From the sequence record NC_018854.1: DNA of 64,000 nt. One strand, given 5' to 3'. Every line of letters begins with the position of its first letter. The first letter of the stretch is position 1. A program made the translations under genes and the position numbers. Positions 1-64,000 of the stretch are shown in pieces. The notes beneath the pieces are model-generated. The model saw only the letters and a list, made by a program, of their open reading frames with translations, did not search any database and was not told where the DNA came from. Origin of the DNA: Escherichia phage ECBP1.

Positions 1-137
1 TTAGCAAAGATGCTACCGTAAGGAATAGTAGTGGTAATCCTAACCATCCGGACTATTACTCTAGTATAGCACGCATCATCACCAGAAAGCCCCATCTTAC
101 AGGATAACTTACACAATTAAGCTCTTAAGGATATTAA

Positions 138-464
138 ATGAAACTTACTAAGATAGGTTATGCTGATGGACCTATTTCCACTACCCATACAACCTTACAA
201 GACCTTGTACCTGGTAGACTCACTCCTATTATCCTAGTACCAGATGATCAGACTCTACACGAAGTTAAAGGATTAGCTTTACTACTAAATAAGGTGACTA
301 TTGTAGAAGTTCTTGAACCAGGAAAGGAATTACCGTGGTCCTCCTACATGTACTCCCCCTGGCATGTGAATACGGATAAGTACACTCTTACCTTTGGTAT
401 TACCAGTGAACTGCAAACTCCTCACTTGGTATATGCTTCCTCCTATTTAACTGCTTATAAGTAG
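138..464 (+). CDS. hypothetical protein (weak call; may be non-coding leader)
   Basis: 108-aa ORF from the track; unusual composition; no recognisable motif; repeat-rich non-coding DNA follows at 480-660. Confidence 0.25.
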   Translation: MKLTKIGYADGPISTTHTTLQDLVPGRLTPIILVPDDQTLHEVKGLALLLNKVTIVEVLEPGKELPWSSYMYSPWHVNTDKYTLTFGITSELQTPHLVYASSYLTAYK

Positions 465-665
465 GATAGCTATCATATTTTTGCATATGAAAAGTAGCAT
501 AGTTATGTATGGCTACAGTGGTGTGGCTGGGGCTACACCCTTACACTCAACCATCCCCCCCGGTATGTTGACGGTGTAGCCACTACCCTACCCCACCTTA
601 CACGTTACACATGCTCCGCATGTTATGGACATGTCGTCCTATCATCAACTATTGGAGCTATCATC

Positions 666-989
666 ATGACTACTCAAGCTACTGTACGTATGACCGCAGG
701 AACTTTACTTGGTACTGTTAACTCAGCTGCTACTACTGTTGCAGATACATTCGGTACAGCAACTAAAGCAGTAGGTATGCTTAATTCATATGTTAGTACG
801 ATGGCAGAGAAACAAGCCATTCGTACTAAATTAGAAATGCATACCTTTGTTAATAAACTGGCAGAGGAAACAGCTATGACTGAGACTCTGCGTAAGAAAA
901 GTATCGAGGAATTCTGCAAGGATTCAGAGAACGCTCGAATCTATAACGCAGAATATTCCAAAGTAATTGACATCCTGACTAAAGACTAA
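666..989 (+). CDS. hypothetical early protein
   Basis: 107-aa ORF; intrinsic terminator immediately downstream (998-1023). Confidence 0.5.
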   Translation: MTTQATVRMTAGTLLGTVNSAATTVADTFGTATKAVGMLNSYVSTMAEKQAIRTKLEMHTFVNKLAEETAMTETLRKKSIEEFCKDSENARIYNAEYSKVIDILTKD

Positions 990-997
990 GTCACATA

Positions 998-1023
998 GGA
1001 GACTCTTCGGAGTCTCCTTTTAT
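998..1023 (+). terminator. intrinsic terminator
   Basis: Stem ggagactc / gagtctcc with ttcg loop, followed by ttttat. Confidence 0.6.
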
Positions 1024-1076
1024 AAACATTAGATAGATAGTCAAAAGTAGATAACTATCTACTTTGGAGATAGATA

Positions 1077-1415
1077 ATGGCTAAGTACATTTGCATAAAA
1101 TCATTAACTAAAGATGTTCCTGTAGGAACAGAACTGGTAGGAAAATACCACTCACCAGGAAGATTCATTCTTACTGAAGATAGTAAATTAAAGTGTGTAT
1201 CAGGAACAGGACCACGTTGGTACAAAGATGACCAACTACCTCTTGCAGGTGCTTTATGGGTATGGCAATGCCAAGACCCTATTAAAGCTTTAGAACGCTA
1301 TGAGAAAGCTGTTCGTGCCCATGAAATGCTTGGTGCTCAAGACCCGGAAGATTGGCCTGGAATTGAGAAAGAGTATGAATCTGCTAAGGCAGAATTGCTT
1401 AATCATTTGTATTAA
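1077..1415 (+). CDS. hypothetical early protein
   Basis: 112-aa ORF; palindrome gtagat-aact-atctac just upstream; hairpin 1432-1450 downstream. Confidence 0.5.
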   Translation: MAKYICIKSLTKDVPVGTELVGKYHSPGRFILTEDSKLKCVSGTGPRWYKDDQLPLAGALWVWQCQDPIKALERYEKAVRAHEMLGAQDPEDWPGIEKEYESAKAELLNHLY

Positions 1416-1431
1416 AAACCAAGACCGCAGG

Positions 1432-1450
1432 CGTTGTCTGCAAGACAACG
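1432..1450 (+). promoter_or_regulatory. 8-bp stem / 3-nt loop hairpin (candidate N4-type vRNAP promoter hairpin or terminator-like element)
   Basis: cgttgtct-gca-agacaacg perfect inverted repeat; no T-tract after it. Confidence 0.3.
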
Positions 1451-1570
1451 ACGCTCCGCGTCTTATGGATGATGTAAATGCATCCACTAATCATTGAACT
1501 TTTATCCCTTTGTTTGGGTGTTCTCACCGACGAGTTCACCCGTAAATCACATAAATCTGGAGAGTACAAA

Positions 1571-1951
1571 ATGTCTATTCAAAAATTCACTTTCGGTCAA
1601 TCTAACACTGCTGCTTCTACTGCTAAAACTGATAAACCAAAAGCTCAGTTCTGGCTGAACATTGGTTATGTAGCTAACGAAGGCTCTGATGATGAGAAAT
1701 TCATCTCTCTGCCTACTGGTATTCCACTGGATACTCAGGAGCCACTGCCTACTAATAGCAGCAATGCTGACTTCCGTGCTATGCGTTGTGCACAGAACGA
1801 CTTGCTGGAACAGTTAATTGAGTATGCTCAGAACCTGGAACCAGGTGAAGAAGGTATCATAAACCTGCAAGTTCAACTTCGTCGTGTGAAAGCAGAGGCT
1901 GCTGACATCCCAGCAGACGAGAATAAATATGCTCGTAAACTGACTTTCTAA
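1571..1951 (+). CDS. hypothetical protein (alternative upstream start at 1478)
   Basis: ATG at 1571 preceded by GGAGA; terminator follows at 1961-1990. Confidence 0.5.
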
Positions 1952-1960
1952 TCAACCAAT

Positions 1961-1990
1961 AGACTCCCTTCGGGGAGTCTTTTATTTTTA
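1961..1990 (+). terminator. intrinsic terminator
   Basis: agactccc-ttcg-gggagtct followed by ttttattttt. Confidence 0.65.
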
Positions 1991-2091
1991 ACTAGACGAT
2001 AAGCTATTTCTACTTTTTGAGTATCTTTAGACGAAGGGTACTGAAACAGTAACCAGATAGATATAGATTTATATTAGAAGAGGAATTAACC

Positions 2092-2280
2092 ATGTTAGAC
2101 TTCATCGCTTTCTGTGTAATCTTCTACTTTCTGGGTTGGAAGTTACGTCATAAATGGTTGCTTATTGCTAAACTGCCATTCGTTACTATCGAGTGTCTCA
2201 TTGCTAGTATTAAACACAAGAAAGCAATGACTCAGTACTACAAGCAACAAGCAGAAGAGTTTGCAAAGAGGAACCAGTGA
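2092..2280 (+). CDS. small membrane protein
   Basis: 62-aa ORF with hydrophobic N-terminal segment (FIAFCVIFYFLGW). Confidence 0.4.
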   Translation: MLDFIAFCVIFYFLGWKLRHKWLLIAKLPFVTIECLIASIKHKKAMTQYYKQQAEEFAKRNQ

Positions 2281-2459
2281 TATTCACTAACATAGATGAT
2301 GCCATTGAAGAATGTATCTTTCGTAGGTATCACACTGGTGTACAGAAACGACACTATGGTGTTGTACAACTCAATGGCTATCAAATGGTTGTAAGAATTG
2401 TACGTAAGAATAAACCTTTTAACTTTATGTGGAGTACTAAATCATGCGTAAATCATTAA
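2277..2459 (+). CDS. hypothetical protein
   Basis: 60-aa ORF; start overlaps upstream stop. Confidence 0.35.
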   Translation: MIFTNIDDAIEECIFRRYHTGVQKRHYGVVQLNGYQMVVRIVRKNKPFNFMWSTKSCVNH

Positions 2460-2572
2460 TCATGGGAACCAGAGAAGACGTGCAAAAGATGAAAGAACGT
2501 CTGGTTGCTAAGAAACAGACGTCTGAACCAGTACGTAAGATTGTTACCTTCAACCATTCATGTATCAAGTAA
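2444..2572 (+). CDS. small ORF (42 aa), low confidence
   Basis: ATG-initiated basic ORF below the track threshold, ending just before terminator 2576-2610. Confidence 0.2.
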   Translation: MRKSLIMGTREDVQKMKERLVAKKQTSEPVRKIVTFNHSCIK

Positions 2573-2575
2573 CTA

Positions 2576-2610
2576 GGAGTCCTCCATTAGGAGGGCTTCT
2601 ATTTTTTATT
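2576..2610 (+). terminator. intrinsic terminator
   Basis: agtcctcc-atta-ggagggct followed by tctattttttatt. Confidence 0.6.
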
Positions 2611-2650
2611 CCTGAATAGTTAGATATGTATTTAAATAGGAGAAATAACC

Positions 2651-2959
2651 TTGAATGAAATTGTTTGTATACTTCCTCAATCAGCTAAGATAGCTGACAG
2701 GAATATCCGTATCCACTTACCCTTTCCATTAAGTAATCCATTCACTCGTAATGAAAGAACCACAGTAGAAGATGTAGAGGTAGCTTATGAAGCTTACCTC
2801 CGTAATCGTCTTATTAGTGGGGACAAACTAATTACAGCAGAGATGGAAAGGATTGCATCCTTTGTAACAGATAGTACAGGCAAGCCTGTTGGCTTAATTG
2901 GTACAGAGTCTGATGTTAACGTTATTCGTAAAATATTAATGGAGGCATTAAATGGCTAA
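2651..2959 (+). CDS. hypothetical protein, DUF4326-like paralog lacking the Cys/His motif (TTG start)
   Basis: SNPF...VEVAYEAYLRNRL resembles GNPF...VIAKYKVWLQEQI of ORF 4159-4539. Confidence 0.4.
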   Translation: MNEIVCILPQSAKIADRNIRIHLPFPLSNPFTRNERTTVEDVEVAYEAYLRNRLISGDKLITAEMERIASFVTDSTGKPVGLIGTESDVNVIRKILMEALNG

Positions 2960-3182
2960 ATATAAGGTAATACGCTTTGCAGATAATGAACGTGGTATTG
3001 GTGCAGAAGTAGAGAAAAAAACATTCTTTGGAACCAGTACATGGGTAAAAGTTAGTACACATGGACACAGTGAGTGCTTCGATAAATGGGTTAATAAAGA
3101 AACCGGTGTATCCGGTTATGCTGATACTACCCAATCAGAGATTAATGACTTCTATACTGCCAATCACATTACTAAGGAATAA
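2952..3182 (+). CDS. hypothetical protein
   Basis: 76-aa ORF; start overlaps upstream stop. Confidence 0.4.
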   Translation: MAKYKVIRFADNERGIGAEVEKKTFFGTSTWVKVSTHGHSECFDKWVNKETGVSGYADTTQSEINDFYTANHITKE

Positions 3183-3187
3183 ACAAA

Positions 3188-3409
3188 ATGTTGTTCAGCA
3201 CTAATTATGGTATTTGCCCAATTTGCAATAAAGGAAGAGGAGTTGCTAATCATAAGAAGTGTAGTCGTATATTACAGAAACAACGGAATCAGAAAGAATG
3301 GGATAAGGTGCTGAATAATCAGCATAAAGAAGAGAATCAACAGATGGCTGTTAAAGCATCTACTCAACGTATTCGCCGTATTAACTATATACAGGGGTAT
3401 CAGAAATGA
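3188..3409 (+). CDS. small basic zinc-ribbon-like protein
   Basis: CPIC...KKCS cysteine pairs; K/R/Q-rich. Confidence 0.4.
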   Translation: MLFSTNYGICPICNKGRGVANHKKCSRILQKQRNQKEWDKVLNNQHKEENQQMAVKASTQRIRRINYIQGYQK

Positions 3410-3663
3410 TTATTGCATATCCTACAGGCAAGACTGTGGAATATATGAAGCATACTATTCAAGTGCCTCACTGGGTTAAGTATATAGCATTACTACCTCG
3501 TCAATATAAGAGTGCTAATACCTCACTAATAGGATTCTCTAAAAAACCTAAGCTAACAGAAAACAATATCTGGGTATCCTCTGGGAGACAAGAAGAGATT
3601 GGTTTTTGTGATTTGAGTATTGTCAATAATAACGTTTACCTAACGCTGGAGAAAGTAGCATGA
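3406..3663 (+). CDS. hypothetical protein
   Basis: 85-aa ORF with ATGA-type overlap to neighbours. Confidence 0.4.
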   Translation: MIIAYPTGKTVEYMKHTIQVPHWVKYIALLPRQYKSANTSLIGFSKKPKLTENNIWVSSGRQEEIGFCDLSIVNNNVYLTLEKVA

Positions 3664-3851
3664 ATATTGAAAATTATGAAATCACTTTAGTAACAGCAGA
3701 CAGTAAAACTGTGATTAACAAACAATTAAATAATGACCCTGAGATGCTTAACTGGGTTGCAGAGCAATTTGCTGATGTTAACTCAGCACAGGTAACCCTA
3801 CGGAATATGTCAGGAAAAGTAGTAGCATTTACAGGCAAGGAGCCAGTATGA
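3660..3851 (+). CDS. hypothetical protein
   Basis: 63-aa ORF in a tightly packed operon. Confidence 0.35.
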   Translation: MNIENYEITLVTADSKTVINKQLNNDPEMLNWVAEQFADVNSAQVTLRNMSGKVVAFTGKEPV

Positions 3852-4162
3852 AAACTATTCTAGTAATCCATGATTCTACGTTTACTGATGTAGATAAGAT
3901 GATGCGTAATATTGATTATGTATCTCAGACAAGCCAAGCATTCAATGAAGAGTTTACTCTGTACTGCAATGCTGAATCTCCTCTGGTTCCTATCCTTAAG
4001 GAATCAGGTCTACCATTCTCTACAGAGAACTTCCCGGAAGAACCAGACTATGTAATCTCATTTATCTATGACTTACATGATGGTTCTGAAACTAGTGAAT
4101 TAGCTATGAACCAGTGGCGTAGTAAACGTCCTGTGTTTGCATTTCAGGTACTTAAACCATGA
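3848..4162 (+). CDS. hypothetical acidic protein
   Basis: 104-aa ORF with overlapping start and stop. Confidence 0.4.
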   Translation: MKTILVIHDSTFTDVDKMMRNIDYVSQTSQAFNEEFTLYCNAESPLVPILKESGLPFSTENFPEEPDYVISFIYDLHDGSETSELAMNQWRSKRPVFAFQVLKP

Positions 4163-4539
4163 AGATTATGTCATTAGGTGATGACACCAATGCTTTACTT
4201 GGTGTATCTGCACGTCCAATTATCATTGTTAATAAACATCACGGTAAATCCGGTGAGTATATTGGGCGTGGCTCACCATTAGGCAATCCATTCGTCATTG
4301 GTAAACATGGAACCAGAGAGCAAGTAATTGCTAAGTATAAAGTCTGGTTACAAGAACAGATTGATAAAGGTAATCCAGTTGTACTGGATGAACTTAATCG
4401 TCTGGGTAATAAAGCCATTGATGAGAAAGGATTAGCCTTACAGTGCTTCTGTTATCCAAAACCATGTCATGGTGAGGTTATTAAAGAGAAGCTAGTAAAG
4501 GCTATGTATAACTACTTTGTAGAAAATCTAAAAGGATAA
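4159..4539 (+). CDS. DUF4326-like protein
   Basis: Motif GRGSPLGNPF plus C-terminal CFCYPKPCHG, as I recall for DUF4326; not verified by HMM. Confidence 0.5.
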   Translation: MKIMSLGDDTNALLGVSARPIIIVNKHHGKSGEYIGRGSPLGNPFVIGKHGTREQVIAKYKVWLQEQIDKGNPVVLDELNRLGNKAIDEKGLALQCFCYPKPCHGEVIKEKLVKAMYNYFVENLKG

Positions 4540-4542
4540 TTT

Positions 4543-4893
4543 ATGAAAGAAATCTTAGTATTCACTACTAATGTACTTGGACAGCATAACAATGCTGCTG
4601 CCAAATTAGCTTATAAGAAACACGGTGCTCGCTGGGGCATGGCCTATGGTCATTATGGTAATAGCTTTGCCATTCCAGTAAAGGATGGTTATGGTAACCG
4701 TATTAAAGAAGGTGCTATCTATGGCTTCATTGAAGGCTTTATTGCATATGCATCTTCTAATCCACAATGGGATTTCAAAGTAATGGGAGATAACTTTCTG
4801 GACCCATACCTGTTCAATAATGTCACTGGCAATGTGCTATTGCCAGAAGCATGGCATAAATACTTAGGTAATGCTTACAACTATTGGAGTTAA
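4543..4893 (+). CDS. hypothetical protein, possible Rossmann-like fold
   Basis: ILVFTTNVLGQHNNAAAKLAYKKHGARWG...FAIPVKD strand-loop-helix pattern; 3 nt after the DUF4326-like gene. Confidence 0.45.
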   Translation: MKEILVFTTNVLGQHNNAAAKLAYKKHGARWGMAYGHYGNSFAIPVKDGYGNRIKEGAIYGFIEGFIAYASSNPQWDFKVMGDNFLDPYLFNNVTGNVLLPEAWHKYLGNAYNYWS

Positions 4894-5156
4894 TAATGAC
4901 TTATGAAGAACTATGGTCTGCTCAAGTCAGAGCCAGAGCACTCACACGACACGATATCTATTGTGCATTACAGAACGAATTAAAGAGTCGTACTAAGCTG
5001 GGTCACATATCCGGCTTAGTTAAAATACCTATGACTAGCCTAGTCTGGCCTTATCAGAAGAAAAGTAATGAGTTTAATGGTAATGGTCTGCATGTACGCA
5101 TCGACTACATCGGTAATGAAAACAGTATTCGTATTACCTTTTGGACTAAGCGTTAG
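4884..5156 (+). CDS. hypothetical protein
   Basis: 90-aa ORF. Confidence 0.4.
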   Translation: MELIMTYEELWSAQVRARALTRHDIYCALQNELKSRTKLGHISGLVKIPMTSLVWPYQKKSNEFNGNGLHVRIDYIGNENSIRITFWTKR

Positions 5157-5209
5157 TTAATGGCTGCTCCGCAGCTTTTGGTTATTAATCACATTTAGGA
5201 GAATAAGCG

Positions 5210-6028
5210 ATGTACTCATCCATTGAACATCAGAAGCAACTCGAAAAACTATTCAATAAAAATCAGCTCTTGCCTCGCATGAGGAAGGAATTCGAGGACT
5301 CCGAAGAAATTGACTTTAAGGCATTCGCTGCCTATTTAGAAATTGATTATAAGCTGCTCATTGATGCAATGGTGCAGATTGCCCTACATAAACGTGCTGA
5401 CATCCAAACTATGATTGGTTCTCTAATGAGTCACTCAGATGATGCTCAGTACATCGCTGACTGTCTGTATAAGATGGCAGAGAATGACTGCTTCAACTAT
5501 GACCCTACCATCGACAAGTTCGGTGTTATCTATGAGATTAGTGAAGATGTACAGATGGAACTGGAAGCATTCCAGTACCCATTACCTATCGTAAGTGCTC
5601 CTAAGCCTGTTAAGTGTAACCGTGATACTGGTTACTACGAAAGCAGAGGTAGCATCATACTTAAGAAGAATCATCATGAGATGGATGTCTGTCTTGATCA
5701 CATCAACCGCATGAACAATCAACGTCTCTGCATTAACTGGGACGTTGCTAACTACGTAAAAGACTCCCGTCCTAACATGGATAAACCCAAAGAGGGTGAA
5801 ACCCGTCAGGACTATGAGAAGCGTGTTAAAGCCTTTGAGAAGTACAGCCGTACAGCTAAGGAAGTAATGGAGTTAGTGACCAAAGAAGGTAATAACTTCT
5901 CACTGGCTCACAAATATGACAAACGTGGGCGTACATATGCCTGTGGCTACCACATCAACTATCAGGGAACCAGTTACAACAAAGCTGTACTGGAGTTCGC
6001 TGATAAGGAGTTAGTAAATGAAGACTAA
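5210..6028 (+). CDS. N4-type RNA polymerase II small subunit (N-terminal part of a split T7-like RNAP)
   Basis: 272 aa directly upstream of the RNAP catalytic-motif subunit; size and synteny match N4 gp15/gp16 as recalled. Confidence 0.6.
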   Translation: MYSSIEHQKQLEKLFNKNQLLPRMRKEFEDSEEIDFKAFAAYLEIDYKLLIDAMVQIALHKRADIQTMIGSLMSHSDDAQYIADCLYKMAENDCFNYDPTIDKFGVIYEISEDVQMELEAFQYPLPIVSAPKPVKCNRDTGYYESRGSIILKKNHHEMDVCLDHINRMNNQRLCINWDVANYVKDSRPNMDKPKEGETRQDYEKRVKAFEKYSRTAKEVMELVTKEGNNFSLAHKYDKRGRTYACGYHINYQGTSYNKAVLEFADKELVNED

Positions 6029-6179
6029 CATTGGCTCATATGAGCTATGGGTTAATGAAGAATGCGTTTACTCCGGTACATATGTGAAGTGCTTATACTT
6101 TGAAAAGCTTTACAAGCTTCAAAACCCTGAGAGTAAAACCATTATTTATAAACTATCTGCCGACGTAGTAACTGGCTAA
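6018..6179 (+). CDS. small ORF (53 aa) between the RNAP II subunit genes
   Basis: ATG overlaps the upstream stop (aATGAag); fills an otherwise empty 209-nt gap; below track threshold. Confidence 0.3.
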   Translation: MKTNIGSYELWVNEECVYSGTYVKCLYFEKLYKLQNPESKTIIYKLSADVVTG

Positions 6180-6236
6180 TCCATCCAATAAGCAGGCTCT
6201 CCATAGTGGGGAGCCAAGAAGCAAAAGGAACATAAA

Positions 6237-7454
6237 ATGCAACTGTTAACCGCTAAACAATACCTGAAAGTAGATATCGCCAATAACTATGGTCTGGATA
6301 AAAAGACATGGGATGAGCGTATTGCCTGGTTCGATGAGAACGAAGCTAACCTGCTTAATCTGGTAGATGAAGCTGAAGATTCTGCACTGTTCTATGCTGG
6401 TGTAAATGCATGGAAAGATATGAAAGCAGGTAAGCCTATTGGTTATGCCGTAGCTCTGGATGCTACATCATCTGGCTTGCAATTACTGGCTTGTCTGACG
6501 GGTGACCGCTCTGCTGCTGAACTGTGTAACGTAGTTAATTACATGGGTGAGAATGGTAAGCCATTACGTCGTGATGCTTATACAGTCATCTATCACAAGA
6601 TGTTGGACATCCTTGGTGAAGCATCTCGTATTAAACGTAGTGACACTAAGCAGGCAGTTATGACTGCGTTCTACGGCTCAGAAGCCAAGCCTAAAGAAGT
6701 ATTCGGTGAAGGTATTCGTCTCAAGACTTTTGAGAATGTAATGGAAACTGTTGCTAGTGGTCCTTGGGCATTGAACAAGTTCTTACTGCAATGTGGTAAT
6801 CCAGATGCCAACCGTTACATATGGATACTTCCTGACAACTTCCACGCTGTCATTAAGGTCATGGTTCCAGAAGTACAGACTGTTAACTTCTTAGGCAAAC
6901 CGTTCGACATTACTCGTATGGTTCAGGGTACTGAAGAGAAGACTCGTATGCTCTCTGCTAACATCACCCACTCTATTGATGGGATGGTGGTACGTGAGAT
7001 GCTGCGTCGTTGTAACTTCGACCGTGACTTAGTGGAAGCTGTGCGAGAACTCTGCGATGAAGGTCCATCAGAATATGGGGAGATTGCAGGTAATCTGGAG
7101 AAGGTACAAGAGCTATGGAGCCATTATGAGAAGTCTGGCTTCTTATCTTTATCCATCCTGGACTATCTTGACCCATGTACTATTGCTTATGTAGACCGTC
7201 AGGTAGTAGCAGATATGATTGACACTCTGCCTAAGAAACCATTCCCTGTAATGACTGTACATGACTGCTTCCGTTGCCATCCTAACTACGGTAATGACCT
7301 GCGTCGTCAGTACAATCAGATCCTGTCTGATATTGCTAAGAGTGACCTACTGGGCTTCATCCTGTCTCAGGTACTGGGGCAAGAGTTCTCTGCTGGTAAG
7401 CTGGATGACAGCCTCTGGCAGGACATTCTTGAAACAGACTATGCGTTGAGTTAA
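6237..7454 (+). CDS. N4-type RNA polymerase II large subunit (T7-like single-subunit RNAP catalytic domain)
   Basis: Motif B-like KQAVMTAFYGS and motif C-like VHDCF. Confidence 0.75.
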   Translation: MQLLTAKQYLKVDIANNYGLDKKTWDERIAWFDENEANLLNLVDEAEDSALFYAGVNAWKDMKAGKPIGYAVALDATSSGLQLLACLTGDRSAAELCNVVNYMGENGKPLRRDAYTVIYHKMLDILGEASRIKRSDTKQAVMTAFYGSEAKPKEVFGEGIRLKTFENVMETVASGPWALNKFLLQCGNPDANRYIWILPDNFHAVIKVMVPEVQTVNFLGKPFDITRMVQGTEEKTRMLSANITHSIDGMVVREMLRRCNFDRDLVEAVRELCDEGPSEYGEIAGNLEKVQELWSHYEKSGFLSLSILDYLDPCTIAYVDRQVVADMIDTLPKKPFPVMTVHDCFRCHPNYGNDLRRQYNQILSDIAKSDLLGFILSQVLGQEFSAGKLDDSLWQDILETDYALS

Positions 7455-7461
7455 TAAACTA

Positions 7462-7495
7462 GCCTCATTCCTTCGGGAGTGAGGCATATTTTTTG
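7462..7495 (+). terminator. intrinsic terminator
   Basis: gcctcattcc-ttcg-ggagtgaggc followed by atatttttt. Confidence 0.65.
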
Positions 7496-7694
7496 CTTGG
7501 AGGTAACAACTATGCTAATCCCTTTTGAAGTAATCTCTCAGTTAATACTGATAGTTTTATCTGTACTGGTTCTGTCTACAATAGTTCATGCCCACAAATC
7601 TAAGTTTGCTTATTACTACTATGGAGCATACTCACTAGGCTGCTTTGTAATGGCAGGATGGATAGCTTTTGCTATCTACTGTGTAAACAACTAA
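7479..7694 (+). CDS. small membrane protein
   Basis: 71 aa with two hydrophobic segments. Confidence 0.4.
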   Translation: MRHIFCLEVTTMLIPFEVISQLILIVLSVLVLSTIVHAHKSKFAYYYYGAYSLGCFVMAGWIAFAIYCVNN

Positions 7695-7721
7695 CCCTCC
7701 TAACGGAGGGTTTATTTTTTT
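7695..7721 (+). terminator. intrinsic terminator
   Basis: ccctcc-taac-ggaggg followed by tttattttttt. Confidence 0.65.
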
Positions 7722-7768
7722 ACATGTCATGTATACTAACTCTGCTATTTACTTATGAGGAAATTGAT

Positions 7769-8602
7769 ATGCCAACTTTGAAAGTAGGTTTTAACAAAAC
7801 CACTAATGTTGCAACTGTACTGGATGCCAGTGGTTCTATCCCAGGTGGTTCCGTAGAAGTAGGAACCTTTGTACACCCAGATGCCACTTACCCTGATAGC
7901 TTAGTTATCTTCCATGGTGTTCGTGACCTGCTGTATAAACGCTCTGCTAAAGATCCTTCTAAAGAAGGCTTCTGGCCTAACAACATCGTGGATATGCAGT
8001 CTATCTCTATTGATATGAAAGCTACTCCACGACTGACTATTGCTACCAAACTGCCTCGTGTAGTCTCTACTATCGAAGGTGAAGACATCAACTGGCACGT
8101 TGATGTAGCAGGTGGGAAAGCACCATTTACTTATAAATGGCAATTCAAAGCTGATACTGCTGGAGCAGCATTCGCTGATATTGATTCAGGTGAGAACGAA
8201 TCCGCTGCTACTGCAACACTGACTCTTAATGACGTAACAGCTACTTCTGCTGGTACTTACAAAGTGATTGTTACTGATGCTAATGGAACCACGGTAGAGG
8301 ATGAGTCACTATTAGCTGTAGGCTATTACGAAGCAAGTTCACTGGTAGCTACTCCTGATTCGCTGGCTCTGTCTGTTGCTGCTGATACAACTGCTGGTAA
8401 GACTGTAACAATTGTTGCTATGCCTGTTGGTTCATCTTCTGGTGCTTTATCTATCAAGACTGCTCCAGATTCTGGTCGTGCTACGGCTACCATTGCTGGT
8501 AACGTACTGACAGTTAAGCCAGTGGCTGCTGGTGATACTACTTCTGTAGTAGTTACCAATGGTACGGTAGATATAACTATCCCTGTTACTGTTGCAGAAT
8601 AA
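7769..8602 (+). CDS. Ig-like (Big_2-like) tandem-domain protein
   Basis: Start moved from track 7658 to ATG 7769 (GAGG RBS; track start runs through a terminator); beta-rich T/V/A repeats such as TVTIVAMPVGSSSGALSIKTAP and VVVTNGTVDITIPVTV. Confidence 0.5.
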   Translation: MPTLKVGFNKTTNVATVLDASGSIPGGSVEVGTFVHPDATYPDSLVIFHGVRDLLYKRSAKDPSKEGFWPNNIVDMQSISIDMKATPRLTIATKLPRVVSTIEGEDINWHVDVAGGKAPFTYKWQFKADTAGAAFADIDSGENESAATATLTLNDVTATSAGTYKVIVTDANGTTVEDESLLAVGYYEASSLVATPDSLALSVAADTTAGKTVTIVAMPVGSSSGALSIKTAPDSGRATATIAGNVLTVKPVAAGDTTSVVVTNGTVDITIPVTVAE

Positions 8603-8652
8603 GGGTATTCTTTGTTTGGGGTTATAAACCCTGAGATAAAACCCTCAAGTTT

Positions 8653-8682
8653 GACCTCCCTATTGAAGGGAGGTCTTTTTTT
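8653..8682 (+). terminator. intrinsic terminator
   Basis: gacctccc-tattgaa-gggaggtc followed by ttttttt. Confidence 0.65.
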
Positions 8683-8707
8683 GACTTAAGCATCCTGGAG
8701 CCAGGAA

Positions 8708-8896
8708 ATGTACAAAGAAATTGCATTCTTCTCATTCTTATTAGGTGGTTTAATAGGTGCAGGATTTGTAGCTATTTCTAATACCTACTTTGGTTCTACT
8801 CCAAATTCTGTAACGCAAACCCTCAAGCATGAATGTGAATTGAATATTCCTCGTAATCAAAACTGTGTAATGCAGTTCGTACCGGAGAAGAAATGA
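8708..8896 (+). CDS. small membrane protein
   Basis: 62 aa with N-terminal hydrophobic segment (FFSFLLGGLIGAGFVAI). Confidence 0.35.
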   Translation: MYKEIAFFSFLLGGLIGAGFVAISNTYFGSTPNSVTQTLKHECELNIPRNQNCVMQFVPEKK

Positions 8897-9153
8897 ATAT
8901 CCACAATCTACATTTGGTTGAGAAACTGTATGAAGAATACAACAACAACCGACAACAATTAGCTAGTTTGAAGAAGTCACCACATATGGTGAAAGTATCA
9001 TTCAATGGTACGGATTTAGGACCACAAGCCCGTACAAGAATACTTCCTGGACTACTGTCCTTTTATCAAAGGAGGGTTGCTGTTTTAGAGAAACGCTTTG
9101 AACATTTAGGTGTAGATTTATCACCACTTCCAGATGAAGGAGAAGAGGGATGA
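8893..9153 (+). CDS. hypothetical protein
   Basis: 86-aa ORF. Confidence 0.4.
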   Translation: MNIHNLHLVEKLYEEYNNNRQQLASLKKSPHMVKVSFNGTDLGPQARTRILPGLLSFYQRRVAVLEKRFEHLGVDLSPLPDEGEEG

Positions 9154-9359
9154 AAGTAACAAATCGTTCTGAGAACAATGAGGTAACTTTCGGTGATGTG
9201 GAGCCTGCTAATGGTTTTATTTATAACCAGACAGTGTGTTTAAAGATTCACTTACCTGATGGTAAACCTGCTGCTGTTGCTGTAGAAACTGGTAAATCAT
9301 TCTGTCTATCTGCAAGTACATTCGTAACACCAATAAACCTGGAAGGATATTACCTTTGA
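9150..9359 (+). CDS. hypothetical protein
   Basis: 69-aa ORF. Confidence 0.4.
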   Translation: MKVTNRSENNEVTFGDVEPANGFIYNQTVCLKIHLPDGKPAAVAVETGKSFCLSASTFVTPINLEGYYL

Positions 9360-9541
9360 AATTAACACAGTCCCAAGCAATCTTCCTTCGTATGGTTCAA
9401 GGTGGCTCTGCCACCAGCAACCGTAATAACAAAACCGCACAGTCTCTTAAGAAGCTGGGCTTAGTACAGTTCAATGCTGGTCTTGGGTGGTCATTAACCC
9501 CTATCGGTGTACTTAAACTCAATGAATTAAAAGGTAACTAA
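9356..9541 (+). CDS. hypothetical protein
   Basis: 61-aa ORF. Confidence 0.4.
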   Translation: MKLTQSQAIFLRMVQGGSATSNRNNKTAQSLKKLGLVQFNAGLGWSLTPIGVLKLNELKGN

Positions 9542-9871
9542 ATGAAAACTTTATTTAAAGGTATTGCAGTAGCTGCACTGATAGCTTTGGCTCCAAATGC
9601 ACAAGCTATTGAACCAGAACCAATTTTGGAAGGTGCTCAGGCTTATCTGGACAACACCCATGATGAGTTCGGACAAGGATTCTTCATGGGCAGTATGATC
9701 TCTTACATCGAGAACACAAATAACTGTGTTCCAGATGGTATGAAGTATTCAGACATTCTACCTAAGATTGCCAAAGTAGTTATTTATGACTCTGCAATCC
9801 TCAAACTGAAGAATACATCTCAAATTGTTGTGTACTCAGTACACAAGGCGTATCCCTGCACTAAATCTTAA
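9542..9871 (+). CDS. secreted/periplasmic protein with cleavable signal peptide
   Basis: MKTLFKGIAVAALIALAPNAQA|IEPEP: n-h-c regions with an AQA cleavage motif. Confidence 0.5.
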   Translation: MKTLFKGIAVAALIALAPNAQAIEPEPILEGAQAYLDNTHDEFGQGFFMGSMISYIENTNNCVPDGMKYSDILPKIAKVVIYDSAILKLKNTSQIVVYSVHKAYPCTKS

Positions 9872-9905
9872 TCAGTAATCCCATTAGCTTTAGGAGAGTA
9901 AGTAA

Positions 9906-10958
9906 ATGGCAAGCATTGACTCCTTGACTGTATGTAATTCACGTCAAGCTCGTAACTTTATTATTCGTGCCCTGAAAGCAGGTAACGTACCATTCCTGAC
10001 TTCATCACCTGGCATGGGTAAATCTGCAATCATTCGTTCTATTGCAGAAGAATTTGGTATGAAGTTGATAGATCATCGTCTGTCTACTTCTGCCCCAGAA
10101 GATCTTTCTGGTCTACCATTCCGTAATGGTGACCGTGCAGAGTTTATTCCATTCGCTGATTTATTCCCTATTGAAGGGGATGAAGTACCAGAAGGTTATA
10201 ATGGCTGGCTCCTGTTCCTTGATGAGTTCAACTCAGCTAAGAAAGAAGTAGTAGCTGCTGCATACAAACTAATTCTCGACCGTATGACTGGTCAGAAAAA
10301 ACTTCATCCTAATGTGATGATTGTCTGTGCTGGTAACAAAGCTACTGACCGTGCCATTGTTAATCCTCTGGGTACTGCAATGCAGTCTCGTGTGGTTCAC
10401 TTTGAAATGGAACTTAACTTCGACATCTTTGTTGAAGATGTAATGATTCCTCAACAATGGGATGAACGTCTGGTTGCATTTCTACATGCTAACCCAGGTT
10501 ATCTGCATGACTTCGACCCAGCCCATAAGAACAAAACATTCTGTTGCCCTCGTACTTGGGACTTTGTTAACAAAGACCTTAAGAATCAGCCGGAAGGTGC
10601 TCTTCCTGATGAAGATTCTATCTACTATGCAGGTCACGTTACTGCTGGTAAGGCTACAGAATTTGTTCAGTTTACCCAGGTATATAATCGTATGATTACG
10701 ATTGAGAAGGTAGTCAAAGACCCTATGGGTTGTGCACTACCAGAAGATAACAACCTGTGTTGGGCTACCGTTAACCATCTAGCTAACAAAACTACTGAAG
10801 AGAACTTCGCTGATGTTCTTCAGTACATCGAACGCTTTAAAACGTTCACCCATAAGATTCTGTACTTCCGTACAGTAGGCAGAACATTACCAGAACTTCA
10901 GGCTACTCCTGAATGGCGTAAGGCTGCTGCTAATATCTCTCGTTACATTCACGGATAA
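9906..10958 (+). CDS. AAA+ ATPase (MoxR-like; N4 gp24-like)
   Basis: Walker A SPGMGKSA and Walker B-like LLFLDEF; immediately upstream of a vWA protein. Confidence 0.65.
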   Translation: MASIDSLTVCNSRQARNFIIRALKAGNVPFLTSSPGMGKSAIIRSIAEEFGMKLIDHRLSTSAPEDLSGLPFRNGDRAEFIPFADLFPIEGDEVPEGYNGWLLFLDEFNSAKKEVVAAAYKLILDRMTGQKKLHPNVMIVCAGNKATDRAIVNPLGTAMQSRVVHFEMELNFDIFVEDVMIPQQWDERLVAFLHANPGYLHDFDPAHKNKTFCCPRTWDFVNKDLKNQPEGALPDEDSIYYAGHVTAGKATEFVQFTQVYNRMITIEKVVKDPMGCALPEDNNLCWATVNHLANKTTEENFADVLQYIERFKTFTHKILYFRTVGRTLPELQATPEWRKAAANISRYIHG

Positions 10959-10962
10959 AACA

Positions 10963-12138
10963 ATGAACCAATTTCCTCAGCACACACTTAGTGATGAACA
11001 ACTCATGCGCGAATATGACCGTATTCAGGCGCAGGCGTTTCTCGGACGCAGTGCTGCCTTCTTTGGTTCATTACTATGTAGTCTTAAATTCTCATGGAAA
11101 CGTGAGGATTGTCCCACTGCATGTACTGATGGGATAGAACTCCATTTCAACCCAGACTTCTTTATCTGGATGTGTCCAGATGCAAGGGAAACAGTATTAA
11201 TGCATGAACTATGGCATGTGGCATATCTACATGACATCCGTCGTGGAAGCCGTGACCCGGAAGTCTGGAACCAGGCATGTGACCACTTCATTAACCTTCA
11301 GTTAGAGGAGGATGGTTACAAGTTCACTGGTATTAATGAAGGCATTTGCAAAGACCCTCAATATAAAGGATGGGTCGAAGAAGACATCTACGATGACCTG
11401 ATGAAGAACCCTCAGAAAAGGCAGAAGCCGTCAGGGGGTGCTGGAGCAGGTCTTGCTGGCGACATGAAATCCCCCACTTCGGGACAGTCCCAGGGTGCTG
11501 TCGTCAACAACGTAGTACGTGCAATGCAGAGCCAGAAGATGGCTGGTGGAACAATGCCCGGTAAGGGTGCTGGTCGTATGGAAGAGGTTATTACCCAATT
11601 CCTTAAACCAGTGGTTCCATGGCAAGAAGTACTCATGAACTTCTTTACCGACATTGATGACACTCACTATACGTGGGCCAGACCTAACCGTCGTTACACT
11701 GACATTTATCTACCTTCCCTGGAAGATGATGAAGGACGTCTACGACACCTAGCCTACTTTGAGGATGTATCTGGTTCTATTAGTAGTGCTGACTCTCTGC
11801 GTTTTAACTCAGAGGTTGCCTACGTTAAGAGTCAATTCAATCCTAAGAAGATGACCCTAATCACCTTCGACGATGTTATCCAGGAAGAAATAGACATCAC
11901 TGAAGAAGATACTTTCGAAGAGATTAAGATTACTGGACGTGGTGGTACAAACCTGGAACCAGTACGCGAATGGATTATTAAGAATAAGCCAACCGCTGCA
12001 ATCATATTCTCTGATATGTATGTTCGTCCAATGGAAGAATTGCCATTTGATATTCCTATCATCTGGTGTGTTCTGAATAATCCTAATGCTACCGTACCTT
12101 TTGGGGAGGTAGTTCATATCCCTAAAGGAATGAAATAA
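10963..12138 (+). CDS. von Willebrand factor A domain protein (N4 gp25-like)
   Basis: MIDAS-like DVSGSIS; zinc-metalloprotease-like HELWH in the N-terminal part. Confidence 0.6.
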   Translation: MNQFPQHTLSDEQLMREYDRIQAQAFLGRSAAFFGSLLCSLKFSWKREDCPTACTDGIELHFNPDFFIWMCPDARETVLMHELWHVAYLHDIRRGSRDPEVWNQACDHFINLQLEEDGYKFTGINEGICKDPQYKGWVEEDIYDDLMKNPQKRQKPSGGAGAGLAGDMKSPTSGQSQGAVVNNVVRAMQSQKMAGGTMPGKGAGRMEEVITQFLKPVVPWQEVLMNFFTDIDDTHYTWARPNRRYTDIYLPSLEDDEGRLRHLAYFEDVSGSISSADSLRFNSEVAYVKSQFNPKKMTLITFDDVIQEEIDITEEDTFEEIKITGRGGTNLEPVREWIIKNKPTAAIIFSDMYVRPMEELPFDIPIIWCVLNNPNATVPFGEVVHIPKGMK

Positions 12139-12644
12139 TGGTTGTTAATGGTAATTCTCTATATCGTTCATCTCAGTTGCTGGATGTCCCAGACCGTAAG
12201 ATATCCGAGCATGGTGTAAGCTATGGATTAGGTGAAGCTGGTTATGATATTCGTATCAAACAGGATATTACCTTCTATCGCTTATTTGGGTTGATTCCAA
12301 TGGTGAAAGTCGTTGATGGAGGTCAAGTATCACGCCATCTAGGTAAGTTCGCGTTGGCATCTGCAATTGAGAAGTTCAACATGTCCCCATCCTGTGTAGC
12401 TATCGTTCACGATAAGTCTACATGGGCAAGACGTGCATTATCTGTGTTCAATACCGTAATAGAACCAGGATGGAAAGGGTATTTGACTCTTGAACTGGTC
12501 TATCATGGTCGTAAGAAACTACATATCCCGGCTGGTGCTGGGATAGCTCAAGTATTATTTCATCTGGTTCAGGAACCTGCTAATTACAATGGCAAGTATA
12601 TGAACCAGGAAAACAAACCAGTGGCTGCTAGACCTTCAAAATAA
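12138..12644 (+). CDS. dCTP deaminase/dUTPase-fold protein
   Basis: EPGWKGYLTLEL resembles the dCTP deaminase IDPGFRG..TLE motif; GYDIR earlier. Confidence 0.5.
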   Translation: MVVNGNSLYRSSQLLDVPDRKISEHGVSYGLGEAGYDIRIKQDITFYRLFGLIPMVKVVDGGQVSRHLGKFALASAIEKFNMSPSCVAIVHDKSTWARRALSVFNTVIEPGWKGYLTLELVYHGRKKLHIPAGAGIAQVLFHLVQEPANYNGKYMNQENKPVAARPSK

Positions 12645-12674
12645 AAGGCTATCCGGCTTAATCAAGGAAACAAC

Positions 12675-12884
12675 ATGTCAGTATTTCAAGTAACTCATGC
12701 AACCTCAAATCTACGTTTAACCATTAATGCTGCAAATGTAGTTGCAGTGGAACAGATTCCACTGTCTGATTGTGCACGTATTACGCTTGTAAATGAAGGT
12801 ACTTTGGATACCAAAGAAAGCTATCGTTCAGTACGCAATTACCTGAAAAAAGCTCTTGCTCCTGCAAGCAAAGACGCTGAGTAA
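12675..12884 (+). CDS. hypothetical protein
   Basis: 69-aa ORF; hairpin after its stop. Confidence 0.4.
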   Translation: MSVFQVTHATSNLRLTINAANVVAVEQIPLSDCARITLVNEGTLDTKESYRSVRNYLKKALAPASKDAE

Positions 12885-12894
12885 GTAGCTGCCT

Positions 12895-12921
12895 AAATAG
12901 CCCAGCATAGTTGGGCTATTT
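12895..12921 (+). terminator. hairpin, possible terminator
   Basis: 10-bp stem aaatagccca / tgggctattt with a 7-nt loop; no strong T-tract. Confidence 0.35.
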
Positions 12922-12957
12922 GAGAAGAAACTAACTCAACCTCACATAGGAACCATC

Positions 12958-13200
12958 ATGGAATCTTTAGCAGCAATCCTTGTTTTCTTATTCATATTAG
13001 CTGTATACCTTATCCCTACTATCATTGCTTTTGCACGAGGCCATGCCTCTAAGTGGGGTATTGGTGTACTCAATATCGTATTAGGCTGGTCATTAGTATT
13101 CTGGGTAGTAGCACTGATTTGGGCACTGTCTAATAAAGGTCAGAATCAAGTTACAAACGTAACTGTTGTTCAAACCAATAGTGGCAGTAAAACAGAGTAA
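12958..13200 (+). CDS. superinfection-immunity-like small membrane protein
   Basis: IPTIIAFARGH...LNIVLGWSLVFWVVALIWAL matches the recalled Imm-superinfection family signature; two TM helices. Confidence 0.55.
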   Translation: MESLAAILVFLFILAVYLIPTIIAFARGHASKWGIGVLNIVLGWSLVFWVVALIWALSNKGQNQVTNVTVVQTNSGSKTE

Positions 13201-13276
13201 CTAACCTAAGCATCATTGCATAGTGGTGCTTGTGGAAGTTACTTCCAGCTCATTGCTTATCCATCTCCTAACCCAA

Positions 13277-13305
13277 GCCCACCTAACCCGTGGGCTTTTT
13301 TATTT
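13277..13305 (+). terminator. intrinsic terminator
   Basis: gcccac-ctaaccc-gtgggc followed by ttttttattt. Confidence 0.6.
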
Positions 13306-13320
13306 ACAGGTACTCTTATG

Positions 13321-13704
13321 TCAAGCAGACAAAATGGTAAGTCTATCCTGCAAGGACTGGACTTAAGTAAGCTGGAACAAACTGCAATGCTTACTTTAGG
13401 TAAAACCATACATGACCAAGTGGAAATGGATGGGATTAGTTCTGATGTCTATGCAAAAATGCAGGCTCTTATTCAGAAAGGATGGCCCAGCAGAGTATTT
13501 AATATACCTACATACATTCCCCCAGAACCCCATCTGAAATCTAAGGTAGACCGAATCATAGATAAGTTCTGGCTTAACCCATGTGGAGATGACATGCATC
13601 TTTACCTGGCTCAAATACAAAAGAATCCTCGTACTAAGGATGTGTTTAAAAGTAAGAGCACTACCCATCACTACCCATGGTATAGAAGGGGTAGTAAATA
13701 CTAA
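13321..13704 (+). CDS. hypothetical protein
   Basis: Start moved to the ATG after the terminator (track start 13216 would read through it). Confidence 0.45.
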   Translation, partial: SSRQNGKSILQGLDLSKLEQTAMLTLGKTIHDQVEMDGISSDVYAKMQALIQKGWPSRVFNIPTYIPPEPHLKSKVDRIIDKFWLNPCGDDMHLYLAQIQKNPRTKDVFKSKSTTHHYPWYRRGSKY

Positions 13705-14147
13705 TGCGTATCCCATTCCTAAGAAAAAGGGAACGAAATCCTGTTCTTTATAATAAAGGCATAGAGGATGAGTATGAACTCAACCGTAAAGCTCGTTCCT
13801 ACACAACAAAACTATTCATGGGGACTAACAACCCTGATAGATTATTGGACTTTGTTTTTGAACAAGTCTTTATCATATACAGCTTAGCTATGTCTGCTGG
13901 TTCACGAGAAGTAAGTGATAAGGCAAGACATGCTCTCTGTATGCTCCGTAAAGAGTATGAAGCCCTCATGTATGAAGACTTGTACTCCTTTAAAGAAGAA
14001 ACCGCTGTAGCATGTTCTGTGGCTCTTACTGAAGGTGTAGCAGTATTACAAGAACTACCCCGTAGTGAGTTTAAGCTGGTATACGTTCAGGTTAAGAGAA
14101 TCACAGAGACAAGAAGTGGTATCACTAACTATCTAAGGTCATTCTAA
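13704..14147 (+). CDS. hypothetical protein
   Basis: 147-aa ORF; stop/start overlaps. Confidence 0.45.
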   Translation: MRIPFLRKRERNPVLYNKGIEDEYELNRKARSYTTKLFMGTNNPDRLLDFVFEQVFIIYSLAMSAGSREVSDKARHALCMLRKEYEALMYEDLYSFKEETAVACSVALTEGVAVLQELPRSEFKLVYVQVKRITETRSGITNYLRSF

Positions 14148-15091
14148 TGATTAAGGCATCAGTAATTGCAGATTCCGTTCATCCAGAAACAGGAACCCGT
14201 ATCACAACCTTTGAATTGGTTTATCCCCGATTCATTCACAGTGAGTTTATGACTCACCGTGTATTCAACCGCAATGCTTCAAGTAGCCGTGCTATTCCTA
14301 CCTCTAAGTTAATCGAACAGGTTCGCAATGAACCAGTGATGCCAAGTCACTGGGGCAAGAACCAGAAAGGTATGCAAGCAGATGGAGAACTCACTCCTAT
14401 GGAGATTGAGGATGCTAAGTTTATCTGGGATAACGCTGCATCTGCTGCTGCTGTGTATGCTGAACAGCTACGCCGTGGGCAAGTACATAAACAGATTGTT
14501 AACCGTATTCTGGAACCCTTCACACATATCCGTGTAGTGGTAACCTCAACTAGCTGGGCTAATTTCTATGGACTGCGTGACCACAAAGATGCACAACCGG
14601 AGATTCGTGAACTGGCTCAAGCAATGCGTAAGGCACATGAAGAAAGCACACCAAGAGCATTACCGTATGGGCAATGGCATTTGCCATATATTGCTCATAT
14701 TGACCGTGTTGGGGCTTACAATTTCTGCAAACGTAATCGAATTACACGCGATGAACCAAGTGATGCAGAAGTGCATGGACTACTTCTCAAGGTAAGTGCT
14801 GCACGCTGTGCTCGTGCTTCCTATAACAACTTTGAGGGACGTCCCTCTACTATCGAAGAAGATCTTGGCTTATTCGCTAAGTTAGTGGAAAACCAACCTA
14901 TTCATGCTTCACCAACGGAACATCAAGCTACGCCTATGAACCTTGGTGAGAAGTATGTGAATAACATGAACCCAGTTACCTGGGAACAAGGTGTTACATC
15001 CATGGATAAAGAAGGGAATCTGTACTCAGGTAACCTGCTCCACTTTATCCAATTCCGTAAATTAATTCCTGGTGAGACTATTACTGAATGA
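14147..15091 (+). CDS. thyX: flavin-dependent thymidylate synthase
   Basis: ThyX-type motif THRVFNRNASSS (RHRxxxxxxxS-like). Confidence 0.7.
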   Translation: MIKASVIADSVHPETGTRITTFELVYPRFIHSEFMTHRVFNRNASSSRAIPTSKLIEQVRNEPVMPSHWGKNQKGMQADGELTPMEIEDAKFIWDNAASAAAVYAEQLRRGQVHKQIVNRILEPFTHIRVVVTSTSWANFYGLRDHKDAQPEIRELAQAMRKAHEESTPRALPYGQWHLPYIAHIDRVGAYNFCKRNRITRDEPSDAEVHGLLLKVSAARCARASYNNFEGRPSTIEEDLGLFAKLVENQPIHASPTEHQATPMNLGEKYVNNMNPVTWEQGVTSMDKEGNLYSGNLLHFIQFRKLIPGETITE

Positions 15092-15327
15092 AAAAACTAG
15101 CTCTATACGCAATGCTAATTAGTACCCTACTAACACTGACCTACGCATACAAAGTTGCCTTTGTCGTAGAAACAGATATGCAGTTCATTCGAGCTAGTAT
15201 TCTGTTCTTTGTAAGCGAGATTGGTTTATGGTGTGTTTACTACTTTGCTCGTGACTACGAAGCAATTCGTGAGCAAGAAGAAGTGAAAAAACAAATGATA
15301 CGATTTGTAGAACAAAATCGTAAGTAA
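15088..15327 (+). CDS. small membrane protein
   Basis: 79 aa with two hydrophobic helices. Confidence 0.45.
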   Translation: MKKLALYAMLISTLLTLTYAYKVAFVVETDMQFIRASILFFVSEIGLWCVYYFARDYEAIREQEEVKKQMIRFVEQNRK

Positions 15328-15333
15328 ACCTAA

Positions 15334-15358
15334 GACCTCCTCCGGGAGGTCTTTTTTT
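15334..15358 (+). terminator. intrinsic terminator
   Basis: gacctcc-tccg-ggaggtc followed by ttttttt. Confidence 0.65.
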
Positions 15359-15387
15359 GGTTTCAATTAACTCTTTCAGGAGGGCAT

Positions 15388-15600
15388 ATGCCTGCTAAAT
15401 ACCGTATCAAAGACACACCCGTAATGTGTGAGGGTGAGAAGGGCGACATTGTATATGCCTGTATCCAGGATGATTTCAATGCTGCTCAGATGCTAACCCA
15501 AATGACAAATACACTGCATGTGTCAGTAACACTGGACCCTACCGGTGACTATCCATGCTTCCCTATTCCTGCCCATAACCTGGAGCAAATCCATGATTAA
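15388..15600 (+). CDS. hypothetical protein
   Basis: 70-aa ORF. Confidence 0.4.
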   Translation: MPAKYRIKDTPVMCEGEKGDIVYACIQDDFNAAQMLTQMTNTLHVSVTLDPTGDYPCFPIPAHNLEQIHD

Positions 15601-15919
15601 CCCTGAAGTAATTCATAGTAAAACCGGTAAGGCTGTCCCACTCAGTGAGATTGCAGTAACTGGTGATATTGCTGCTTGTCCAGCTAACATTGCCTCTCTA
15701 TGCATATGCATCGCTGCACTAGCAGAGGAACGTAAGTTATGGCTGGAACCAAGCAAGGAAATGATTCAGGCTGGTTTAGCTGAAGTACAAAACACGTTAG
15801 ATAACTGGGAAGAGAACGGCCCACTACCATATGGAACGGTCAACGATATAACAGATGACATGGCATCAGATATGGCTGTGTTTGTATTACAAGCAATGGC
15901 AGGTAAACGCAATGGCTAA
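15593..15919 (+). CDS. hypothetical protein
   Basis: Start chosen at the ATG overlapping the upstream stop (track start 15545). Confidence 0.4.
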   Translation: MINPEVIHSKTGKAVPLSEIAVTGDIAACPANIASLCICIAALAEERKLWLEPSKEMIQAGLAEVQNTLDNWEENGPLPYGTVNDITDDMASDMAVFVLQAMAGKRNG

Positions 15920-16103
15920 TGTAAATATCGCCTCAGAGAAAACGTATAGCATTCAGATTAATGGTTTAACCGAGTATCAGGTCTTATTCCTAATGAATGC
16001 TTTTCAAAATAGTCCTGTAGGTCACCATCCTAATGATGAACCACGGGAAGAAGCTGAACTTCGTAAAGCTATTTTTGATAAGTGTAAACAAGTTCTAATG
16101 TAA
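15912..16103 (+). CDS. hypothetical protein
   Basis: Start chosen at the ATG overlapping the upstream stop (track start 15855). Confidence 0.35.
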   Translation: MANVNIASEKTYSIQINGLTEYQVLFLMNAFQNSPVGHHPNDEPREEAELRKAIFDKCKQVLM

Positions 16104-16130
16104 GCAACATTTAATCTGGAGAGTAAATAA

Positions 16131-18698
16131 ATGTTAGTTGCAGATACCAACGAAATAGCTACCTCAGCGACACTGGGTGGCAAAGAAACAATTGCCTTTG
16201 GCATCTCAGATGACTCGGCATTCTTCCATGTATTAAGTACTTCCCTGTATAACAATCCTACTCTGGCAGTAGTTCGTGAGACTATATGTAACAGCTGGGA
16301 TGCTCATATTGAGGCAGGTAAAACTGATACCCCTATTCGTATCACCATTGATACAGACAACTTTATTACCTTCCGTGATTACGGTAGTGGTATTCCAGAT
16401 GAACTCATTGGTTCCATTTATGGTGTCTATGGTGCATCTACTAAGAAAGCCAACATTAGTGTTACTGGTGGCTTTGGTCTGGGATGTAAATCTCCATTCG
16501 CTTATACAGATAGCTTCCAGGTTACTTCATGGAACCAAGGAAAGATGTCTGTATATAACGTAGCTAAGGCTGCGATTGAGAATGATGGTAAGCCGGGTAT
16601 TGTCCCTATTGTTACCAATATACCTACTGAGGAATCCGGTCTGGAAGTTAAATTCCAGTTAGGCAAACATGATTTAAATACCTTTATTCATTACATCAAG
16701 TCAATCGTATTTAACGGTGAGATTAAAGCTGAGCTTAGTATCCCTAAACTCGTTAAAACAGAAGAAGGTAATAGTATTCAACAAGGTGACTACACTTTAC
16801 TGAATACGCTGGGCATGTCATTTGAACCTGGTTCATATGATATGTCTGATAGATGGTATCAGGGCTATATGGGTAGCAGTAACATATACGTTCGCTACGG
16901 TAATGTAATGTACCCAATTGTATCCAGCCCAGCTAGTGAAGAAGCTGTAGGTCTTATCCTCAACTTCATGAATATTATTGGTGCTGGCAATTTAGTAGTT
17001 CAGGCTGCACCAGACACCTTAGCTATTGCTCCTAGTCGAGAAACACTGTCTAACCAGAAGTTAACCGACGATGGTATTACTACTCTATGCGTAGATTTAG
17101 TAGACCGTATGGAGAAAGAGATTAAGGCTAAGATTCCTGAAGCCATTAAGCAGGTTGAAGAATATGCCTCTAAATCCTCTACTCGCTTTTGGGAATATCC
17201 ATCTTTCTTGGGTGCTGTTACAGATAGAACTGTTCAACGCTATATGTCTTCTAGTTTATGGACTAAACAACGTAAGCATCACATAAAGCACTGGCGTAAC
17301 TTATCCAATAAGGCGTTATTAGCTCGTCCTGAATATGCAGGTCTTAAGAAGCTGTATGGTAAGGCTATGCATGCTCTTAAGGATACTCGTGAGGAAAGTA
17401 CATACTCCCCATTCTCAGAATTAGTATATCGCCATCTGCATTTACCTCGGCTTGCTGCTTTAAAAACCTCTGGTATTAAGTGGTCTGGTTACATAATGAA
17501 TCAAGGCAACCGTGTTGACTTGGTAAAAGGTAAACTTACTGACTACTTTAGGATATACAATAACTCTCACCAAAGTATTGGCATATTTACTACCAAGAAC
17601 GTTGTAGTTACCCGACGTTTATCTGACTGTGCAGACTCTTTCTCATACTTCCCTGAATACAATCGAGGTGACCTGGAGCGTACAGCTTTTGTTCATGTCG
17701 TTGGTCCTAAGAAAGGTGCAGCAGAGGAAGCTGTAGCTAAGTTCACTGCTATGGGTTATCGGGTGATTGACCTTACTCAATATAATGAGTGGGACAAACC
17801 AACTAACTTCCGCAGGGAACAAGCTAAGATAGCTGCTGAGAAACGAGCCAAGACAATAGCTGCCAATAAAACCAAAGCAGGTGGTAAAACCAATGCTCTG
17901 ATTTCATTGAATGCAGTTCTTGGTGCTACCCAGGTACGTAATAAAAATGGGGATTGGGAACCCAGGCCGTATATTCAGAAAGAATTTGCTGACCCAAGTC
18001 GTCATGAGAAATATGGTTTCGTTGAGATAGAACAGCCTAAGTACTACGTACTAGCCAATCAGGTTGGTTCTGGTAGTCCTGTAACTGCTCGAATTGGAAC
18101 CATGTGGAAATGGTATGAGTTGCCTGATGAGATGAAAGCAGAGACTGTTGTCTGTCGTAATCAAATCGAAGCTAACAAGGCCAAACGACGAGGTGCTATC
18201 CACATTGATGATGTTCGCTTTAGTGAATTGATGTCTGTTATTACCAGCAAAGGCTTCAAGAAATATGTTACTGAACATCGCATCGGTATTCTTGAATACG
18301 TAGGACTGGATGACAGGGAATACTGGGAAATTCTAGACATACTGGGTCTAACCTTCAAACCCTTACAGAATCTGATTTTCAAACCAGAGTATGAATGGGC
18401 ATATGACTTTTTACGAAATCGACCACACGACAACAAAGAAAAACTTGTTGAAATGGGTTGTATTAAGTCAGTTGATGACTTAGAGCCATATGTAAAACTG
18501 GTTAATCCCCGTAACCATAAGTACTTTAAAGTACTTAATGATTACAAAGAATTATTCAGTTATAGCTGGAATAAAAATGACATCCTACAGACGCTGGACT
18601 TAGGTAGTTTGGTCAAACACCTTAAGAAGAATCCAGAGGATATTCCTGGGTTTAAGTCCCTCTACCGTAATCGTCTAAATAAACTGAAAGGTAACTAA
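16131..18698 (+). CDS. rIIA: rIIA-like protein with N-terminal GHKL-type ATPase fold
   Basis: N-box-like ICNSWDA and G1-box-like DYGSGIP; large protein before an rIIB-sized partner. Confidence 0.5.
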   Translation: MLVADTNEIATSATLGGKETIAFGISDDSAFFHVLSTSLYNNPTLAVVRETICNSWDAHIEAGKTDTPIRITIDTDNFITFRDYGSGIPDELIGSIYGVYGASTKKANISVTGGFGLGCKSPFAYTDSFQVTSWNQGKMSVYNVAKAAIENDGKPGIVPIVTNIPTEESGLEVKFQLGKHDLNTFIHYIKSIVFNGEIKAELSIPKLVKTEEGNSIQQGDYTLLNTLGMSFEPGSYDMSDRWYQGYMGSSNIYVRYGNVMYPIVSSPASEEAVGLILNFMNIIGAGNLVVQAAPDTLAIAPSRETLSNQKLTDDGITTLCVDLVDRMEKEIKAKIPEAIKQVEEYASKSSTRFWEYPSFLGAVTDRTVQRYMSSSLWTKQRKHHIKHWRNLSNKALLARPEYAGLKKLYGKAMHALKDTREESTYSPFSELVYRHLHLPRLAALKTSGIKWSGYIMNQGNRVDLVKGKLTDYFRIYNNSHQSIGIFTTKNVVVTRRLSDCADSFSYFPEYNRGDLERTAFVHVVGPKKGAAEEAVAKFTAMGYRVIDLTQYNEWDKPTNFRREQAKIAAEKRAKTIAANKTKAGGKTNALISLNAVLGATQVRNKNGDWEPRPYIQKEFADPSRHEKYGFVEIEQPKYYVLANQVGSGSPVTARIGTMWKWYELPDEMKAETVVCRNQIEANKAKRRGAIHIDDVRFSELMSVITSKGFKKYVTEHRIGILEYVGLDDREYWEILDILGLTFKPLQNLIFKPEYEWAYDFLRNRPHDNKEKLVEMGCIKSVDDLEPYVKLVNPRNHKYFKVLNDYKELFSYSWNKNDILQTLDLGSLVKHLKKNPEDIPGFKSLYRNRLNKLKGN

Positions 18699-18702
18699 TC
18701 TG

Positions 18703-20751
18703 ATGAAAATCGAACTGATTTCTATCATCGCACTGGCAGTTGACAGTCGTAACCTTACATTGTGGAAGCCCGATGGCTCCACGATTGTATATCCTCAGAG
18801 CGACCCACGGGTTGCTCGCATTGTATCTGAAGCTCAAACTAAAGGTCTGGGAACTACCAAAGACCAAATAGAAGTAAACATCGCACCAGAAGTAAACCTG
18901 CGTACTGAATATCTGGAAGCAGAGAAGAACACTAACGGATTCGTCCGTTTCTTCAAGGTAGCTAAAGCTAAACTCAAAGAGTTCTTTCAGGATGGTACAG
19001 GTGTTCCACCTGACCGTATTATTTCTGATATTAAGCTGGGTAATCCTACTAAGACACTGGTGTCTAAAGCTATGGATACCTTTCTGGCTGTACAGGCCAA
19101 TGAACCAGAAGTAACTGTAACAGATGGTTGTTATGACAAACGTGACAATCTGATGTGGGTTACTGGCTGGGACAAAGACCATAACCATCCTGCACTGGTT
19201 CGTTTTATTAACGACGTAATGGGTTGTGGGTATGAATATACTAACACCATGCTCAAACAGGAATGGCCTGTTGCAGTTCGTGCAGTATCTGATGATGAAA
19301 TGGGTGAGTTTGCTAAACAAGCCGAACACATCAAAGGGGTTCATGTTGTATTCACCAGTCGTAAACATACCCCACCACCTTACATTGAAGTAACTAAAGT
19401 TACGAACCAGGATAAGCTGGCTGCTGCCTCGGAGAAACTAGCTGCATTGGGTGCTATTAGTACTGATGACGCTAACTTCCACACCGATGTGAAGGAAGAT
19501 GAAGTGGTTGTTGCTGTTACCAACAATGGGGTTATCCCCGGAGTTGAGAACCTGCAACGTCACTTACGTCAGTCTGCCAAGCTGAAAGACTACAAGGGCT
19601 TTACTAAGTTCCTTGAACGTCTGGCTCCGGTTATTAAAGACCGTCTGCACTCAGTAGAAGACCTGATGAAGTTCATGGAAACTGCTGAACTGCCTATTGC
19701 CGATGATGGTTCAATCCTGTTCCTCAAACGCCTTAAGTCTAGTGGTATAGAAAACGGTAAACGTGTATTCGTTGACTGTCACTCGGGTAACATTCGTCAA
19801 TGGGTAGGCTGTAAAGTGCAGGTACGCGAAGACCTGGTAGACCCTGACCGTCGTCAGGATTGCTCTAACGGTCTGCACGTAGCATCCATGAGCTATCTAC
19901 GTGGCTTCGGTGGTAATGTGACCATCCTTGGTAAAGTAGCACCGGAAGATGTATTTGCTGTTCCTCAGTACAGCACCAATAAAATGCGTGTATCTGCATA
20001 TCATATTATTGCTGAACTACCGGAAGAGGAACGTAATAATGTTAATAATGGTATCTACCTGTCTAAGACAGAAGTAGGTAAGAAATTGCTTAATGATGCC
20101 ATCGTTGGGAACCATAGCTCACCTACCACACTTATTATGGTTGGGGGTCATTATGGTACTAACCTCAAATACACTAATCTCACATCTGGTTCTGTAGAAC
20201 AATTCCGTACAGTTGCTAGCAAAGAAGCACTGAACATGGAAGAGTCACTGAATGAAGCTGTAGCTGCTGAACCAGTGAAGGCTACTGACCTTAAACCTGT
20301 TATTAAGAAGGCTCCTACTGTGAAAGAACAAATCCAGGAACTGGTCAAAGAGTTCCTTACTGCAACAACCCCAGAAGATAAGTTAGCTGCTGCTGACCTT
20401 CTGGTAGAACTGCGTGGTAAAGCTCGTAAGCCTTGGGCTGCATTCGATGTGGGTAATGATGTAGTAGCTAAGATTGCTGATGTACGTGCTACCTATACAG
20501 CTAAGCCTATTGGTAAACCTAAAGCTGTTAAGCAGGATAAGACAGTTAAACCTACTAAATCTAAGCCTGCTATTAATAGTACTAATGCCAACATCATCAG
20601 AGGTTATCTAGCAGATAGTGGTATGTCTGATTATCAGAAAGCCCACTCCATTCATGACCTGAAACGTGCAGCTAAGAAGTCTTATGCTGCTATGGGTCTT
20701 ACTGAAGAAGAGTGCAAAGCCATTGATAAGCTGAAGCACCACCTTAAGTAA
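18703..20751 (+). CDS. rIIB-like protein (assignment by position only)
   Basis: 682 aa directly downstream of the rIIA-like gene; K/A-rich C-terminal tail. Confidence 0.4.
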   Translation: MKIELISIIALAVDSRNLTLWKPDGSTIVYPQSDPRVARIVSEAQTKGLGTTKDQIEVNIAPEVNLRTEYLEAEKNTNGFVRFFKVAKAKLKEFFQDGTGVPPDRIISDIKLGNPTKTLVSKAMDTFLAVQANEPEVTVTDGCYDKRDNLMWVTGWDKDHNHPALVRFINDVMGCGYEYTNTMLKQEWPVAVRAVSDDEMGEFAKQAEHIKGVHVVFTSRKHTPPPYIEVTKVTNQDKLAAASEKLAALGAISTDDANFHTDVKEDEVVVAVTNNGVIPGVENLQRHLRQSAKLKDYKGFTKFLERLAPVIKDRLHSVEDLMKFMETAELPIADDGSILFLKRLKSSGIENGKRVFVDCHSGNIRQWVGCKVQVREDLVDPDRRQDCSNGLHVASMSYLRGFGGNVTILGKVAPEDVFAVPQYSTNKMRVSAYHIIAELPEEERNNVNNGIYLSKTEVGKKLLNDAIVGNHSSPTTLIMVGGHYGTNLKYTNLTSGSVEQFRTVASKEALNMEESLNEAVAAEPVKATDLKPVIKKAPTVKEQIQELVKEFLTATTPEDKLAAADLLVELRGKARKPWAAFDVGNDVVAKIADVRATYTAKPIGKPKAVKQDKTVKPTKSKPAINSTNANIIRGYLADSGMSDYQKAHSIHDLKRAAKKSYAAMGLTEEECKAIDKLKHHLK

Positions 20752-20763
20752 TAGCCTGTTCAA

Positions 20764-20794
20764 ATAGCCTCACTTATAATAAAGTGAGGCTATC
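20764..20794. promoter_or_regulatory. perfect 31-bp palindrome centred on TATAAT
   Basis: atagcctcactttat-a-ataaagtgaggctat read directly; sits between the rIIB-like stop and the HTH gene. Confidence 0.4.
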
Positions 20795-20813
20795 TTTGAA
20801 GAGGAAATAAGCT

Positions 20814-21209
20814 ATGTCTAAAGTATTCAGAAGTAATCGCAAAGCAACTGATGAAGACATCATTCGTATGAATGCTGTTGGTCTGTCCCTCGCAACTATC
20901 GCTAAGACGTTGGGGGTTCACCCAACCACAGTCACTTTGCGATTGCGTTCTCTAAACATTGAACCAGCCGACACACGTCGGACGTTCATGGAAAACGTAT
21001 TACGACCTTTACCAACCCATGTGGCTGATTGGCTGTCAGAACAAGTTGGTCCTGCTTATGAGATTCGCTCATATGTAAGAGACTTGATTCTGGAGGCATA
21101 TAATAATCGCCACCTTAACCAAGAGAGTGAGCATGACAAGTTCATCCGTTTGTACGCTGGCAAATACGGAAGCCTGGTTCCGGAAAGCAGTAGCAAATCC
21201 AACAAGTAA
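20814..21209 (+). CDS. helix-turn-helix DNA-binding protein
   Basis: LSLATIAKTLGVHPTTVTLRLRSL resembles an HTH. Confidence 0.45.
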   Translation: MSKVFRSNRKATDEDIIRMNAVGLSLATIAKTLGVHPTTVTLRLRSLNIEPADTRRTFMENVLRPLPTHVADWLSEQVGPAYEIRSYVRDLILEAYNNRHLNQESEHDKFIRLYAGKYGSLVPESSSKSNK

Positions 21210-21594
21210 GAATATTAGTACCCAGATTGGTTGTCATCTGGAAGAAGTATGTGAAATGTTAGATGAGTTGACCCCATCCTGTGAGGATAGTATGCAAGTA
21301 TTAGCCGATGCACAGGCTGCTTTGAGTAAATTATCTCTGCTGATGAAAACAAATCACATGGCTATTTTCCCAGCGAATAGCAATCGCTTAGCTTTGCTGG
21401 ATTCACTGGCAGACCAGATTGTTACAGCAACTGGAGTCGGTACTTTTCTTGGGATGAATGTCCCTGGAGCATTGGCTGAAGTCAATCGCTCAAACTATTC
21501 TAAGTTTGAAGATGGAGAACCTGTCTTCAATGGGAACATGAAAGTTATGAAAGGGAAAGACTACACTCCCCCGGATTTAACCCCTTACATCTAA
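21127..21594 (+). CDS. hypothetical protein, possibly MazG-like; start uncertain
   Basis: LEEVCEMLDEL resembles the MazG EExGE motif; track start overlaps the upstream gene by 83 nt. Confidence 0.3.
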   Translation: MSMTSSSVCTLANTEAWFRKAVANPTSKNISTQIGCHLEEVCEMLDELTPSCEDSMQVLADAQAALSKLSLLMKTNHMAIFPANSNRLALLDSLADQIVTATGVGTFLGMNVPGALAEVNRSNYSKFEDGEPVFNGNMKVMKGKDYTPPDLTPYI

Positions 21595-21615
21595 CCCTCT
21601 ACGGAGGGTTTTTTA
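21595..21615 (+). terminator. intrinsic terminator
   Basis: ccctc-tacg-gaggg followed by ttttttac. Confidence 0.6.
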
Positions 21616-21627
21616 CTGGAGATTTTA

Positions 21628-22938
21628 ATGTTTTCCAAACCTACCAAAGCCCCACTGAACAAGGGGCAAGAAGCGGTTGCGAAGGAGTTCTTCGACTTCC
21701 TGCTCGACCCTAATGCTACCGAATTCAATATTAGTGGCCCAGGGGGAACTGGCAAGACATTCCTGATGTCGCACCTCATTGATGACACTATGCCTGCATA
21801 TATGGAAACTTGCTCCCTTATGGGAACCAAGCCCCTATATAACGAAGTTGTTATGACTGCGACCACGAACAAGGCTGCTGAAGTTCTGGCTCAAGCTACT
21901 GGGCGTCCAACATCTACCTATCATTCCTTCCAGGGATTGATTGTTAAGAATGACTTTAAGACTGGTGAGGCTAATGTCGTACCGTCCAAATCATTCAATA
22001 TTAAGAAGAACAAAATCATCTTCGTAGACGAAGCATCCATGATTGACCGTCAGTTACTTAAGTATGCTCGTGAAGGTACTCACCAGTGCAAACTGGTATT
22101 TGTAGGCGATGCTTCTCAGCTTCTGCCTGTTAAAGAGAATAAGTCTCCAGTGTATGCAGGTAATATCCCAACACACTATCTGACTGAACAGATGCGTACC
22201 GATGCACCGGAACTTAAAGCATTGCACCAGCAATTGCGTGATACGGTAGAAGGTAAGACAGGCTTCCTGCCTATTAAATGTATTCCAGGCATCATTGATT
22301 GGGTACAGGGGGAAGAGATGGAGAAACTGGTTCTCAGTCACTTCACTCAACCTACTAATAGCCGTATTGTTGCTTACACAAATGACCAGGTTATTAATTA
22401 CAATAACTACATTCGTGAAGCTAATGGCTACGTGGGTGAGTACTCCATTGGTGAACAGCTAGTCTCTAACTCTGCTATTCGCTTAGGTGTGGATAATCGT
22501 CTGTCTATCGAGCAAGACGTAAAACTCATTGACCAGGATAGCAGTACTCGCATGATTCCAGTTACAGATGACCTGGAACTGGAAGTTCGTGATAGTACTC
22601 TGGACCTTGGTTATGGTGGTATTGTAAGTGAAGTCCCAGTACCTACCGACCCAGAATACTTCAACCGTTTGGTTAAGTGGCTAGGTAAAGAGAAGAACTG
22701 GGAACCCTACTTCCGTCTTAAAGAAACCATTCCAGACCTACGTGCTACTCATGCATGTACTGTCCATAAATCACAAGGCTCTACTTACGACACAATCTTC
22801 ATTGATGCAGATGACCTCTCAAGCTGTCGCCAACCTGATATGGTTGCCCGTCTGCTTTACGTCGCTGTGTCTCGTGCCCGTAAGCGAGTAGTGTTTTATG
22901 GCAATCTTGCCAGTAAGTATGGTGGTCTAACTTTCTAA
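21628..22938 (+). CDS. SF1 DNA helicase (Dda/RecD-like)
   Basis: Walker A GPGGTGKT; Walker B-like IIFVDEASM. Confidence 0.7.
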   Translation: MFSKPTKAPLNKGQEAVAKEFFDFLLDPNATEFNISGPGGTGKTFLMSHLIDDTMPAYMETCSLMGTKPLYNEVVMTATTNKAAEVLAQATGRPTSTYHSFQGLIVKNDFKTGEANVVPSKSFNIKKNKIIFVDEASMIDRQLLKYAREGTHQCKLVFVGDASQLLPVKENKSPVYAGNIPTHYLTEQMRTDAPELKALHQQLRDTVEGKTGFLPIKCIPGIIDWVQGEEMEKLVLSHFTQPTNSRIVAYTNDQVINYNNYIREANGYVGEYSIGEQLVSNSAIRLGVDNRLSIEQDVKLIDQDSSTRMIPVTDDLELEVRDSTLDLGYGGIVSEVPVPTDPEYFNRLVKWLGKEKNWEPYFRLKETIPDLRATHACTVHKSQGSTYDTIFIDADDLSSCRQPDMVARLLYVAVSRARKRVVFYGNLASKYGGLTF

Positions 22939-22948
22939 GGGAGGATAT

Positions 22949-23479
22949 ATGCCTCAGATTGGTTCAGCGACTATTGGTCAGGTTGCCAATAGCAGTGAGA
23001 TAGTCAAACACCTGTTCTTAGCAGAACTGGTTCGTCTTGATAGTGTGTTAAACGGTATCATTGATAAGAACGACCGTATCAATGGTATTGATATATCGGC
23101 TGGATTTCTTTATCAAGGGGAGTTCTATCAGCGTTCTAATGCTGCCAGACCTCCAACCTACGGTGAACGATTAACACTTAATCCAGAACTTTGGCCTGCA
23201 ATGGACAAGTATCTGAAAGCCTCCAGTCGCCTGATTATGGAAGTACACCTTGTGAACCAGACTGTATATCGCCTGGTTCGTGGTTGTATGTCCTATCAGG
23301 ATGTACGTGATGCTTTACCTGAATGCCTGGTAGCCCAGGACCAGACTGGTAAGTACAAGGAACTGCCACGTACTCGTGAAGCAGCCTGGACACTTGCTGG
23401 TGATCCTATGGCAATAAAACAGTATGAGAAGATTCTTCCCTCTATTGAGTACTATGCAGCTTCCCATCTGATTTTCTAA
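22949..23479 (+). CDS. hypothetical protein
   Basis: 176-aa ORF between helicase and polymerase. Confidence 0.45.
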   Translation: MPQIGSATIGQVANSSEIVKHLFLAELVRLDSVLNGIIDKNDRINGIDISAGFLYQGEFYQRSNAARPPTYGERLTLNPELWPAMDKYLKASSRLIMEVHLVNQTVYRLVRGCMSYQDVRDALPECLVAQDQTGKYKELPRTREAAWTLAGDPMAIKQYEKILPSIEYYAASHLIF

Positions 23480-23488
23480 GGTAAGGCT

Positions 23489-26068
23489 ATGCGTTACATC
23501 ACCTCTCAGGATACGGGTAAGTATCCTATTGCTATCCTCGGTCATCAAATCCGAAGGGAGGAGATGATTAAAACCTACCTGCTGCCTAATGACCTAAGCA
23601 TGGAAGATTTCATCTTCATCGAACTTCATTCTGCCCCCGGCAAGAAGAAGACTCCTGCAAGGGAGATTAAGGAGTTCATACAGCAGGAGTTGCAACAAGT
23701 ACTGGACGATGCAGAGACTCAATACATTATCTGTACCGATTCTGACTACTTCAAAATACTGACTAAAGAAGCAAAAGCAGAGGCTAACCTCGGCTACGTT
23801 TGTGATTCAGTATGGGGTAAGCAGAAGGTTATCTATGCACCTAGCTACAGACAGGTCTTTTATGACCCTCCTGTAGTGAAATCTAAGATTGCTCAGGGTA
23901 TGGATGCATTACTTAACCACATACGTGGGCAGTATGCAGAACCAGGTCAGGGAATCATTGAGTTTGAGGCTTATCCAGATACCCCAGAGAAGATTAAAGC
24001 CTGGCTAGACCAGTTGCTTGAGATGAATAAGCCATTGGCTATAGACATCGAGGCATTCGGTTTAAAGCACTATAACGCAGGTATAGGAACAATTACGTTC
24101 TGTTGGAGTAAGACACAAGGCATAGCCTTTAATGTGGACTACGAGCCGATTCCTGGAGCTACTGAAGCACCATACGGGCGTATCAACAGAAATGATGTTG
24201 TTCGAAATCTTCTTCGTGAGTTCTTCATTAAGTACACTCAACGGCAGATGTATCACAACATTAGCTACGACGTGTATGTGCTTATCTATCAATTATTCAT
24301 GGATAACCTGATTGATACAGAAGGCTTACTGCATGGTATGGAAATCATGCTACGCAACTGGGACTGTACTAAGTTAATCACCTACCTGGCTACTAACAGT
24401 TGTGCTGGTAATCACCTTAGTCTAAAAGACCAGGCTCAGGAGTATGCTGGTAACTATGCTCAGGATGACATTAAAGACATTCGTCTTATTCCTAATGAGC
24501 AACTCTTACGTTACAACCTCATTGATGGTTTATGTACCTGGTACACCTATGAGAAACACTGGGATACTCTCATTGCTGATGACCAACTAGATGTTTACAA
24601 CAACATCTTTAAGCCAGCCTGTGAAGATATTATCCAGATGCAGTTAACTGGTATGCCCATGAATATGGATACCGTTAACCAAGTAGCTAAGGAGATGGAA
24701 ACTGACAGGAACCAGGCTCTGAAAACTATTCGTGAGTCTAAGCTCATGAAGAACTTTACCCTGATGCTTCGTCAGGAATGGGTAGATGATAAGAATGCTA
24801 AGCTCAAGAAGAAGCAGGTAACACTTGCTGACTGTGATATCGAGTTTAATCCTAACTCCGGTCCACAACTACAGAAGCTATTATTTGACTATATTGGCTT
24901 ACCGGTTCTTGGTCTTACTAAGAGCAAGCAACCTGCTACTGACGGTGACACTATTAAAGCACTGCGTACACACACGCAGAGCGAAGATGTTAAGGAACTG
25001 CTCAATGCACTTATCGACTATAAGCTCGTGGATAAGATTATCACTTCATTCATCCCGGCTTTCCGTAATGCACAACCGGGACCAGATGGATGGCACTACC
25101 TATTCGGCAACCTCAATCTGGGGGGAACGGTTTCTGGTAGATTATCTGCCTCTGAGCCAAACCTGCAAACTATTCCGTCTGGCTCCAAATACGCCAAGAA
25201 GATTAAGAAATGCTTCGAAGCACCCCCAGGTTGGATCTTTTGTGGACTGGACTTTGCAAGCCTTGAGGACCGTATCTCAGCTTTAACTACTAAAGACCCT
25301 AATAAATTGCGTGTGTATACTGACGGGTTCGATGGGCACTCCCTCAGAGCTAAATTTTATTTCGGCGAGCAAATGCCGGATATAGATGATTCTGTGGAAA
25401 GCATCAACTCTATTCAGAAAAAATATAAAGCCTTACGTAGTGAATCGAAAGCTCCCACTTTCTTATTGACTTACGGTGGGACTTATATGGGCTTGATGAA
25501 AAACTGCGGTTTCCCGGAAGGGAAGGCTAAGTTAATCGAATCCAGATACCATGAAATGTATACGGTTAGTGATGCCTGGGTTCAAGCTAAGCTAGACGAT
25601 GCTGCCAAAACTGGTTATGTTACTGCCGCATTCGGTTTGAGAGTGCGTACTCCTTTACTGGCTCAAGTATTACGTGGGACATGTAAGACTCCGTATGAAG
25701 CAGAAGCAGAAGGCAGAACTGCTGGTAATGCTTTAGGGCAAAGCTGGTGTCTACTAAATAACCGTGCTGGTTCAGAGTTTATGCGTAAAGTCAGAGCCAG
25801 TGAGTTCAGGTTAGATATTCGTCCTAGTATTCATATTCATGATGCTCAGTACTTCATGATTCGTGACAACATGGATACTTTGCAATTCACGAACAAGCAC
25901 TTGGTTGAAGCCGTTAACTGGCAAGACCATCCTGATATTGCTCACCCAGAAGTTGGTTTGGGTGGGGAACTATCCTTGTTTTACCCAACGTGGGCTAACG
26001 AGATTGAAATTCCAAATCACGCTACCCCAGAAGAAGTTCATCAAATAATTCAAAAGGCATTCGCATGA
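23489..26068 (+). CDS. family A DNA polymerase with 3'-5' exonuclease domain
   Basis: Exo I-like LAIDIEAFG; motif A-like GLDFASLEDRI; motif B-like RSESKAPTFLLTYGGTYMG; motif C-like IHIHDAQ. Confidence 0.85.
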   Translation: MRYITSQDTGKYPIAILGHQIRREEMIKTYLLPNDLSMEDFIFIELHSAPGKKKTPAREIKEFIQQELQQVLDDAETQYIICTDSDYFKILTKEAKAEANLGYVCDSVWGKQKVIYAPSYRQVFYDPPVVKSKIAQGMDALLNHIRGQYAEPGQGIIEFEAYPDTPEKIKAWLDQLLEMNKPLAIDIEAFGLKHYNAGIGTITFCWSKTQGIAFNVDYEPIPGATEAPYGRINRNDVVRNLLREFFIKYTQRQMYHNISYDVYVLIYQLFMDNLIDTEGLLHGMEIMLRNWDCTKLITYLATNSCAGNHLSLKDQAQEYAGNYAQDDIKDIRLIPNEQLLRYNLIDGLCTWYTYEKHWDTLIADDQLDVYNNIFKPACEDIIQMQLTGMPMNMDTVNQVAKEMETDRNQALKTIRESKLMKNFTLMLRQEWVDDKNAKLKKKQVTLADCDIEFNPNSGPQLQKLLFDYIGLPVLGLTKSKQPATDGDTIKALRTHTQSEDVKELLNALIDYKLVDKIITSFIPAFRNAQPGPDGWHYLFGNLNLGGTVSGRLSASEPNLQTIPSGSKYAKKIKKCFEAPPGWIFCGLDFASLEDRISALTTKDPNKLRVYTDGFDGHSLRAKFYFGEQMPDIDDSVESINSIQKKYKALRSESKAPTFLLTYGGTYMGLMKNCGFPEGKAKLIESRYHEMYTVSDAWVQAKLDDAAKTGYVTAAFGLRVRTPLLAQVLRGTCKTPYEAEAEGRTAGNALGQSWCLLNNRAGSEFMRKVRASEFRLDIRPSIHIHDAQYFMIRDNMDTLQFTNKHLVEAVNWQDHPDIAHPEVGLGGELSLFYPTWANEIEIPNHATPEEVHQIIQKAFA

Positions 26069-26370
26069 CCAAAAGTACTAAAGAAACTGTTGTCAGAAAA
26101 TATCATTGGATGGTAGCAGCACAGGTAGTATTCCAACTTCCTAAAGTGGATGATGGTTCCCTGCTTACCATGAACACAATGTTGCTCACAGATGAACCTT
26201 ACGTGACCTATAAAGATTTGGCTCGTGCCAATCACTCTCTGAAAATCAGTCTGGACCAGCGTTTCGACACTTCAGTTGACTTGAAAGACATCGTTTATCT
26301 GTCTCTTAGCAACCTGGGTCTGATGTCTGAACCAGAGTTCCAGGCAAACATGATTCCCAAGGAGAAATAA
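26065..26370 (+). CDS. hypothetical protein
   Basis: 101-aa ORF. Confidence 0.45.
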   Translation: MTKSTKETVVRKYHWMVAAQVVFQLPKVDDGSLLTMNTMLLTDEPYVTYKDLARANHSLKISLDQRFDTSVDLKDIVYLSLSNLGLMSEPEFQANMIPKEK

Positions 26371-26846
26371 TGGCTAAGCTCTCCGGTGGATTGAATAACT
26401 GGTATGTAGTACCAGTTAAGCACCCTCAACGGAAAGAGCAAGAGCCATACCAAGCAGAGTGTGAGGATATTATCCAAGCACTGGGCATGACCTTCGATGA
26501 AGGTTGTGCCTTTAAAGCTCTATGGCGAAATGCTGCTGCCCGTATGGGTAATGGTAAACCTGGAAACACTGCTGTTTACGATGCAGAGAAGCTGGTTCAT
26601 TATGCTAATCGTATTCTTGCTAAGGAGAAGTTAGCTAGTGAGTTATTTCCGGATCCTGCTACGAATGTAAATACCGTTGGTAGTTATTGGCACCATACAA
26701 ACAATGGTAAACCTCACTTCACTAAAGAATTTTCATTCATTGAGATTGTTTATAAAGATGAACGAGATGAAATTTACTCGTATAACTTCAATCAGCTAAG
26801 TGAAATTAAGTGGAACTGGGTTCACAGATACAGGATTACTTACTAA
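26370..26846 (+). CDS. hypothetical protein
   Basis: 158-aa ORF. Confidence 0.45.
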   Translation: MAKLSGGLNNWYVVPVKHPQRKEQEPYQAECEDIIQALGMTFDEGCAFKALWRNAAARMGNGKPGNTAVYDAEKLVHYANRILAKEKLASELFPDPATNVNTVGSYWHHTNNGKPHFTKEFSFIEIVYKDERDEIYSYNFNQLSEIKWNWVHRYRITY

Positions 26847-26911
26847 TGAAGATAACCAACAACCATGATGTATCACTGGCCCTGGCTGTATGGCTATTGC
26901 ATGACGAGTAA
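26846..26911 (+). pseudogene. 21-codon diverged duplicate of the 5' end of the nuclease gene at 27412
   Basis: Translates MKITNNHDVSLALAVWLLHDE versus MKLTNKHDVSLALAVWLVTDD of the intact gene. Confidence 0.45.
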
Positions 26912-26917
26912 CTAATT

Positions 26918-27415
26918 ATGAAACAGAGGATTGCCCATGACAGGCTTTTACAGCTTGTTAGTTATGACCCTATTTCCGGGATTTTTACTCGTAGGAATAC
27001 CGGAAAGGTATCTGGTTACCTAATGAAGAGTGGTTACGTTCAACTCCGTGTGGATAGTGTGTTGTACTATGGGCATATCCTTGCATGGTTCTATGTGCAC
27101 GGTGTATGGCCTACGGATAGAATTGACCATAAGGACAATATTCGCCATCACAACTGGATAGATAACCTCAGAGAAGCGACCCACAAGCAGAATAACCAGA
27201 GTGCTGTTTTATCTAAAACAAACACATCTGGATTTAAGGGGGTATCCTTTTCAAAGAATTTAGGTAAATACAGAGCAACTATTTGGGTTAACAGTAAACC
27301 AATTACATTAGGTTTTACAGATGACCCAAGAGAAGCTGCTGTTCTCTATGATGAAGCTGCTATAACTCATTATGGTGAGTTTGCTAAAACTAATAAGCAA
27401 TTGGGACTGTTATGA
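26918..27415 (+). mobile_element. HNH-AP2 homing endonuclease gene
   Basis: HNH-like HKDNIRHHNWIDNLREATHKQN followed by AP2-like GFKGVSFSKNLGKYRATI...FTDDPREAAVLYDEAAITHYGEFA. Confidence 0.65.
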
Positions 27416-28392
27416 AACTTACCAACAAACACGACGTTAGTCTTGCACTAGCTGTATGGCTTGTAACGGATGATTATGATTATGTAGACAATCCTAAGTA
27501 TCTGTCTGTTACTACCTTGCTTAAGCCCATTAAGCAAATAGTCATGAAGCATCGTGTAGATCTTAGTGACCAGTCAATTGATGTTATGGATTTCGTCTCC
27601 ACATCAATGGGTACTGGTTTACATGATTCTATCGAGAAGGCCTGGAAGCTGGGTCATAAGACTGCATTGAAAAAGTTGGGTTATCCTCAACGAGTAATTG
27701 ATGCAGTAGTCATTAACCCAACCAAAGCAGACTTTGATGCTAACCCTGACCTTATCCCAATCTACATTGAACAGCGTGGAACCAGGATAGTTAAGGGTTG
27801 GACTATCGGTGGTAAGTTCGACATCGTAACAGAAGGTCTGCTGCAGGACTTTAAGTCTACCTCAACCTATTCCTGGGTTGCTGGTTCCCGTGATGATGAA
27901 CATAAGATGCAAGGCAGCTTGTATCGTTGGATTCACAACGACATCATTACCGAAGATGTAATCCGTATTAACTACATCTTCACTGACTTCATGAAACACA
28001 TGGCTAATAGCAATCCGAACTATCCTGCTAATCGTATTATGCATAAGGATATTCCGTTGCTATCTGTCGAGAAAACTGAACGTTGGGTAGAAGAGAAGAT
28101 TCACCTCATTGAAAAGTACTGGAATGCACCTGAAGAGGAAATTCCTGAATGTACTGATGAGGAGTTGTGGCGAACAGAGCCACAGTTCAAATACTTCTCT
28201 GATGCTTCTAAGGTAGATGTACCTGGAGCCAGAAGTACCAAAAAATTTGACGATATGGCATCTGCTCGTATCTTCATGGCTGAAAAAGGTGGCAAGGGTG
28301 CTATCAAGGTCGTGGAGGGGCAGGTTAAGCGTTGTCTATACTGCCCTGTCGCGTCCATTTGCAAACAAAGAGAGAGATATTTTCCATCATGA
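27412..28392 (+). CDS. PD-(D/E)XK nuclease with C-terminal Cys cluster (Cas4/RecB-like)
   Basis: GGKFDIVTEGLLQDFK (D...E.K pattern) and C-terminal RCLYCPVASIC. Confidence 0.5.
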   Translation: MKLTNKHDVSLALAVWLVTDDYDYVDNPKYLSVTTLLKPIKQIVMKHRVDLSDQSIDVMDFVSTSMGTGLHDSIEKAWKLGHKTALKKLGYPQRVIDAVVINPTKADFDANPDLIPIYIEQRGTRIVKGWTIGGKFDIVTEGLLQDFKSTSTYSWVAGSRDDEHKMQGSLYRWIHNDIITEDVIRINYIFTDFMKHMANSNPNYPANRIMHKDIPLLSVEKTERWVEEKIHLIEKYWNAPEEEIPECTDEELWRTEPQFKYFSDASKVDVPGARSTKKFDDMASARIFMAEKGGKGAIKVVEGQVKRCLYCPVASICKQRERYFPS

Positions 28393-30542
28393 GTATTGAC
28401 CTGACCGGAGTCACTCACCACCCTGCAATTGAAGAAATTGTAGACGTGCTGTGTAACAAGACACAAAACAACGACAGAGGATTCTTCCGTGTCGAAGTAG
28501 CCTACTTCCTGGCTAAAATGGCATCCTGCATGGGTGCAACCATTGTCACTAAAGACCGTGGTGACTTACCAGTCAACATTTACGCTATGGCATTAGCAAC
28601 GTCTGGCTTCGGTAAAGGTCACTCGGTAAATATTATTGAAGACGGCTTCATGACTGGCTTCCGTAAACGTTTTATGGAAGACACCATGCCCGTCATTGCA
28701 AATGACCGTTTATGGAAGATTGCTAACGAACGTGCTGCTCGACAAGGTACAGACCAGAATGATGAGTTTGATAAAGTCGAAGCAGAGTATAAACGTGCTG
28801 GAGCATATCCGTTTACGTTTGACTCTGGTACTCCACCAGCAGTTAAACAGCTACGACATAAGCTGTTAATGGCTGGGTGTGGTTCAATCAACCTACAGAT
28901 TGATGAAATTGGTTCAAACCTGTTGGCTAACACGGATGTATTAACTCTGTTCCTGGAATTATATGACCAGGGTAAGGTTAAACAGAAGTTAACCAAGAAC
29001 ACTGCTGAAAGTGTTCGTGGTGAAGAACTGGATGGTAAGACTCCAGCTAACCTGTTGCTGTTTGGCACGCCAAGTAAGCTACTAGATGGTGGTCAGACCG
29101 AAGACCAGTTCTATGACTTTCTGGATACAGGGTATGCACGTCGTTGCTTATTTGCCATTGGGCATTTAGATAAACGAGCACATGCAACAATGTCCCCAGA
29201 AGAAATCTACCGTAACCTGATTAAGCAGGATAACGTACAGTCTCTGGGTAAGTGGGCTAATCACTTCCACAGTCTGGCTGATCCAAACTTGTTCGGCTTT
29301 AAGATGGTTGTAGAAGATGCTGTGGGTATTGCTCTGATTACTTACAAGATCGATTGTGAGAAACAAGCAGAAGCTATGGCTGACCACGAAGAAATTCGTA
29401 AGGCTGAAATCTCCCACCGTTACTTTAAAGCTCTTAAGCTGGCTGGAGCACTGGCATTTGTTGACCAAAGTTCATTCATTGAAATGTCTCATCTTAAACA
29501 AGCAATCTTGCTTGTAGAAGAATCCGGGGCAGCATTCCAGGGTATTCTCAATCGTGAGAAAGCCTATGTGAAGCTGGCTAAGTATATCGCTTCTGTAGGT
29601 AAAGAAGTGACTCATGCTGACTTACTGGAGTCGTTGCCGTTCTATAAGAGTGGCAATGCAGCTCGTAATGAGATGATGACTCTTGCTACAGCATGGGGAT
29701 ACAAACAGCACATCATCATTAAGAAAACTTTTAATGAAGGTATTGAGTTCTTCCGTGGAGAGACTCTGAAAGAGACTGACATCAATGAGATGATAGTGGC
29801 CTATAGTGATAGCTTTGCTTATGACTACATTGGTGAACGTGTACCGTTCGACCAGTTGCATGTATTAACCCAAGCTCCCGGTATGCACTGGGTAAACCAT
29901 CACATGAAGAACGGGCATCGTTCCGAAGAGAACGTTATTCCAGGATTTAACATGATTGTTATTGACTGTGATGGTGGAGTACCACTGCATACGTGCCATG
30001 AACTGATGAAGGAATATAAGTTCATGACCTATACCACTAAACGTCATTCTGATGAAGAGAACCGCTTCCGACTGATTATTCCAATGAACTATGAGTTACA
30101 CCTCGACACTGAGGAATACAAAGAGTTTATGAATAACGTTATGTCTTGGCTACCGTTCGAAACGGATGAATCTGCTAACCAGCGAGCCAAGAAATGGATG
30201 TCCTGTGAGACTGGTTCCTATCATTACAATCTTGAAGCAAATCTGTTGGACGTGCGTGACTTTATTCCTCGTACTAGTAAGAACGAGCAGTTCCAGAACC
30301 AGATGAAGGAAGTACAGTCGTTGGATAATCTGGAGCGTTGGTTCGCTAGTCGTATTGCTACCGGTAATCGTAATAATCAAATGATTAAGTACGCACTGGC
30401 ATTGGTTGACAGTGGTTGGGATTTTGCCCAAGTACAGCAAGCCGTCCACTCATTCAATAAGAAACTGGCTAATCCATTACCAGATGATGAATTGAATGCA
30501 ACCGTAATGGTCACCGTGGCTAAACGCTTCGCTGGCAAATAA
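28389..30542 (+). CDS. DNA primase-like replication protein (N4 gp43-like by position)
   Basis: Start set at the ATG overlapping the upstream stop (track 28332); VIDCDGG acidic motif; size and synteny. Confidence 0.45.
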   Translation: MSIDLTGVTHHPAIEEIVDVLCNKTQNNDRGFFRVEVAYFLAKMASCMGATIVTKDRGDLPVNIYAMALATSGFGKGHSVNIIEDGFMTGFRKRFMEDTMPVIANDRLWKIANERAARQGTDQNDEFDKVEAEYKRAGAYPFTFDSGTPPAVKQLRHKLLMAGCGSINLQIDEIGSNLLANTDVLTLFLELYDQGKVKQKLTKNTAESVRGEELDGKTPANLLLFGTPSKLLDGGQTEDQFYDFLDTGYARRCLFAIGHLDKRAHATMSPEEIYRNLIKQDNVQSLGKWANHFHSLADPNLFGFKMVVEDAVGIALITYKIDCEKQAEAMADHEEIRKAEISHRYFKALKLAGALAFVDQSSFIEMSHLKQAILLVEESGAAFQGILNREKAYVKLAKYIASVGKEVTHADLLESLPFYKSGNAARNEMMTLATAWGYKQHIIIKKTFNEGIEFFRGETLKETDINEMIVAYSDSFAYDYIGERVPFDQLHVLTQAPGMHWVNHHMKNGHRSEENVIPGFNMIVIDCDGGVPLHTCHELMKEYKFMTYTTKRHSDEENRFRLIIPMNYELHLDTEEYKEFMNNVMSWLPFETDESANQRAKKWMSCETGSYHYNLEANLLDVRDFIPRTSKNEQFQNQMKEVQSLDNLERWFASRIATGNRNNQMIKYALALVDSGWDFAQVQQAVHSFNKKLANPLPDDELNATVMVTVAKRFAGK

Positions 30543-30598
30543 GCAAACAGGAGTCTTTCTTTGGTTTGAAGGACTCCTAAATTAAATGAGGAAAAATA

Positions 30599-31351
30599 AT
30601 GTCCGAAGTAATTCCCAATGATATGAACACTCAGCTAATCCTGATTGCAGGATTCTCAGCGAGTGGTAAATCAGCATCACTGCGTAACATCAGGAACCAG
30701 GAACGCTGGCTCTATCTGAACACTGAGGCAGGTAAACGTCTACCTTTCCGTAACAAGTTCAATACCTACAACATCGAAGACCCATACCAAATCTGGGAAG
30801 CATTTGATGTTGCATCTCCTGGTGGAGAAATGGCAGATGATGTTGATGGTATCATCATTGACTCAGCAACTTTTATGATGGATATGCTGGAATCCCAGTA
30901 TGTTCTGCCTTCTGCAAACACGCAAAAGGCATGGGGGGATTTTGCACAGTTCTTTAAGATACTGCTGCAACAAAAAGTCGTTAAGTTTGGTAAGCCAGTA
31001 ATCATTACTGCTCATGCTAAAGACGAACTGGATGAAGCTGCTGGTGTGATGAAAACGTTCATCCCAGTGAAAGGCTCTCTGAAGAATAACGGGCTTGAAG
31101 CCTACTTCTCTACAGTGGTTTACGCAGAACGTGTAGACATTAAAGAACTGGAGAAGTATGGAAACAAGATGCTTGAAATTACGGAGGAAGAACGTGATTT
31201 AGGCTATAAACATGTATTCCAGACCCGTCCAACCAAGAAGTCTGTTGGTAAACGACTTCGTTCTCCTATGGGTATGTTCGATAAGTCCGAGACTTACATT
31301 GATAACGATGCCCAGAAACTCTTAGACCACCTGGCTGAATACTACGCTTAA
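30599..31351 (+). CDS. P-loop ATPase (RecA/Sak4-like)
   Basis: Walker A GFSASGKS; Walker B-like IIIDSAT. Confidence 0.5.
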   Translation: MSEVIPNDMNTQLILIAGFSASGKSASLRNIRNQERWLYLNTEAGKRLPFRNKFNTYNIEDPYQIWEAFDVASPGGEMADDVDGIIIDSATFMMDMLESQYVLPSANTQKAWGDFAQFFKILLQQKVVKFGKPVIITAHAKDELDEAAGVMKTFIPVKGSLKNNGLEAYFSTVVYAERVDIKELEKYGNKMLEITEEERDLGYKHVFQTRPTKKSVGKRLRSPMGMFDKSETYIDNDAQKLLDHLAEYYA

Positions 31352-31390
31352 GCGTTTGTCTGGTTGTTAATCACTTATTAGGAAAATCAT

Positions 31391-32194
31391 ATGTCATTGT
31401 TCAGTAATCTGAAAGAAAAAACCAAAAACGTTGAAGCTGCTAAAGACTCTCTAGGTGGTGGTGGCTTCGGTGCAAAAGAAACCGATATCTACACTGGTAC
31501 TGTAAAAGTAGCTTACGTAGGCAAAGCTGATTCTGGTGCAGACTGGATGCAGTTAATTATTGAAGACCTGAAAAACTCTGATGGCGTGCCTGCTGGCGAG
31601 TTCCGTGCTCAGGTGTACTTCACTTCTGGTAATGCTAAAGGCAACAAGCCGACTTACGAGAAAAATGGTAAAGAGTACTTCCTGCCTGGCTACACTGTCA
31701 TTAACGACATGATGCTGATGGCTACTGGTACTGAACTGCCTGAAGCAGACTTCGAAGAGAAGATTGTTAAAGTCTACGACTACGACGCTAAAGCAGAAGT
31801 TAATAAATCTGTCATGGTTCCAGTTGACCTGGTAGGCCAGACTGTTACCTTCGCTCTGGAAAAAGTTCTGGAAAACAAGCAGGTTAAAGGCGACAACGGT
31901 TATGTAGACTCTGACGAAACTCGTGAAGTAAACGAGATTCAGAAAGTGTTTCACCCGGAACTGCTGGTCACAGTCGTCGAGGCTCAGGAAGCAGAGAAGG
32001 CTGAAAAAGAACTAACCCCAGAACTGGCTGTATTCTATGCAGCATGGCTGGAAAAGAACAAAGGCAAAACTCGTGACAAGACTAAGAGTTCTGCTGGTGG
32101 TAATGGTAAAGGTGGCTTGCCTCCTAAACCAGGTGCAGGTGCTGGCACGGGTACTGCTCCTGCTGGTGGTAAATCACTGTTTGGTAAACGTTAA
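31391..32194 (+). CDS. single-stranded DNA-binding protein (by synteny and size)
   Basis: 267 aa with Gly-rich flexible C-terminal tail; position matches N4 SSB as recalled. Confidence 0.4.
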   Translation: MSLFSNLKEKTKNVEAAKDSLGGGGFGAKETDIYTGTVKVAYVGKADSGADWMQLIIEDLKNSDGVPAGEFRAQVYFTSGNAKGNKPTYEKNGKEYFLPGYTVINDMMLMATGTELPEADFEEKIVKVYDYDAKAEVNKSVMVPVDLVGQTVTFALEKVLENKQVKGDNGYVDSDETREVNEIQKVFHPELLVTVVEAQEAEKAEKELTPELAVFYAAWLEKNKGKTRDKTKSSAGGNGKGGLPPKPGAGAGTGTAPAGGKSLFGKR

Positions 32195-32748
32195 TGAAAA
32201 TCCCAATTGTCGGTGCAGACATTAGTCTCCGCAATTGGGGTTTAGCTCGTGGGATGCTGGACATTGAGTCCGGCGTCTTCGAGCAGGTCGAACTTAAACT
32301 GGTTCAAACTGAAGTTGACCACAACAAACAAGTTCGAACCAACTCCAAAGATATACAAGCCGCTCACGATTTGTTTCTTGGTTGTGAGGAATGGTTACGG
32401 TCTGCTAAAGCAGTATTCGTAGAAGTACCAGTAGGCTCTCAGTCTGCTAACGGTATGAAATCCTATGGCGTATGCGTAGGATTAATAGGTGCATTTCGTG
32501 CATTGGGTTGTCCAATCTTTGAAGTATCCCCAATTGAAAACAAACTTGCACTGGTCGGTGATAAAACTGCATCTAAGGACACGATGATTCGTGCTGCTCA
32601 TGCCATCTATCCTGAAGCCAACTGGCTCACAGATAAGAAGGGCAAACTTCTGAATAAGAATGAGCACTTAGCTGATGCAATCGGTGCAATCCATGCTGGT
32701 GTAAATCTCCCAGCTTTCCAAAACCTCCTTAATTTAATAAAGGCATAA
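32194..32748 (+). CDS. RuvC-like Holliday junction resolvase
   Basis: N-terminal MKIPIVGADISLRNWGLA resembles the RuvC-family start. Confidence 0.4.
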   Translation: MKIPIVGADISLRNWGLARGMLDIESGVFEQVELKLVQTEVDHNKQVRTNSKDIQAAHDLFLGCEEWLRSAKAVFVEVPVGSQSANGMKSYGVCVGLIGAFRALGCPIFEVSPIENKLALVGDKTASKDTMIRAAHAIYPEANWLTDKKGKLLNKNEHLADAIGAIHAGVNLPAFQNLLNLIKA

Positions 32749-32749
32749 C

Positions 32750-33190
32750 ATGCAAATCATTTTGAACCAGTCCGAAGTAGAAGCTGCTGTACAGGCTTAT
32801 GTCGATGATCAAATCAATCTTGCTGGTGACATCAATATTGTCATCAATGCAGACGGTACAGCTTCCGTTGGTATCAACGAAGAGGTTCATGAAGATACTC
32901 CACCCGTGGGAGTAGAGAAGAAAACTCGTCGTTCTCGTAAGAACCCACAGGAAGCTAAACATCGTCCGGTAGAACCAGAGCCGGAAGAAGTAGTTGAAGA
33001 GGTAAAGGTAGAAGAAACCCAGACCTCTACTGGTGGTCAGAACGAGAGTTCTACGCCGGAACCTGAAGAAGAAGCAGTATCTGAACCAGAAGCACAAGAA
33101 GAAGTTGTGCAGGAAGAGGCTAAGGCTGAAGAACCAGCAGAGAAACCTGCTACTAAGCCTTCACTGTTCGCTGGCCTTAAACGTAGTTAA
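32750..33190 (+). CDS. acidic low-complexity protein
   Basis: Ordered N-terminal 45 aa followed by an E/P-rich tail (PEPEEVVEEVKVEE...). Confidence 0.5.
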   Translation: MQIILNQSEVEAAVQAYVDDQINLAGDINIVINADGTASVGINEEVHEDTPPVGVEKKTRRSRKNPQEAKHRPVEPEPEEVVEEVKVEETQTSTGGQNESSTPEPEEEAVSEPEAQEEVVQEEAKAEEPAEKPATKPSLFAGLKRS

Positions 33191-33421
33191 TCTGGTAGGT
33201 GGCTCAGAAGCTGCTGCTAGGTGTGGTAGTGTTTATAGTCCTGATGCTACTACTGGTCAGGATTATAGACGTGTCGGCTCCATACATAGCTTTTATCATC
33301 ACTGTCATTATCCTGTGGAAATGCAGTGGTAAACACGGTGGTGACAAGCCGCCAGAGTAACAACAACCGAACCAGTGTGCAGGAATACTCTCCCCTGTGC
33401 ATTGGTTCAACTGAGGCTAAT

Positions 33422-33592
33422 ATGAACAAATTTACTATTCACTGGCTCAATGGAAAGGTTAGTTCTTTCATGGGTGGAGAACCCGTTGAAGGAAAGAAAG
33501 CATTTCACATTGAATCGGAAGGATGCAAAATCTTAGTACCGTATGCTTGGTATAAAGAAGGTGAAGTAGAAGCATTAAAAAAGAGTAGTTAA
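33422..33592 (+). CDS. small hypothetical protein
   Basis: ATG preceded by GAGG; track start 33326 is probably over-extended. Confidence 0.3.
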   Translation: MNKFTIHWLNGKVSSFMGGEPVEGKKAFHIESEGCKILVPYAWYKEGEVEALKKSS

Positions 33593-34010
33593 TATCGTGA
33601 AGGGTTCTGTTAGAATCCTTTGAGATAGGAACTCCTATCATAACCTTTCTTATCTTAATCTTTGCCGTATGGCACTGACGCTAGGGTTTATGCCCATCCG
33701 TCAGGTAGACTATTTTAAGAATGGGTTATCACAGAAAATGTAAAGCAACATTCGGGTTAATCAATGGCCTCTCCCTATAGGGGCCATTTCTGAATGATAG
33801 GCTATATCCCAAAGGTTAGTATCTTTGGGATAAGGCTTCAGATCCCTTATCAAACTAACCTCTCAATGTTGAGCATTTTAATCACATAAGCCCCTATATG
33901 GGCTGGGTTAAATGTCGGATAGCATAGCTACCTACAGCATCGAATTGTTAGGTCTTACATGCAACATAGGGTATAAAGGGAGGACTCGTCCCCTCCCTCC
34001 TATTATAATG

Positions 34011-34080
34011 GTCGAGGTAGCACGTAGGCATGTGCAGATGGTCGCTACTTCTCTCGCTGGTTCGAATCCAGCCCCCGACC
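34011..34080 (+). other. tRNA-like element (T-arm and acceptor present; no canonical anticodon arm)
   Basis: T-arm gctgg-ttcgaat-ccagc; 6 of 7 acceptor pairs; D-arm-like gcac-gtaggcat-gtgc; preceded by TATAAT. Confidence 0.3.
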
Positions 34081-34371
34081 TATTGACATCCTATCAATGA
34101 GTACATTAAGCTAACGTGCGGAGGTTTACACTATAGCTGGTGTAGGTGGAGAAGACGGCAGGGTAGCTACCTGTGCTTAGTGTACTCTTTGATAGTTTTC
34201 GTAAGCGATTATGCGGTTTTTTAGAAACGAACCAATAACATAAATGCAAACGATGATGTTGTTCTGATGGCAGCCTAATAAGCCAAGCGTCAGTCGGGAG
34301 TGAGTCGTCCTGATTATCAAACGACCATGGAGTGTCCTCGTCCGTGTATTAGAAACGGGGAGTTAATCAAT

Positions 34372-34450
34372 GGTGTGTGATAGCTCAAATAGGTAGAGCG
34401 TGAGGCTACAGTGCTGAATGGTTTGTGGGTTCGATTCCCACCCATGCCTA
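34372..34450 (+). other. tRNA-like element (D-arm and T-arm present; anticodon arm not foldable)
   Basis: D-arm tagctcaaataggtagagc; T-arm gtggg-ttcgatt-cccac; acceptor 6 of 7 with wrong spacing. Confidence 0.3.
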
Positions 34451-34516
34451 CAGTCCAGACGATATCTGAGTGACTATAAAAACAGATGGAGCCAGGTGGA
34501 ATCCCTGGCAATTAAT

Positions 34517-34582
34517 TCCGGTGTAGGTACTAGTGTCGTGCACGGCATAAGTGTTCTGGTTCGAGTCCAGACGCCGGAACCA
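34517..34582 (+). other. tRNA-like minihelix (acceptor + T-arm + encoded CCA; body too short)
   Basis: Acceptor tccggtg / cgccgga; T-arm tctgg-ttcgagt-ccaga; CCA encoded; only 31 nt between acceptor and T-arm. Confidence 0.3.
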
Positions 34583-34584
34583 AT

Positions 34585-34708
34585 TATCAGTTGCACGAGA
34601 TGGCTTGATATGTTCAAGTTTGGACTAAGTGTGACACCGCTAGATTGGAGAGCTGCTGCGGTAAGCTATAGACTCCAACCGGGGGTTCGAATCCCTCACT
34701 GATAACCA
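34585..34708 (+). other. tRNA-like element, about 121 nt with encoded CCA (too long for a canonical tRNA)
   Basis: Perfect 7-bp acceptor tatcagt / actgata; T-arm ggggg-ttcgaat-ccctc; CCA encoded. Confidence 0.3.
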
Positions 34709-35153
34709 ATTCAAAGTAGCATTGCACTAATCCATCCCGGAGTTCAAAGGCCAAACATGGAGCAGTGCTACTTTGAATTAGAAAGATTATGGGGGTAAGT
34801 CGTAACCATACGACGGCGTAAGTACCAGATGAGACTTCTGGACGCCCCTACCAGATTTGGGGTGTAACAGTTAAATCCAGTTGCCGGAAGTGCTATTCTA
34901 GATACGCTGCCAATGTGTGAACGGTAAGGCTGTACAGGACTCGGACTCCCGCCTCAAACCAAAGTCGCCAGGTACTTATGGCAAACGGGTAGTAACGAAC
35001 TAGTCATTCGTCAAACGCCCACCCTATTATGAGTCAGCAAGAACGCCTTCACTTAAACTTAAACAATATAAGCTTAACGCAATAATTATGTAGGGGTATG
35101 TAAGGATTGCGAAGAAGGAGCCAGTTAAAGTCTGGCATGACTCACTCATTTAT

Positions 35154-35227
35154 GCCCACTTAGCTTAGACGGGGAAAGCAACCGACTAATAATCGGAAGG
35201 TCACTGGTTCAAATCCAGTAGTGGGTA
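35154..35227 (+). tRNA. tRNA, canonical 74-nt cloverleaf; anticodon reads AAU (Ile) by standard numbering, unusual A34
   Basis: Acceptor gcccact / agtgggt; D-arm gctt-agacgggga-aagc; anticodon arm accga-ctaataa-tcgga; T-arm actgg-ttcaaat-ccagt. Confidence 0.6.
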
Positions 35228-35454
35228 CTTATTAATAGAGAACATAGTCCTGATTGCATTGCACTCTAAAGACAATGCCGGTGAGACAGTCCGGCACTCT
35301 AATTATTGAAAACATACCTAACGGTGTGAGTATGAGCAGACTATAATGCTCAATTACAGTTAACTATTATCGGACTATCAATCCTGTTTGCTGGTACAAG
35401 CACCGGTGGTAATAGTTAACTGGCCTAGCCTCGTTAGCTGCGTTAAAGCTACTA

Positions 35455-35484
35455 AGTCCCTCTTCGGAGGGACTTTTTTATTTG
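35455..35484 (+). terminator. intrinsic terminator ending the tRNA island
   Basis: agtccctc-ttcg-gagggact followed by ttttttattt. Confidence 0.65.
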
Positions 35485-35531
35485 AGTATTGATGAACGCA
35501 ATCATGCTTAAGTACAAATTCAAACCACTCT

Positions 35532-35924
35532 ATGAGGCTAATAATGGCAACAGTAAGTAAAGAAGCAATCGAAGCTAAGATTAAGAGCGTTTACTATTTT
35601 AATGGTGCTGATGCAGTGAAATCTGCATTCGTTGATCCTTCTGCACTCCCGGCAGATGATTTGGCTAACCTGGGTCTGGTAACCTATTGTGTTATCATTC
35701 TGGAAAACAATTTTAAAGTTGAAGGTGTATCTGCTTGCGTAGACCCAACTATCTATGATGAGCAGTTAGGTCGCCAGTATGCATATGAAAATGCATTCAA
35801 TAAGATTTGGGAATTAGAGGGCTACCTACTACGTCAGGCACTGCATGAGAAGGAAGAGACTGCTAAAGCTTTGGCTTCCTTTGCAGAAAACAATACCTGT
35901 GATGGTGGTGGTTGTACAATTTGA
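35532..35924 (+). CDS. hypothetical 130-aa protein (possibly the N4 gp49 family, by position and size)
   Basis: Last-but-one plus-strand gene before the vRNAP; family assignment from memory only. Confidence 0.45.
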   Translation: MRLIMATVSKEAIEAKIKSVYYFNGADAVKSAFVDPSALPADDLANLGLVTYCVIILENNFKVEGVSACVDPTIYDEQLGRQYAYENAFNKIWELEGYLLRQALHEKEETAKALASFAENNTCDGGGCTI

Positions 35925-36043
35925 TTCAAAGGTGTATGGTAGTTTTTACCGAAAGGTACTGAACTACCCGACAAAGTAGTAAGGCTCATGAAGCCAAAAC
36001 AAAACAAGCCCTCCTAGTGAGGGCTTTCTCATTTGAGGTAGTT

Positions 36044-36535
36044 ATGTCAGAAGAAATTAAAGTCCATTTCACCAACTACATTGGAACCAAGTGTGTAAAT
36101 GGTTTTCCGATGAGCAAAGAAACATACTGCAAACTTCGTGGTTGGGATGTACCAGCAGATGAAGACCCGCTAGAAGAAGGCTACTTAGTCGAGTATCCAG
36201 ACTCTAAGTCCAACCATCCCCAATTCCGTGGCTATATTAGCTGGTCACCTAAAGCTGCATTCGAAGCTGCATACCGTGACGTAGAAAAAGGTTGTACCTT
36301 TGGTCATGCAGTAGAGCTTCTCAAATCAGGCTTTAGAATGACCCGTAAAGGTTGGAACGGAAAAGGAATGTATATCACCTTAGTATCTGGTGAAAATTGG
36401 GCCATGGATAAACATGAAAATACCGTTTGTGAGAAACGGGATTGGCTGGGTATTAAAACCGTTGATAACCAGTTTATGCCATGGGTTCCATCTCAATCAG
36501 ATGTATTAGCAGAAGATTGGGTGTTAGCTCAGTAA
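36044..36535 (+). CDS. DUF2829 (Tad2-like) protein with about 90-aa N-terminal extension
   Basis: C-terminal half GHAVELLKSGFRMTRKGWNGKGMYITLV...FMPWVPSQSDVLAEDWVLAQ matches the recalled DUF2829 pattern; ATG start chosen (track GTG start lies inside a hairpin). Confidence 0.5.
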   Translation: MSEEIKVHFTNYIGTKCVNGFPMSKETYCKLRGWDVPADEDPLEEGYLVEYPDSKSNHPQFRGYISWSPKAAFEAAYRDVEKGCTFGHAVELLKSGFRMTRKGWNGKGMYITLVSGENWAMDKHENTVCEKRDWLGIKTVDNQFMPWVPSQSDVLAEDWVLAQ

Positions 36536-36542
36536 AAATAAA

Positions 36543-36571
36543 AGCCCCTCATTAGAGGGGCTTTTTCATTT
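36543..36571. terminator. bidirectional intrinsic terminator between the converging plus and minus blocks
   Basis: agcccctc-atta-gaggggct with an A-tract upstream and T-tract downstream. Confidence 0.65.
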
Positions 36572-39500
36572 AGTTAGTAAGGTTGAGCCAAGGGTTCAGG
36601 TTGTGGGCACGTAAGCCTTGACCGAAACCGAAGGAGTAACCGAGATTTCCCTGTGCAGCAATACTAAAGATGTTGTCCTGAATAGGCAGACCAACGTTAC
36701 CAAACATGGTAGGGGTTGGAGCCAACATAGCCATAGCAGCATGGACTGGGTTATTACGAATCATGGACACTGCAACTTTTGCAGAACGAATCTTAAAGTT
36801 ATAGAACCACATCAGACCAACACTTTCCATATACCCACGGAATCGACCAGGCAGACGGTCATAGTTAATGAACTCTTCCGTTACACGCCCCAGTGCTTCT
36901 TCACGAGTCTTACCTTTACGCTGAGTCAGTTCATCATAGATGATTGCTTTAGCAATAAAGTCAGAGTACTCAACCGTCTTCTGAATACCCTGGAAGAGAG
37001 CAGTATCCTTAGTGATAAGTGCATAGCGACCTGCGTTACGAACAGACTTAGGCAGCTTATCAGCCAGCTTTTCCATGTATTCGTGGAGTTTACCTTCAGT
37101 AATCAGGATGTCATCACGACCAATACCAGCATCTGCAATTGAAGAGAACTCACCAGCTTCCAACAGAGGCCAGATACTCAAACGTTTATGGCTATCAGAG
37201 ATGGACTGAATCTCAGCCTTGAGTTTACGAATCTGGTTCGGGTTAGTAGCTGCACGTAATTCTGCTTCTGCATCTACCTGACGCAGACGAGATTTCAGGT
37301 ACTGGTTAATCTCAGCAGTCTTCTGTGAAATGCTCTTAGCAATGTTCTTAACCGGTACACCACGAGCAACCATCTGATAAAGGTTAGCCAGGAAGTTAAC
37401 AGCAGGTACGACTACTGACTTAACCACAATCAGAGTCTTAGCTTCTTTAACTAAGTTCTGAACCAGGTTCTCACCACCCATTACATACTTATAGGCACGG
37501 TTGCCAAAGACACCCAGCATAGCTTTCTTGAAGGTATCCAGTGTTTCTGGTGACCAACGGGAATTACCAGACCAGGCATCACCTACAGAAGCTGCACGAT
37601 AACCCAGAGCATCGTTGAGCATGTCACGACGTACCCATAATTCACCCGGACCAAACAAACTTTCTGCTTTCTGACGGGTTTCACTGTTCATCAGCTTAAG
37701 TGCATCGGCAGTTACTGGGTCCAGTTTAGAACCAAGAAGGTTAACGTACTGGGACTTATTAGAAGCAGACATCTTAATGTCGTTCTCATACATGCTATGC
37801 AGGTTTTCAATCAGCATATCGTTGAATCGCTGAGCCTTAGCTTCTTCCACCTGACGACCACGCCATACACCGATTGCACGAGCAAGATGGTTCTCACCTT
37901 CAATGTGCTTCAGCATGTTAGGGTCAATGGATTGCTCATAAGCAACCACATTACCATTGGCATCATATACAGGCAGCAGTGGTTCATTACCACGTTCACC
38001 ACGAGCCAGTGCTTTAGTGATACGGTCTACGGAAGGCTTGTCAGTGATACGACCAGCTACCATGGTTCCCATAGTAAAGCCCGTACCGAGATCTACACCA
38101 CCAGCAGTATTACGAACGTTCTGTAAGATACCTTGCGAGAAAGGAGCCTGTGCCTGTACTGGTGCAAAGTAGTAGCTACGTGCTGGTCCACGATTAGCAG
38201 AGCTACCCTGATAAGTACCAAGACGTACATAGGATTTCTCAATCAAATCAGCAAACTGACTATCTTCAGCAACAATCAGGTTAACACCCTGCTTGTTCTC
38301 GCTAGGGATATACCCTTTGTACTGGTTCAAGGTTGCACGACTATCAGACTTAGCTTTAGCCATTTCATCTTTACGCTGACCAACCAGATAAGAAGTAGCA
38401 AAGTCCATGCCTTCAATTTCTGTCTGAGCCAGTGAAGATAACATCTCACGGTCAGTCTTATTCATTGCTTCCAGTGCATACAAAGTAATCAGTTTATCCA
38501 ACTGAGCTACATCTACAACAGAACGTGTAGTCTTACGTTCACCCAGTAAACGAGAAATTGCAGTAGCATTACGTAGCAGGTTGTTACCAACCGTACCTTT
38601 AATCATGTACTGAGCCAGTTGCTTAGATTTACGATTAATCAGAGGCCAGTTTCGTCCAGCTTGTTTCTGCAAATCTGCTTCCAGTTTATTAACCTCACGG
38701 TCAACAATCTTTTGGTCAGTCAGCAAGTCACGGATTTCATCCAGAGACATAGTGTCACGCAGAACAGCTAAGTCAGTTTTACCCATACCAGTATGCATTG
38801 CTTTCCACTCTTCATTAGTCAGCTTACGGCTGAACTTAGATGCGATAGTGGTAGGCAAGTGTTCACGGAACTGTTGACGGTCAGCCTGTACCTGTGCACG
38901 TACTGCCTTAATCAAATCATATACAGAAGCATTGCTCTTAGTACGTCCGATTATGTCATTAACCAGGTCATGGAAAGGTTGCCATACTTTACCCTGGTTC
39001 ATTGCAGCCATAACACCTTCGGCTACGATTGCACCATTCTTCTCTGTAGCAATAGCAGCTACCAGTTGTGCAGCATGAACAGCACCTTTGACCAATGGAT
39101 TCTTGGTATTAGCTGCAATTTCACGAGCACCTTCTAAAGCACGGGTAGACAATGCATCAATAGAGTCCACCAAATACTGGTTAGCACGGTCGATAGCATT
39201 ACCGGTAGGAGTAGCAACGGAATCATAGAAGGATTCTGCGTTAAGACTGGTCTGCATGATTGTCTGAGCTAATGCATCCATACCTTCCTGTACGTTAGTG
39301 GCTTTAGTATCACCTGCTACACGAGCGTTCAGACTAGCCATTGCAGCAGTACCGATGTTAGTCAGCATTGCATCAACAGTATTGCCGGATTTCTTATCTG
39401 CTTTCATGACAGGAATATCAGCCAGTACCTTACGTACCTCTTCACTTACCATTGCCAGACCAACAAAGGTAGGTAATAAGGAAGAGCGACCTTGAGCATC

Positions 39501-42500
39501 AAACTCAATGTTATTAGCACCCATGATGGTATCGAACTTCTGCTGTGCATAATAACGGTCAGCAGGGTTAGTACTATCCGGGTCAGCCATAAAAGCTTCA
39601 ACAGTCAGGTTCTTAGTAACATGTGTGTAGTATTCCTGTGCACGAGCCATAGCAGCTGGGTTAATAGCAGCCTCAGTAGCCAGTGCAGCAACAATGTTAG
39701 TAAAGAGGCGTTGTTCCTGCATATTCATGGTGAAGCCATGAGCCTGAACATCACGAGTTACTTTAGTTGCATTCACTACTGCATCAGAAAACTTACCTTT
39801 TCGAATTACTTGCTGTACTGGTTCTGAACCGATGTAGTCAGTAATCAGCTTATCAAAAGTCTTACCTAACTCTTCCAGACGAGTATTGTCACCATATGCT
39901 TTGTTATGGAACAGGGTAGTGTCTTTGGCCACAGCAGCAGTAGGAGCTTGTCCACGCATTACTACAGCAGAGTTAAACAGTAGGCCAGAGAACATATCAT
40001 CTGCATTAGCCGGAGCTTTCTTACGTCCAAATACCAGACGCTTGATTGCTTCATATACAGCCTGAACCATAGCTTTAAGTGCAGTGGTTTTCTTCTGCTT
40101 ACCAATCAATTCACGGTTGGTTAAGCCCCATGCCATGTACTCATTCAATGCAGCAGCTTTAGCCATTGCTGGTTCAATGAAGCCATTAGACAAATGACCA
40201 TTAATGGTATTGAGAGCATCAGCATATGCTTCACGTACTGCCGGGGGTTCATTCTTAACATCCAGAGTACGGAACTGGTTCATCAGGTCTTCAATGTTCT
40301 GGACTGCTTCATTAGGAGTGCCTTCATAGTGAGCCAGTACAGATTCAAAAGTAGAAGCATGAACCAATTCATGAACCAGAGTCTCTAAAGAAGGAGTAAC
40401 TAAATAGATGGTCTTATCATCAAAGTTAGTCCAGCCGTATGCATTACCTGCTTCAGCAGCTTCAATATCTTCCGGTGCTGGGCGAGTAATATTCTTCTCA
40501 ATAGCGTAGGCATCCAGTTGAGAAGGCGTACCATAAACAACCTTGTAGTCTTTAGCAGCAAGGGATTTCTGTACTTCTTTCAATACTGCTTGCTGTTCTG
40601 GAGACATCTCTTTAGCCAGCTTAGTGATAGCAGTATTGGACAACAGACGTACACCAGACTTCAGTACACGACCAACCTGTTCCATTGCCGGTACTTCTTT
40701 AGCTGGTTCTGCTTTAGCAGCACGTACTGCATCACGACGCTTATTTAATTCAGCATCAAACAGTTCGTTCAGCTTTGCTACTTGCTGGTCTACAGTCAGA
40801 CCTTCAAGAGAAATTTTACCGTCGTTCACATATGGAGCACCAACAGCAGCCATCTGGTCAACAGTGACTTGTACCTGGTTCATTACCTTGTGGCGAATAT
40901 CTACACCCAGAGCAATGTTACGCAGGTTACGTTCAATCTGTTCAGCACCAACACGTAACAGGTCATCAGTAGCACCTTCACGCTGGTCATATTCCAGAGC
41001 AGACTTAGCGATAGCCTGTTTGGTTTTATCAGACAGTTTGCTGAAGTCTACATTCTTCATGAACTTAGCGTAGGAGTCATAAACATTCTTGATAGGGTTA
41101 CCCTGCCAGGAAGTATATACAGCCTCATTAGCTTTACGACTTGCATCAGTAATGTCATTGATACCAATGTTCATACCATCAAAGATTTTCAGGGTATTCT
41201 TCGGAGCACCTTTCATAGTAGAAAGGGTCTGCATCATCATGCCATCACCAGTACCGATGGTCATAAATGGAATACCTGCTACACCTGCCTGTGAAGGAGC
41301 ATAGATGCTCATTGGCACACGCATACGGTCATCTAAGTTGGTAGCCAATACTTGGTTAGCAACATCAGTATTCTCACTACCAGCAATGTAGAAAGTCTGG
41401 GAACCAGTCTCAATCATTGGAGCCAATGGAGATAATGATTCCTGGATTTCATTCAATTCTTTCTGTGTTAAAAAATCACCCTTCTTCCATGTTGGGTCTT
41501 TTTCTTTTTCTGCCAGTTTCTCCTGAACACGTTGCTGGAACATGTCTTGCAGAACCAGAGATTGAATCTGGGTAGCTTTCTGCAAGTTCTCAGTAGAGTA
41601 CATCAGACCTTCACCCACGGTATTTCGGATACCAGTACGCATTGGTTCAACGAACAGATGGAGCATATTCTCCTGCAAGTTCTTCAGAGCATTACCTGAT
41701 ACAGTAAACTTCTGAGGGTCTAACTTACCAGTCAGAGCACCATCTACCTGCTGAATAGACAACTCACCTTTACGCATAACCGGAACATTACCAGTTAGTG
41801 CTTCCATAGAAGTAAGGAAAGTATCCAGCATAGCCTGAGCATCAGCCTCAGACGCAGCCTCCTTACCAAACATAGCCATAGCTGGGGAAATGCTAGGGTC
41901 AGCAGCACGGGCTTGTAGAACGTCACTGAATCGTTCATAGATGACATCAGTAATTGCACTAACCATTTTGCCTGCAATACCACGAGCACCAGAACCATAG
42001 ATGGTAATAGTCAGTGGGTTTTTAGCGATACCACGTTTCAGGTCCAGAGTACCATCTTCATTCAAATTAAAGTCTTTAATGAACAGGTCCATTAACTTCT
42101 GGAGATGGTTCATCTGGTTCATAACAGGAACGTTGTTACGGTAAGTACTACGTAATTCATTCAGTGCTTGTTGCAGACCATTAGTGGATGCTTCATACAG
42201 GTCAACGCTGTCCTCATGCGAATGATGCTCGTTCATGGTCTTACCAGCTTTACCGAAGAACAAACCACCTTTGGCAGTATTCTTAATCCAGTCTGGGGTG
42301 AACTTACCACCAGTCATTAATACCATTGCGTTGATTGGTCCGTTGGTTACACCATCAGCTTCAACGTACAGTGGGGTATTAAAGTTGGTACGGTCATCAC
42401 TGTTAAGGTAACGGGCATATTCCATCAGAGCCATAAGAGCTACGAATGATTTATCACTACCCAAAGAAGTCTTCAGAATATCCACTGCATCGGCAGGTAA

Positions 42501-45500
42501 GTGTCCAGACTTATCAAATTCAACCATCATATCAACGGCAGGTTTAAGTTTGCCTTCCAGAGCTTTAGTCAGCTCATCTGACATAACTTCACGGGACATT
42601 TTATGAACTTTGATACCCAATGCCTGAGCCAGTCCAAGCTGGAAGTCAGAGAACGTTTGACTGTTTTCATTACTTAAGTCGATGGTAGAGAAGGTTGGAA
42701 GGATTGCTTCACGAACCAGCTTACTGGATTGTGGGTTGTTCTTACCAAGCATCTGCATACGACCTACACGGGTCATGTTGTAGCCGTAGTGAATAGGTGT
42801 ATCCAGTCCATTCTCCTGTTCCTTAATTTGATTGATTACACCAAACAAGGAATCATACGCCATGGACACGGACAGGTTTTTACCTTCCAGAGACTTAGCA
42901 GTATTCACATTCAGCAATTCTGGATTAAGAGCACCAGCACCCATTAACTCCAGAATGTTGTCACAACCCAATGCTTCATAGAAATTAACCATCGGCATAT
43001 GTACACGAAACTCAGTAGCTTGTTCTGCTTTGAGAGCAGCTTTCTGTTCCGGGGTATTCTTAACAGCCGGGTTACGTAACTGAGTTTGAGCCACGGAAGG
43101 AATGTCATCACCCAGATACAATTTCTCTACTGGTTCTAAAAGGACAGTTTCCTCAATAGCAGTAGGGAATTTATTAATGGCATCGTTATCATCCAGCTTC
43201 TCAATGGTATACAGACCAACAGTCTTATTAGATTCTGGGTCAATCTCAGACACATCTAACATGGACTCTTTAACTTCACCCATCTCAATAAGGGAAGACA
43301 GAATCTCTGTAGCCATTGCCATTGGGATACCCTTGGTATACCCCAGAGGTGCATTAGGATTACGATTCAAACCCCAATAGGATTCAATCTTTTGAGCCAG
43401 TGAGTTAGTAGCTTCAACCAGGGTCTGAGCATTCTCGAAGTCAGCCAGAATACCTTCTGGTAGCAGAGATGCTTCCACACCAGTAATAGCAGCTACGTCT
43501 TTCATGTCTTTAACAGCAGCATTCTGTGTAGCAGTCAATCGCCATTGCAGACCAGCAAGTACAGCAGTTTCTAATAGCTGGTCATTGAACTTAAAGGTGT
43601 CACCATCTTTCTCTACGATGTTAAGTAACTTACCACCTACCCAACGGTTAGCCTCAGTACCTTCCGCAAAACGTTTACCAACGTTCTTGTTAGCAAGGAA
43701 CTTAGCCAGACGGTCAGACAGAGTAGTCTTCAGAGTTTCACCAAACTCAAATAAGTCCTGATAACGCTTAATCACATCACTTGTGAGAGCGTTATTTTCT
43801 TTTTGAGTGAATGCTTCAAAGCGAGCAGCAGAAGACAGTGCTTTCTTAACATCAGTCAAAGGAGATTCAGAACCAATGGTACGAGACTTAGGCTCTTCTG
43901 GTAGGGAAAATGCTTTAAGGAACTGGTTTGGTGTCTTATCATTATTATAGACAGGGAACACTGTTTCCATTTCCGATAAAGGTTTACCACCAACGGTATA
44001 GTCTGCTTTCAGTTGAGCCAGTGATACTTCTTCCTTCTCAACGTTATTGGTATTACGTTCAGACGTATCTACACCAATCTGAATAAGTGCATTGTTTGCT
44101 TCAACGAAAGATTGAACAGTATTGAATTGTTCAGCAGTCAGTTTCTGATTATCAAACAGTTGCAGAGATACAAATGGTTGCTCACTACCTTTATAGAAGG
44201 TAGAGCGAATAGCACCAGTATCCAGAGACATATCACGATAACCATCATGCCCAAATACGTCGGACAAGCTGATATGGTCGCCATTAGAACCAACCACAGT
44301 ACCATCAGCAAACAACCAAGGGCTTTCTCTACGGTCACCATTCTTATTAAGAGTTTCCTGTGAAATAGTATTTTCTTTCACATAAGCATCTCTTTCAGAT
44401 TCAGTAGTAGAGACTTCTTCTGCTTTTGGACTAGTCTCTTTAGTAGGAGCAGTCTTATTTTCTACCACTGGTTTATCTTTAGGCTGTACAGTAGTGGTGT
44501 CCTCTTGCACTAGTGCAGGAGTTTCATCAACCTGATTCACTGGTTCATTAGTCTGTTGAGACTGAGTGGCATCAAGACCACCTTGACGGAACTCTTTAAC
44601 TACCTGGGCAGCTGGCTTGTTCAGACGTGAATCCAACGAGGTAACTTTCACATGAGAAACATTAAGCTCCGGGTAAGCCGTAGCAAGTGCGTTAGCAATG
44701 TCAGCTACGGTCTTAGCTTCCAGTGCTACTTGCTGGGCAAACTTAACAGACTTGGTATCGTAAGGATTGACACCGAGGCCAGTACGACTACGTACCCATT
44801 CACGGGAAGGCGAGAGAGCCTGATAATGAACAGACTTATTCTTATCCGCATTCCCCGAAATCAGATGCTCATTCAACGCTCCGACCTTATTCTGCATGTG
44901 CTGGGCGAACTTCATAAAATCGCTCAGATAAGCGGAGGCCAAATCGAAGTTACCAGAGTTATACGCAGAACGAATGCGTTTCGCATGTTGCAACGCAGAG
45001 TACTGTCCTTCATTAGAACGAGACTCATCGGTTTTAATTTGTTTACTAACAATGTCTTGAGGACGTAAGCCTAGTTCTTCTGCTTTAGCGTCGAACTCTC
45101 GTGCACCCTGTAATAAGGCAGCAGCAGATTGCAGGGCAGCACGTTGACGATTCCCCAGTGTAATCTTACCTTCACTTGCATGTTTCAGAACCATGTTCAC
45201 TGAATCTGCATCCAGCACTTCTGGAGATACATCAGCAGCCATAGCAATGTTGTTTGCTTGGGCTTGATTAGCTTCTTCAGTAGCTTTCAGCTTACCCGCT
45301 TCAGCCTGTTCCTGAATCATGGAATGGATGGCACGAAATGCACGGAGTACTTTAGGGGTATTCTGTACGTTAGCCATCAGGCCGGAGAATTGGTCTACGA
45401 TTGCAGCAGCAGGGGAATCTTGTTCCAGATTAGCCAAAGCACCCGGGTCACGGTTAATGAAGCTATCCATAGACATGATATTGTCATACATCTGGATTGC

Positions 45501-47300
45501 AGCTTCCATTTGAACGTTAGGGTCTTCGGCAGTATTAACCAAGTCAGCCATCTTCTGAATAGCTTCTACACGGTTAGTGGAACCAGAAACAGCTTCACGG
45601 ATTGCTGGGTTAGTTTGTTCCAATTCTACCGGGTCAAACTTCATTGCTTGAGTTAAGTCAGCAGCATACTGGGTAGCAGCAGCTTTCTCTTCTGGAGAAA
45701 TATCCATTGCATCCACTGCTTCCTGAACAGTTGCTTGAGCTTGTTCTGCCTGAGCAGTAGCTTCTTGTGCAGCAGCGTTAACCGTAGCATCAGATACGGG
45801 GGATGCTTGTTCATTACGCTTAGCAACTTCTTCCCCACGTTGAACCAGGATGTTAGTAATAGGAGAAGCTACTTTTGCTAGTGCCTTACCAGCCAAAGAA
45901 GCACCAGCCAGGGTAGTACGTACAGCAGGACCAACGGCAGCACCAGCAGCCTTAACAGTTGCACCAGGAGCTTGAGCAACTCCAGCAGAACCGAAGCCAT
46001 ACAATGCACCAAGACCGGTTTGTTCACCCACACCTTTAAGCAAATCACGCTTAGCATCTACATTACCTTGAATTGCCTTGTTCTGTGCAAACTGACTTGT
46101 ACCAGACTGGATACCTTCTTCTACAGTCTCACGCAGCATGTTAGAACCAGCACCAGCCAGTGAACCTACCTTAAGTGGATTAAGTTCAAACTTGGATACC
46201 AGTGGACCAGTAAGAGCAGCAACCGGAGCAGTTAAGCCAGCAGCAGTAATACCCGTTTCAGATGCAGTCTGGCGACGTGCTTCTTCAGGAGATAAACCGT
46301 CTTTAATATGCTGTTGGTATACAGGAGATTTAGCAGCCAATTCACTGAATGGCATTTCCATAATTTCATTAGCAGTCTGTTGGTATGCACCACCAGCTTC
46401 CATACCACCAATTGCTATAGCAGGTGCAGCAACACGACCAGTAGCTAATGCAGTACGTGCAGGACGTGAACCTAACTCAGCAGCTAAGGTAATGCCTTTA
46501 ACAGCTTTATCACCACCTACCATTACTTTACCGAGTGCAGATACACCACGAATCAATGGACCGCCGGTAAAGAGAGAACCAACACCCTCAGCCAGACCAT
46601 CAGTAGCAGCCATGCCATTGGACAAGGTGTTAGCAACAGAATCGTAAGCATCTCGACCAATGCGAGACAGGGAAGCAACGAGATCACTTTCTCCTTTAGC
46701 AATATCCTGCTTATAGAGTTTCTCGTTTTCCTGTGCAGATATTACGTTCTGGTTCTGTACTACATTACGACGAGCATTTAATGCATCAGACTGTAGGTTG
46801 TGTACACCTTTATTCAACCAGTCAAGACCGGAAGCAATGGTTGCCCCGGCATTATCATTGACCAAGCCTGTACCAAGAGCAGCAATGCCCCCAAGAGTAT
46901 TAGCAACACCAAGACCAACACCAGAAAGGGTATCACCAAGTGCTTCACCATATGTACGACTCTTAGTTAAATCACGACGAACAGCATTAGCTGCATTGAC
47001 ACGAGCATTGAGAATGTCCATTCCTTGCTCATTGCCATACTTGTTTATGATTTCAAGAGGAGAGGCATTAGTAAAATCTGCCTGAAAAGAACCTGGGTCA
47101 AATGCACCAGCACCTAAGTTACCAGCACGGCCTGCCTGTAATTGGTAAGCGTTCTGTGGGGTTAGTTGGAAGGGGCTTTGCCCTTGTTCAGCTTGTTTCC
47201 GAGAGGTTGCAGTAGAGACATCGACTTGCTTAGCAGTAGTGATGCTGTCTGCGAAACCTGCCAGACGGTCAAATGTTGACATAGCATGATTCCTGTTCAA
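36570..47300 (-). CDS. virion-encapsidated RNA polymerase (N4 gp50-like giant vRNAP)
   Basis: 3576 aa; T7-like RNAP motifs LYVEADGVTNGPINAM, TITIYGSGARG and KIFDGMNIG in the central region. Confidence 0.85.
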   Translation of the reverse strand: MNRNHAMSTFDRLAGFADSITTAKQVDVSTATSRKQAEQGQSPFQLTPQNAYQLQAGRAGNLGAGAFDPGSFQADFTNASPLEIINKYGNEQGMDILNARVNAANAVRRDLTKSRTYGEALGDTLSGVGLGVANTLGGIAALGTGLVNDNAGATIASGLDWLNKGVHNLQSDALNARRNVVQNQNVISAQENEKLYKQDIAKGESDLVASLSRIGRDAYDSVANTLSNGMAATDGLAEGVGSLFTGGPLIRGVSALGKVMVGGDKAVKGITLAAELGSRPARTALATGRVAAPAIAIGGMEAGGAYQQTANEIMEMPFSELAAKSPVYQQHIKDGLSPEEARRQTASETGITAAGLTAPVAALTGPLVSKFELNPLKVGSLAGAGSNMLRETVEEGIQSGTSQFAQNKAIQGNVDAKRDLLKGVGEQTGLGALYGFGSAGVAQAPGATVKAAGAAVGPAVRTTLAGASLAGKALAKVASPITNILVQRGEEVAKRNEQASPVSDATVNAAAQEATAQAEQAQATVQEAVDAMDISPEEKAAATQYAADLTQAMKFDPVELEQTNPAIREAVSGSTNRVEAIQKMADLVNTAEDPNVQMEAAIQMYDNIMSMDSFINRDPGALANLEQDSPAAAIVDQFSGLMANVQNTPKVLRAFRAIHSMIQEQAEAGKLKATEEANQAQANNIAMAADVSPEVLDADSVNMVLKHASEGKITLGNRQRAALQSAAALLQGAREFDAKAEELGLRPQDIVSKQIKTDESRSNEGQYSALQHAKRIRSAYNSGNFDLASAYLSDFMKFAQHMQNKVGALNEHLISGNADKNKSVHYQALSPSREWVRSRTGLGVNPYDTKSVKFAQQVALEAKTVADIANALATAYPELNVSHVKVTSLDSRLNKPAAQVVKEFRQGGLDATQSQQTNEPVNQVDETPALVQEDTTTVQPKDKPVVENKTAPTKETSPKAEEVSTTESERDAYVKENTISQETLNKNGDRRESPWLFADGTVVGSNGDHISLSDVFGHDGYRDMSLDTGAIRSTFYKGSEQPFVSLQLFDNQKLTAEQFNTVQSFVEANNALIQIGVDTSERNTNNVEKEEVSLAQLKADYTVGGKPLSEMETVFPVYNNDKTPNQFLKAFSLPEEPKSRTIGSESPLTDVKKALSSAARFEAFTQKENNALTSDVIKRYQDLFEFGETLKTTLSDRLAKFLANKNVGKRFAEGTEANRWVGGKLLNIVEKDGDTFKFNDQLLETAVLAGLQWRLTATQNAAVKDMKDVAAITGVEASLLPEGILADFENAQTLVEATNSLAQKIESYWGLNRNPNAPLGYTKGIPMAMATEILSSLIEMGEVKESMLDVSEIDPESNKTVGLYTIEKLDDNDAINKFPTAIEETVLLEPVEKLYLGDDIPSVAQTQLRNPAVKNTPEQKAALKAEQATEFRVHMPMVNFYEALGCDNILELMGAGALNPELLNVNTAKSLEGKNLSVSMAYDSLFGVINQIKEQENGLDTPIHYGYNMTRVGRMQMLGKNNPQSSKLVREAILPTFSTIDLSNENSQTFSDFQLGLAQALGIKVHKMSREVMSDELTKALEGKLKPAVDMMVEFDKSGHLPADAVDILKTSLGSDKSFVALMALMEYARYLNSDDRTNFNTPLYVEADGVTNGPINAMVLMTGGKFTPDWIKNTAKGGLFFGKAGKTMNEHHSHEDSVDLYEASTNGLQQALNELRSTYRNNVPVMNQMNHLQKLMDLFIKDFNLNEDGTLDLKRGIAKNPLTITIYGSGARGIAGKMVSAITDVIYERFSDVLQARAADPSISPAMAMFGKEAASEADAQAMLDTFLTSMEALTGNVPVMRKGELSIQQVDGALTGKLDPQKFTVSGNALKNLQENMLHLFVEPMRTGIRNTVGEGLMYSTENLQKATQIQSLVLQDMFQQRVQEKLAEKEKDPTWKKGDFLTQKELNEIQESLSPLAPMIETGSQTFYIAGSENTDVANQVLATNLDDRMRVPMSIYAPSQAGVAGIPFMTIGTGDGMMMQTLSTMKGAPKNTLKIFDGMNIGINDITDASRKANEAVYTSWQGNPIKNVYDSYAKFMKNVDFSKLSDKTKQAIAKSALEYDQREGATDDLLRVGAEQIERNLRNIALGVDIRHKVMNQVQVTVDQMAAVGAPYVNDGKISLEGLTVDQQVAKLNELFDAELNKRRDAVRAAKAEPAKEVPAMEQVGRVLKSGVRLLSNTAITKLAKEMSPEQQAVLKEVQKSLAAKDYKVVYGTPSQLDAYAIEKNITRPAPEDIEAAEAGNAYGWTNFDDKTIYLVTPSLETLVHELVHASTFESVLAHYEGTPNEAVQNIEDLMNQFRTLDVKNEPPAVREAYADALNTINGHLSNGFIEPAMAKAAALNEYMAWGLTNRELIGKQKKTTALKAMVQAVYEAIKRLVFGRKKAPANADDMFSGLLFNSAVVMRGQAPTAAVAKDTTLFHNKAYGDNTRLEELGKTFDKLITDYIGSEPVQQVIRKGKFSDAVVNATKVTRDVQAHGFTMNMQEQRLFTNIVAALATEAAINPAAMARAQEYYTHVTKNLTVEAFMADPDSTNPADRYYAQQKFDTIMGANNIEFDAQGRSSLLPTFVGLAMVSEEVRKVLADIPVMKADKKSGNTVDAMLTNIGTAAMASLNARVAGDTKATNVQEGMDALAQTIMQTSLNAESFYDSVATPTGNAIDRANQYLVDSIDALSTRALEGAREIAANTKNPLVKGAVHAAQLVAAIATEKNGAIVAEGVMAAMNQGKVWQPFHDLVNDIIGRTKSNASVYDLIKAVRAQVQADRQQFREHLPTTIASKFSRKLTNEEWKAMHTGMGKTDLAVLRDTMSLDEIRDLLTDQKIVDREVNKLEADLQKQAGRNWPLINRKSKQLAQYMIKGTVGNNLLRNATAISRLLGERKTTRSVVDVAQLDKLITLYALEAMNKTDREMLSSLAQTEIEGMDFATSYLVGQRKDEMAKAKSDSRATLNQYKGYIPSENKQGVNLIVAEDSQFADLIEKSYVRLGTYQGSSANRGPARSYYFAPVQAQAPFSQGILQNVRNTAGGVDLGTGFTMGTMVAGRITDKPSVDRITKALARGERGNEPLLPVYDANGNVVAYEQSIDPNMLKHIEGENHLARAIGVWRGRQVEEAKAQRFNDMLIENLHSMYENDIKMSASNKSQYVNLLGSKLDPVTADALKLMNSETRQKAESLFGPGELWVRRDMLNDALGYRAASVGDAWSGNSRWSPETLDTFKKAMLGVFGNRAYKYVMGGENLVQNLVKEAKTLIVVKSVVVPAVNFLANLYQMVARGVPVKNIAKSISQKTAEINQYLKSRLRQVDAEAELRAATNPNQIRKLKAEIQSISDSHKRLSIWPLLEAGEFSSIADAGIGRDDILITEGKLHEYMEKLADKLPKSVRNAGRYALITKDTALFQGIQKTVEYSDFIAKAIIYDELTQRKGKTREEALGRVTEEFINYDRLPGRFRGYMESVGLMWFYNFKIRSAKVAVSMIRNNPVHAAMAMLAPTPTMFGNVGLPIQDNIFSIAAQGNLGYSFGFGQGLRAHNLNPWLNLTN

Positions 47301-47341
47301 ACTTATATCGTATAAGAAGATTCACTGTACAGTAAGTGAAT

Positions 47342-47368
47342 GTAAGAGAAAAGCCCCGGATGGGGCTT
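47342..47368 (-). terminator. hairpin terminator/attenuator upstream of the vRNAP gene
   Basis: aagcccc-ggat-ggggctt; on the minus strand followed by ttttctctt. Confidence 0.45.
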
Positions 47369-47385
47369 TATTAGTATGTAAGATT

Positions 47386-49332
47386 TTATCGAGGTTGCAT
47401 ATAGGGAGGTAAACCCTCTGCTAATTTTCGATAACGTTTAGCTCGTTCTTCATCTTCACGACTACGTTCACGTTCTACTGAAGCATTAGAACGGAAGTTC
47501 TGTGGAACCAGATTTCCCTGGTCAGCTACCACAGTATTAACAGCAGCATCTAATGCAGCTCGTGCCCTTGCTAACTCAGCCTCACGAGCAGGGATAGTAG
47601 CAGCAAGCCCGCTTTGCCCAGCAGCTACACGACGACGAGTATCAGCAAGTAAGGCTTCTGCTTGTGTTACCTGGTTCTGAGCATTAGCAATATTACCCTG
47701 TACCTGGGTAAGAACATTATCACGAGCAGTAGCTTCAATGCCTTCCCCACGACGTACTGAACGTGCTAGTTCTCTGGCAACGGTATCATCAATACGAATA
47801 CCTCCACCACCTTCATTGGAGATGAACGGATTAAGTGCATCAAGTGCTCGACTAATCATACCTTCCGGTACGTTGGTAGTAGACTGCTTAAGAATCTCAG
47901 CAGCTACAGCAGGAGACTGCCCGGATTCTTGCATAACATCATTGAGTCGAGCAATCATCCATCCTTTTTCAGAACCTTTAAAAGCATCCTTAAGAAGACG
48001 GTCTGCTACTTCACCAATAGTAGAGTTGTCACGTAATGCACGAGCATAATTAGCAGTAATGGTTCCAGTGTTATCTTCAGACTGACGTGCAGCAACTGTA
48101 TTGCCTGCCATGTTTGAGACTACTTGCTGAGTCTGTAACTGATCAAGGGGTGCTCCTACTTCTGCCTGTGCAATTAACTGGCGTGCTTCACTCCACGGCA
48201 TATCCTTATAACCACCTACACCTAAGTCAGGCAATGCAGCCCAGGTCTTAGAAAGGTTACCATTCTTACGGTCATTGAAGATTGCTTCTGCTATTTTGTC
48301 CTGTACTTCAGGAGTCATTTGCTGATTACGCCAATCTGAACCAAGCACTTTAGGGGCATAGTCTTCCAGAGTAGCTTTATTAATCTGAAATGCACCTACA
48401 GGAGAATGACCTTGTGACGGGTTATTAATCATACTCTGTTGATGATTAGTAACCTCACCTAGTGTCATCTCAGTAATAGGCTTATCAGTAGCAGCAAAGG
48501 TATAGGTTGCATCATAAGGAGAACCAGAACGAGTACCAGCAGTTCCCGGAGCAGAGCCAGAAGGAGACGTAGCGTAAGTACCTGGGAATCTCTGGTTTAC
48601 ACCTCGCATGATTGCAGCACGTACACCTGGAGAAGCATTCTGCATAGCAGACTCTGCCAATGTAAGAGCATCCATAGGAGTGGAAGCACTACGGAAAATA
48701 TCCGTCAGTATACCGGATGCAGCTTGTGAATCAGCATCATTACGTTGAGCCACACCCAAATCAAAGCGGTTCTGTGCTTGGTTAATAGCCTGACCACCTT
48801 GCCCTTGAAGACGGCTCAGCATATCCAGTTGTTGGTCGGCAGGGAGTGCAGATAATGCATCACGGGTTTGGTCCAATGCAGTATTAATACGGTTCTGGTC
48901 ACCAGACTGATAAGCCTCAGACAATAAACGAATAGCTGGAGAAGCATTATCTAATGCAGAGTCAGTATTCTGTAAACGACCAAAACGATAAGCATTGTAG
49001 TCATTAATTCCCTGCTGACCTTGTTGAGTCAGAAGAGTACTTGCTCGCTCATCCAGATTCTGCAGGGTATGTTGGTTTACGAGTGAAGGGTCAACCCCCT
49101 GGAACAATGCACCGGATGCCAGAGCATTACGATACTCAGTAGGGTCTTGATACTGCATAGCATTCATCATGACGGCATTGCCAGCCTCCTGCTTGGCAGC
49201 GTTCTGGAAGTTACCCAGTGCATCACTTAAGCCGGAGGTGGCGTTACCAATCATGTTGCCAAATGTGCGAATGCTGTCACCAACTCCAGAGAAGTTAGGT
49301 GCATCAACATTACGCCATGTAATTTGAGCCAT
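47386..49332 (-). CDS. virion protein (N4 gp51-like by position)
   Basis: 648 aa directly upstream of the vRNAP in the late operon. Confidence 0.5.
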   Translation of the reverse strand: MAQITWRNVDAPNFSGVGDSIRTFGNMIGNATSGLSDALGNFQNAAKQEAGNAVMMNAMQYQDPTEYRNALASGALFQGVDPSLVNQHTLQNLDERASTLLTQQGQQGINDYNAYRFGRLQNTDSALDNASPAIRLLSEAYQSGDQNRINTALDQTRDALSALPADQQLDMLSRLQGQGGQAINQAQNRFDLGVAQRNDADSQAASGILTDIFRSASTPMDALTLAESAMQNASPGVRAAIMRGVNQRFPGTYATSPSGSAPGTAGTRSGSPYDATYTFAATDKPITEMTLGEVTNHQQSMINNPSQGHSPVGAFQINKATLEDYAPKVLGSDWRNQQMTPEVQDKIAEAIFNDRKNGNLSKTWAALPDLGVGGYKDMPWSEARQLIAQAEVGAPLDQLQTQQVVSNMAGNTVAARQSEDNTGTITANYARALRDNSTIGEVADRLLKDAFKGSEKGWMIARLNDVMQESGQSPAVAAEILKQSTTNVPEGMISRALDALNPFISNEGGGGIRIDDTVARELARSVRRGEGIEATARDNVLTQVQGNIANAQNQVTQAEALLADTRRRVAAGQSGLAATIPAREAELARARAALDAAVNTVVADQGNLVPQNFRSNASVERERSREDEERAKRYRKLAEGLPPYMQPR

Positions 49333-49344
49333 GATGGTTTCCTA

Positions 49345-49809
49345 TTAACGAGTTAGCTTATTAGCTGCAATGTAAGCATCAGCTGAAGACTGGTCACGGT
49401 TCTCTGCAACAGCACGACTACGAGCACGGTCTTCCAGTGCAGTGTTATAAGACTTAATCTGGTTGTTCAGGTTAGTGTTAGTAACACTCTTAGCAAAGTT
49501 CAACTGGTCTTTGGCTAACTTATTGGCCTGGAAACCACTATAGATACCAGCTAAGGAACCAAGTGCACCGAGTCCTAGTTGGAAGGTGGGTACATTCATA
49601 CCCAACTGATTAGCTGAACCAGACAAGAAGGAAGTAGGGGAGGCTACTCCTGTACCTGCATTCATACCAATAGCTGCACCCGGATTGTAGTTCATAGCTG
49701 GGGTATTAAAATTCTGATTGTTATTAGACATCCAAGACATAGCAGCTGGCTGTGGGGTTTGGTTGCCTGTTAAGAATGACAAATCCATAGGGATTCTCCT
49801 GTTAAACAA
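49345..49809 (-). CDS. small virion protein (N4 gp52-like by position and size)
   Basis: 154 aa; N/Q/G-rich. Confidence 0.45.
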   Translation of the reverse strand: MFNRRIPMDLSFLTGNQTPQPAAMSWMSNNNQNFNTPAMNYNPGAAIGMNAGTGVASPTSFLSGSANQLGMNVPTFQLGLGALGSLAGIYSGFQANKLAKDQLNFAKSVTNTNLNNQIKSYNTALEDRARSRAVAENRDQSSADAYIAANKLTR

Positions 49810-52456
49810 GGTCAGTATTAAGAGTCATATCAGAGTAGCTTCCAATCATGTTTAAAGACATGTCAGCTATATCCGAACCAGTCATGAGAGTACGTGAGAG
49901 GAAAGAATCCATCGACTCCATTGACACAAATTGCATAGGGTCAATTACACCCTGCCCAGCAGTACCAAACATCTCTTCATACTGCTTATTGATTGCCATC
50001 ATATCAGTATTGTACTGCTGCATTACTTTCTCTGCTTTCTGAATAGTAGCAGCCGTAGATGCATTAATATACTGGCTAATACCATTACCTACTGAACTGG
50101 TAAGCTGCATGATGTTCTGAGCATTCATCATTTCACTGGCTAAGGTAGATAAGGATGAACCAGTAGATAGAGCAGTACCAACATTCATAGCTACCATTGA
50201 AGCAACAGCAGTAATGATAAAACCTAGCTTATCACCAAAGAGTGAAGTGGATACTTTAGTGATAATAGATACCAGAATCATTGCAGCAATGGCGTTTGCT
50301 ACAGCACCTACTATTACAGCAGCTAATCCAACAAAACCGAGTGACGCCCCAACTGCTCCATATGCCCCAAGTATACCTGCACCACCAGTACCCATAGTGA
50401 ATACGGATACAACGACAGCAACCACAACAACCACAATCTTAAAGGCAGATGTTTGATACCACTTCTGCTTAACCTTCTTATATGAGTTCATCACTAAGTA
50501 GGAGCAGGCAGTGGATAGCTGAGTACTTCGAATCAGTGACATTGAACGATAGATGTTAGTATGTAGTGGAATAATGAACCCACTCTCCTCTGCATCACCC
50601 ATTGCTTCGGCAACATCAATATGCACTGACTTATTCTTATATACCCTGTTATTGTGATTTAGACCCAGTACTCTAAGTTTACGGTAAGTGTTATTACCAT
50701 CCTGCCAAAGCAGTTCATACTCCTGCATAGAATAGAATGTAGTGGTAACCTCTAACTTCTTAGCTGAACCGGAGTTACTAGCAGTTCGTATGTTCTTGCG
50801 AGTAAGAGTTATATCCCCTGCATACCTGGCTCGAAGTTGTCCTTGCTTAGCACCAGACCATGCTTGCCCTGAGTGGGTAGTTTCAGATACGTAATTCCAA
50901 CCAATGGTCATGTCATACTTGTAATGCTTATTACTATGTACCCTAAATTCTCTCTTAGGTATGACTGGGTATTCTGGCAGTGGTGGAGGAGTTCCAATAG
51001 TGTGCCCTTCAGTCCTATTCCACCATTCTACATATGCATCAACTGCATCATTAGCTGCCTGATAACCTGCAATCACTGCCTCCAAGGTTGGATAGGTTGG
51101 GTCAGGTGGGAATGCTTCAGTAGCCATCTGAAAGAAACGGTAGATGTATTCCTTAGCAGTATCTTCAGGAGTATTAAGAGATACGCCAAATGTGCCATAA
51201 ATGTACTGAATATCACCTATATCATCATTCTTCTTAAGCTCTGTTACTACCTTATCAATTTTTCCACCGGTAGCTTTATAAAGAGCTTTCTTACAGTATG
51301 GATAGATTGGGTCATTCTCTACCCATTGTTTATCGTTCCTGATTGGAATAAATGGATAGAATCGATTATCGGTAGCCTCAGTATCGAACAGTGAGTCTAG
51401 TGCAACGTTACCAGAGTTCTGCTTATAGATAAGCATCTTAGGTGTACCAACAGCAGTCATCTCTGTATCTGTACGAGTAGTCTGGGAGGAATACTTACGA
51501 ACCAGTGTCTCTGTGGTTGTAGTAATTGTATCAGTACGAGTAACACCACCACCTATATCAACTACGTTGGTAGTTACAGTAGTGCTGGATTGAATCTCAC
51601 CAAACTTTTTATGAGTCATTACCCTGTCAGATACAACTACAGTTACATCATCGGGTTTCTCAGTGAATCCTTTACGGTAAACCTTAACGTAAGAGTTCCA
51701 GTTATCCACACTTGGTTCAGTGACAGTATTGTCTTCATCTGGTCTACCATCAGAGTAAACAGAGTGAGTATGTATGGTCTTAGTAAGGTTAGTTGTATTA
51801 GCTGTTGTATCACTTGATATGGTAGTCCATAGCAAAGTGGAAGGTAAGTCACCCTCACTATCATAGACAGTAGTCGGTCCTACTACCGGTGGATTGGTAG
51901 AGGGAGATTTATAGAAAGAGTAATCAGCATAGAGATACAAAGCACCTGGTTCAAAGTTAGTAGGTGTGAATTTAATAGTAGAACCACCATCCAGGGAGGT
52001 CATAGTAATTTCATTAGTATCTTCATTGATGTCTATGTCGAATCGTTCCATGATTCGACTAGGAGCATTTTCATAAAGATATTGGGCACACCATTGCTCA
52101 AAGTCAGCAAAGCCAATTTCTGCTGCCTGAACATAGACAGACTCTCCAGCAGGTGGTGTAATTTGACCCTCTATAACAGTAGGGTCAATCTTAGCCAATA
52201 CACCCAACGAAGAACCAGCCATACCAACTTCTGAATCATAGTGGTTCTTACTCCAGCTGGAGAACAATCGCATACGAATACCAGGTCCATTCAGATAACT
52301 ATCAGAGATAGTGTCTGCCATAGTGAATCCTGTATTGGAAACAATGTTACCGATGACTACAGTCTTCATATAGTTAGGACGTTTGTGTATATCCCCTGCC
52401 ATGTTATAGACAGAGGATGCTACGTATACTTTAGTCTTCCCACTGAATAAGCCCAT
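49802..52456 (-). CDS. large virion protein with C-terminal Gly/Ala/Val-rich hydrophobic region
   Basis: 884 aa; VVVVVAVVVSVFTMGTGGAGILGAYGAVGASLGFVGLAAVIVGAVANAIAAMILVSIITK. Confidence 0.5.
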   Translation of the reverse strand: MGLFSGKTKVYVASSVYNMAGDIHKRPNYMKTVVIGNIVSNTGFTMADTISDSYLNGPGIRMRLFSSWSKNHYDSEVGMAGSSLGVLAKIDPTVIEGQITPPAGESVYVQAAEIGFADFEQWCAQYLYENAPSRIMERFDIDINEDTNEITMTSLDGGSTIKFTPTNFEPGALYLYADYSFYKSPSTNPPVVGPTTVYDSEGDLPSTLLWTTISSDTTANTTNLTKTIHTHSVYSDGRPDEDNTVTEPSVDNWNSYVKVYRKGFTEKPDDVTVVVSDRVMTHKKFGEIQSSTTVTTNVVDIGGGVTRTDTITTTTETLVRKYSSQTTRTDTEMTAVGTPKMLIYKQNSGNVALDSLFDTEATDNRFYPFIPIRNDKQWVENDPIYPYCKKALYKATGGKIDKVVTELKKNDDIGDIQYIYGTFGVSLNTPEDTAKEYIYRFFQMATEAFPPDPTYPTLEAVIAGYQAANDAVDAYVEWWNRTEGHTIGTPPPLPEYPVIPKREFRVHSNKHYKYDMTIGWNYVSETTHSGQAWSGAKQGQLRARYAGDITLTRKNIRTASNSGSAKKLEVTTTFYSMQEYELLWQDGNNTYRKLRVLGLNHNNRVYKNKSVHIDVAEAMGDAEESGFIIPLHTNIYRSMSLIRSTQLSTACSYLVMNSYKKVKQKWYQTSAFKIVVVVVAVVVSVFTMGTGGAGILGAYGAVGASLGFVGLAAVIVGAVANAIAAMILVSIITKVSTSLFGDKLGFIITAVASMVAMNVGTALSTGSSLSTLASEMMNAQNIMQLTSSVGNGISQYINASTAATIQKAEKVMQQYNTDMMAINKQYEEMFGTAGQGVIDPMQFVSMESMDSFLSRTLMTGSDIADMSLNMIGSYSDMTLNTDLV

Positions 52457-52457
52457 A

Positions 52458-53300
52458 TTAGTTCAGCCCGTTGTTAGTCTTCAGCTTGGTCAAAATGGTA
52501 TCAATACTTGCGTTAGTGAAACCATTAGGAGGATTCAAGCCTTCATCAATAGTCTTCTGTGTAATCCATGCATCAGTAAACAACTTAGATGCTTTGACTT
52601 CTGCATCACGTTGGTAAGAAGTAATCTGTTGAGAGTACAACTCTTTCTGTTTACCTACAGAACCAGTAACAGTAGCACCATCACTACGAGTATCCAGTGT
52701 CTGTGCACGTTGTGCTTCTGTCTGCTCAGTAAGCAATTTAAGCTGTTGAGGTAACATCTGATTAGCATTAAACAATGCAGCACAATACGTCTCAGACTCA
52801 GTAGCAATCTTCATCTTAGTAAGAGCGTATTCACTCTTAGCAGACAATGCCTGAATCTTAGCCAGTACAAACTGAGCCTTAGAAGTAGCCAGTTGAACAC
52901 GAGCAGTAACTGCCTGAATCTGTGCCATAGCAGCAGCCCAGTATGCCTGGTCACGTCCAAGTAAGAACTGAACAGCATTACTCATGCATGATTCCATCAT
53001 AGCAATGTATGCTTTGGTATATTCACCACCAGTAATACGGTTAGCTTTAAACTCAGCTTTAAGGTGATTGTGAGCAGATTCCATTAATGCATCAAACGTA
53101 CCACTGCCTCCTACTTCACGGGTAGTAAGAGATTCATTGGTTATTTTAGTAATAGCCCCAAAGATTGGAGAATCATCTCCACCAGGGATATCCCATTCAG
53201 GACCAGACATATCAATATCAGGAAGGGTAAAGTCATCACCCTTAGTTAACTCTTCTAGGAGTCGGTTAGCTTCTACCTCAGCAGAACAAGACATAATCAT
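52458..53300 (-). CDS. virion structural protein
   Basis: 280 aa in the late operon. Confidence 0.45.
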
Positions 53301-53370
53301 TCCTCTTGGTTCAAAAAGAAACGGCCCACGGAGTTACCCCAGTGAGCCGTGTTGAACTGTAGCTTATACG

Positions 53371-54012
53371 TTAATCGTTAAGGCTACCAGCAGCAATCTG
53401 TGCTTGAGCCAGCTGAGCCAATTCAGCTTCAGTCAACGGAGGCAGTACTTCAATGGAGAACTCACGTGCTTCTGTTGCACGAATGTCCGGTAAGCCATTC
53501 TTACCTTTACGAGTAGTAATGTTAATGAACTTACGTTCTTTAAGGAACTCGTAGATACAGTACGGAATATGATAACCATTGTCGGTTACTTCACCGAACG
53601 GAACAAACTTACGTACAGTACCCATATATTCGTTAGCTACGGTGATAATTTCACCCGGCAGGTCTTTCTTCTTAGGGTCAAGGTTCTGGATACGTACACG
53701 AATCAGTCGAGTCTGTTCTGCACGAATCTTCTGACCCAGGGTCATCTTCTTAACACCAGCTTCCTGCTTAGCACCCAATGGGTTAACAGCAGCTTCTTCT
53801 ACTACTGGTTCATCTTTTACTTGTGCAGCTTCAATCTTCTCACGAAGCTTTTCAACGGAAATGTTGTTAGAGAACTTAATATTCATCAACGTTGCACGTT
53901 GCTTAAGAACTTCAAGTTCGCTAGGCATTGCAATATCGTTAACGGTATCTTCGTTGCCCTGTACGTTCACTTCTACGTCAGTGGTCGGTTTATCGTTAAT
54001 GCTCATGTTCAT
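53371..54012 (-). CDS. virion structural protein
   Basis: 213 aa immediately downstream of the capsid gene on the minus strand. Confidence 0.45.
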   Translation of the reverse strand: MNMSINDKPTTDVEVNVQGNEDTVNDIAMPSELEVLKQRATLMNIKFSNNISVEKLREKIEAAQVKDEPVVEEAAVNPLGAKQEAGVKKMTLGQKIRAEQTRLIRVRIQNLDPKKKDLPGEIITVANEYMGTVRKFVPFGEVTDNGYHIPYCIYEFLKERKFINITTRKGKNGLPDIRATEAREFSIEVLPPLTEAELAQLAQAQIAAGSLND

Positions 54013-54079
54013 ATTTCCTGTGGTTCATTTAGTTTTATTAAGAGGGGGACTTATGTCCCCCTTGTTTTATTTCGGACTA

Positions 54080-55282
54080 TTACAGAGGAGCAACAGTCTT
54101 AATCAGAGCCAGACGTTCTGGACGTTTAACCAGGATACCATAGTACCACTTGATAGAACTGAAGCCAGTTTCGCCATACGGGTCATTACGGTCAGCAGTT
54201 TCTTTACCCGGCATCTTAGTCATGATGGTGAACTTAACAGACTTACCATCAGTCTGGAAGCCAATGGTAGAGAAGGAGTCATCACCAACTACCAGCATCG
54301 GGAATACGTCGTAGTGTTCCTGACCAGATACCATAGAGGTACGGTAACCCGGGTTAGTAGTAACCTGAGCACCAGCACCTGCCCAATGCAGCATCTCTGG
54401 AACCTGGATGATACGGAACTTATCAATACAACCAATTTCACCATTCATCAGAGTACCAGCATCAGCATAGTGCTGAACTTCGATGAATGCTTTATTACCA
54501 AACAGGTCTTTCATCGCTTTCAGTTCTGGAACCAGTTCAGAACCAACGTACATTACACGAGTACCACCGAGTACTTTGGTATCTGTCAGTTTAGAACCAG
54601 TGATGATAGTAGTCTGGGTCGGGGTACGGTTCTCAGTAAGAATCTGGTCAAGACGCATCAGGTTCTTATAAGAAACTACAGACGGGGTAGAACCTTCACC
54701 AGTAATGGTAGCATCAGAGACGGCAGCACCTGCATACAGTACAGTACCAGCAGCAGCCAGCAGGTCTTTCTGGAGAACAGCTTCAGTCAACTGTACAGCA
54801 CCGTTCATCAGTTCACGAGACAGGTGTTCTTTCAGTTGGTCATCAGAATCAAAGTCCAGGGACTCTTGAGTAAATTCGTAGAAGAAGCCGAATTTATGAA
54901 TAGAGCCTTCACGAGCCAGACGAGTAAAGCCTACACGGTTAACACGACCACCATTCTCTGACAGCAGAGGCAGTTTAGAAGTGATGTTACCAACGTCTTT
55001 GGAAGAGCCATAAAGGTTACCGTTAACGATGGTAGCACCATTAGCATCAATACCCTGGTCGTTAATGTTCTTATCGTCGAGCAAAGGAACATACTCGTAC
55101 ACCTTAACAGTCTTACCGTAGTTCTTCGGCATGTTAACGGTGTTAGCCAGAGGCATAAAATACTGGTCTTTACGAGACTGAATAATAGCCTTCTTCAGCC
55201 AGTAATAGGTATTCATCTGGTCGGAACCAGCACCATCAATGCTAGATTTCTGACCGTCAATTGGAGCGTTATAGTTTAACAT
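54080..55282 (-). CDS. major capsid protein (by size and synteny)
   Basis: 400 aa, matching N4 major capsid size as recalled; follows an acidic scaffold-like gene. Confidence 0.6.
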
Positions 55283-55298
55283 ATCATCTCATTCCTGT

Positions 55299-56519
55299 TT
55301 AAAGACTACCCGGTACTGGGAGTTTAGCGAAATCTTCATCACTCATAGCGAGTGGGTTTACAATAGGCGTTGCTTTACGTGTAGCAGCCCGATTAAGGGA
55401 AGCTGCTTTAGCTTGCTCACTGTTAGCCAGAGTCTGCTTAGGTTGTGCTACACGCACTACCGGCTGAACTGCTGGTTTAACTGCTTGTACTGGTTCAGGC
55501 TTAGACACTTGGTTAAATGCTCCCTGCTGTGCAAGAAGGTTACCAACGTAGTTATAAGCCTGAATAAACGGAGTACCTACCGGAATCTGACCTAACACCT
55601 GAAGACGATTCACTTCATTAGCAATGGTGTCATAAATACCATTCTCACGCTGTTCGTGAATGGTGTGGAGTAAGCCACGATTCTGATAAAGAGCATCTTT
55701 ACTGGCAGCATCCCATGTCGAGCTAATAACACCTAATGTAGCTTGTCCTTCTTGAGTAGACTTTAAGTCGTCAATTTCGGTTGCAAAATCTGCTTCGGTG
55801 TCTGTAACACGGTGTTTGCCACCCTGGTAGTTAATTTCCTCTTCCGGATTAAAGTCCAGAGGATCTGTACCAGAGTCTTTCAACAACTTTTTAATGGCTT
55901 CAGGATTCTTCTTATCCAGGTCAATCAGGAAAGAAAGTTTTTCCTCATCCATTAAACCGTTGTTCTGTAACATCAGCATTACCTTACGGTACGGCTGAAG
56001 TTCTTGCATCTTACGAGTATAGTTAGCACCCATCTGCATCAGGCTAATGGCCTCCTCCGGTGAACGGGGAGTAATCATTTTGCCGTTAGCTTTAAAAGGA
56101 GCCATCAACTTCTCATAACCTTCCTTATAGTTGAAGTCAGCAGGCAGACCTTCAGACTGTTTGCCTTCTTCTTTCTGTTCCTGGCCTGGTTCAGCAGTAG
56201 AAGGTTCAGCTTCAGTAATCGGCTTACCGTTACTATCAACTTCTGTGTCAACAACTTTATCATCAACTTTATCAGAAGTTAAAGAATTTGCTGAATCATC
56301 TTCATCTGCGTCAGTTTCGGGGGAGGTTTCTTCGGTTGGTAGGTCTTCAACAGCAGGGGTGTCAATTTCTTCATCAGGAGTCTGTACGCCATTGGTTTCT
56401 GGGTTGTTCTGAGTGGAAGTATCTTCCTCAGCAATAATAGCTGGGGCTTCCATATTCAGAATCTCATCATCCGACATTGCGAGAATGTCGGAAGCTGTGG
56501 TTGCAGCTTCCGTAGTCAT
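55299..56519 (-). CDS. acidic scaffold-like/assembly protein
   Basis: 406 aa with highly acidic N-terminal third; between portal and capsid. Confidence 0.45.
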   Translation of the reverse strand: MTTEAATTASDILAMSDDEILNMEAPAIIAEEDTSTQNNPETNGVQTPDEEIDTPAVEDLPTEETSPETDADEDDSANSLTSDKVDDKVVDTEVDSNGKPITEAEPSTAEPGQEQKEEGKQSEGLPADFNYKEGYEKLMAPFKANGKMITPRSPEEAISLMQMGANYTRKMQELQPYRKVMLMLQNNGLMDEEKLSFLIDLDKKNPEAIKKLLKDSGTDPLDFNPEEEINYQGGKHRVTDTEADFATEIDDLKSTQEGQATLGVISSTWDAASKDALYQNRGLLHTIHEQRENGIYDTIANEVNRLQVLGQIPVGTPFIQAYNYVGNLLAQQGAFNQVSKPEPVQAVKPAVQPVVRVAQPKQTLANSEQAKAASLNRAATRKATPIVNPLAMSDEDFAKLPVPGSL

Positions 56520-56538
56520 AGGAAATATCTCCGGTTAA

Positions 56539-56883
56539 TTATTCGTCTTCGGGTTCAGCACGAACTGCATCGAGTTCTTCTTCTACCTGAAGAATAACGT
56601 CAGCTTCATTTTCACCCATACGAATGGCGAGGTCGAGCCAACGACGTAAGTGACCAGCAGCTTGAGCCATGTTAAGTGCATCTGCACGGTTATTCGGTTC
56701 AAGCAGTGGGTCACCAGACTCCTGCACGTAACGTGCACAATCTTCTACACAGAACTGTCGAAGGATTACTTTACGGAACAGTGGATTCTCCAGAAGTTTA
56801 CGTACATCCTCTGCGTGTGCAACTGCACCTTTAGCAGCTTCCAGTCGATGTTCCAGTCCTGCGATTGTTGATTCTTTACTCAT
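56539..56883 (-). CDS. hypothetical virion assembly protein
   Basis: 114 aa between portal and scaffold-like genes. Confidence 0.4.
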   Translation of the reverse strand: MSKESTIAGLEHRLEAAKGAVAHAEDVRKLLENPLFRKVILRQFCVEDCARYVQESGDPLLEPNNRADALNMAQAAGHLRRWLDLAIRMGENEADVILQVEEELDAVRAEPEDE

Positions 56884-56896
56884 GTGAAGGTCTGCC

Positions 56897-59167
56897 TTAT
56901 AAGTTCATACCAAGAGCCGATGCTGGGTCTTGGCTAGGGTCATAAAATTGGGAACTAAGAGAATAAGTCGGGTCTTGCTGTGCAGCTAAGTCACGTTCCT
57001 GTAAAGAGTTCCCGTTAGTCAAAGCGTTATATCCGACAGCAGCAGATATGTTGGGGGTAGTTTCACCTTCTTTAGTAGGTGTTGTCAACGCCTTAGTTAT
57101 TTGAAGGTTCTGGTTTCCTTGAGATTGTGCTTTTTGTTTTTCCATATCACGAGCATGTTTAGTACCAGATTCCTGTTCCAGATAATCCAGGTCTTTAAGG
57201 TCACCACTAGAAATAGCTTCTTTAGCCTTAGCATTATTGAGTGCAATCTTACTTTTCAACTCTTCATTCTCAAGCTGTGCTTTTTGAATTGCCAATTGCT
57301 TAAGCTGTTCTTCCATAGGGTCTGGTTGTGGTCGCCAGGTACGTAATTCATGAGCAAGGTCTGGCATACGCTTAAGTTCTGCAATTTTAGCTACGAGAGA
57401 TAATGTAATAGTCTGGTCAACTGTATTACCTAACGTTTGAACCATGAAGCTCAAGTCCTGAGATTTCTGGTTATCAATTTCAGCAGTATTAATATCAACC
57501 TCAATATCGAAATTACCTTTAAGGTCTTCACGGTTAATTTCTACGTACTGTTCATTGGTAATACGTACTACTTCCTTCTCAGATAAGAATACGGCATTCA
57601 TTGCACAAATCTTAGTACCAATGTCTGCCATACCCTTAGCTAATCGACGAAGGATTGCCATCTCACGTTTGGATGCTGCATCGAGTGCACCACGAATACC
57701 AGCAGCCACATCTCCATAAGCTGCACCAGTTACACCTCCAGAGAATGCTTTAACACCAGTTAGTGCTTCTGCTTCCTGGTTCTGCATCTGAGTCATAACT
57801 ATTGCCGACTGAGGTAACTCAGGGAACTTATGTTCCATAATGGCCTGACTAGGGTTGCCCTGCATTGGGTTATACTCATAGTCTTGTCCGTCATCATATC
57901 GACGTCGGTTCAGAGTATCTAACATCCCTTTAGGATAACCACGCTGCCCGTTTGCACTTCGACCTAACAGGTCAATCATCCCACGCATAGTTGCACCAAG
58001 AATTGCTTGGTTATCTCCTAACAATTCTGCATCTGCTTCACCGTAGAGTTCACGTTTACGTGGCATGTATGGAACAACTACCAAAGGTAACTTACCATCA
58101 GGGAATGGGTTCTTCTCCATACGAATAAGAGTAGAACCAATCCAGGTAGCAACAATCGGTTCCAGTGAACCATCATCATTAATGTCGTAAAATCCCCAGT
58201 ATTCATAAGCGACTACTTTCTTACGTAGTGCATCTTTAAACTGGAAGTCACCAGGAGTTTTACTTTCATGGTCTGGGTCAGTCATAGGACTGGAACTTTC
58301 CCAGTCAATCTTATCCAAATTGTGATAACGGTCTTTGTTCTTCATGAGGTCTGCTTTGCACGTCTCAAACGAGATAACTGCATACAGAGCCTTGTCCAAA
58401 TCACCATTACAACTCGGGTCAATAACTACGTTATTAGGATTAAGCATTTCAACAGTAGGTCTGTTAACCAGTGCCTTCTCTACCTCTACCTCAGTAACTC
58501 CAGTCTGGATTGCATAAGTAGCTTCTCCAGTTTCATTGAAGTAGTTAACAGCTTCCTTAATATCTTCCGGCATTGTTTCGTCATACTCACGGGGATTTTC
58601 TGCCTGAAGCTGTAAAGCCTGCTGAAGAATATCTGCTTGTTCCTGGTTCTCAATTGGATACAACTGGAAGACTGGTGTTTCTGTTTTAATCTTAACGGTC
58701 TTACGTTCCCAACCAATACGGGCAATACCAGTACCATCATCTACGACACTATGTACGTAATCATCCACCAGTTTTACTTTATTAAGCTGGGTACGGAATT
58801 GGTAGTTAAGAACTAATTCATTCTGTCGTGCAGCTAACTCATCCTCAAAAGTAACAGGGGTTACCTTAAAGAGTTTATTAGATGAGAGAAATGGTTCAGA
58901 TAATGGTGCATAACGCCACTCTGCCTGACGGCGAACCAGTCTAGGTTGGACTTGTGAGCGTCCTTTAACCTTTGGGGGTTTAGCCTTGCCTTTGACTTCC
59001 ATCAAGTCATTCCACTCACGAATCTGAGCCATGATTGCATCGTGAGCAGGTTTAGCTGATTCCAAATCACCCTTCAGTAATTGGATACTTGGTTCCTTCT
59101 TCCAGTCCGTTAACTTCTCTGATTGAGCCGGGTCTGGTAAAGGCTTAAAAGTGTCTTGGTGTTCCAT
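56897..59167 (-). CDS. portal protein (by size and synteny)
   Basis: 756 aa; sits between the lysis cassette and the capsid module. Confidence 0.6.
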
Positions 59168-59169
59168 AG

Positions 59170-59697
59170 TTATTCCTGTTCAAAAAGTTTACGGTCAGCC
59201 TGAATCTGTTTACCCAACTCAATTAGTTGGCTGTCACGGAGTCTAACAGTTGCCCGGAGTTCTTCAACCAAACGTCTGCCTTCTTCAAGACTGTTGTCGA
59301 GTCTGGCTGCATGGCTTGCAAGACTTCTGCACTCAAAGGTTCCGGCTTCGGCTTGACGTTTATATACCGATGCTCGTCTTTCAGACTGTTGCATCCGGCT
59401 GTCATAATCACTGCTAACGCGAGCAAGCTCGCTTGCGTAATTACTCTCAGCCGTCTGCAACCGGGAAGTGAGTAACCCGACTTCGTAACTATGGTTTCTT
59501 TGGAGAGCATTGTATTTGTCCTGTAATTTTTGTAGTGCCTTCTGATCTTCAACCTTTTGGGCATCCCACTTCTTTTGAACAGTAGACTGTCCATTGGAAT
59601 TACCCCAAAAGTAAATGGTGGCCCCGAGGACCACCACCAGAAGATAAGGCCAACCTTTAGAGATTAGCATCTTCATTACATGCCTCCAGTGGCACAT
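59170..59697 (-). CDS. i-spanin (Rz-like)
   Basis: N-terminal TM helix then coiled-coil-like sequence; start may be at an internal Met. Confidence 0.5.
59223..59510 (-). CDS. o-spanin (Rz1-like lipoprotein) embedded in the +1 frame of the i-spanin gene
   Basis: [12 protein letters not shown] lipobox-like segment, then Pro-rich KPKPEP; start uncertain (track ORF 59223-59594). Confidence 0.4.
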   Translation of the reverse strand: MLSKETIVTKSGYSLPGCRRLRVITQASLLALAVIMTAGCNSLKDEHRYINVKPKPEPLSAEVLQAMQPDSTTVLKKADVWLKNSGQLLDSVTAN

Positions 59698-60292
59698 TGC
59701 CTATTCGGTTAGCTACCCAACCATACGTAAAGTCTGGCATGTTTAATGAGGTGTAGTGGTTAAGTTGTTTAGCATCAAGTAACTTAATCATTACCTGACA
59801 TGCTGCAACTTTGCCTCGTTTTTTCTGTAATGCTTTATATGCATTAACAGTACTTGTACCGACTTTACCATCAACCTGTATTTTAGGGTAGTCTTTGCCA
59901 TCACGGGACATTTCATTAAGAGATTGCTGCAACCACTTAGCCGGACGGGTTACACCCGTATTAACACCAGCATCTACCAGCTTATGTGTTACAGCAGGAG
60001 ATATATCAGCGAAGGCTACGAAGTTAGGCTTAAGTACGTAATCATCAATGTATATCTCAGCAGCCATCTCTTTAGATAAACCCTTCATAGAACCATCCCA
60101 GCCATACTCAGTAGCCAGAACTTCTTTGTGAGATTTAGCTACAGCTTGGGTAATACCATGATTGGTTTCACCACCTGGGTCACGAGGATTATTTACATAT
60201 CCCCCTTCCATATAAAACACTGCCCCCAGGATAGCAGCGACAACTCCTCCCACTGCACCACCTTTCGTAGCAAGTTTCTGTTTAGCTTTCAT
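59657..60292 (-). CDS. signal-anchored (SAR-type) endolysin, GH108-like N-acetylmuramidase
   Basis: N-terminal GGAVGGVVAAILGAVFY then EGGYVNNPRDPGGETNHGIT. Confidence 0.6.
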   Translation of the reverse strand: MKAKQKLATKGGAVGGVVAAILGAVFYMEGGYVNNPRDPGGETNHGITQAVAKSHKEVLATEYGWDGSMKGLSKEMAAEIYIDDYVLKPNFVAFADISPAVTHKLVDAGVNTGVTRPAKWLQQSLNEMSRDGKDYPKIQVDGKVGTSTVNAYKALQKKRGKVAACQVMIKLLDAKQLNHYTSLNMPDFTYGWVANRIGNVPLEACNEDANL

Positions 60293-60542
60293 GTGAATCT
60301 TCCTTTGATCGGAATCGTATTAATCTGCCTACAATATTTAAGGCAAACAGCGCGATTGCAATATTGGAACCATGGGGAATATCTTCCAGGATGTGACGAG
60401 GTAATCCTGTCAGCATTGGTTGAATGATATCTATGGTAGAAAACATAATTAACCCGAGCGTACTAATCTGGATGGATGCCCACTTCCAGCATCTTTTCCA
60501 GTTAGGTACTAACTCTACTTTTCTTTTTAGCCTGCGAACCAT
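60282..60542 (-). CDS. holin-like membrane protein (two TM segments)
   Basis: ISTLGLIMFSTIDII and IAIALFALNIVGRLI with charged C-terminus; start at internal Met (track 60282-60608). Confidence 0.35.
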   Translation of the reverse strand: MVRRLKRKVELVPNWKRCWKWASIQISTLGLIMFSTIDIIQPMLTGLPRHILEDIPHGSNIAIALFALNIVGRLIRFRSKEDSHES

Positions 60543-60856
60543 GCGAATATCTCCCGTCTTGCAGCAGCCAATACACCAATAATTGCACCTGCCCCAGCCC
60601 ACACCCACTTACCAAAAATTCCAGCACCAACAACTTTATGCTTAATGGTGATGAACTCTTCAATAGTAGGTTCATTCTTAGCTAAGCTATCCTCCACATT
60701 TTTTAGTCTATTGCCTATGTCATTGATTGAATCCCGTAGTTCTACCAGAGTTTCCTCCAGCTTCTCACGATCCTGCCTGTCCCTTGTCTGGTTCTCAAAC
60801 AGAGTCTTCAATCGTTCCTCCAGTCTGACTAGAAGCAGTTCACCTGATTCATTCAT
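60527..60856 (-). CDS. coiled-coil protein with C-terminal TM anchor (possible lysis regulator)
   Basis: Charged helical N-terminus then GAGIFGKWVWAGAGAIIGVLAAA. Confidence 0.4.
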   Translation of the reverse strand: MNESGELLLVRLEERLKTLFENQTRDRQDREKLEETLVELRDSINDIGNRLKNVEDSLAKNEPTIEEFITIKHKVVGAGIFGKWVWAGAGAIIGVLAAARREIFAWFAG

Positions 60857-61068
60857 AAAATTACCGTAGTGATGTAGTTAGATTCCCCAACAGGGCCATA
60901 TCATAAGATGACTCTTAGATAATACTTAGTATGATGGGATACATCCAGACATAGTGTCTGGTAGCAACCCATGGTGGATGGTATTCAGTTAGGTATGTTT
61001 AACATATCCGGGCAAGTAATTACCCTAACAGCAGTATCGGTTAGGGTAATGCAAACAGTAACTCTATA

Positions 61069-61092
61069 TAAGAAAAGGCCCAAACTGGGCCT
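61069..61092 (-). terminator. intrinsic terminator after the tail gene
   Basis: Minus strand reads ggccc-agttt-gggcc followed by ttttctt. Confidence 0.5.
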
Positions 61093-61101
61093 TAGTTTTA
61101 A

Positions 61102-63216
61102 TTAAATCAATCCGTAAACTGCATTGTGTATTACGACGCCCCCAACAACTGAAGAAACATTAAAATTAATTTCAGCTTTGTAGGCTCCTTGTGGAACGCA
61201 ATCCACCAAAGCATAAAAGTTGAACGTGTTTACCACTGGGATGATATATCCTATGGAATCCGCAACAGCATTTCCTTGCTGGTCCAGGAATCTAATTGAC
61301 GCCAGGGTGGTTGTTGTATTTTTAGCCCAAAAACCAAGCTGAAAATAACGACCCGGTTCACAATCAATGATTGTTTGAGTGAAGTTAGCTGCTGCATCTG
61401 CTGATGGTACAGATAAAACAAAAGAAGTTGTAAACATTAAATCGTTAGGAACATCGTTTGCTGTAGTAGCAGTGACAGCACCTGTTCCAGTTTGAGAGAG
61501 TGTCCAGTTAGATGTATTTCCAAACTGTCCTGAGCCATTGCTAATACTATTAATATAAGGGCTTACAATGCTTCCTAGATTCCAGTTAGTTGTAATAAAG
61601 CCTGCACGAGGGAAGCACCCTCTAGACATTACTTTCTTGCTAGAGCCACCTATCAACTGTCTTGTGGCAAATCCAGTAGCAATCGTTGTGTTACCGTAGA
61701 GGGGCAATGAGCAGTTATTTAAACTAACTACCCCGTCACCATTACTAGCAATAGGCACTGTACTGTAGCCTTCCGGAAGCAGAATAGTAGAATCTTTAAT
61801 ACTGAGGCGTGAGCTTCCACTCACAGTAAAGCCTACAAAGCTCTGCCCAGGTTGATACTCAATATTACCGTTAGCAAATACTAGGGTAGCATTATCACTT
61901 AATGCCACTGCTGGATCGAAGTAGCCTGCCTTTTTACCTGCTGGTAATGAGCATGAATCAAAGATGAACTGCCCATTCTCAAAAGTAAATGGACCCCCAT
62001 TATCAACCATCCAGCAGTGGTTGAATTTTATAACCTCACCAGTATTAGCCGGGGAATTAAAGATTACAGAGTTAGTAAAACTGCGAGAAATAGTGCACTT
62101 ATCAAATAGAATACGGTATGCATTATCTTTAAACTCAATACCTGCGGTAGATATAAACCCACAGTTAGATATACGTAATTCTGCTATCTCCCCTCCAGTA
62201 CTACTACCCAAACACATCTTTCGAGTACCTTTACCTACAAAGGAAATACCTGTTAATAGGGCAGTAGCATTAATGGCATCACGAGCTGTGTAATCCGTAT
62301 TAGAGTTGATTATGGTTAAGTAATACTCTCCTGTTACACCTTCCAGTTCCGTAAGGGTACACTTATTAGCTCCTACTAAAGCCCCCTTAGCTACATCCAG
62401 TAAGATAGGTGTACTGATAGTCCCTGATGTAGGTACAAGACAATCGTAACCGGCAGAGTTTACCTTGTTAATGAATGGGGCAATATCCCCCGTACCAGTA
62501 TAACCTGCATCATATACCGTAGCAGTACCTTCAAAGAACTTACGCTTCCAGACCACACCTGCACCGGTGAAAGTTACAACTTCATCTACAGGAGTAGTAT
62601 TAGGAACCGCAATCATAATACCCCCACCAACGGAAGAGCCTGAGTATGAATCTAGCATTACACTAGACCCTACTGTTGCTCCGACAGAAGCCAGGGCAGT
62701 TACGTCAGGTACACTACCAATTAAGGTCATACCATCCTGAGATGCCAACTGAGCACGCAAATTAGGATCCGTTTGAGACTTCCAGTCCGTGTTGCCAACA
62801 GGGTTGGTCCCTTCAACAATAGTTACGGGTAGAGAACCTAAGTAGGTATAACCAATACCATTATGCATCAAAAGCTCATTTCGAGTATTTACTACTAAGC
62901 CCGTAGTAAATGAATCAGATAAGCATACAAACTCTCTACGTGCAGCAGCCAGTTCACCCAAATCAACTGTACCTGCTGAATGAACCAAGACTGCATGTTC
63001 ACTGAGACTTACAGCAATGGTTCCTGCTGGAAGTACAGGCAATGAGTAAGCACGTTGAGTAGTCTTGTCATAAATGACTTTGTATCCACCCAAGTCTACT
63101 CCTACAGAAAAGTAGACCACTTCATTCTGCTTAATACCAAACTTACGGGCAATGGCTTGCTTGTTGGTAAGAATACCAGTGGAACCTTTACCGCCTTGAC
63201 TGAACATCTCGTTCAT
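61102..63216 (-). CDS. tail fiber/tailspike-like protein with probable beta-helix
   Basis: 704 aa; repetitive G/S/T/N-rich beta strands (ISNCGFISTAGIEFKDNAYRILFDKCTISRSF). Confidence 0.5.
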   Translation of the reverse strand: MNEMFSQGGKGSTGILTNKQAIARKFGIKQNEVVYFSVGVDLGGYKVIYDKTTQRAYSLPVLPAGTIAVSLSEHAVLVHSAGTVDLGELAAARREFVCLSDSFTTGLVVNTRNELLMHNGIGYTYLGSLPVTIVEGTNPVGNTDWKSQTDPNLRAQLASQDGMTLIGSVPDVTALASVGATVGSSVMLDSYSGSSVGGGIMIAVPNTTPVDEVVTFTGAGVVWKRKFFEGTATVYDAGYTGTGDIAPFINKVNSAGYDCLVPTSGTISTPILLDVAKGALVGANKCTLTELEGVTGEYYLTIINSNTDYTARDAINATALLTGISFVGKGTRKMCLGSSTGGEIAELRISNCGFISTAGIEFKDNAYRILFDKCTISRSFTNSVIFNSPANTGEVIKFNHCWMVDNGGPFTFENGQFIFDSCSLPAGKKAGYFDPAVALSDNATLVFANGNIEYQPGQSFVGFTVSGSSRLSIKDSTILLPEGYSTVPIASNGDGVVSLNNCSLPLYGNTTIATGFATRQLIGGSSKKVMSRGCFPRAGFITTNWNLGSIVSPYINSISNGSGQFGNTSNWTLSQTGTGAVTATTANDVPNDLMFTTSFVLSVPSADAAANFTQTIIDCEPGRYFQLGFWAKNTTTTLASIRFLDQQGNAVADSIGYIIPVVNTFNFYALVDCVPQGAYKAEINFNVSSVVGGVVIHNAVYGLI

Positions 63217-63263
63217 ACGAACCTCTTTGTTTTTCTATTAAAGGTCACTTAGTGACCCTTTGC

Positions 63264-64000
63264 TTAAATAATGTTAATTGGAATAAGGGAAACTGTAATG
63301 TTACCCGGAACGTAAGTGAGTAAATCCCCTACTACAGATTTAATTCTGACATTAGTTGGTAGTGTAGGGAGCTTGTATGACTTCTGCTGAGAAGCTACAT
63401 ACACAACCACTTTACCATTCAAGTAGGTAACAGTATCCGTATCTAAAATTATCTCAGAATCCCGTAAGTTGAATCCGCGAGCTACTTCCTGGATTGTTCT
63501 ATCAGAAACATAAATTATTTCTTGATTGCCCCCAATAGTAATAATTACCCTATCATCGGTTACAAGTGGTTCTGTCAGGAAGATTCTCTTATTCTCTGCA
63601 TCGACAGTGTATGACTTATTGGGCAAACCTTTATACAATCTTGCCCCATTCTTATACACAGCAGGTACATCAATGAAAGCGAATGGGATATCTATAACCT
63701 GCTCACCTCCTACAGCATTACCAAAATTGTATAACCAGTTAACAACCTTCCAGTTATCAATAGCAACAGTATCTGGGGAAGCAGGCACACCTGTAAGGAA
63801 CATAATAACTTCGTCACCTTCTTCCAGTTCCTGAGCTAATTTAATCTCAGTATCACCAGTAGAATATGTGAAACCCTTCCCATTGAGCTGTGTGAATCCC
63901 CCTACTGTAATAAAAGGTATGCCAACGGTATCAAACTCAACTGGTATAGAAGTTTCCCCTCCAGCAGAGGTATACCCAACAACTATATAGGTATTTGTAT
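63264..64000 (-). CDS. tail-associated structural protein, 5'-truncated by the window end
   Basis: Minus-strand frame stays open from 63264 to the window edge; track Met at 63803 is internal. Confidence 0.45.
   Translation of the reverse strand, partial: TNTYIVVGYTSAGGETSIPVEFDTVGIPFITVGGFTQLNGKGFTYSTGDTEIKLAQELEEGDEVIMFLTGVPASPDTVAIDNWKVVNWLYNFGNAVGGEQVIDIPFAFIDVPAVYKNGARLYKGLPNKSYTVDAENKRIFLTEPLVTDDRVIITIGGNQEIIYVSDRTIQEVARGFNLRDSEIILDTDTVTYLNGKVVVYVASQQKSYKLPTLPTNVRIKSVVGDLLTYVPGNITVSLIPINII

Follow-up and report, generated by a model that had tools for sequence, protein, structure and literature searches.

A probable N4-like lysis module with an embedded spanin gene in Escherichia phage ECBP1

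In coliphage N4, the lysis cassette gp63-gp62-gp61-gp60/gp60a has been dissected by complementation in a 2025-26 preprint (Awuah et al., bioRxiv 10.1101/2025.11.12.688109; Awuah et al. below). There, the lysis trigger is gp63, a pinholin with a single C-terminal transmembrane domain (TMD) that complements the phage 21 pinholin S21 and not the holin lambda S105. The N4 gp62 protein is a non-essential lysis regulator with late, triggerable holin activity, gp61 is a SAR endolysin that works with a pinholin and behaves like R21, and the gp60/gp60a pair fully complements lambda Rz-am/Rz1-am; the cassette alone is sufficient to lyse E. coli, in about 25 min (Awuah et al.). The N4 endolysin was first described by Stojkovic and Rothman-Denes in 2007, as cited in the same preprint. 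The S21/R21 system of phage 21 and Lyz of P1 fall into the same mechanistic class, in which a small-hole holin depolarises the membrane and a tethered endolysin is released, and lambda Rz/Rz1 represent the same nested, +1-frame spanin architecture.

The lysis cassette and its relatives

The window analysed here is a 64,000-nucleotide stretch of Escherichia phage ECBP1 (NC_018854.1), and it is 100% identical to the IMG/VR isolate contig IMGVR_UViG_2595698805_000001. The source is a Gamaleyavirus, G7C/Bp4-like, of the Schitoviridae. A compact lysis cassette had been proposed at 59170-60856 from the sequence alone, and every element of that preliminary description was found there, as five genes that all lie on the (-) strand. 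The features of the locus, with the evidence for each, are as follows.

60527..60856, (-) strand: gp63-like putative pinholin (ORF list; PHROG 5211; N4 gp63 homology)
60282..60542, (-) strand: gp62-like, two-TMD holin-like putative lysis regulator (DUF7940; PHROG 1356; N4 gp62 homology)
59657..60292, (-) strand: gp61-like predicted SAR endolysin (PF05838 and PF09374; PHROG 315; N4 gp61 homology)
59170..59676, (-) strand: gp60-like i-spanin (PHROG 6197; Shine-Dalgarno (SD) sequence; AF2 model; N4 gp60 homology)
59223..59510, (-) strand: embedded o-spanin, gp60a-like, +1 frame (lipobox; conservation in 12 relatives; St11Ph5 start)
59604..59638, (-) strand: terminator-like hairpin inside the i-spanin TMD-coding region (folding, covariation, PhAPEC7 record)
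61075..61093, (-) strand: intrinsic-terminator-like hairpin of the upstream tail-spike gene (scan, folding, relatives)

N4 has the same five genes, in the same order, on the same strand and with the same overlaps, between tail-fibre and portal genes, and the proteins are 58-72% identical. At the nucleotide level the cassette is ~97% identical to phage Bp4/PD38, and 86 phage records match it. The Gamaleyavirus relatives G7C, St11Ph5, Bas96 and Bp4 (95-97% nucleotide identity) already annotate Rz/Rz1 spanins, an N-acetylmuramidase and a holin; the spanins appear as gp60.1/gp60.2 in St11Ph5, as gp60' “embedded within ORF60” in G7C, and as an annotated o-spanin in Bas96. Across the relatives' GenBank records all five genes are annotated, with embedded o-spanins and the label “SAR endolysin N-acetylmuramidase” among them. 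The cassette is thus already known, being annotated in close relatives and having an N4 counterpart dissected experimentally. We regard the locus as very probably the ordinary, late-expressed lysis module of an N4-like (G7C-type) podophage, and we assign its members with similarly high confidence as a pinholin, a further holin-like protein that regulates lysis, an endolysin tethered to the membrane, and an i-/o-spanin pair with a nested gene. Direct observation covers the structures of the genes, their motifs and reading frames, their homology and the fact that both overlapping frames are conserved; the biochemical roles given below are those predicted from N4 homologues of 58-72% identity.

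Pfam and PHROG searches gave family matches for all four larger proteins. NCBIfam gave no family for four of the five cassette proteins, and the fifth gave a muramidase match far below threshold. An Rfam scan of 58900-61300 returned a single sub-threshold chance match (Clostridiales-1, 20.7 bits vs 48), and PADLOC returned only weak coiled-coil-type matches (E about 0.004), none of them defence-related.

Pinholin candidate, holin-like regulator and endolysin

The gp63-like protein (109 aa) consists of a helical cytoplasmic N-terminal part, a conserved “Receiver” segment, PTIEEFITIKHK, and one C-terminal TMD, which is rich in Gly and Ala (VVGAGIFGKWVWAGAGAIIGVLAAA) and is the only hydrophobic segment (residues 80-99). 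It is 69% identical to N4 gp63, with near-identity over the Receiver/TMD segment and the stretch PTIEEFITIKHKVVGAGIFGKWVWAGAGAIIG, and its gene immediately precedes the gp62 and gp61 homologues. The Receiver segment, the single C-terminal TMD and the gene position together place it in the N4 gp63 pinholin family. The sites of N4 rapid-lysis mutations, T65 and T71, are kept as T64 and T70. The protein matches PHROG 5211 (E=3e-50), where the function is unlabelled, and none of Pfam, PHROGs and NCBIfam has a labelled family for it; a single-sequence AF2 model is all-helical at low confidence (pLDDT 53). S21 has two TMDs, the first of them SAR-like, whereas the gp63-like protein combines a long cytoplasmic N-terminal domain with one TMD at its C-terminus, and it is not a member of the S21-type class II pinholin family. 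Several relatives' records label the gp63 homologue a “tail length tape-measure protein”; these labels are annotation errors.

Two further candidate features of the gp63 gene were rejected. An internal start, TTG 60811 with a GGAGGA SD, corresponds to an ATG in N4 (Met17), but as a conserved feature it fails, this position not being a start codon in G7C, Bas96, KP8, Axy13, HN01 and Jgk1. A third-frame ORF, 60675..60502, contains a lipobox-like LVSGC, which we attribute to chance arising from Gly/Ala codons; both N4 and Bas96 have a Tyr in place of its Cys, and in N4 the frame lacks an ATG.

The gp62-like protein is 86 aa long from ATG 60542, which has a GGGAG SD 8 nt before it; a longer form of 108 aa, beginning at GTG 60608, is possible. 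The preliminary description had noted two small membrane-protein genes overlapping by about 16 to 80 nt, and these correspond to 60856..60527 and 60542..60282, with one and two TMDs, respectively, and an overlap of 16 nt from ATG 60542 or 82 nt from GTG 60608. The long-form start is a GTG here and an ATG in N4. Conservation of these starts (GTG 60608/60602, ATG in N4) was considered as evidence of a dual start and rejected, because Lys-Trp and Val-Trp codons in the gp63 frame force ATG/GTG and mostly NTG at these positions. The protein is 65% identical to N4 gp62 and belongs to the gp62/DUF7940 holin-like family, with matches to DUF7940 (PF25612, E=3.7e-14, 53.5 bits vs a threshold of 27) and to PHROG 1356 “holin” (E=1e-30). 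With two hydrophobic segments, seven Lys/Arg among its 20 N-terminal residues and charges at the C-terminus, it is predicted to have an N-in/C-in topology by the positive-inside rule.

The database label raises the question of which protein triggers lysis. It is conceivable that the roles are reversed relative to the N4 model, with the gp62-like protein acting as the true holin, of class II, and the gp63-like protein as an antiholin or regulator. The gp62 homologues are called “holin” by PHROG 1356 and by most GenBank records, and for phage Piffle the Center for Phage Technology lists the upstream coiled-coil gene as “putative antiholin” and the gp62 homologue as “holin class II”. N4 gp62 alone, moreover, acts late after induction, releases lambda R and R21, and is lethal after CCCP (Awuah et al.). 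However, deletion of N4 gp62 left plasmid-driven lysis unchanged, gp63 alone killed immediately in addition to complementing the S21 defect, and, among >60 plaques, all rapid-lysis mutants in the N4 lysis cassette fell in gp63 or gp61 and none in gp62 (Awuah et al.). A gp63 deletion was recovered only with compensating mutations in the SAR domain (Awuah et al.), and a scan for the gp63 Receiver motif gave no match to the Piffle “antiholin”. We consider a reversal of roles unlikely; despite its label, gp62 probably does not trigger lysis, a function for which the gp63-like protein is our candidate.

The endolysin (211 aa) begins with MKAKQKLATK-GGAVGGVVAAILGAVFY-MEGGYVNNPRDPGGETNHGIT and is 70% identical to N4 gp61. 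The segment GGAVGGVVAAILGAVFY is weakly hydrophobic, Lys-flanked and made of Gly or Ala at 9 of 17 positions (53%). The predicted SAR domain (about residues 11-27, nt 60262..60212) directly abuts the EGGY...DPGG motif with no linker (M-EGGY, EGGY from residue 29). Basic residues followed by a weak, Gly/Ala-rich TMD fused to the catalytic domain are the sequence features of SAR endolysins, and the SAR domain and EGGY/DPGG are common to this protein and N4 gp61. The SAR endolysin with EGGY...DPGG of the preliminary description is therefore borne out by the Gly/Ala-rich N-terminal segment directly before the motif and by the homology to N4 gp61. Membership of the GH108 N-acetylmuramidases is indicated by EGGY, by PF05838 above its gathering score (72.5 bits vs a cut-off of 21.2, E=4e-20) and by a C-terminal PG_binding_3 domain (PF09374, 34.4 bits vs 24.6); the protein also matches PHROG 315 endolysin. 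The NCBIfam holin-associated N-acetylmuramidase NF040573 scores 59.4 bits against a cut-off of 240 and is related, not an equivalog. A GH108 EGGY...D.GG domain followed by PG_binding_3 is also found in 6v3z (Sen1395; E=3.6e-27, residues 23-197 aligned), in 6v40 and in Neisseria 2ikb, and in the alignment nothing in these solved chains corresponds to the N-terminal SAR segment. As a GH108 muramidase, the enzyme differs from those of the phage 21 and P1 systems, which have a T4-lysozyme-like fold.

Export by Sec without cleavage and release dependent on the proton-motive force (pmf) would carry over from N4 gp61. The N-terminus might instead be a cleaved Sec signal peptide or a stable signal anchor, and small residues (V-A-A, G-A-V) do occur inside the hydrophobic stretch. 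Its high Gly and Ala content, its flanking Lys residues and its direct junction with EGGY argue against this, as does N4 gp61 itself, which is pinholin-compatible, leaks slowly alone and becomes a rapid lyser on addition of a charge (G12E; this Gly is kept here as G15) (Awuah et al.). We judge such an alternative very improbable and retain a releasable SAR domain as our reading. Position-independent Hessa free-energy sums, which failed to distinguish the SAR segment from ordinary TMDs, were dropped.

The nested spanin genes

The i-spanin (168 aa, 59676..59170) has a GGAGG SD 6 nt before its ATG; use of the upstream ATG 59697 is unlikely because it lies before this SD. An N-terminal TMD (about residues 9-24) is followed by a long helical periplasmic domain, and the single-sequence AF2 model (mean pLDDT 76) contains helices 9-110 and 116-167 with a break at 111-115. 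This type II topology with a two-segment, largely helical periplasmic domain is that of an i-spanin, and lambda Rz is likewise a type II i-spanin with two periplasmic helical domains. The protein matches the Rz-like spanins of PHROG 6197 (E=9e-78) and is 58% identical to N4 gp60. There is no detectable sequence homology to lambda Rz/Rz1, and no Pfam family of that kind matched, the sole sub-threshold hit being DUF2514 (14 bits vs 26); the i-spanin belongs to the N4 gp60 family rather than to the lambda Rz/Rz1 sequence families. Truncated gp60 calls in several relatives' records are annotation errors.

An Rz1-like ORF wholly inside the Rz-like gene in the +1 frame had been described, and coordinates and frame agree: the o-spanin ORF lies entirely within the i-spanin gene, out of frame, with ATG 59510 being 166 nt past the i-spanin ATG (166 mod 3 = 1). 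From this ATG it encodes a 95-aa precursor, with a predicted signal of 39 residues and a mature lipoprotein of 56 residues, and it is 72% identical to N4 gp60a. The h-region is followed by C-N-S, and the lipobox MTAG-C (nt 59405..59391, Cys codon 59393..59391) matches a PROSITE-style pattern and has Asn, not Asp, at +2, as expected for sorting to the outer membrane.

Could the embedded +1 ORF be a fortuitous open frame that is not expressed? It has no PHROG, Pfam or NCBIfam match, it is left unannotated in several GenBank relatives, and its start codon lies unusually far from the lipobox. However, the +1 frame of the i-spanin gene is stop-free for 146 codons, as against only 19 for the +2 frame, and in synonymous resampling of the same protein (n=5000) the longest +1 run was 59 +/- 17 codons and 146 was reached in only 0.08% of cases. 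In 12 relatives from at least three subfamilies, including phages whose i-spanins are only ~40% identical, the lipobox and its Cys are retained and the mature lipoprotein has 54-63 residues, most often 56; the doubly coding stretch is the best-conserved part of both spanins. The complementation of lambda by the N4 pair also stands against a chance frame (Awuah et al.). The probability of a fortuitous ORF is, in our estimate, close to nil: the embedded frame is not a product of chance.

The o-spanin start had been called ambiguous, with a long N-terminal region before the lipobox. Three ATGs are indeed available (59594, 59564 and 59510), which would leave 67, 57 and 39 residues before the Cys, and comparison narrows the choice to 59510, which lies 39-40 codons ahead of the Cys in all the related lineages compared and is the start annotated in St11Ph5. 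From these alignments we infer ATG 59510 as the start. Codon 37 of the long embedded ORF is ATG in 10 of 12 sequences, whereas this phage and the identical IMG/VR contig have ACG there, and therefore the start used in the Bas96 annotation is absent from this genome. Likewise, the N4 o-spanin, which is also embedded in the +1 frame and also has a mature form of 56 residues, has a canonical short start (MKSLLILLLTSTIVG followed by the Cys, 15 residues) that is absent here, leaving only the distal ATG and its 39-residue signal. The PROSITE lipoprotein rule places the Cys at positions 15-35, with Lys or Arg near the N-terminus; counted from ATG 59510, which alone among the canonical starts is conserved, the Cys is residue 40, outside that range, and a Lys is at position 4. 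This geometry is a heuristic rule and not a functional requirement.

Lambda differs in several details. The mature o-spanin has 56 residues here and 40 in lambda, and it is not Pro-rich (4 Pro); unlike in lambda, it lacks a periplasmic Cys, and the i-spanin contains a single one, in an ECRSL motif. The o-spanin ORF begins at 0.33 L, as compared with the usual 0.4-0.5 L. Lipid modification, processing by signal peptidase II and disruption of the outer membrane by the o-spanin would follow by analogy from the N4 complementation. The complementation of lambda lysis defects that the preliminary description put forward as a check has been carried out on the N4 homologues (Awuah et al.).

Transcription signals and a proposed lysis pathway

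Two hairpins may bear on the transcription of the cassette. The one at 61075..61093, which belongs to the upstream tail-spike gene, is intrinsic-terminator-like and consists of AAGGCCCAGTTTGGGCCTT and TTCTTATAT; an equivalent GC-rich hairpin with a T-run is found in St11Ph5, G7C, Bas96 and KP8, and this element delimits the lysis transcription unit on its upstream side. A sigma-70 promoter scan found no (-) strand site upstream of gp63, with counts equal to the shuffled expectation; the scan is uninformative because N4 late promoters are only remotely like sigma-70 promoters.

The second hairpin, 59638..59614, begins 19 nt past the endolysin stop codon, inside the i-spanin gene. It reads GGTGGTGGTCC-TCG-GGGCCACCATT, then TACTTTTGGGG (element to 59604), and its MFE is -23.5 kcal/mol (z=-3.9). 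In the alignment, from which KP8 was left out as its hairpin is in a shifted register, 94% of the cells are paired and 5 of 10 pairs have changes on both sides; the covariation score was reached by 0 of 500 shuffles. N4 has a hairpin of different sequence at the same position, and the PhAPEC7 record lists the element as an ARNold-predicted “terminator”. The family-wide enrichment of hairpins in the i-spanin gene is partly due to TMD-coding composition: when the SAR-coding region is taken as a control, the median rank is 0.24 vs 0.20 for the hairpin segment, and the top rank is reached in 3.7% vs 20%. We tentatively suggest, as a possible but doubtful reading, that the hairpin is a conserved terminator or attenuator that splits the cassette, so that gp63-gp62-gp61 would be carried on a short transcript and the spanins and portal gene would be expressed via read-through, and, separately, that the o-spanin would have to be made with an unusually long 39-residue signal, the shorter start of sister phages being mutated to ACG here.

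Most likely, the cassette works as in phage N4. The gp61-like endolysin would be exported by Sec, its weakly hydrophobic SAR helix at the N-terminus keeping the enzyme inactive and tethered in the inner membrane, while the gp63-like protein would build up in the same membrane via its single, glycine-zipper-like C-terminal TMD. At a set time, the latter would form small depolarising holes, the proton-motive force would be lost, and the SAR helix would leave the bilayer, so that the released GH108 muramidase could refold and degrade peptidoglycan all around the cell. The gp62-like protein (two TMDs, N-in/C-in) may modulate the timing and could form lethal holes of its own late. Once the wall is gone, the i-spanin, anchored in the inner membrane and with two periplasmic helices, and the lipoprotein o-spanin, anchored in the outer membrane, would be joined via their C-terminal regions and disrupt the outer membrane. 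G7C-type phages are reported to lack the lysis inhibition of N4, and therefore the control of timing may differ from that in N4.

As a discovery, this textbook-class lysis module carries small weight. Its practical use lies in curation, with starts fixed at 59676 for the i-spanin, 59510 for the o-spanin and 60542 for gp62. If the hairpin in the i-spanin gene is a true terminator, it would be a modest case of a membrane-helix coding sequence that also carries a transcription signal.

Layout of the lysis cassette and its relatives

Five closely packed minus-strand genes lie between the tail-spike gene (end 61102) and the portal gene (start 59167), and their ORF coordinates give exactly the boundaries drawn in the preliminary description, 59170-60856. 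Named after their phage N4 counterparts, they are as follows.

Genes of the cassette
60856..60527, minus: gp63-like gene, 109 aa
60542..60282, minus: gp62-like gene, 86 aa, Shine-Dalgarno (SD) GGGAG; an alternative GTG start at 60608 gives 108 aa
60292..59657, minus: endolysin gene (gp61-like), 211 aa, SD AAGGAAG
59676..59170, minus: i-spanin gene (gp60-like), 168 aa, SD GGAGG 6 nt upstream
end 59223, minus: o-spanin (gp60a-like), +1-frame ORF entirely within the i-spanin gene

The overlaps, in gene order, are 16, 11, and 20 nt, and the portal ATG lies 2 nt from the i-spanin stop. The first of these joins the two small genes already seen to overlap upstream of the endolysin, and it grows to 82 nt with the GTG at 60608.

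The window is 100% identical, at the same coordinates (12 kb checked), to the IMG/VR contig IMGVR_UViG_2595698805_000001 (69,855 nt), a complete G7C-like genome. The 86 phage records that match the cassette belong to N4-like podophages (Schitoviridae, Enquatrovirinae), with the Gamaleyavirus phages Bp4, PD38, St11Ph5, and pSb-1 at 95-97% identity. The system is already known; the preliminary observation is confirmed and its interpretation supported. The G7C record places gp60' "embedded within ORF60", the St11Ph5 record lists gp60.1/gp60.2, and those of Bas96 and AlfredRasser annotate an o-spanin and an i-spanin; the Stenotrophomonas phages Philippe and Piffle carry "SAR endolysin N-acetylmuramidase", "holin class II", and i-/o-spanin labels. 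Annotation errors recur in the GenBank records of Bp4, PD205, KP8, Kuerle, and PhAPEC7, among them gp63 homologs mislabeled "tail length tape-measure protein" and gp60 cut to its last ~74 codons with the embedded o-spanin left out.

Family searches agree with these assignments for most of the proteins. The i-spanin matches PHROG 6197 "Rz-like spanin" (E=9e-78), and the endolysin matches Pfam GH108 (72.5 bits, cut-off 21.2), PG_binding_3 (34.4 bits, cut-off 24.6), and PHROG 315, as well as the PDB entries 6v3z (E=3.6e-27) and 6v40 (E=2.5e-20) in an alignment spanning EGGYVN.P.D.GG. The gp62-like protein falls in Pfam DUF7940 and PHROG 1356 "holin", and the gp63-like protein in PHROG 5211 (E=3e-50), a family without a function label. 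Pfam and PHROG searches of the cassette proteins returned no family match for the o-spanin, as is usual for such short lipoproteins.

Three hairpins were found on the minus strand of the 245-nt intergenic spacer upstream of gp63 (60857-61101), in which no promoter was identified.

Hairpins of the spacer
61093..61075, minus: tail-spike terminator hairpin
61050..61019, minus: hairpin with a perfect 11-bp stem and a 10-nt loop, absent from St11Ph5
60972..60934, minus: hairpin CAGACA-cta-TGTCTG, common to St11Ph5

At window position ~60969, Bp4 carries an extra insert of ~540 nt with an opposite-strand ORF (orf14).

The embedded o-spanin and its start

The embedded spanin pair proved to be more than a chance open frame, as judged by the open +1 frame, the lipobox, and the mature peptide kept across relatives. 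Within the i-spanin gene the open stretch is 146 codons long in the +1 frame and just 19 in the +2 frame. When the i-spanin protein and phage codon usage were held fixed in 5000 resamplings, the longest open run in the +1 frame was 59 +/- 17 codons on average, and runs of at least 146 arose in 0.08%. The embedded frame encodes a lipobox (13 residues followed by the Cys, codon 59393..59391, with Asn at +2). Twelve relatives share the lipobox Cys and have mature peptides 54-63 residues long, most of them 56 (St11Ph5, Bp4, Bas96, G7C, Jgk1, N4 with its isolate AlfredRasser, KP8, Axy13, Piffle, Meara, Kuerle, and HN01); the lipobox of Philippe was missed by the motif scan and recovered in a later comparison. 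The part read in two frames, 59223-59393, is the most conserved of both spanins across Schitoviridae, with 27 residues of the o-spanin and 24 of the i-spanin. This peak fits the view that the shared DNA of embedded spanins encodes their interacting C-terminal regions (PMC6139136).

In a single-sequence AF2 model (mean pLDDT 76), the i-spanin is predicted to form helices at residues 9-110 and 116-167, the TMD-helix-break-helix layout expected for an i-spanin. The DNA of the mature o-spanin also encodes residues ~95-151 of the i-spanin, which take in the break and the greater part of the second helix. A single periplasmic Cys (ECRSL) is present in the i-spanin, though not in that of Philippe or Meara, and none in the o-spanin.

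The o-spanin start is indeed ambiguous in the window sequence, with ATGs 67, 57, and 39 codons ahead of the Cys and no usable start nearer to it than -39: a TTG at -11 would leave no n-region, and the others are the rare codons CTG at -19 and ATT at -16. In four relatives the -57 ATG is cut off from the -39 ATG by a stop codon. The Bas96 annotation starts at the -31 ATG, which 10 of 12 sequences have; the window and the identical IMG/VR contig carry ACG instead, and this ATG is also missing from the relative L030 and from KP8. An ATG at -39/-40 is found in all Enquatrovirinae lineages examined (the window, L030, a further relative L031, Bas96, Jgk1, KP8, and N4), behind a purine-rich SD (AGGA, AAGGGTGA or AAGGTGAGA) in the Gamaleya-like and KP8 lineages. 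The shared ATG, its SD, and the stops and losses at the other starts argue that the o-spanin would be best placed at 59510..59223 (minus), the start also used in the St11Ph5 annotation. A start at 59510 gives a 95-aa precursor with an unusually long signal peptide of 39 residues, outside the PROSITE rule that puts the lipoprotein Cys at the classical 15-35. N4 has an additional canonical 15-residue option (MKSLLILLLTSTIVG|C), whereas the clade of the window lacks it. The ORF spans 0.33 to 0.89 of the i-spanin length; most embedded spanins start at 0.4-0.5 and end at 0.9-1 (PMC6139136).

Alternative starts and an intragenic hairpin

The long-form gp62 starts (60602-60608, minus; GTG here and ATG in N4) were rejected as evidence for a dual start. 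Their codons fall on the Lys-Trp and Val-Trp codons of the gp63 TMD, which force ATG/GTG and mostly NTG, so that their conservation is not independent evidence. The annotated gp63 ATG at 60856 has a poor SD (ACGGTAATTTT), and an in-frame TTG at 60811, 15 codons downstream, lies behind a strong GGAGGA (GGAGGAACGA). This TTG occupies the position of the N4 alternative start Met17, where no start codon was found in G7C, Bas96, KP8, Axy13, HN01, or Jgk1. The overlap of gp63 and gp62 is spanned by a third open frame (60675..60502, minus; 57 aa, lipobox-like LVSGC), which leaves all three frames open around 60527-60608. This third frame was rejected as a gene, its Cys being Tyr in N4 and Bas96 and N4 having no ATG in that frame, and most likely results from Gly/Ala codons.

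A stable hairpin lies within the TMD-coding sequence of the i-spanin gene (59638..59614, minus), 19 nt past the endolysin stop codon. It reads GGTGGTGGTCC-TCG-GGGCCACCATT, then TACTTTTGGGG; with its T-rich tract it covers 59604-59638 and codes for 12 TMD residues. Its MFE is -23.5 kcal/mol (z=-3.9), which places it in the top ~23 for stability when 40-nt hairpins on both strands of the window are ranked. At the equivalent codon position, N4 carries a hairpin that differs in sequence and is stronger (GGGGTAGCTC-TGG-GAGCTACCC, then TTTTTCTTCTT), and compensated variants occur in L030, L031, and Jgk1. In a small alignment of 7 sequences, 94% of cells are paired, and both sides have changed in 5 of 10 pairs; the covariation score was reached by none of 500 shuffles, and slid registers are 37-60% paired. 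TMD-coding segments are more structured in general, with a median rank of 0.24 for the SAR control vs 0.20 for the i-spanin segment; the control ranks top at only 3.7% of loci vs 20% for the i-spanin segment. The PhAPEC7 record has an ARNold "terminator" at this site, which seemed intergenic because gp60 is truncated there. Of the termination sites mapped in the N4-like phage LUZ7, 47.5% fall within the following gene, just past the preceding one (PMC9163698). The hairpin may serve as an attenuator within the gene, set between the endolysin and the spanins/portal; that it acts as a real terminator or attenuator we regard as possible and rather doubtful.

The N4 pathway as a model for ECBP1 lysis

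A preprint (10.1101/2025.11.12.688109) reports, for N4, the experiments that the preliminary description had proposed. By itself, the N4 gp60-gp63 cassette lyses E. coli in ~25 min; gp63 kills immediately and complements the pinholin of phage 21, though not lambda S105, and gp61, with a Gly/Ala-rich, Lys-flanked signal-anchor-release (SAR) domain, works with a pinholin and leaks out unaided (10.1101/2025.11.12.688109). N4 gp60/gp60a, whose mature o-spanin has 56 residues, fully complements lambda spanin ambers, and the dispensable gp62, named "lysis regulator", shows late triggerable hole formation (10.1101/2025.11.12.688109). Rapid-lysis mutations map to the "Receiver" segment of gp63 and to the gp61 SAR domain (10.1101/2025.11.12.688109).

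The window proteins are 69, 65, 70, 58, and 72% identical to N4 gp63, gp62, gp61, gp60, and gp60a, respectively. The N4 mutant sites T65/T71 of gp63 and G12 of gp61 are conserved as T64/T70 and G15, and the family shows almost no variation in the Receiver-plus-TMD segment of gp63; the low-confidence AF2 model of gp63 (pLDDT 53) supports the helical prediction only. Together with the N4 results, this identity and the conserved mutant sites point to the N4 pinholin/SAR-endolysin/spanin pathway as the best-supported candidate mechanism for the cassette, whose gene anatomy and homology we observe here and whose biochemical steps we infer from N4. Since G7C is reported to show no lysis inhibition (10.1101/2025.11.12.688109), the control of lysis timing in ECBP1 may differ from that in N4, despite the conserved Receiver residues of gp63.
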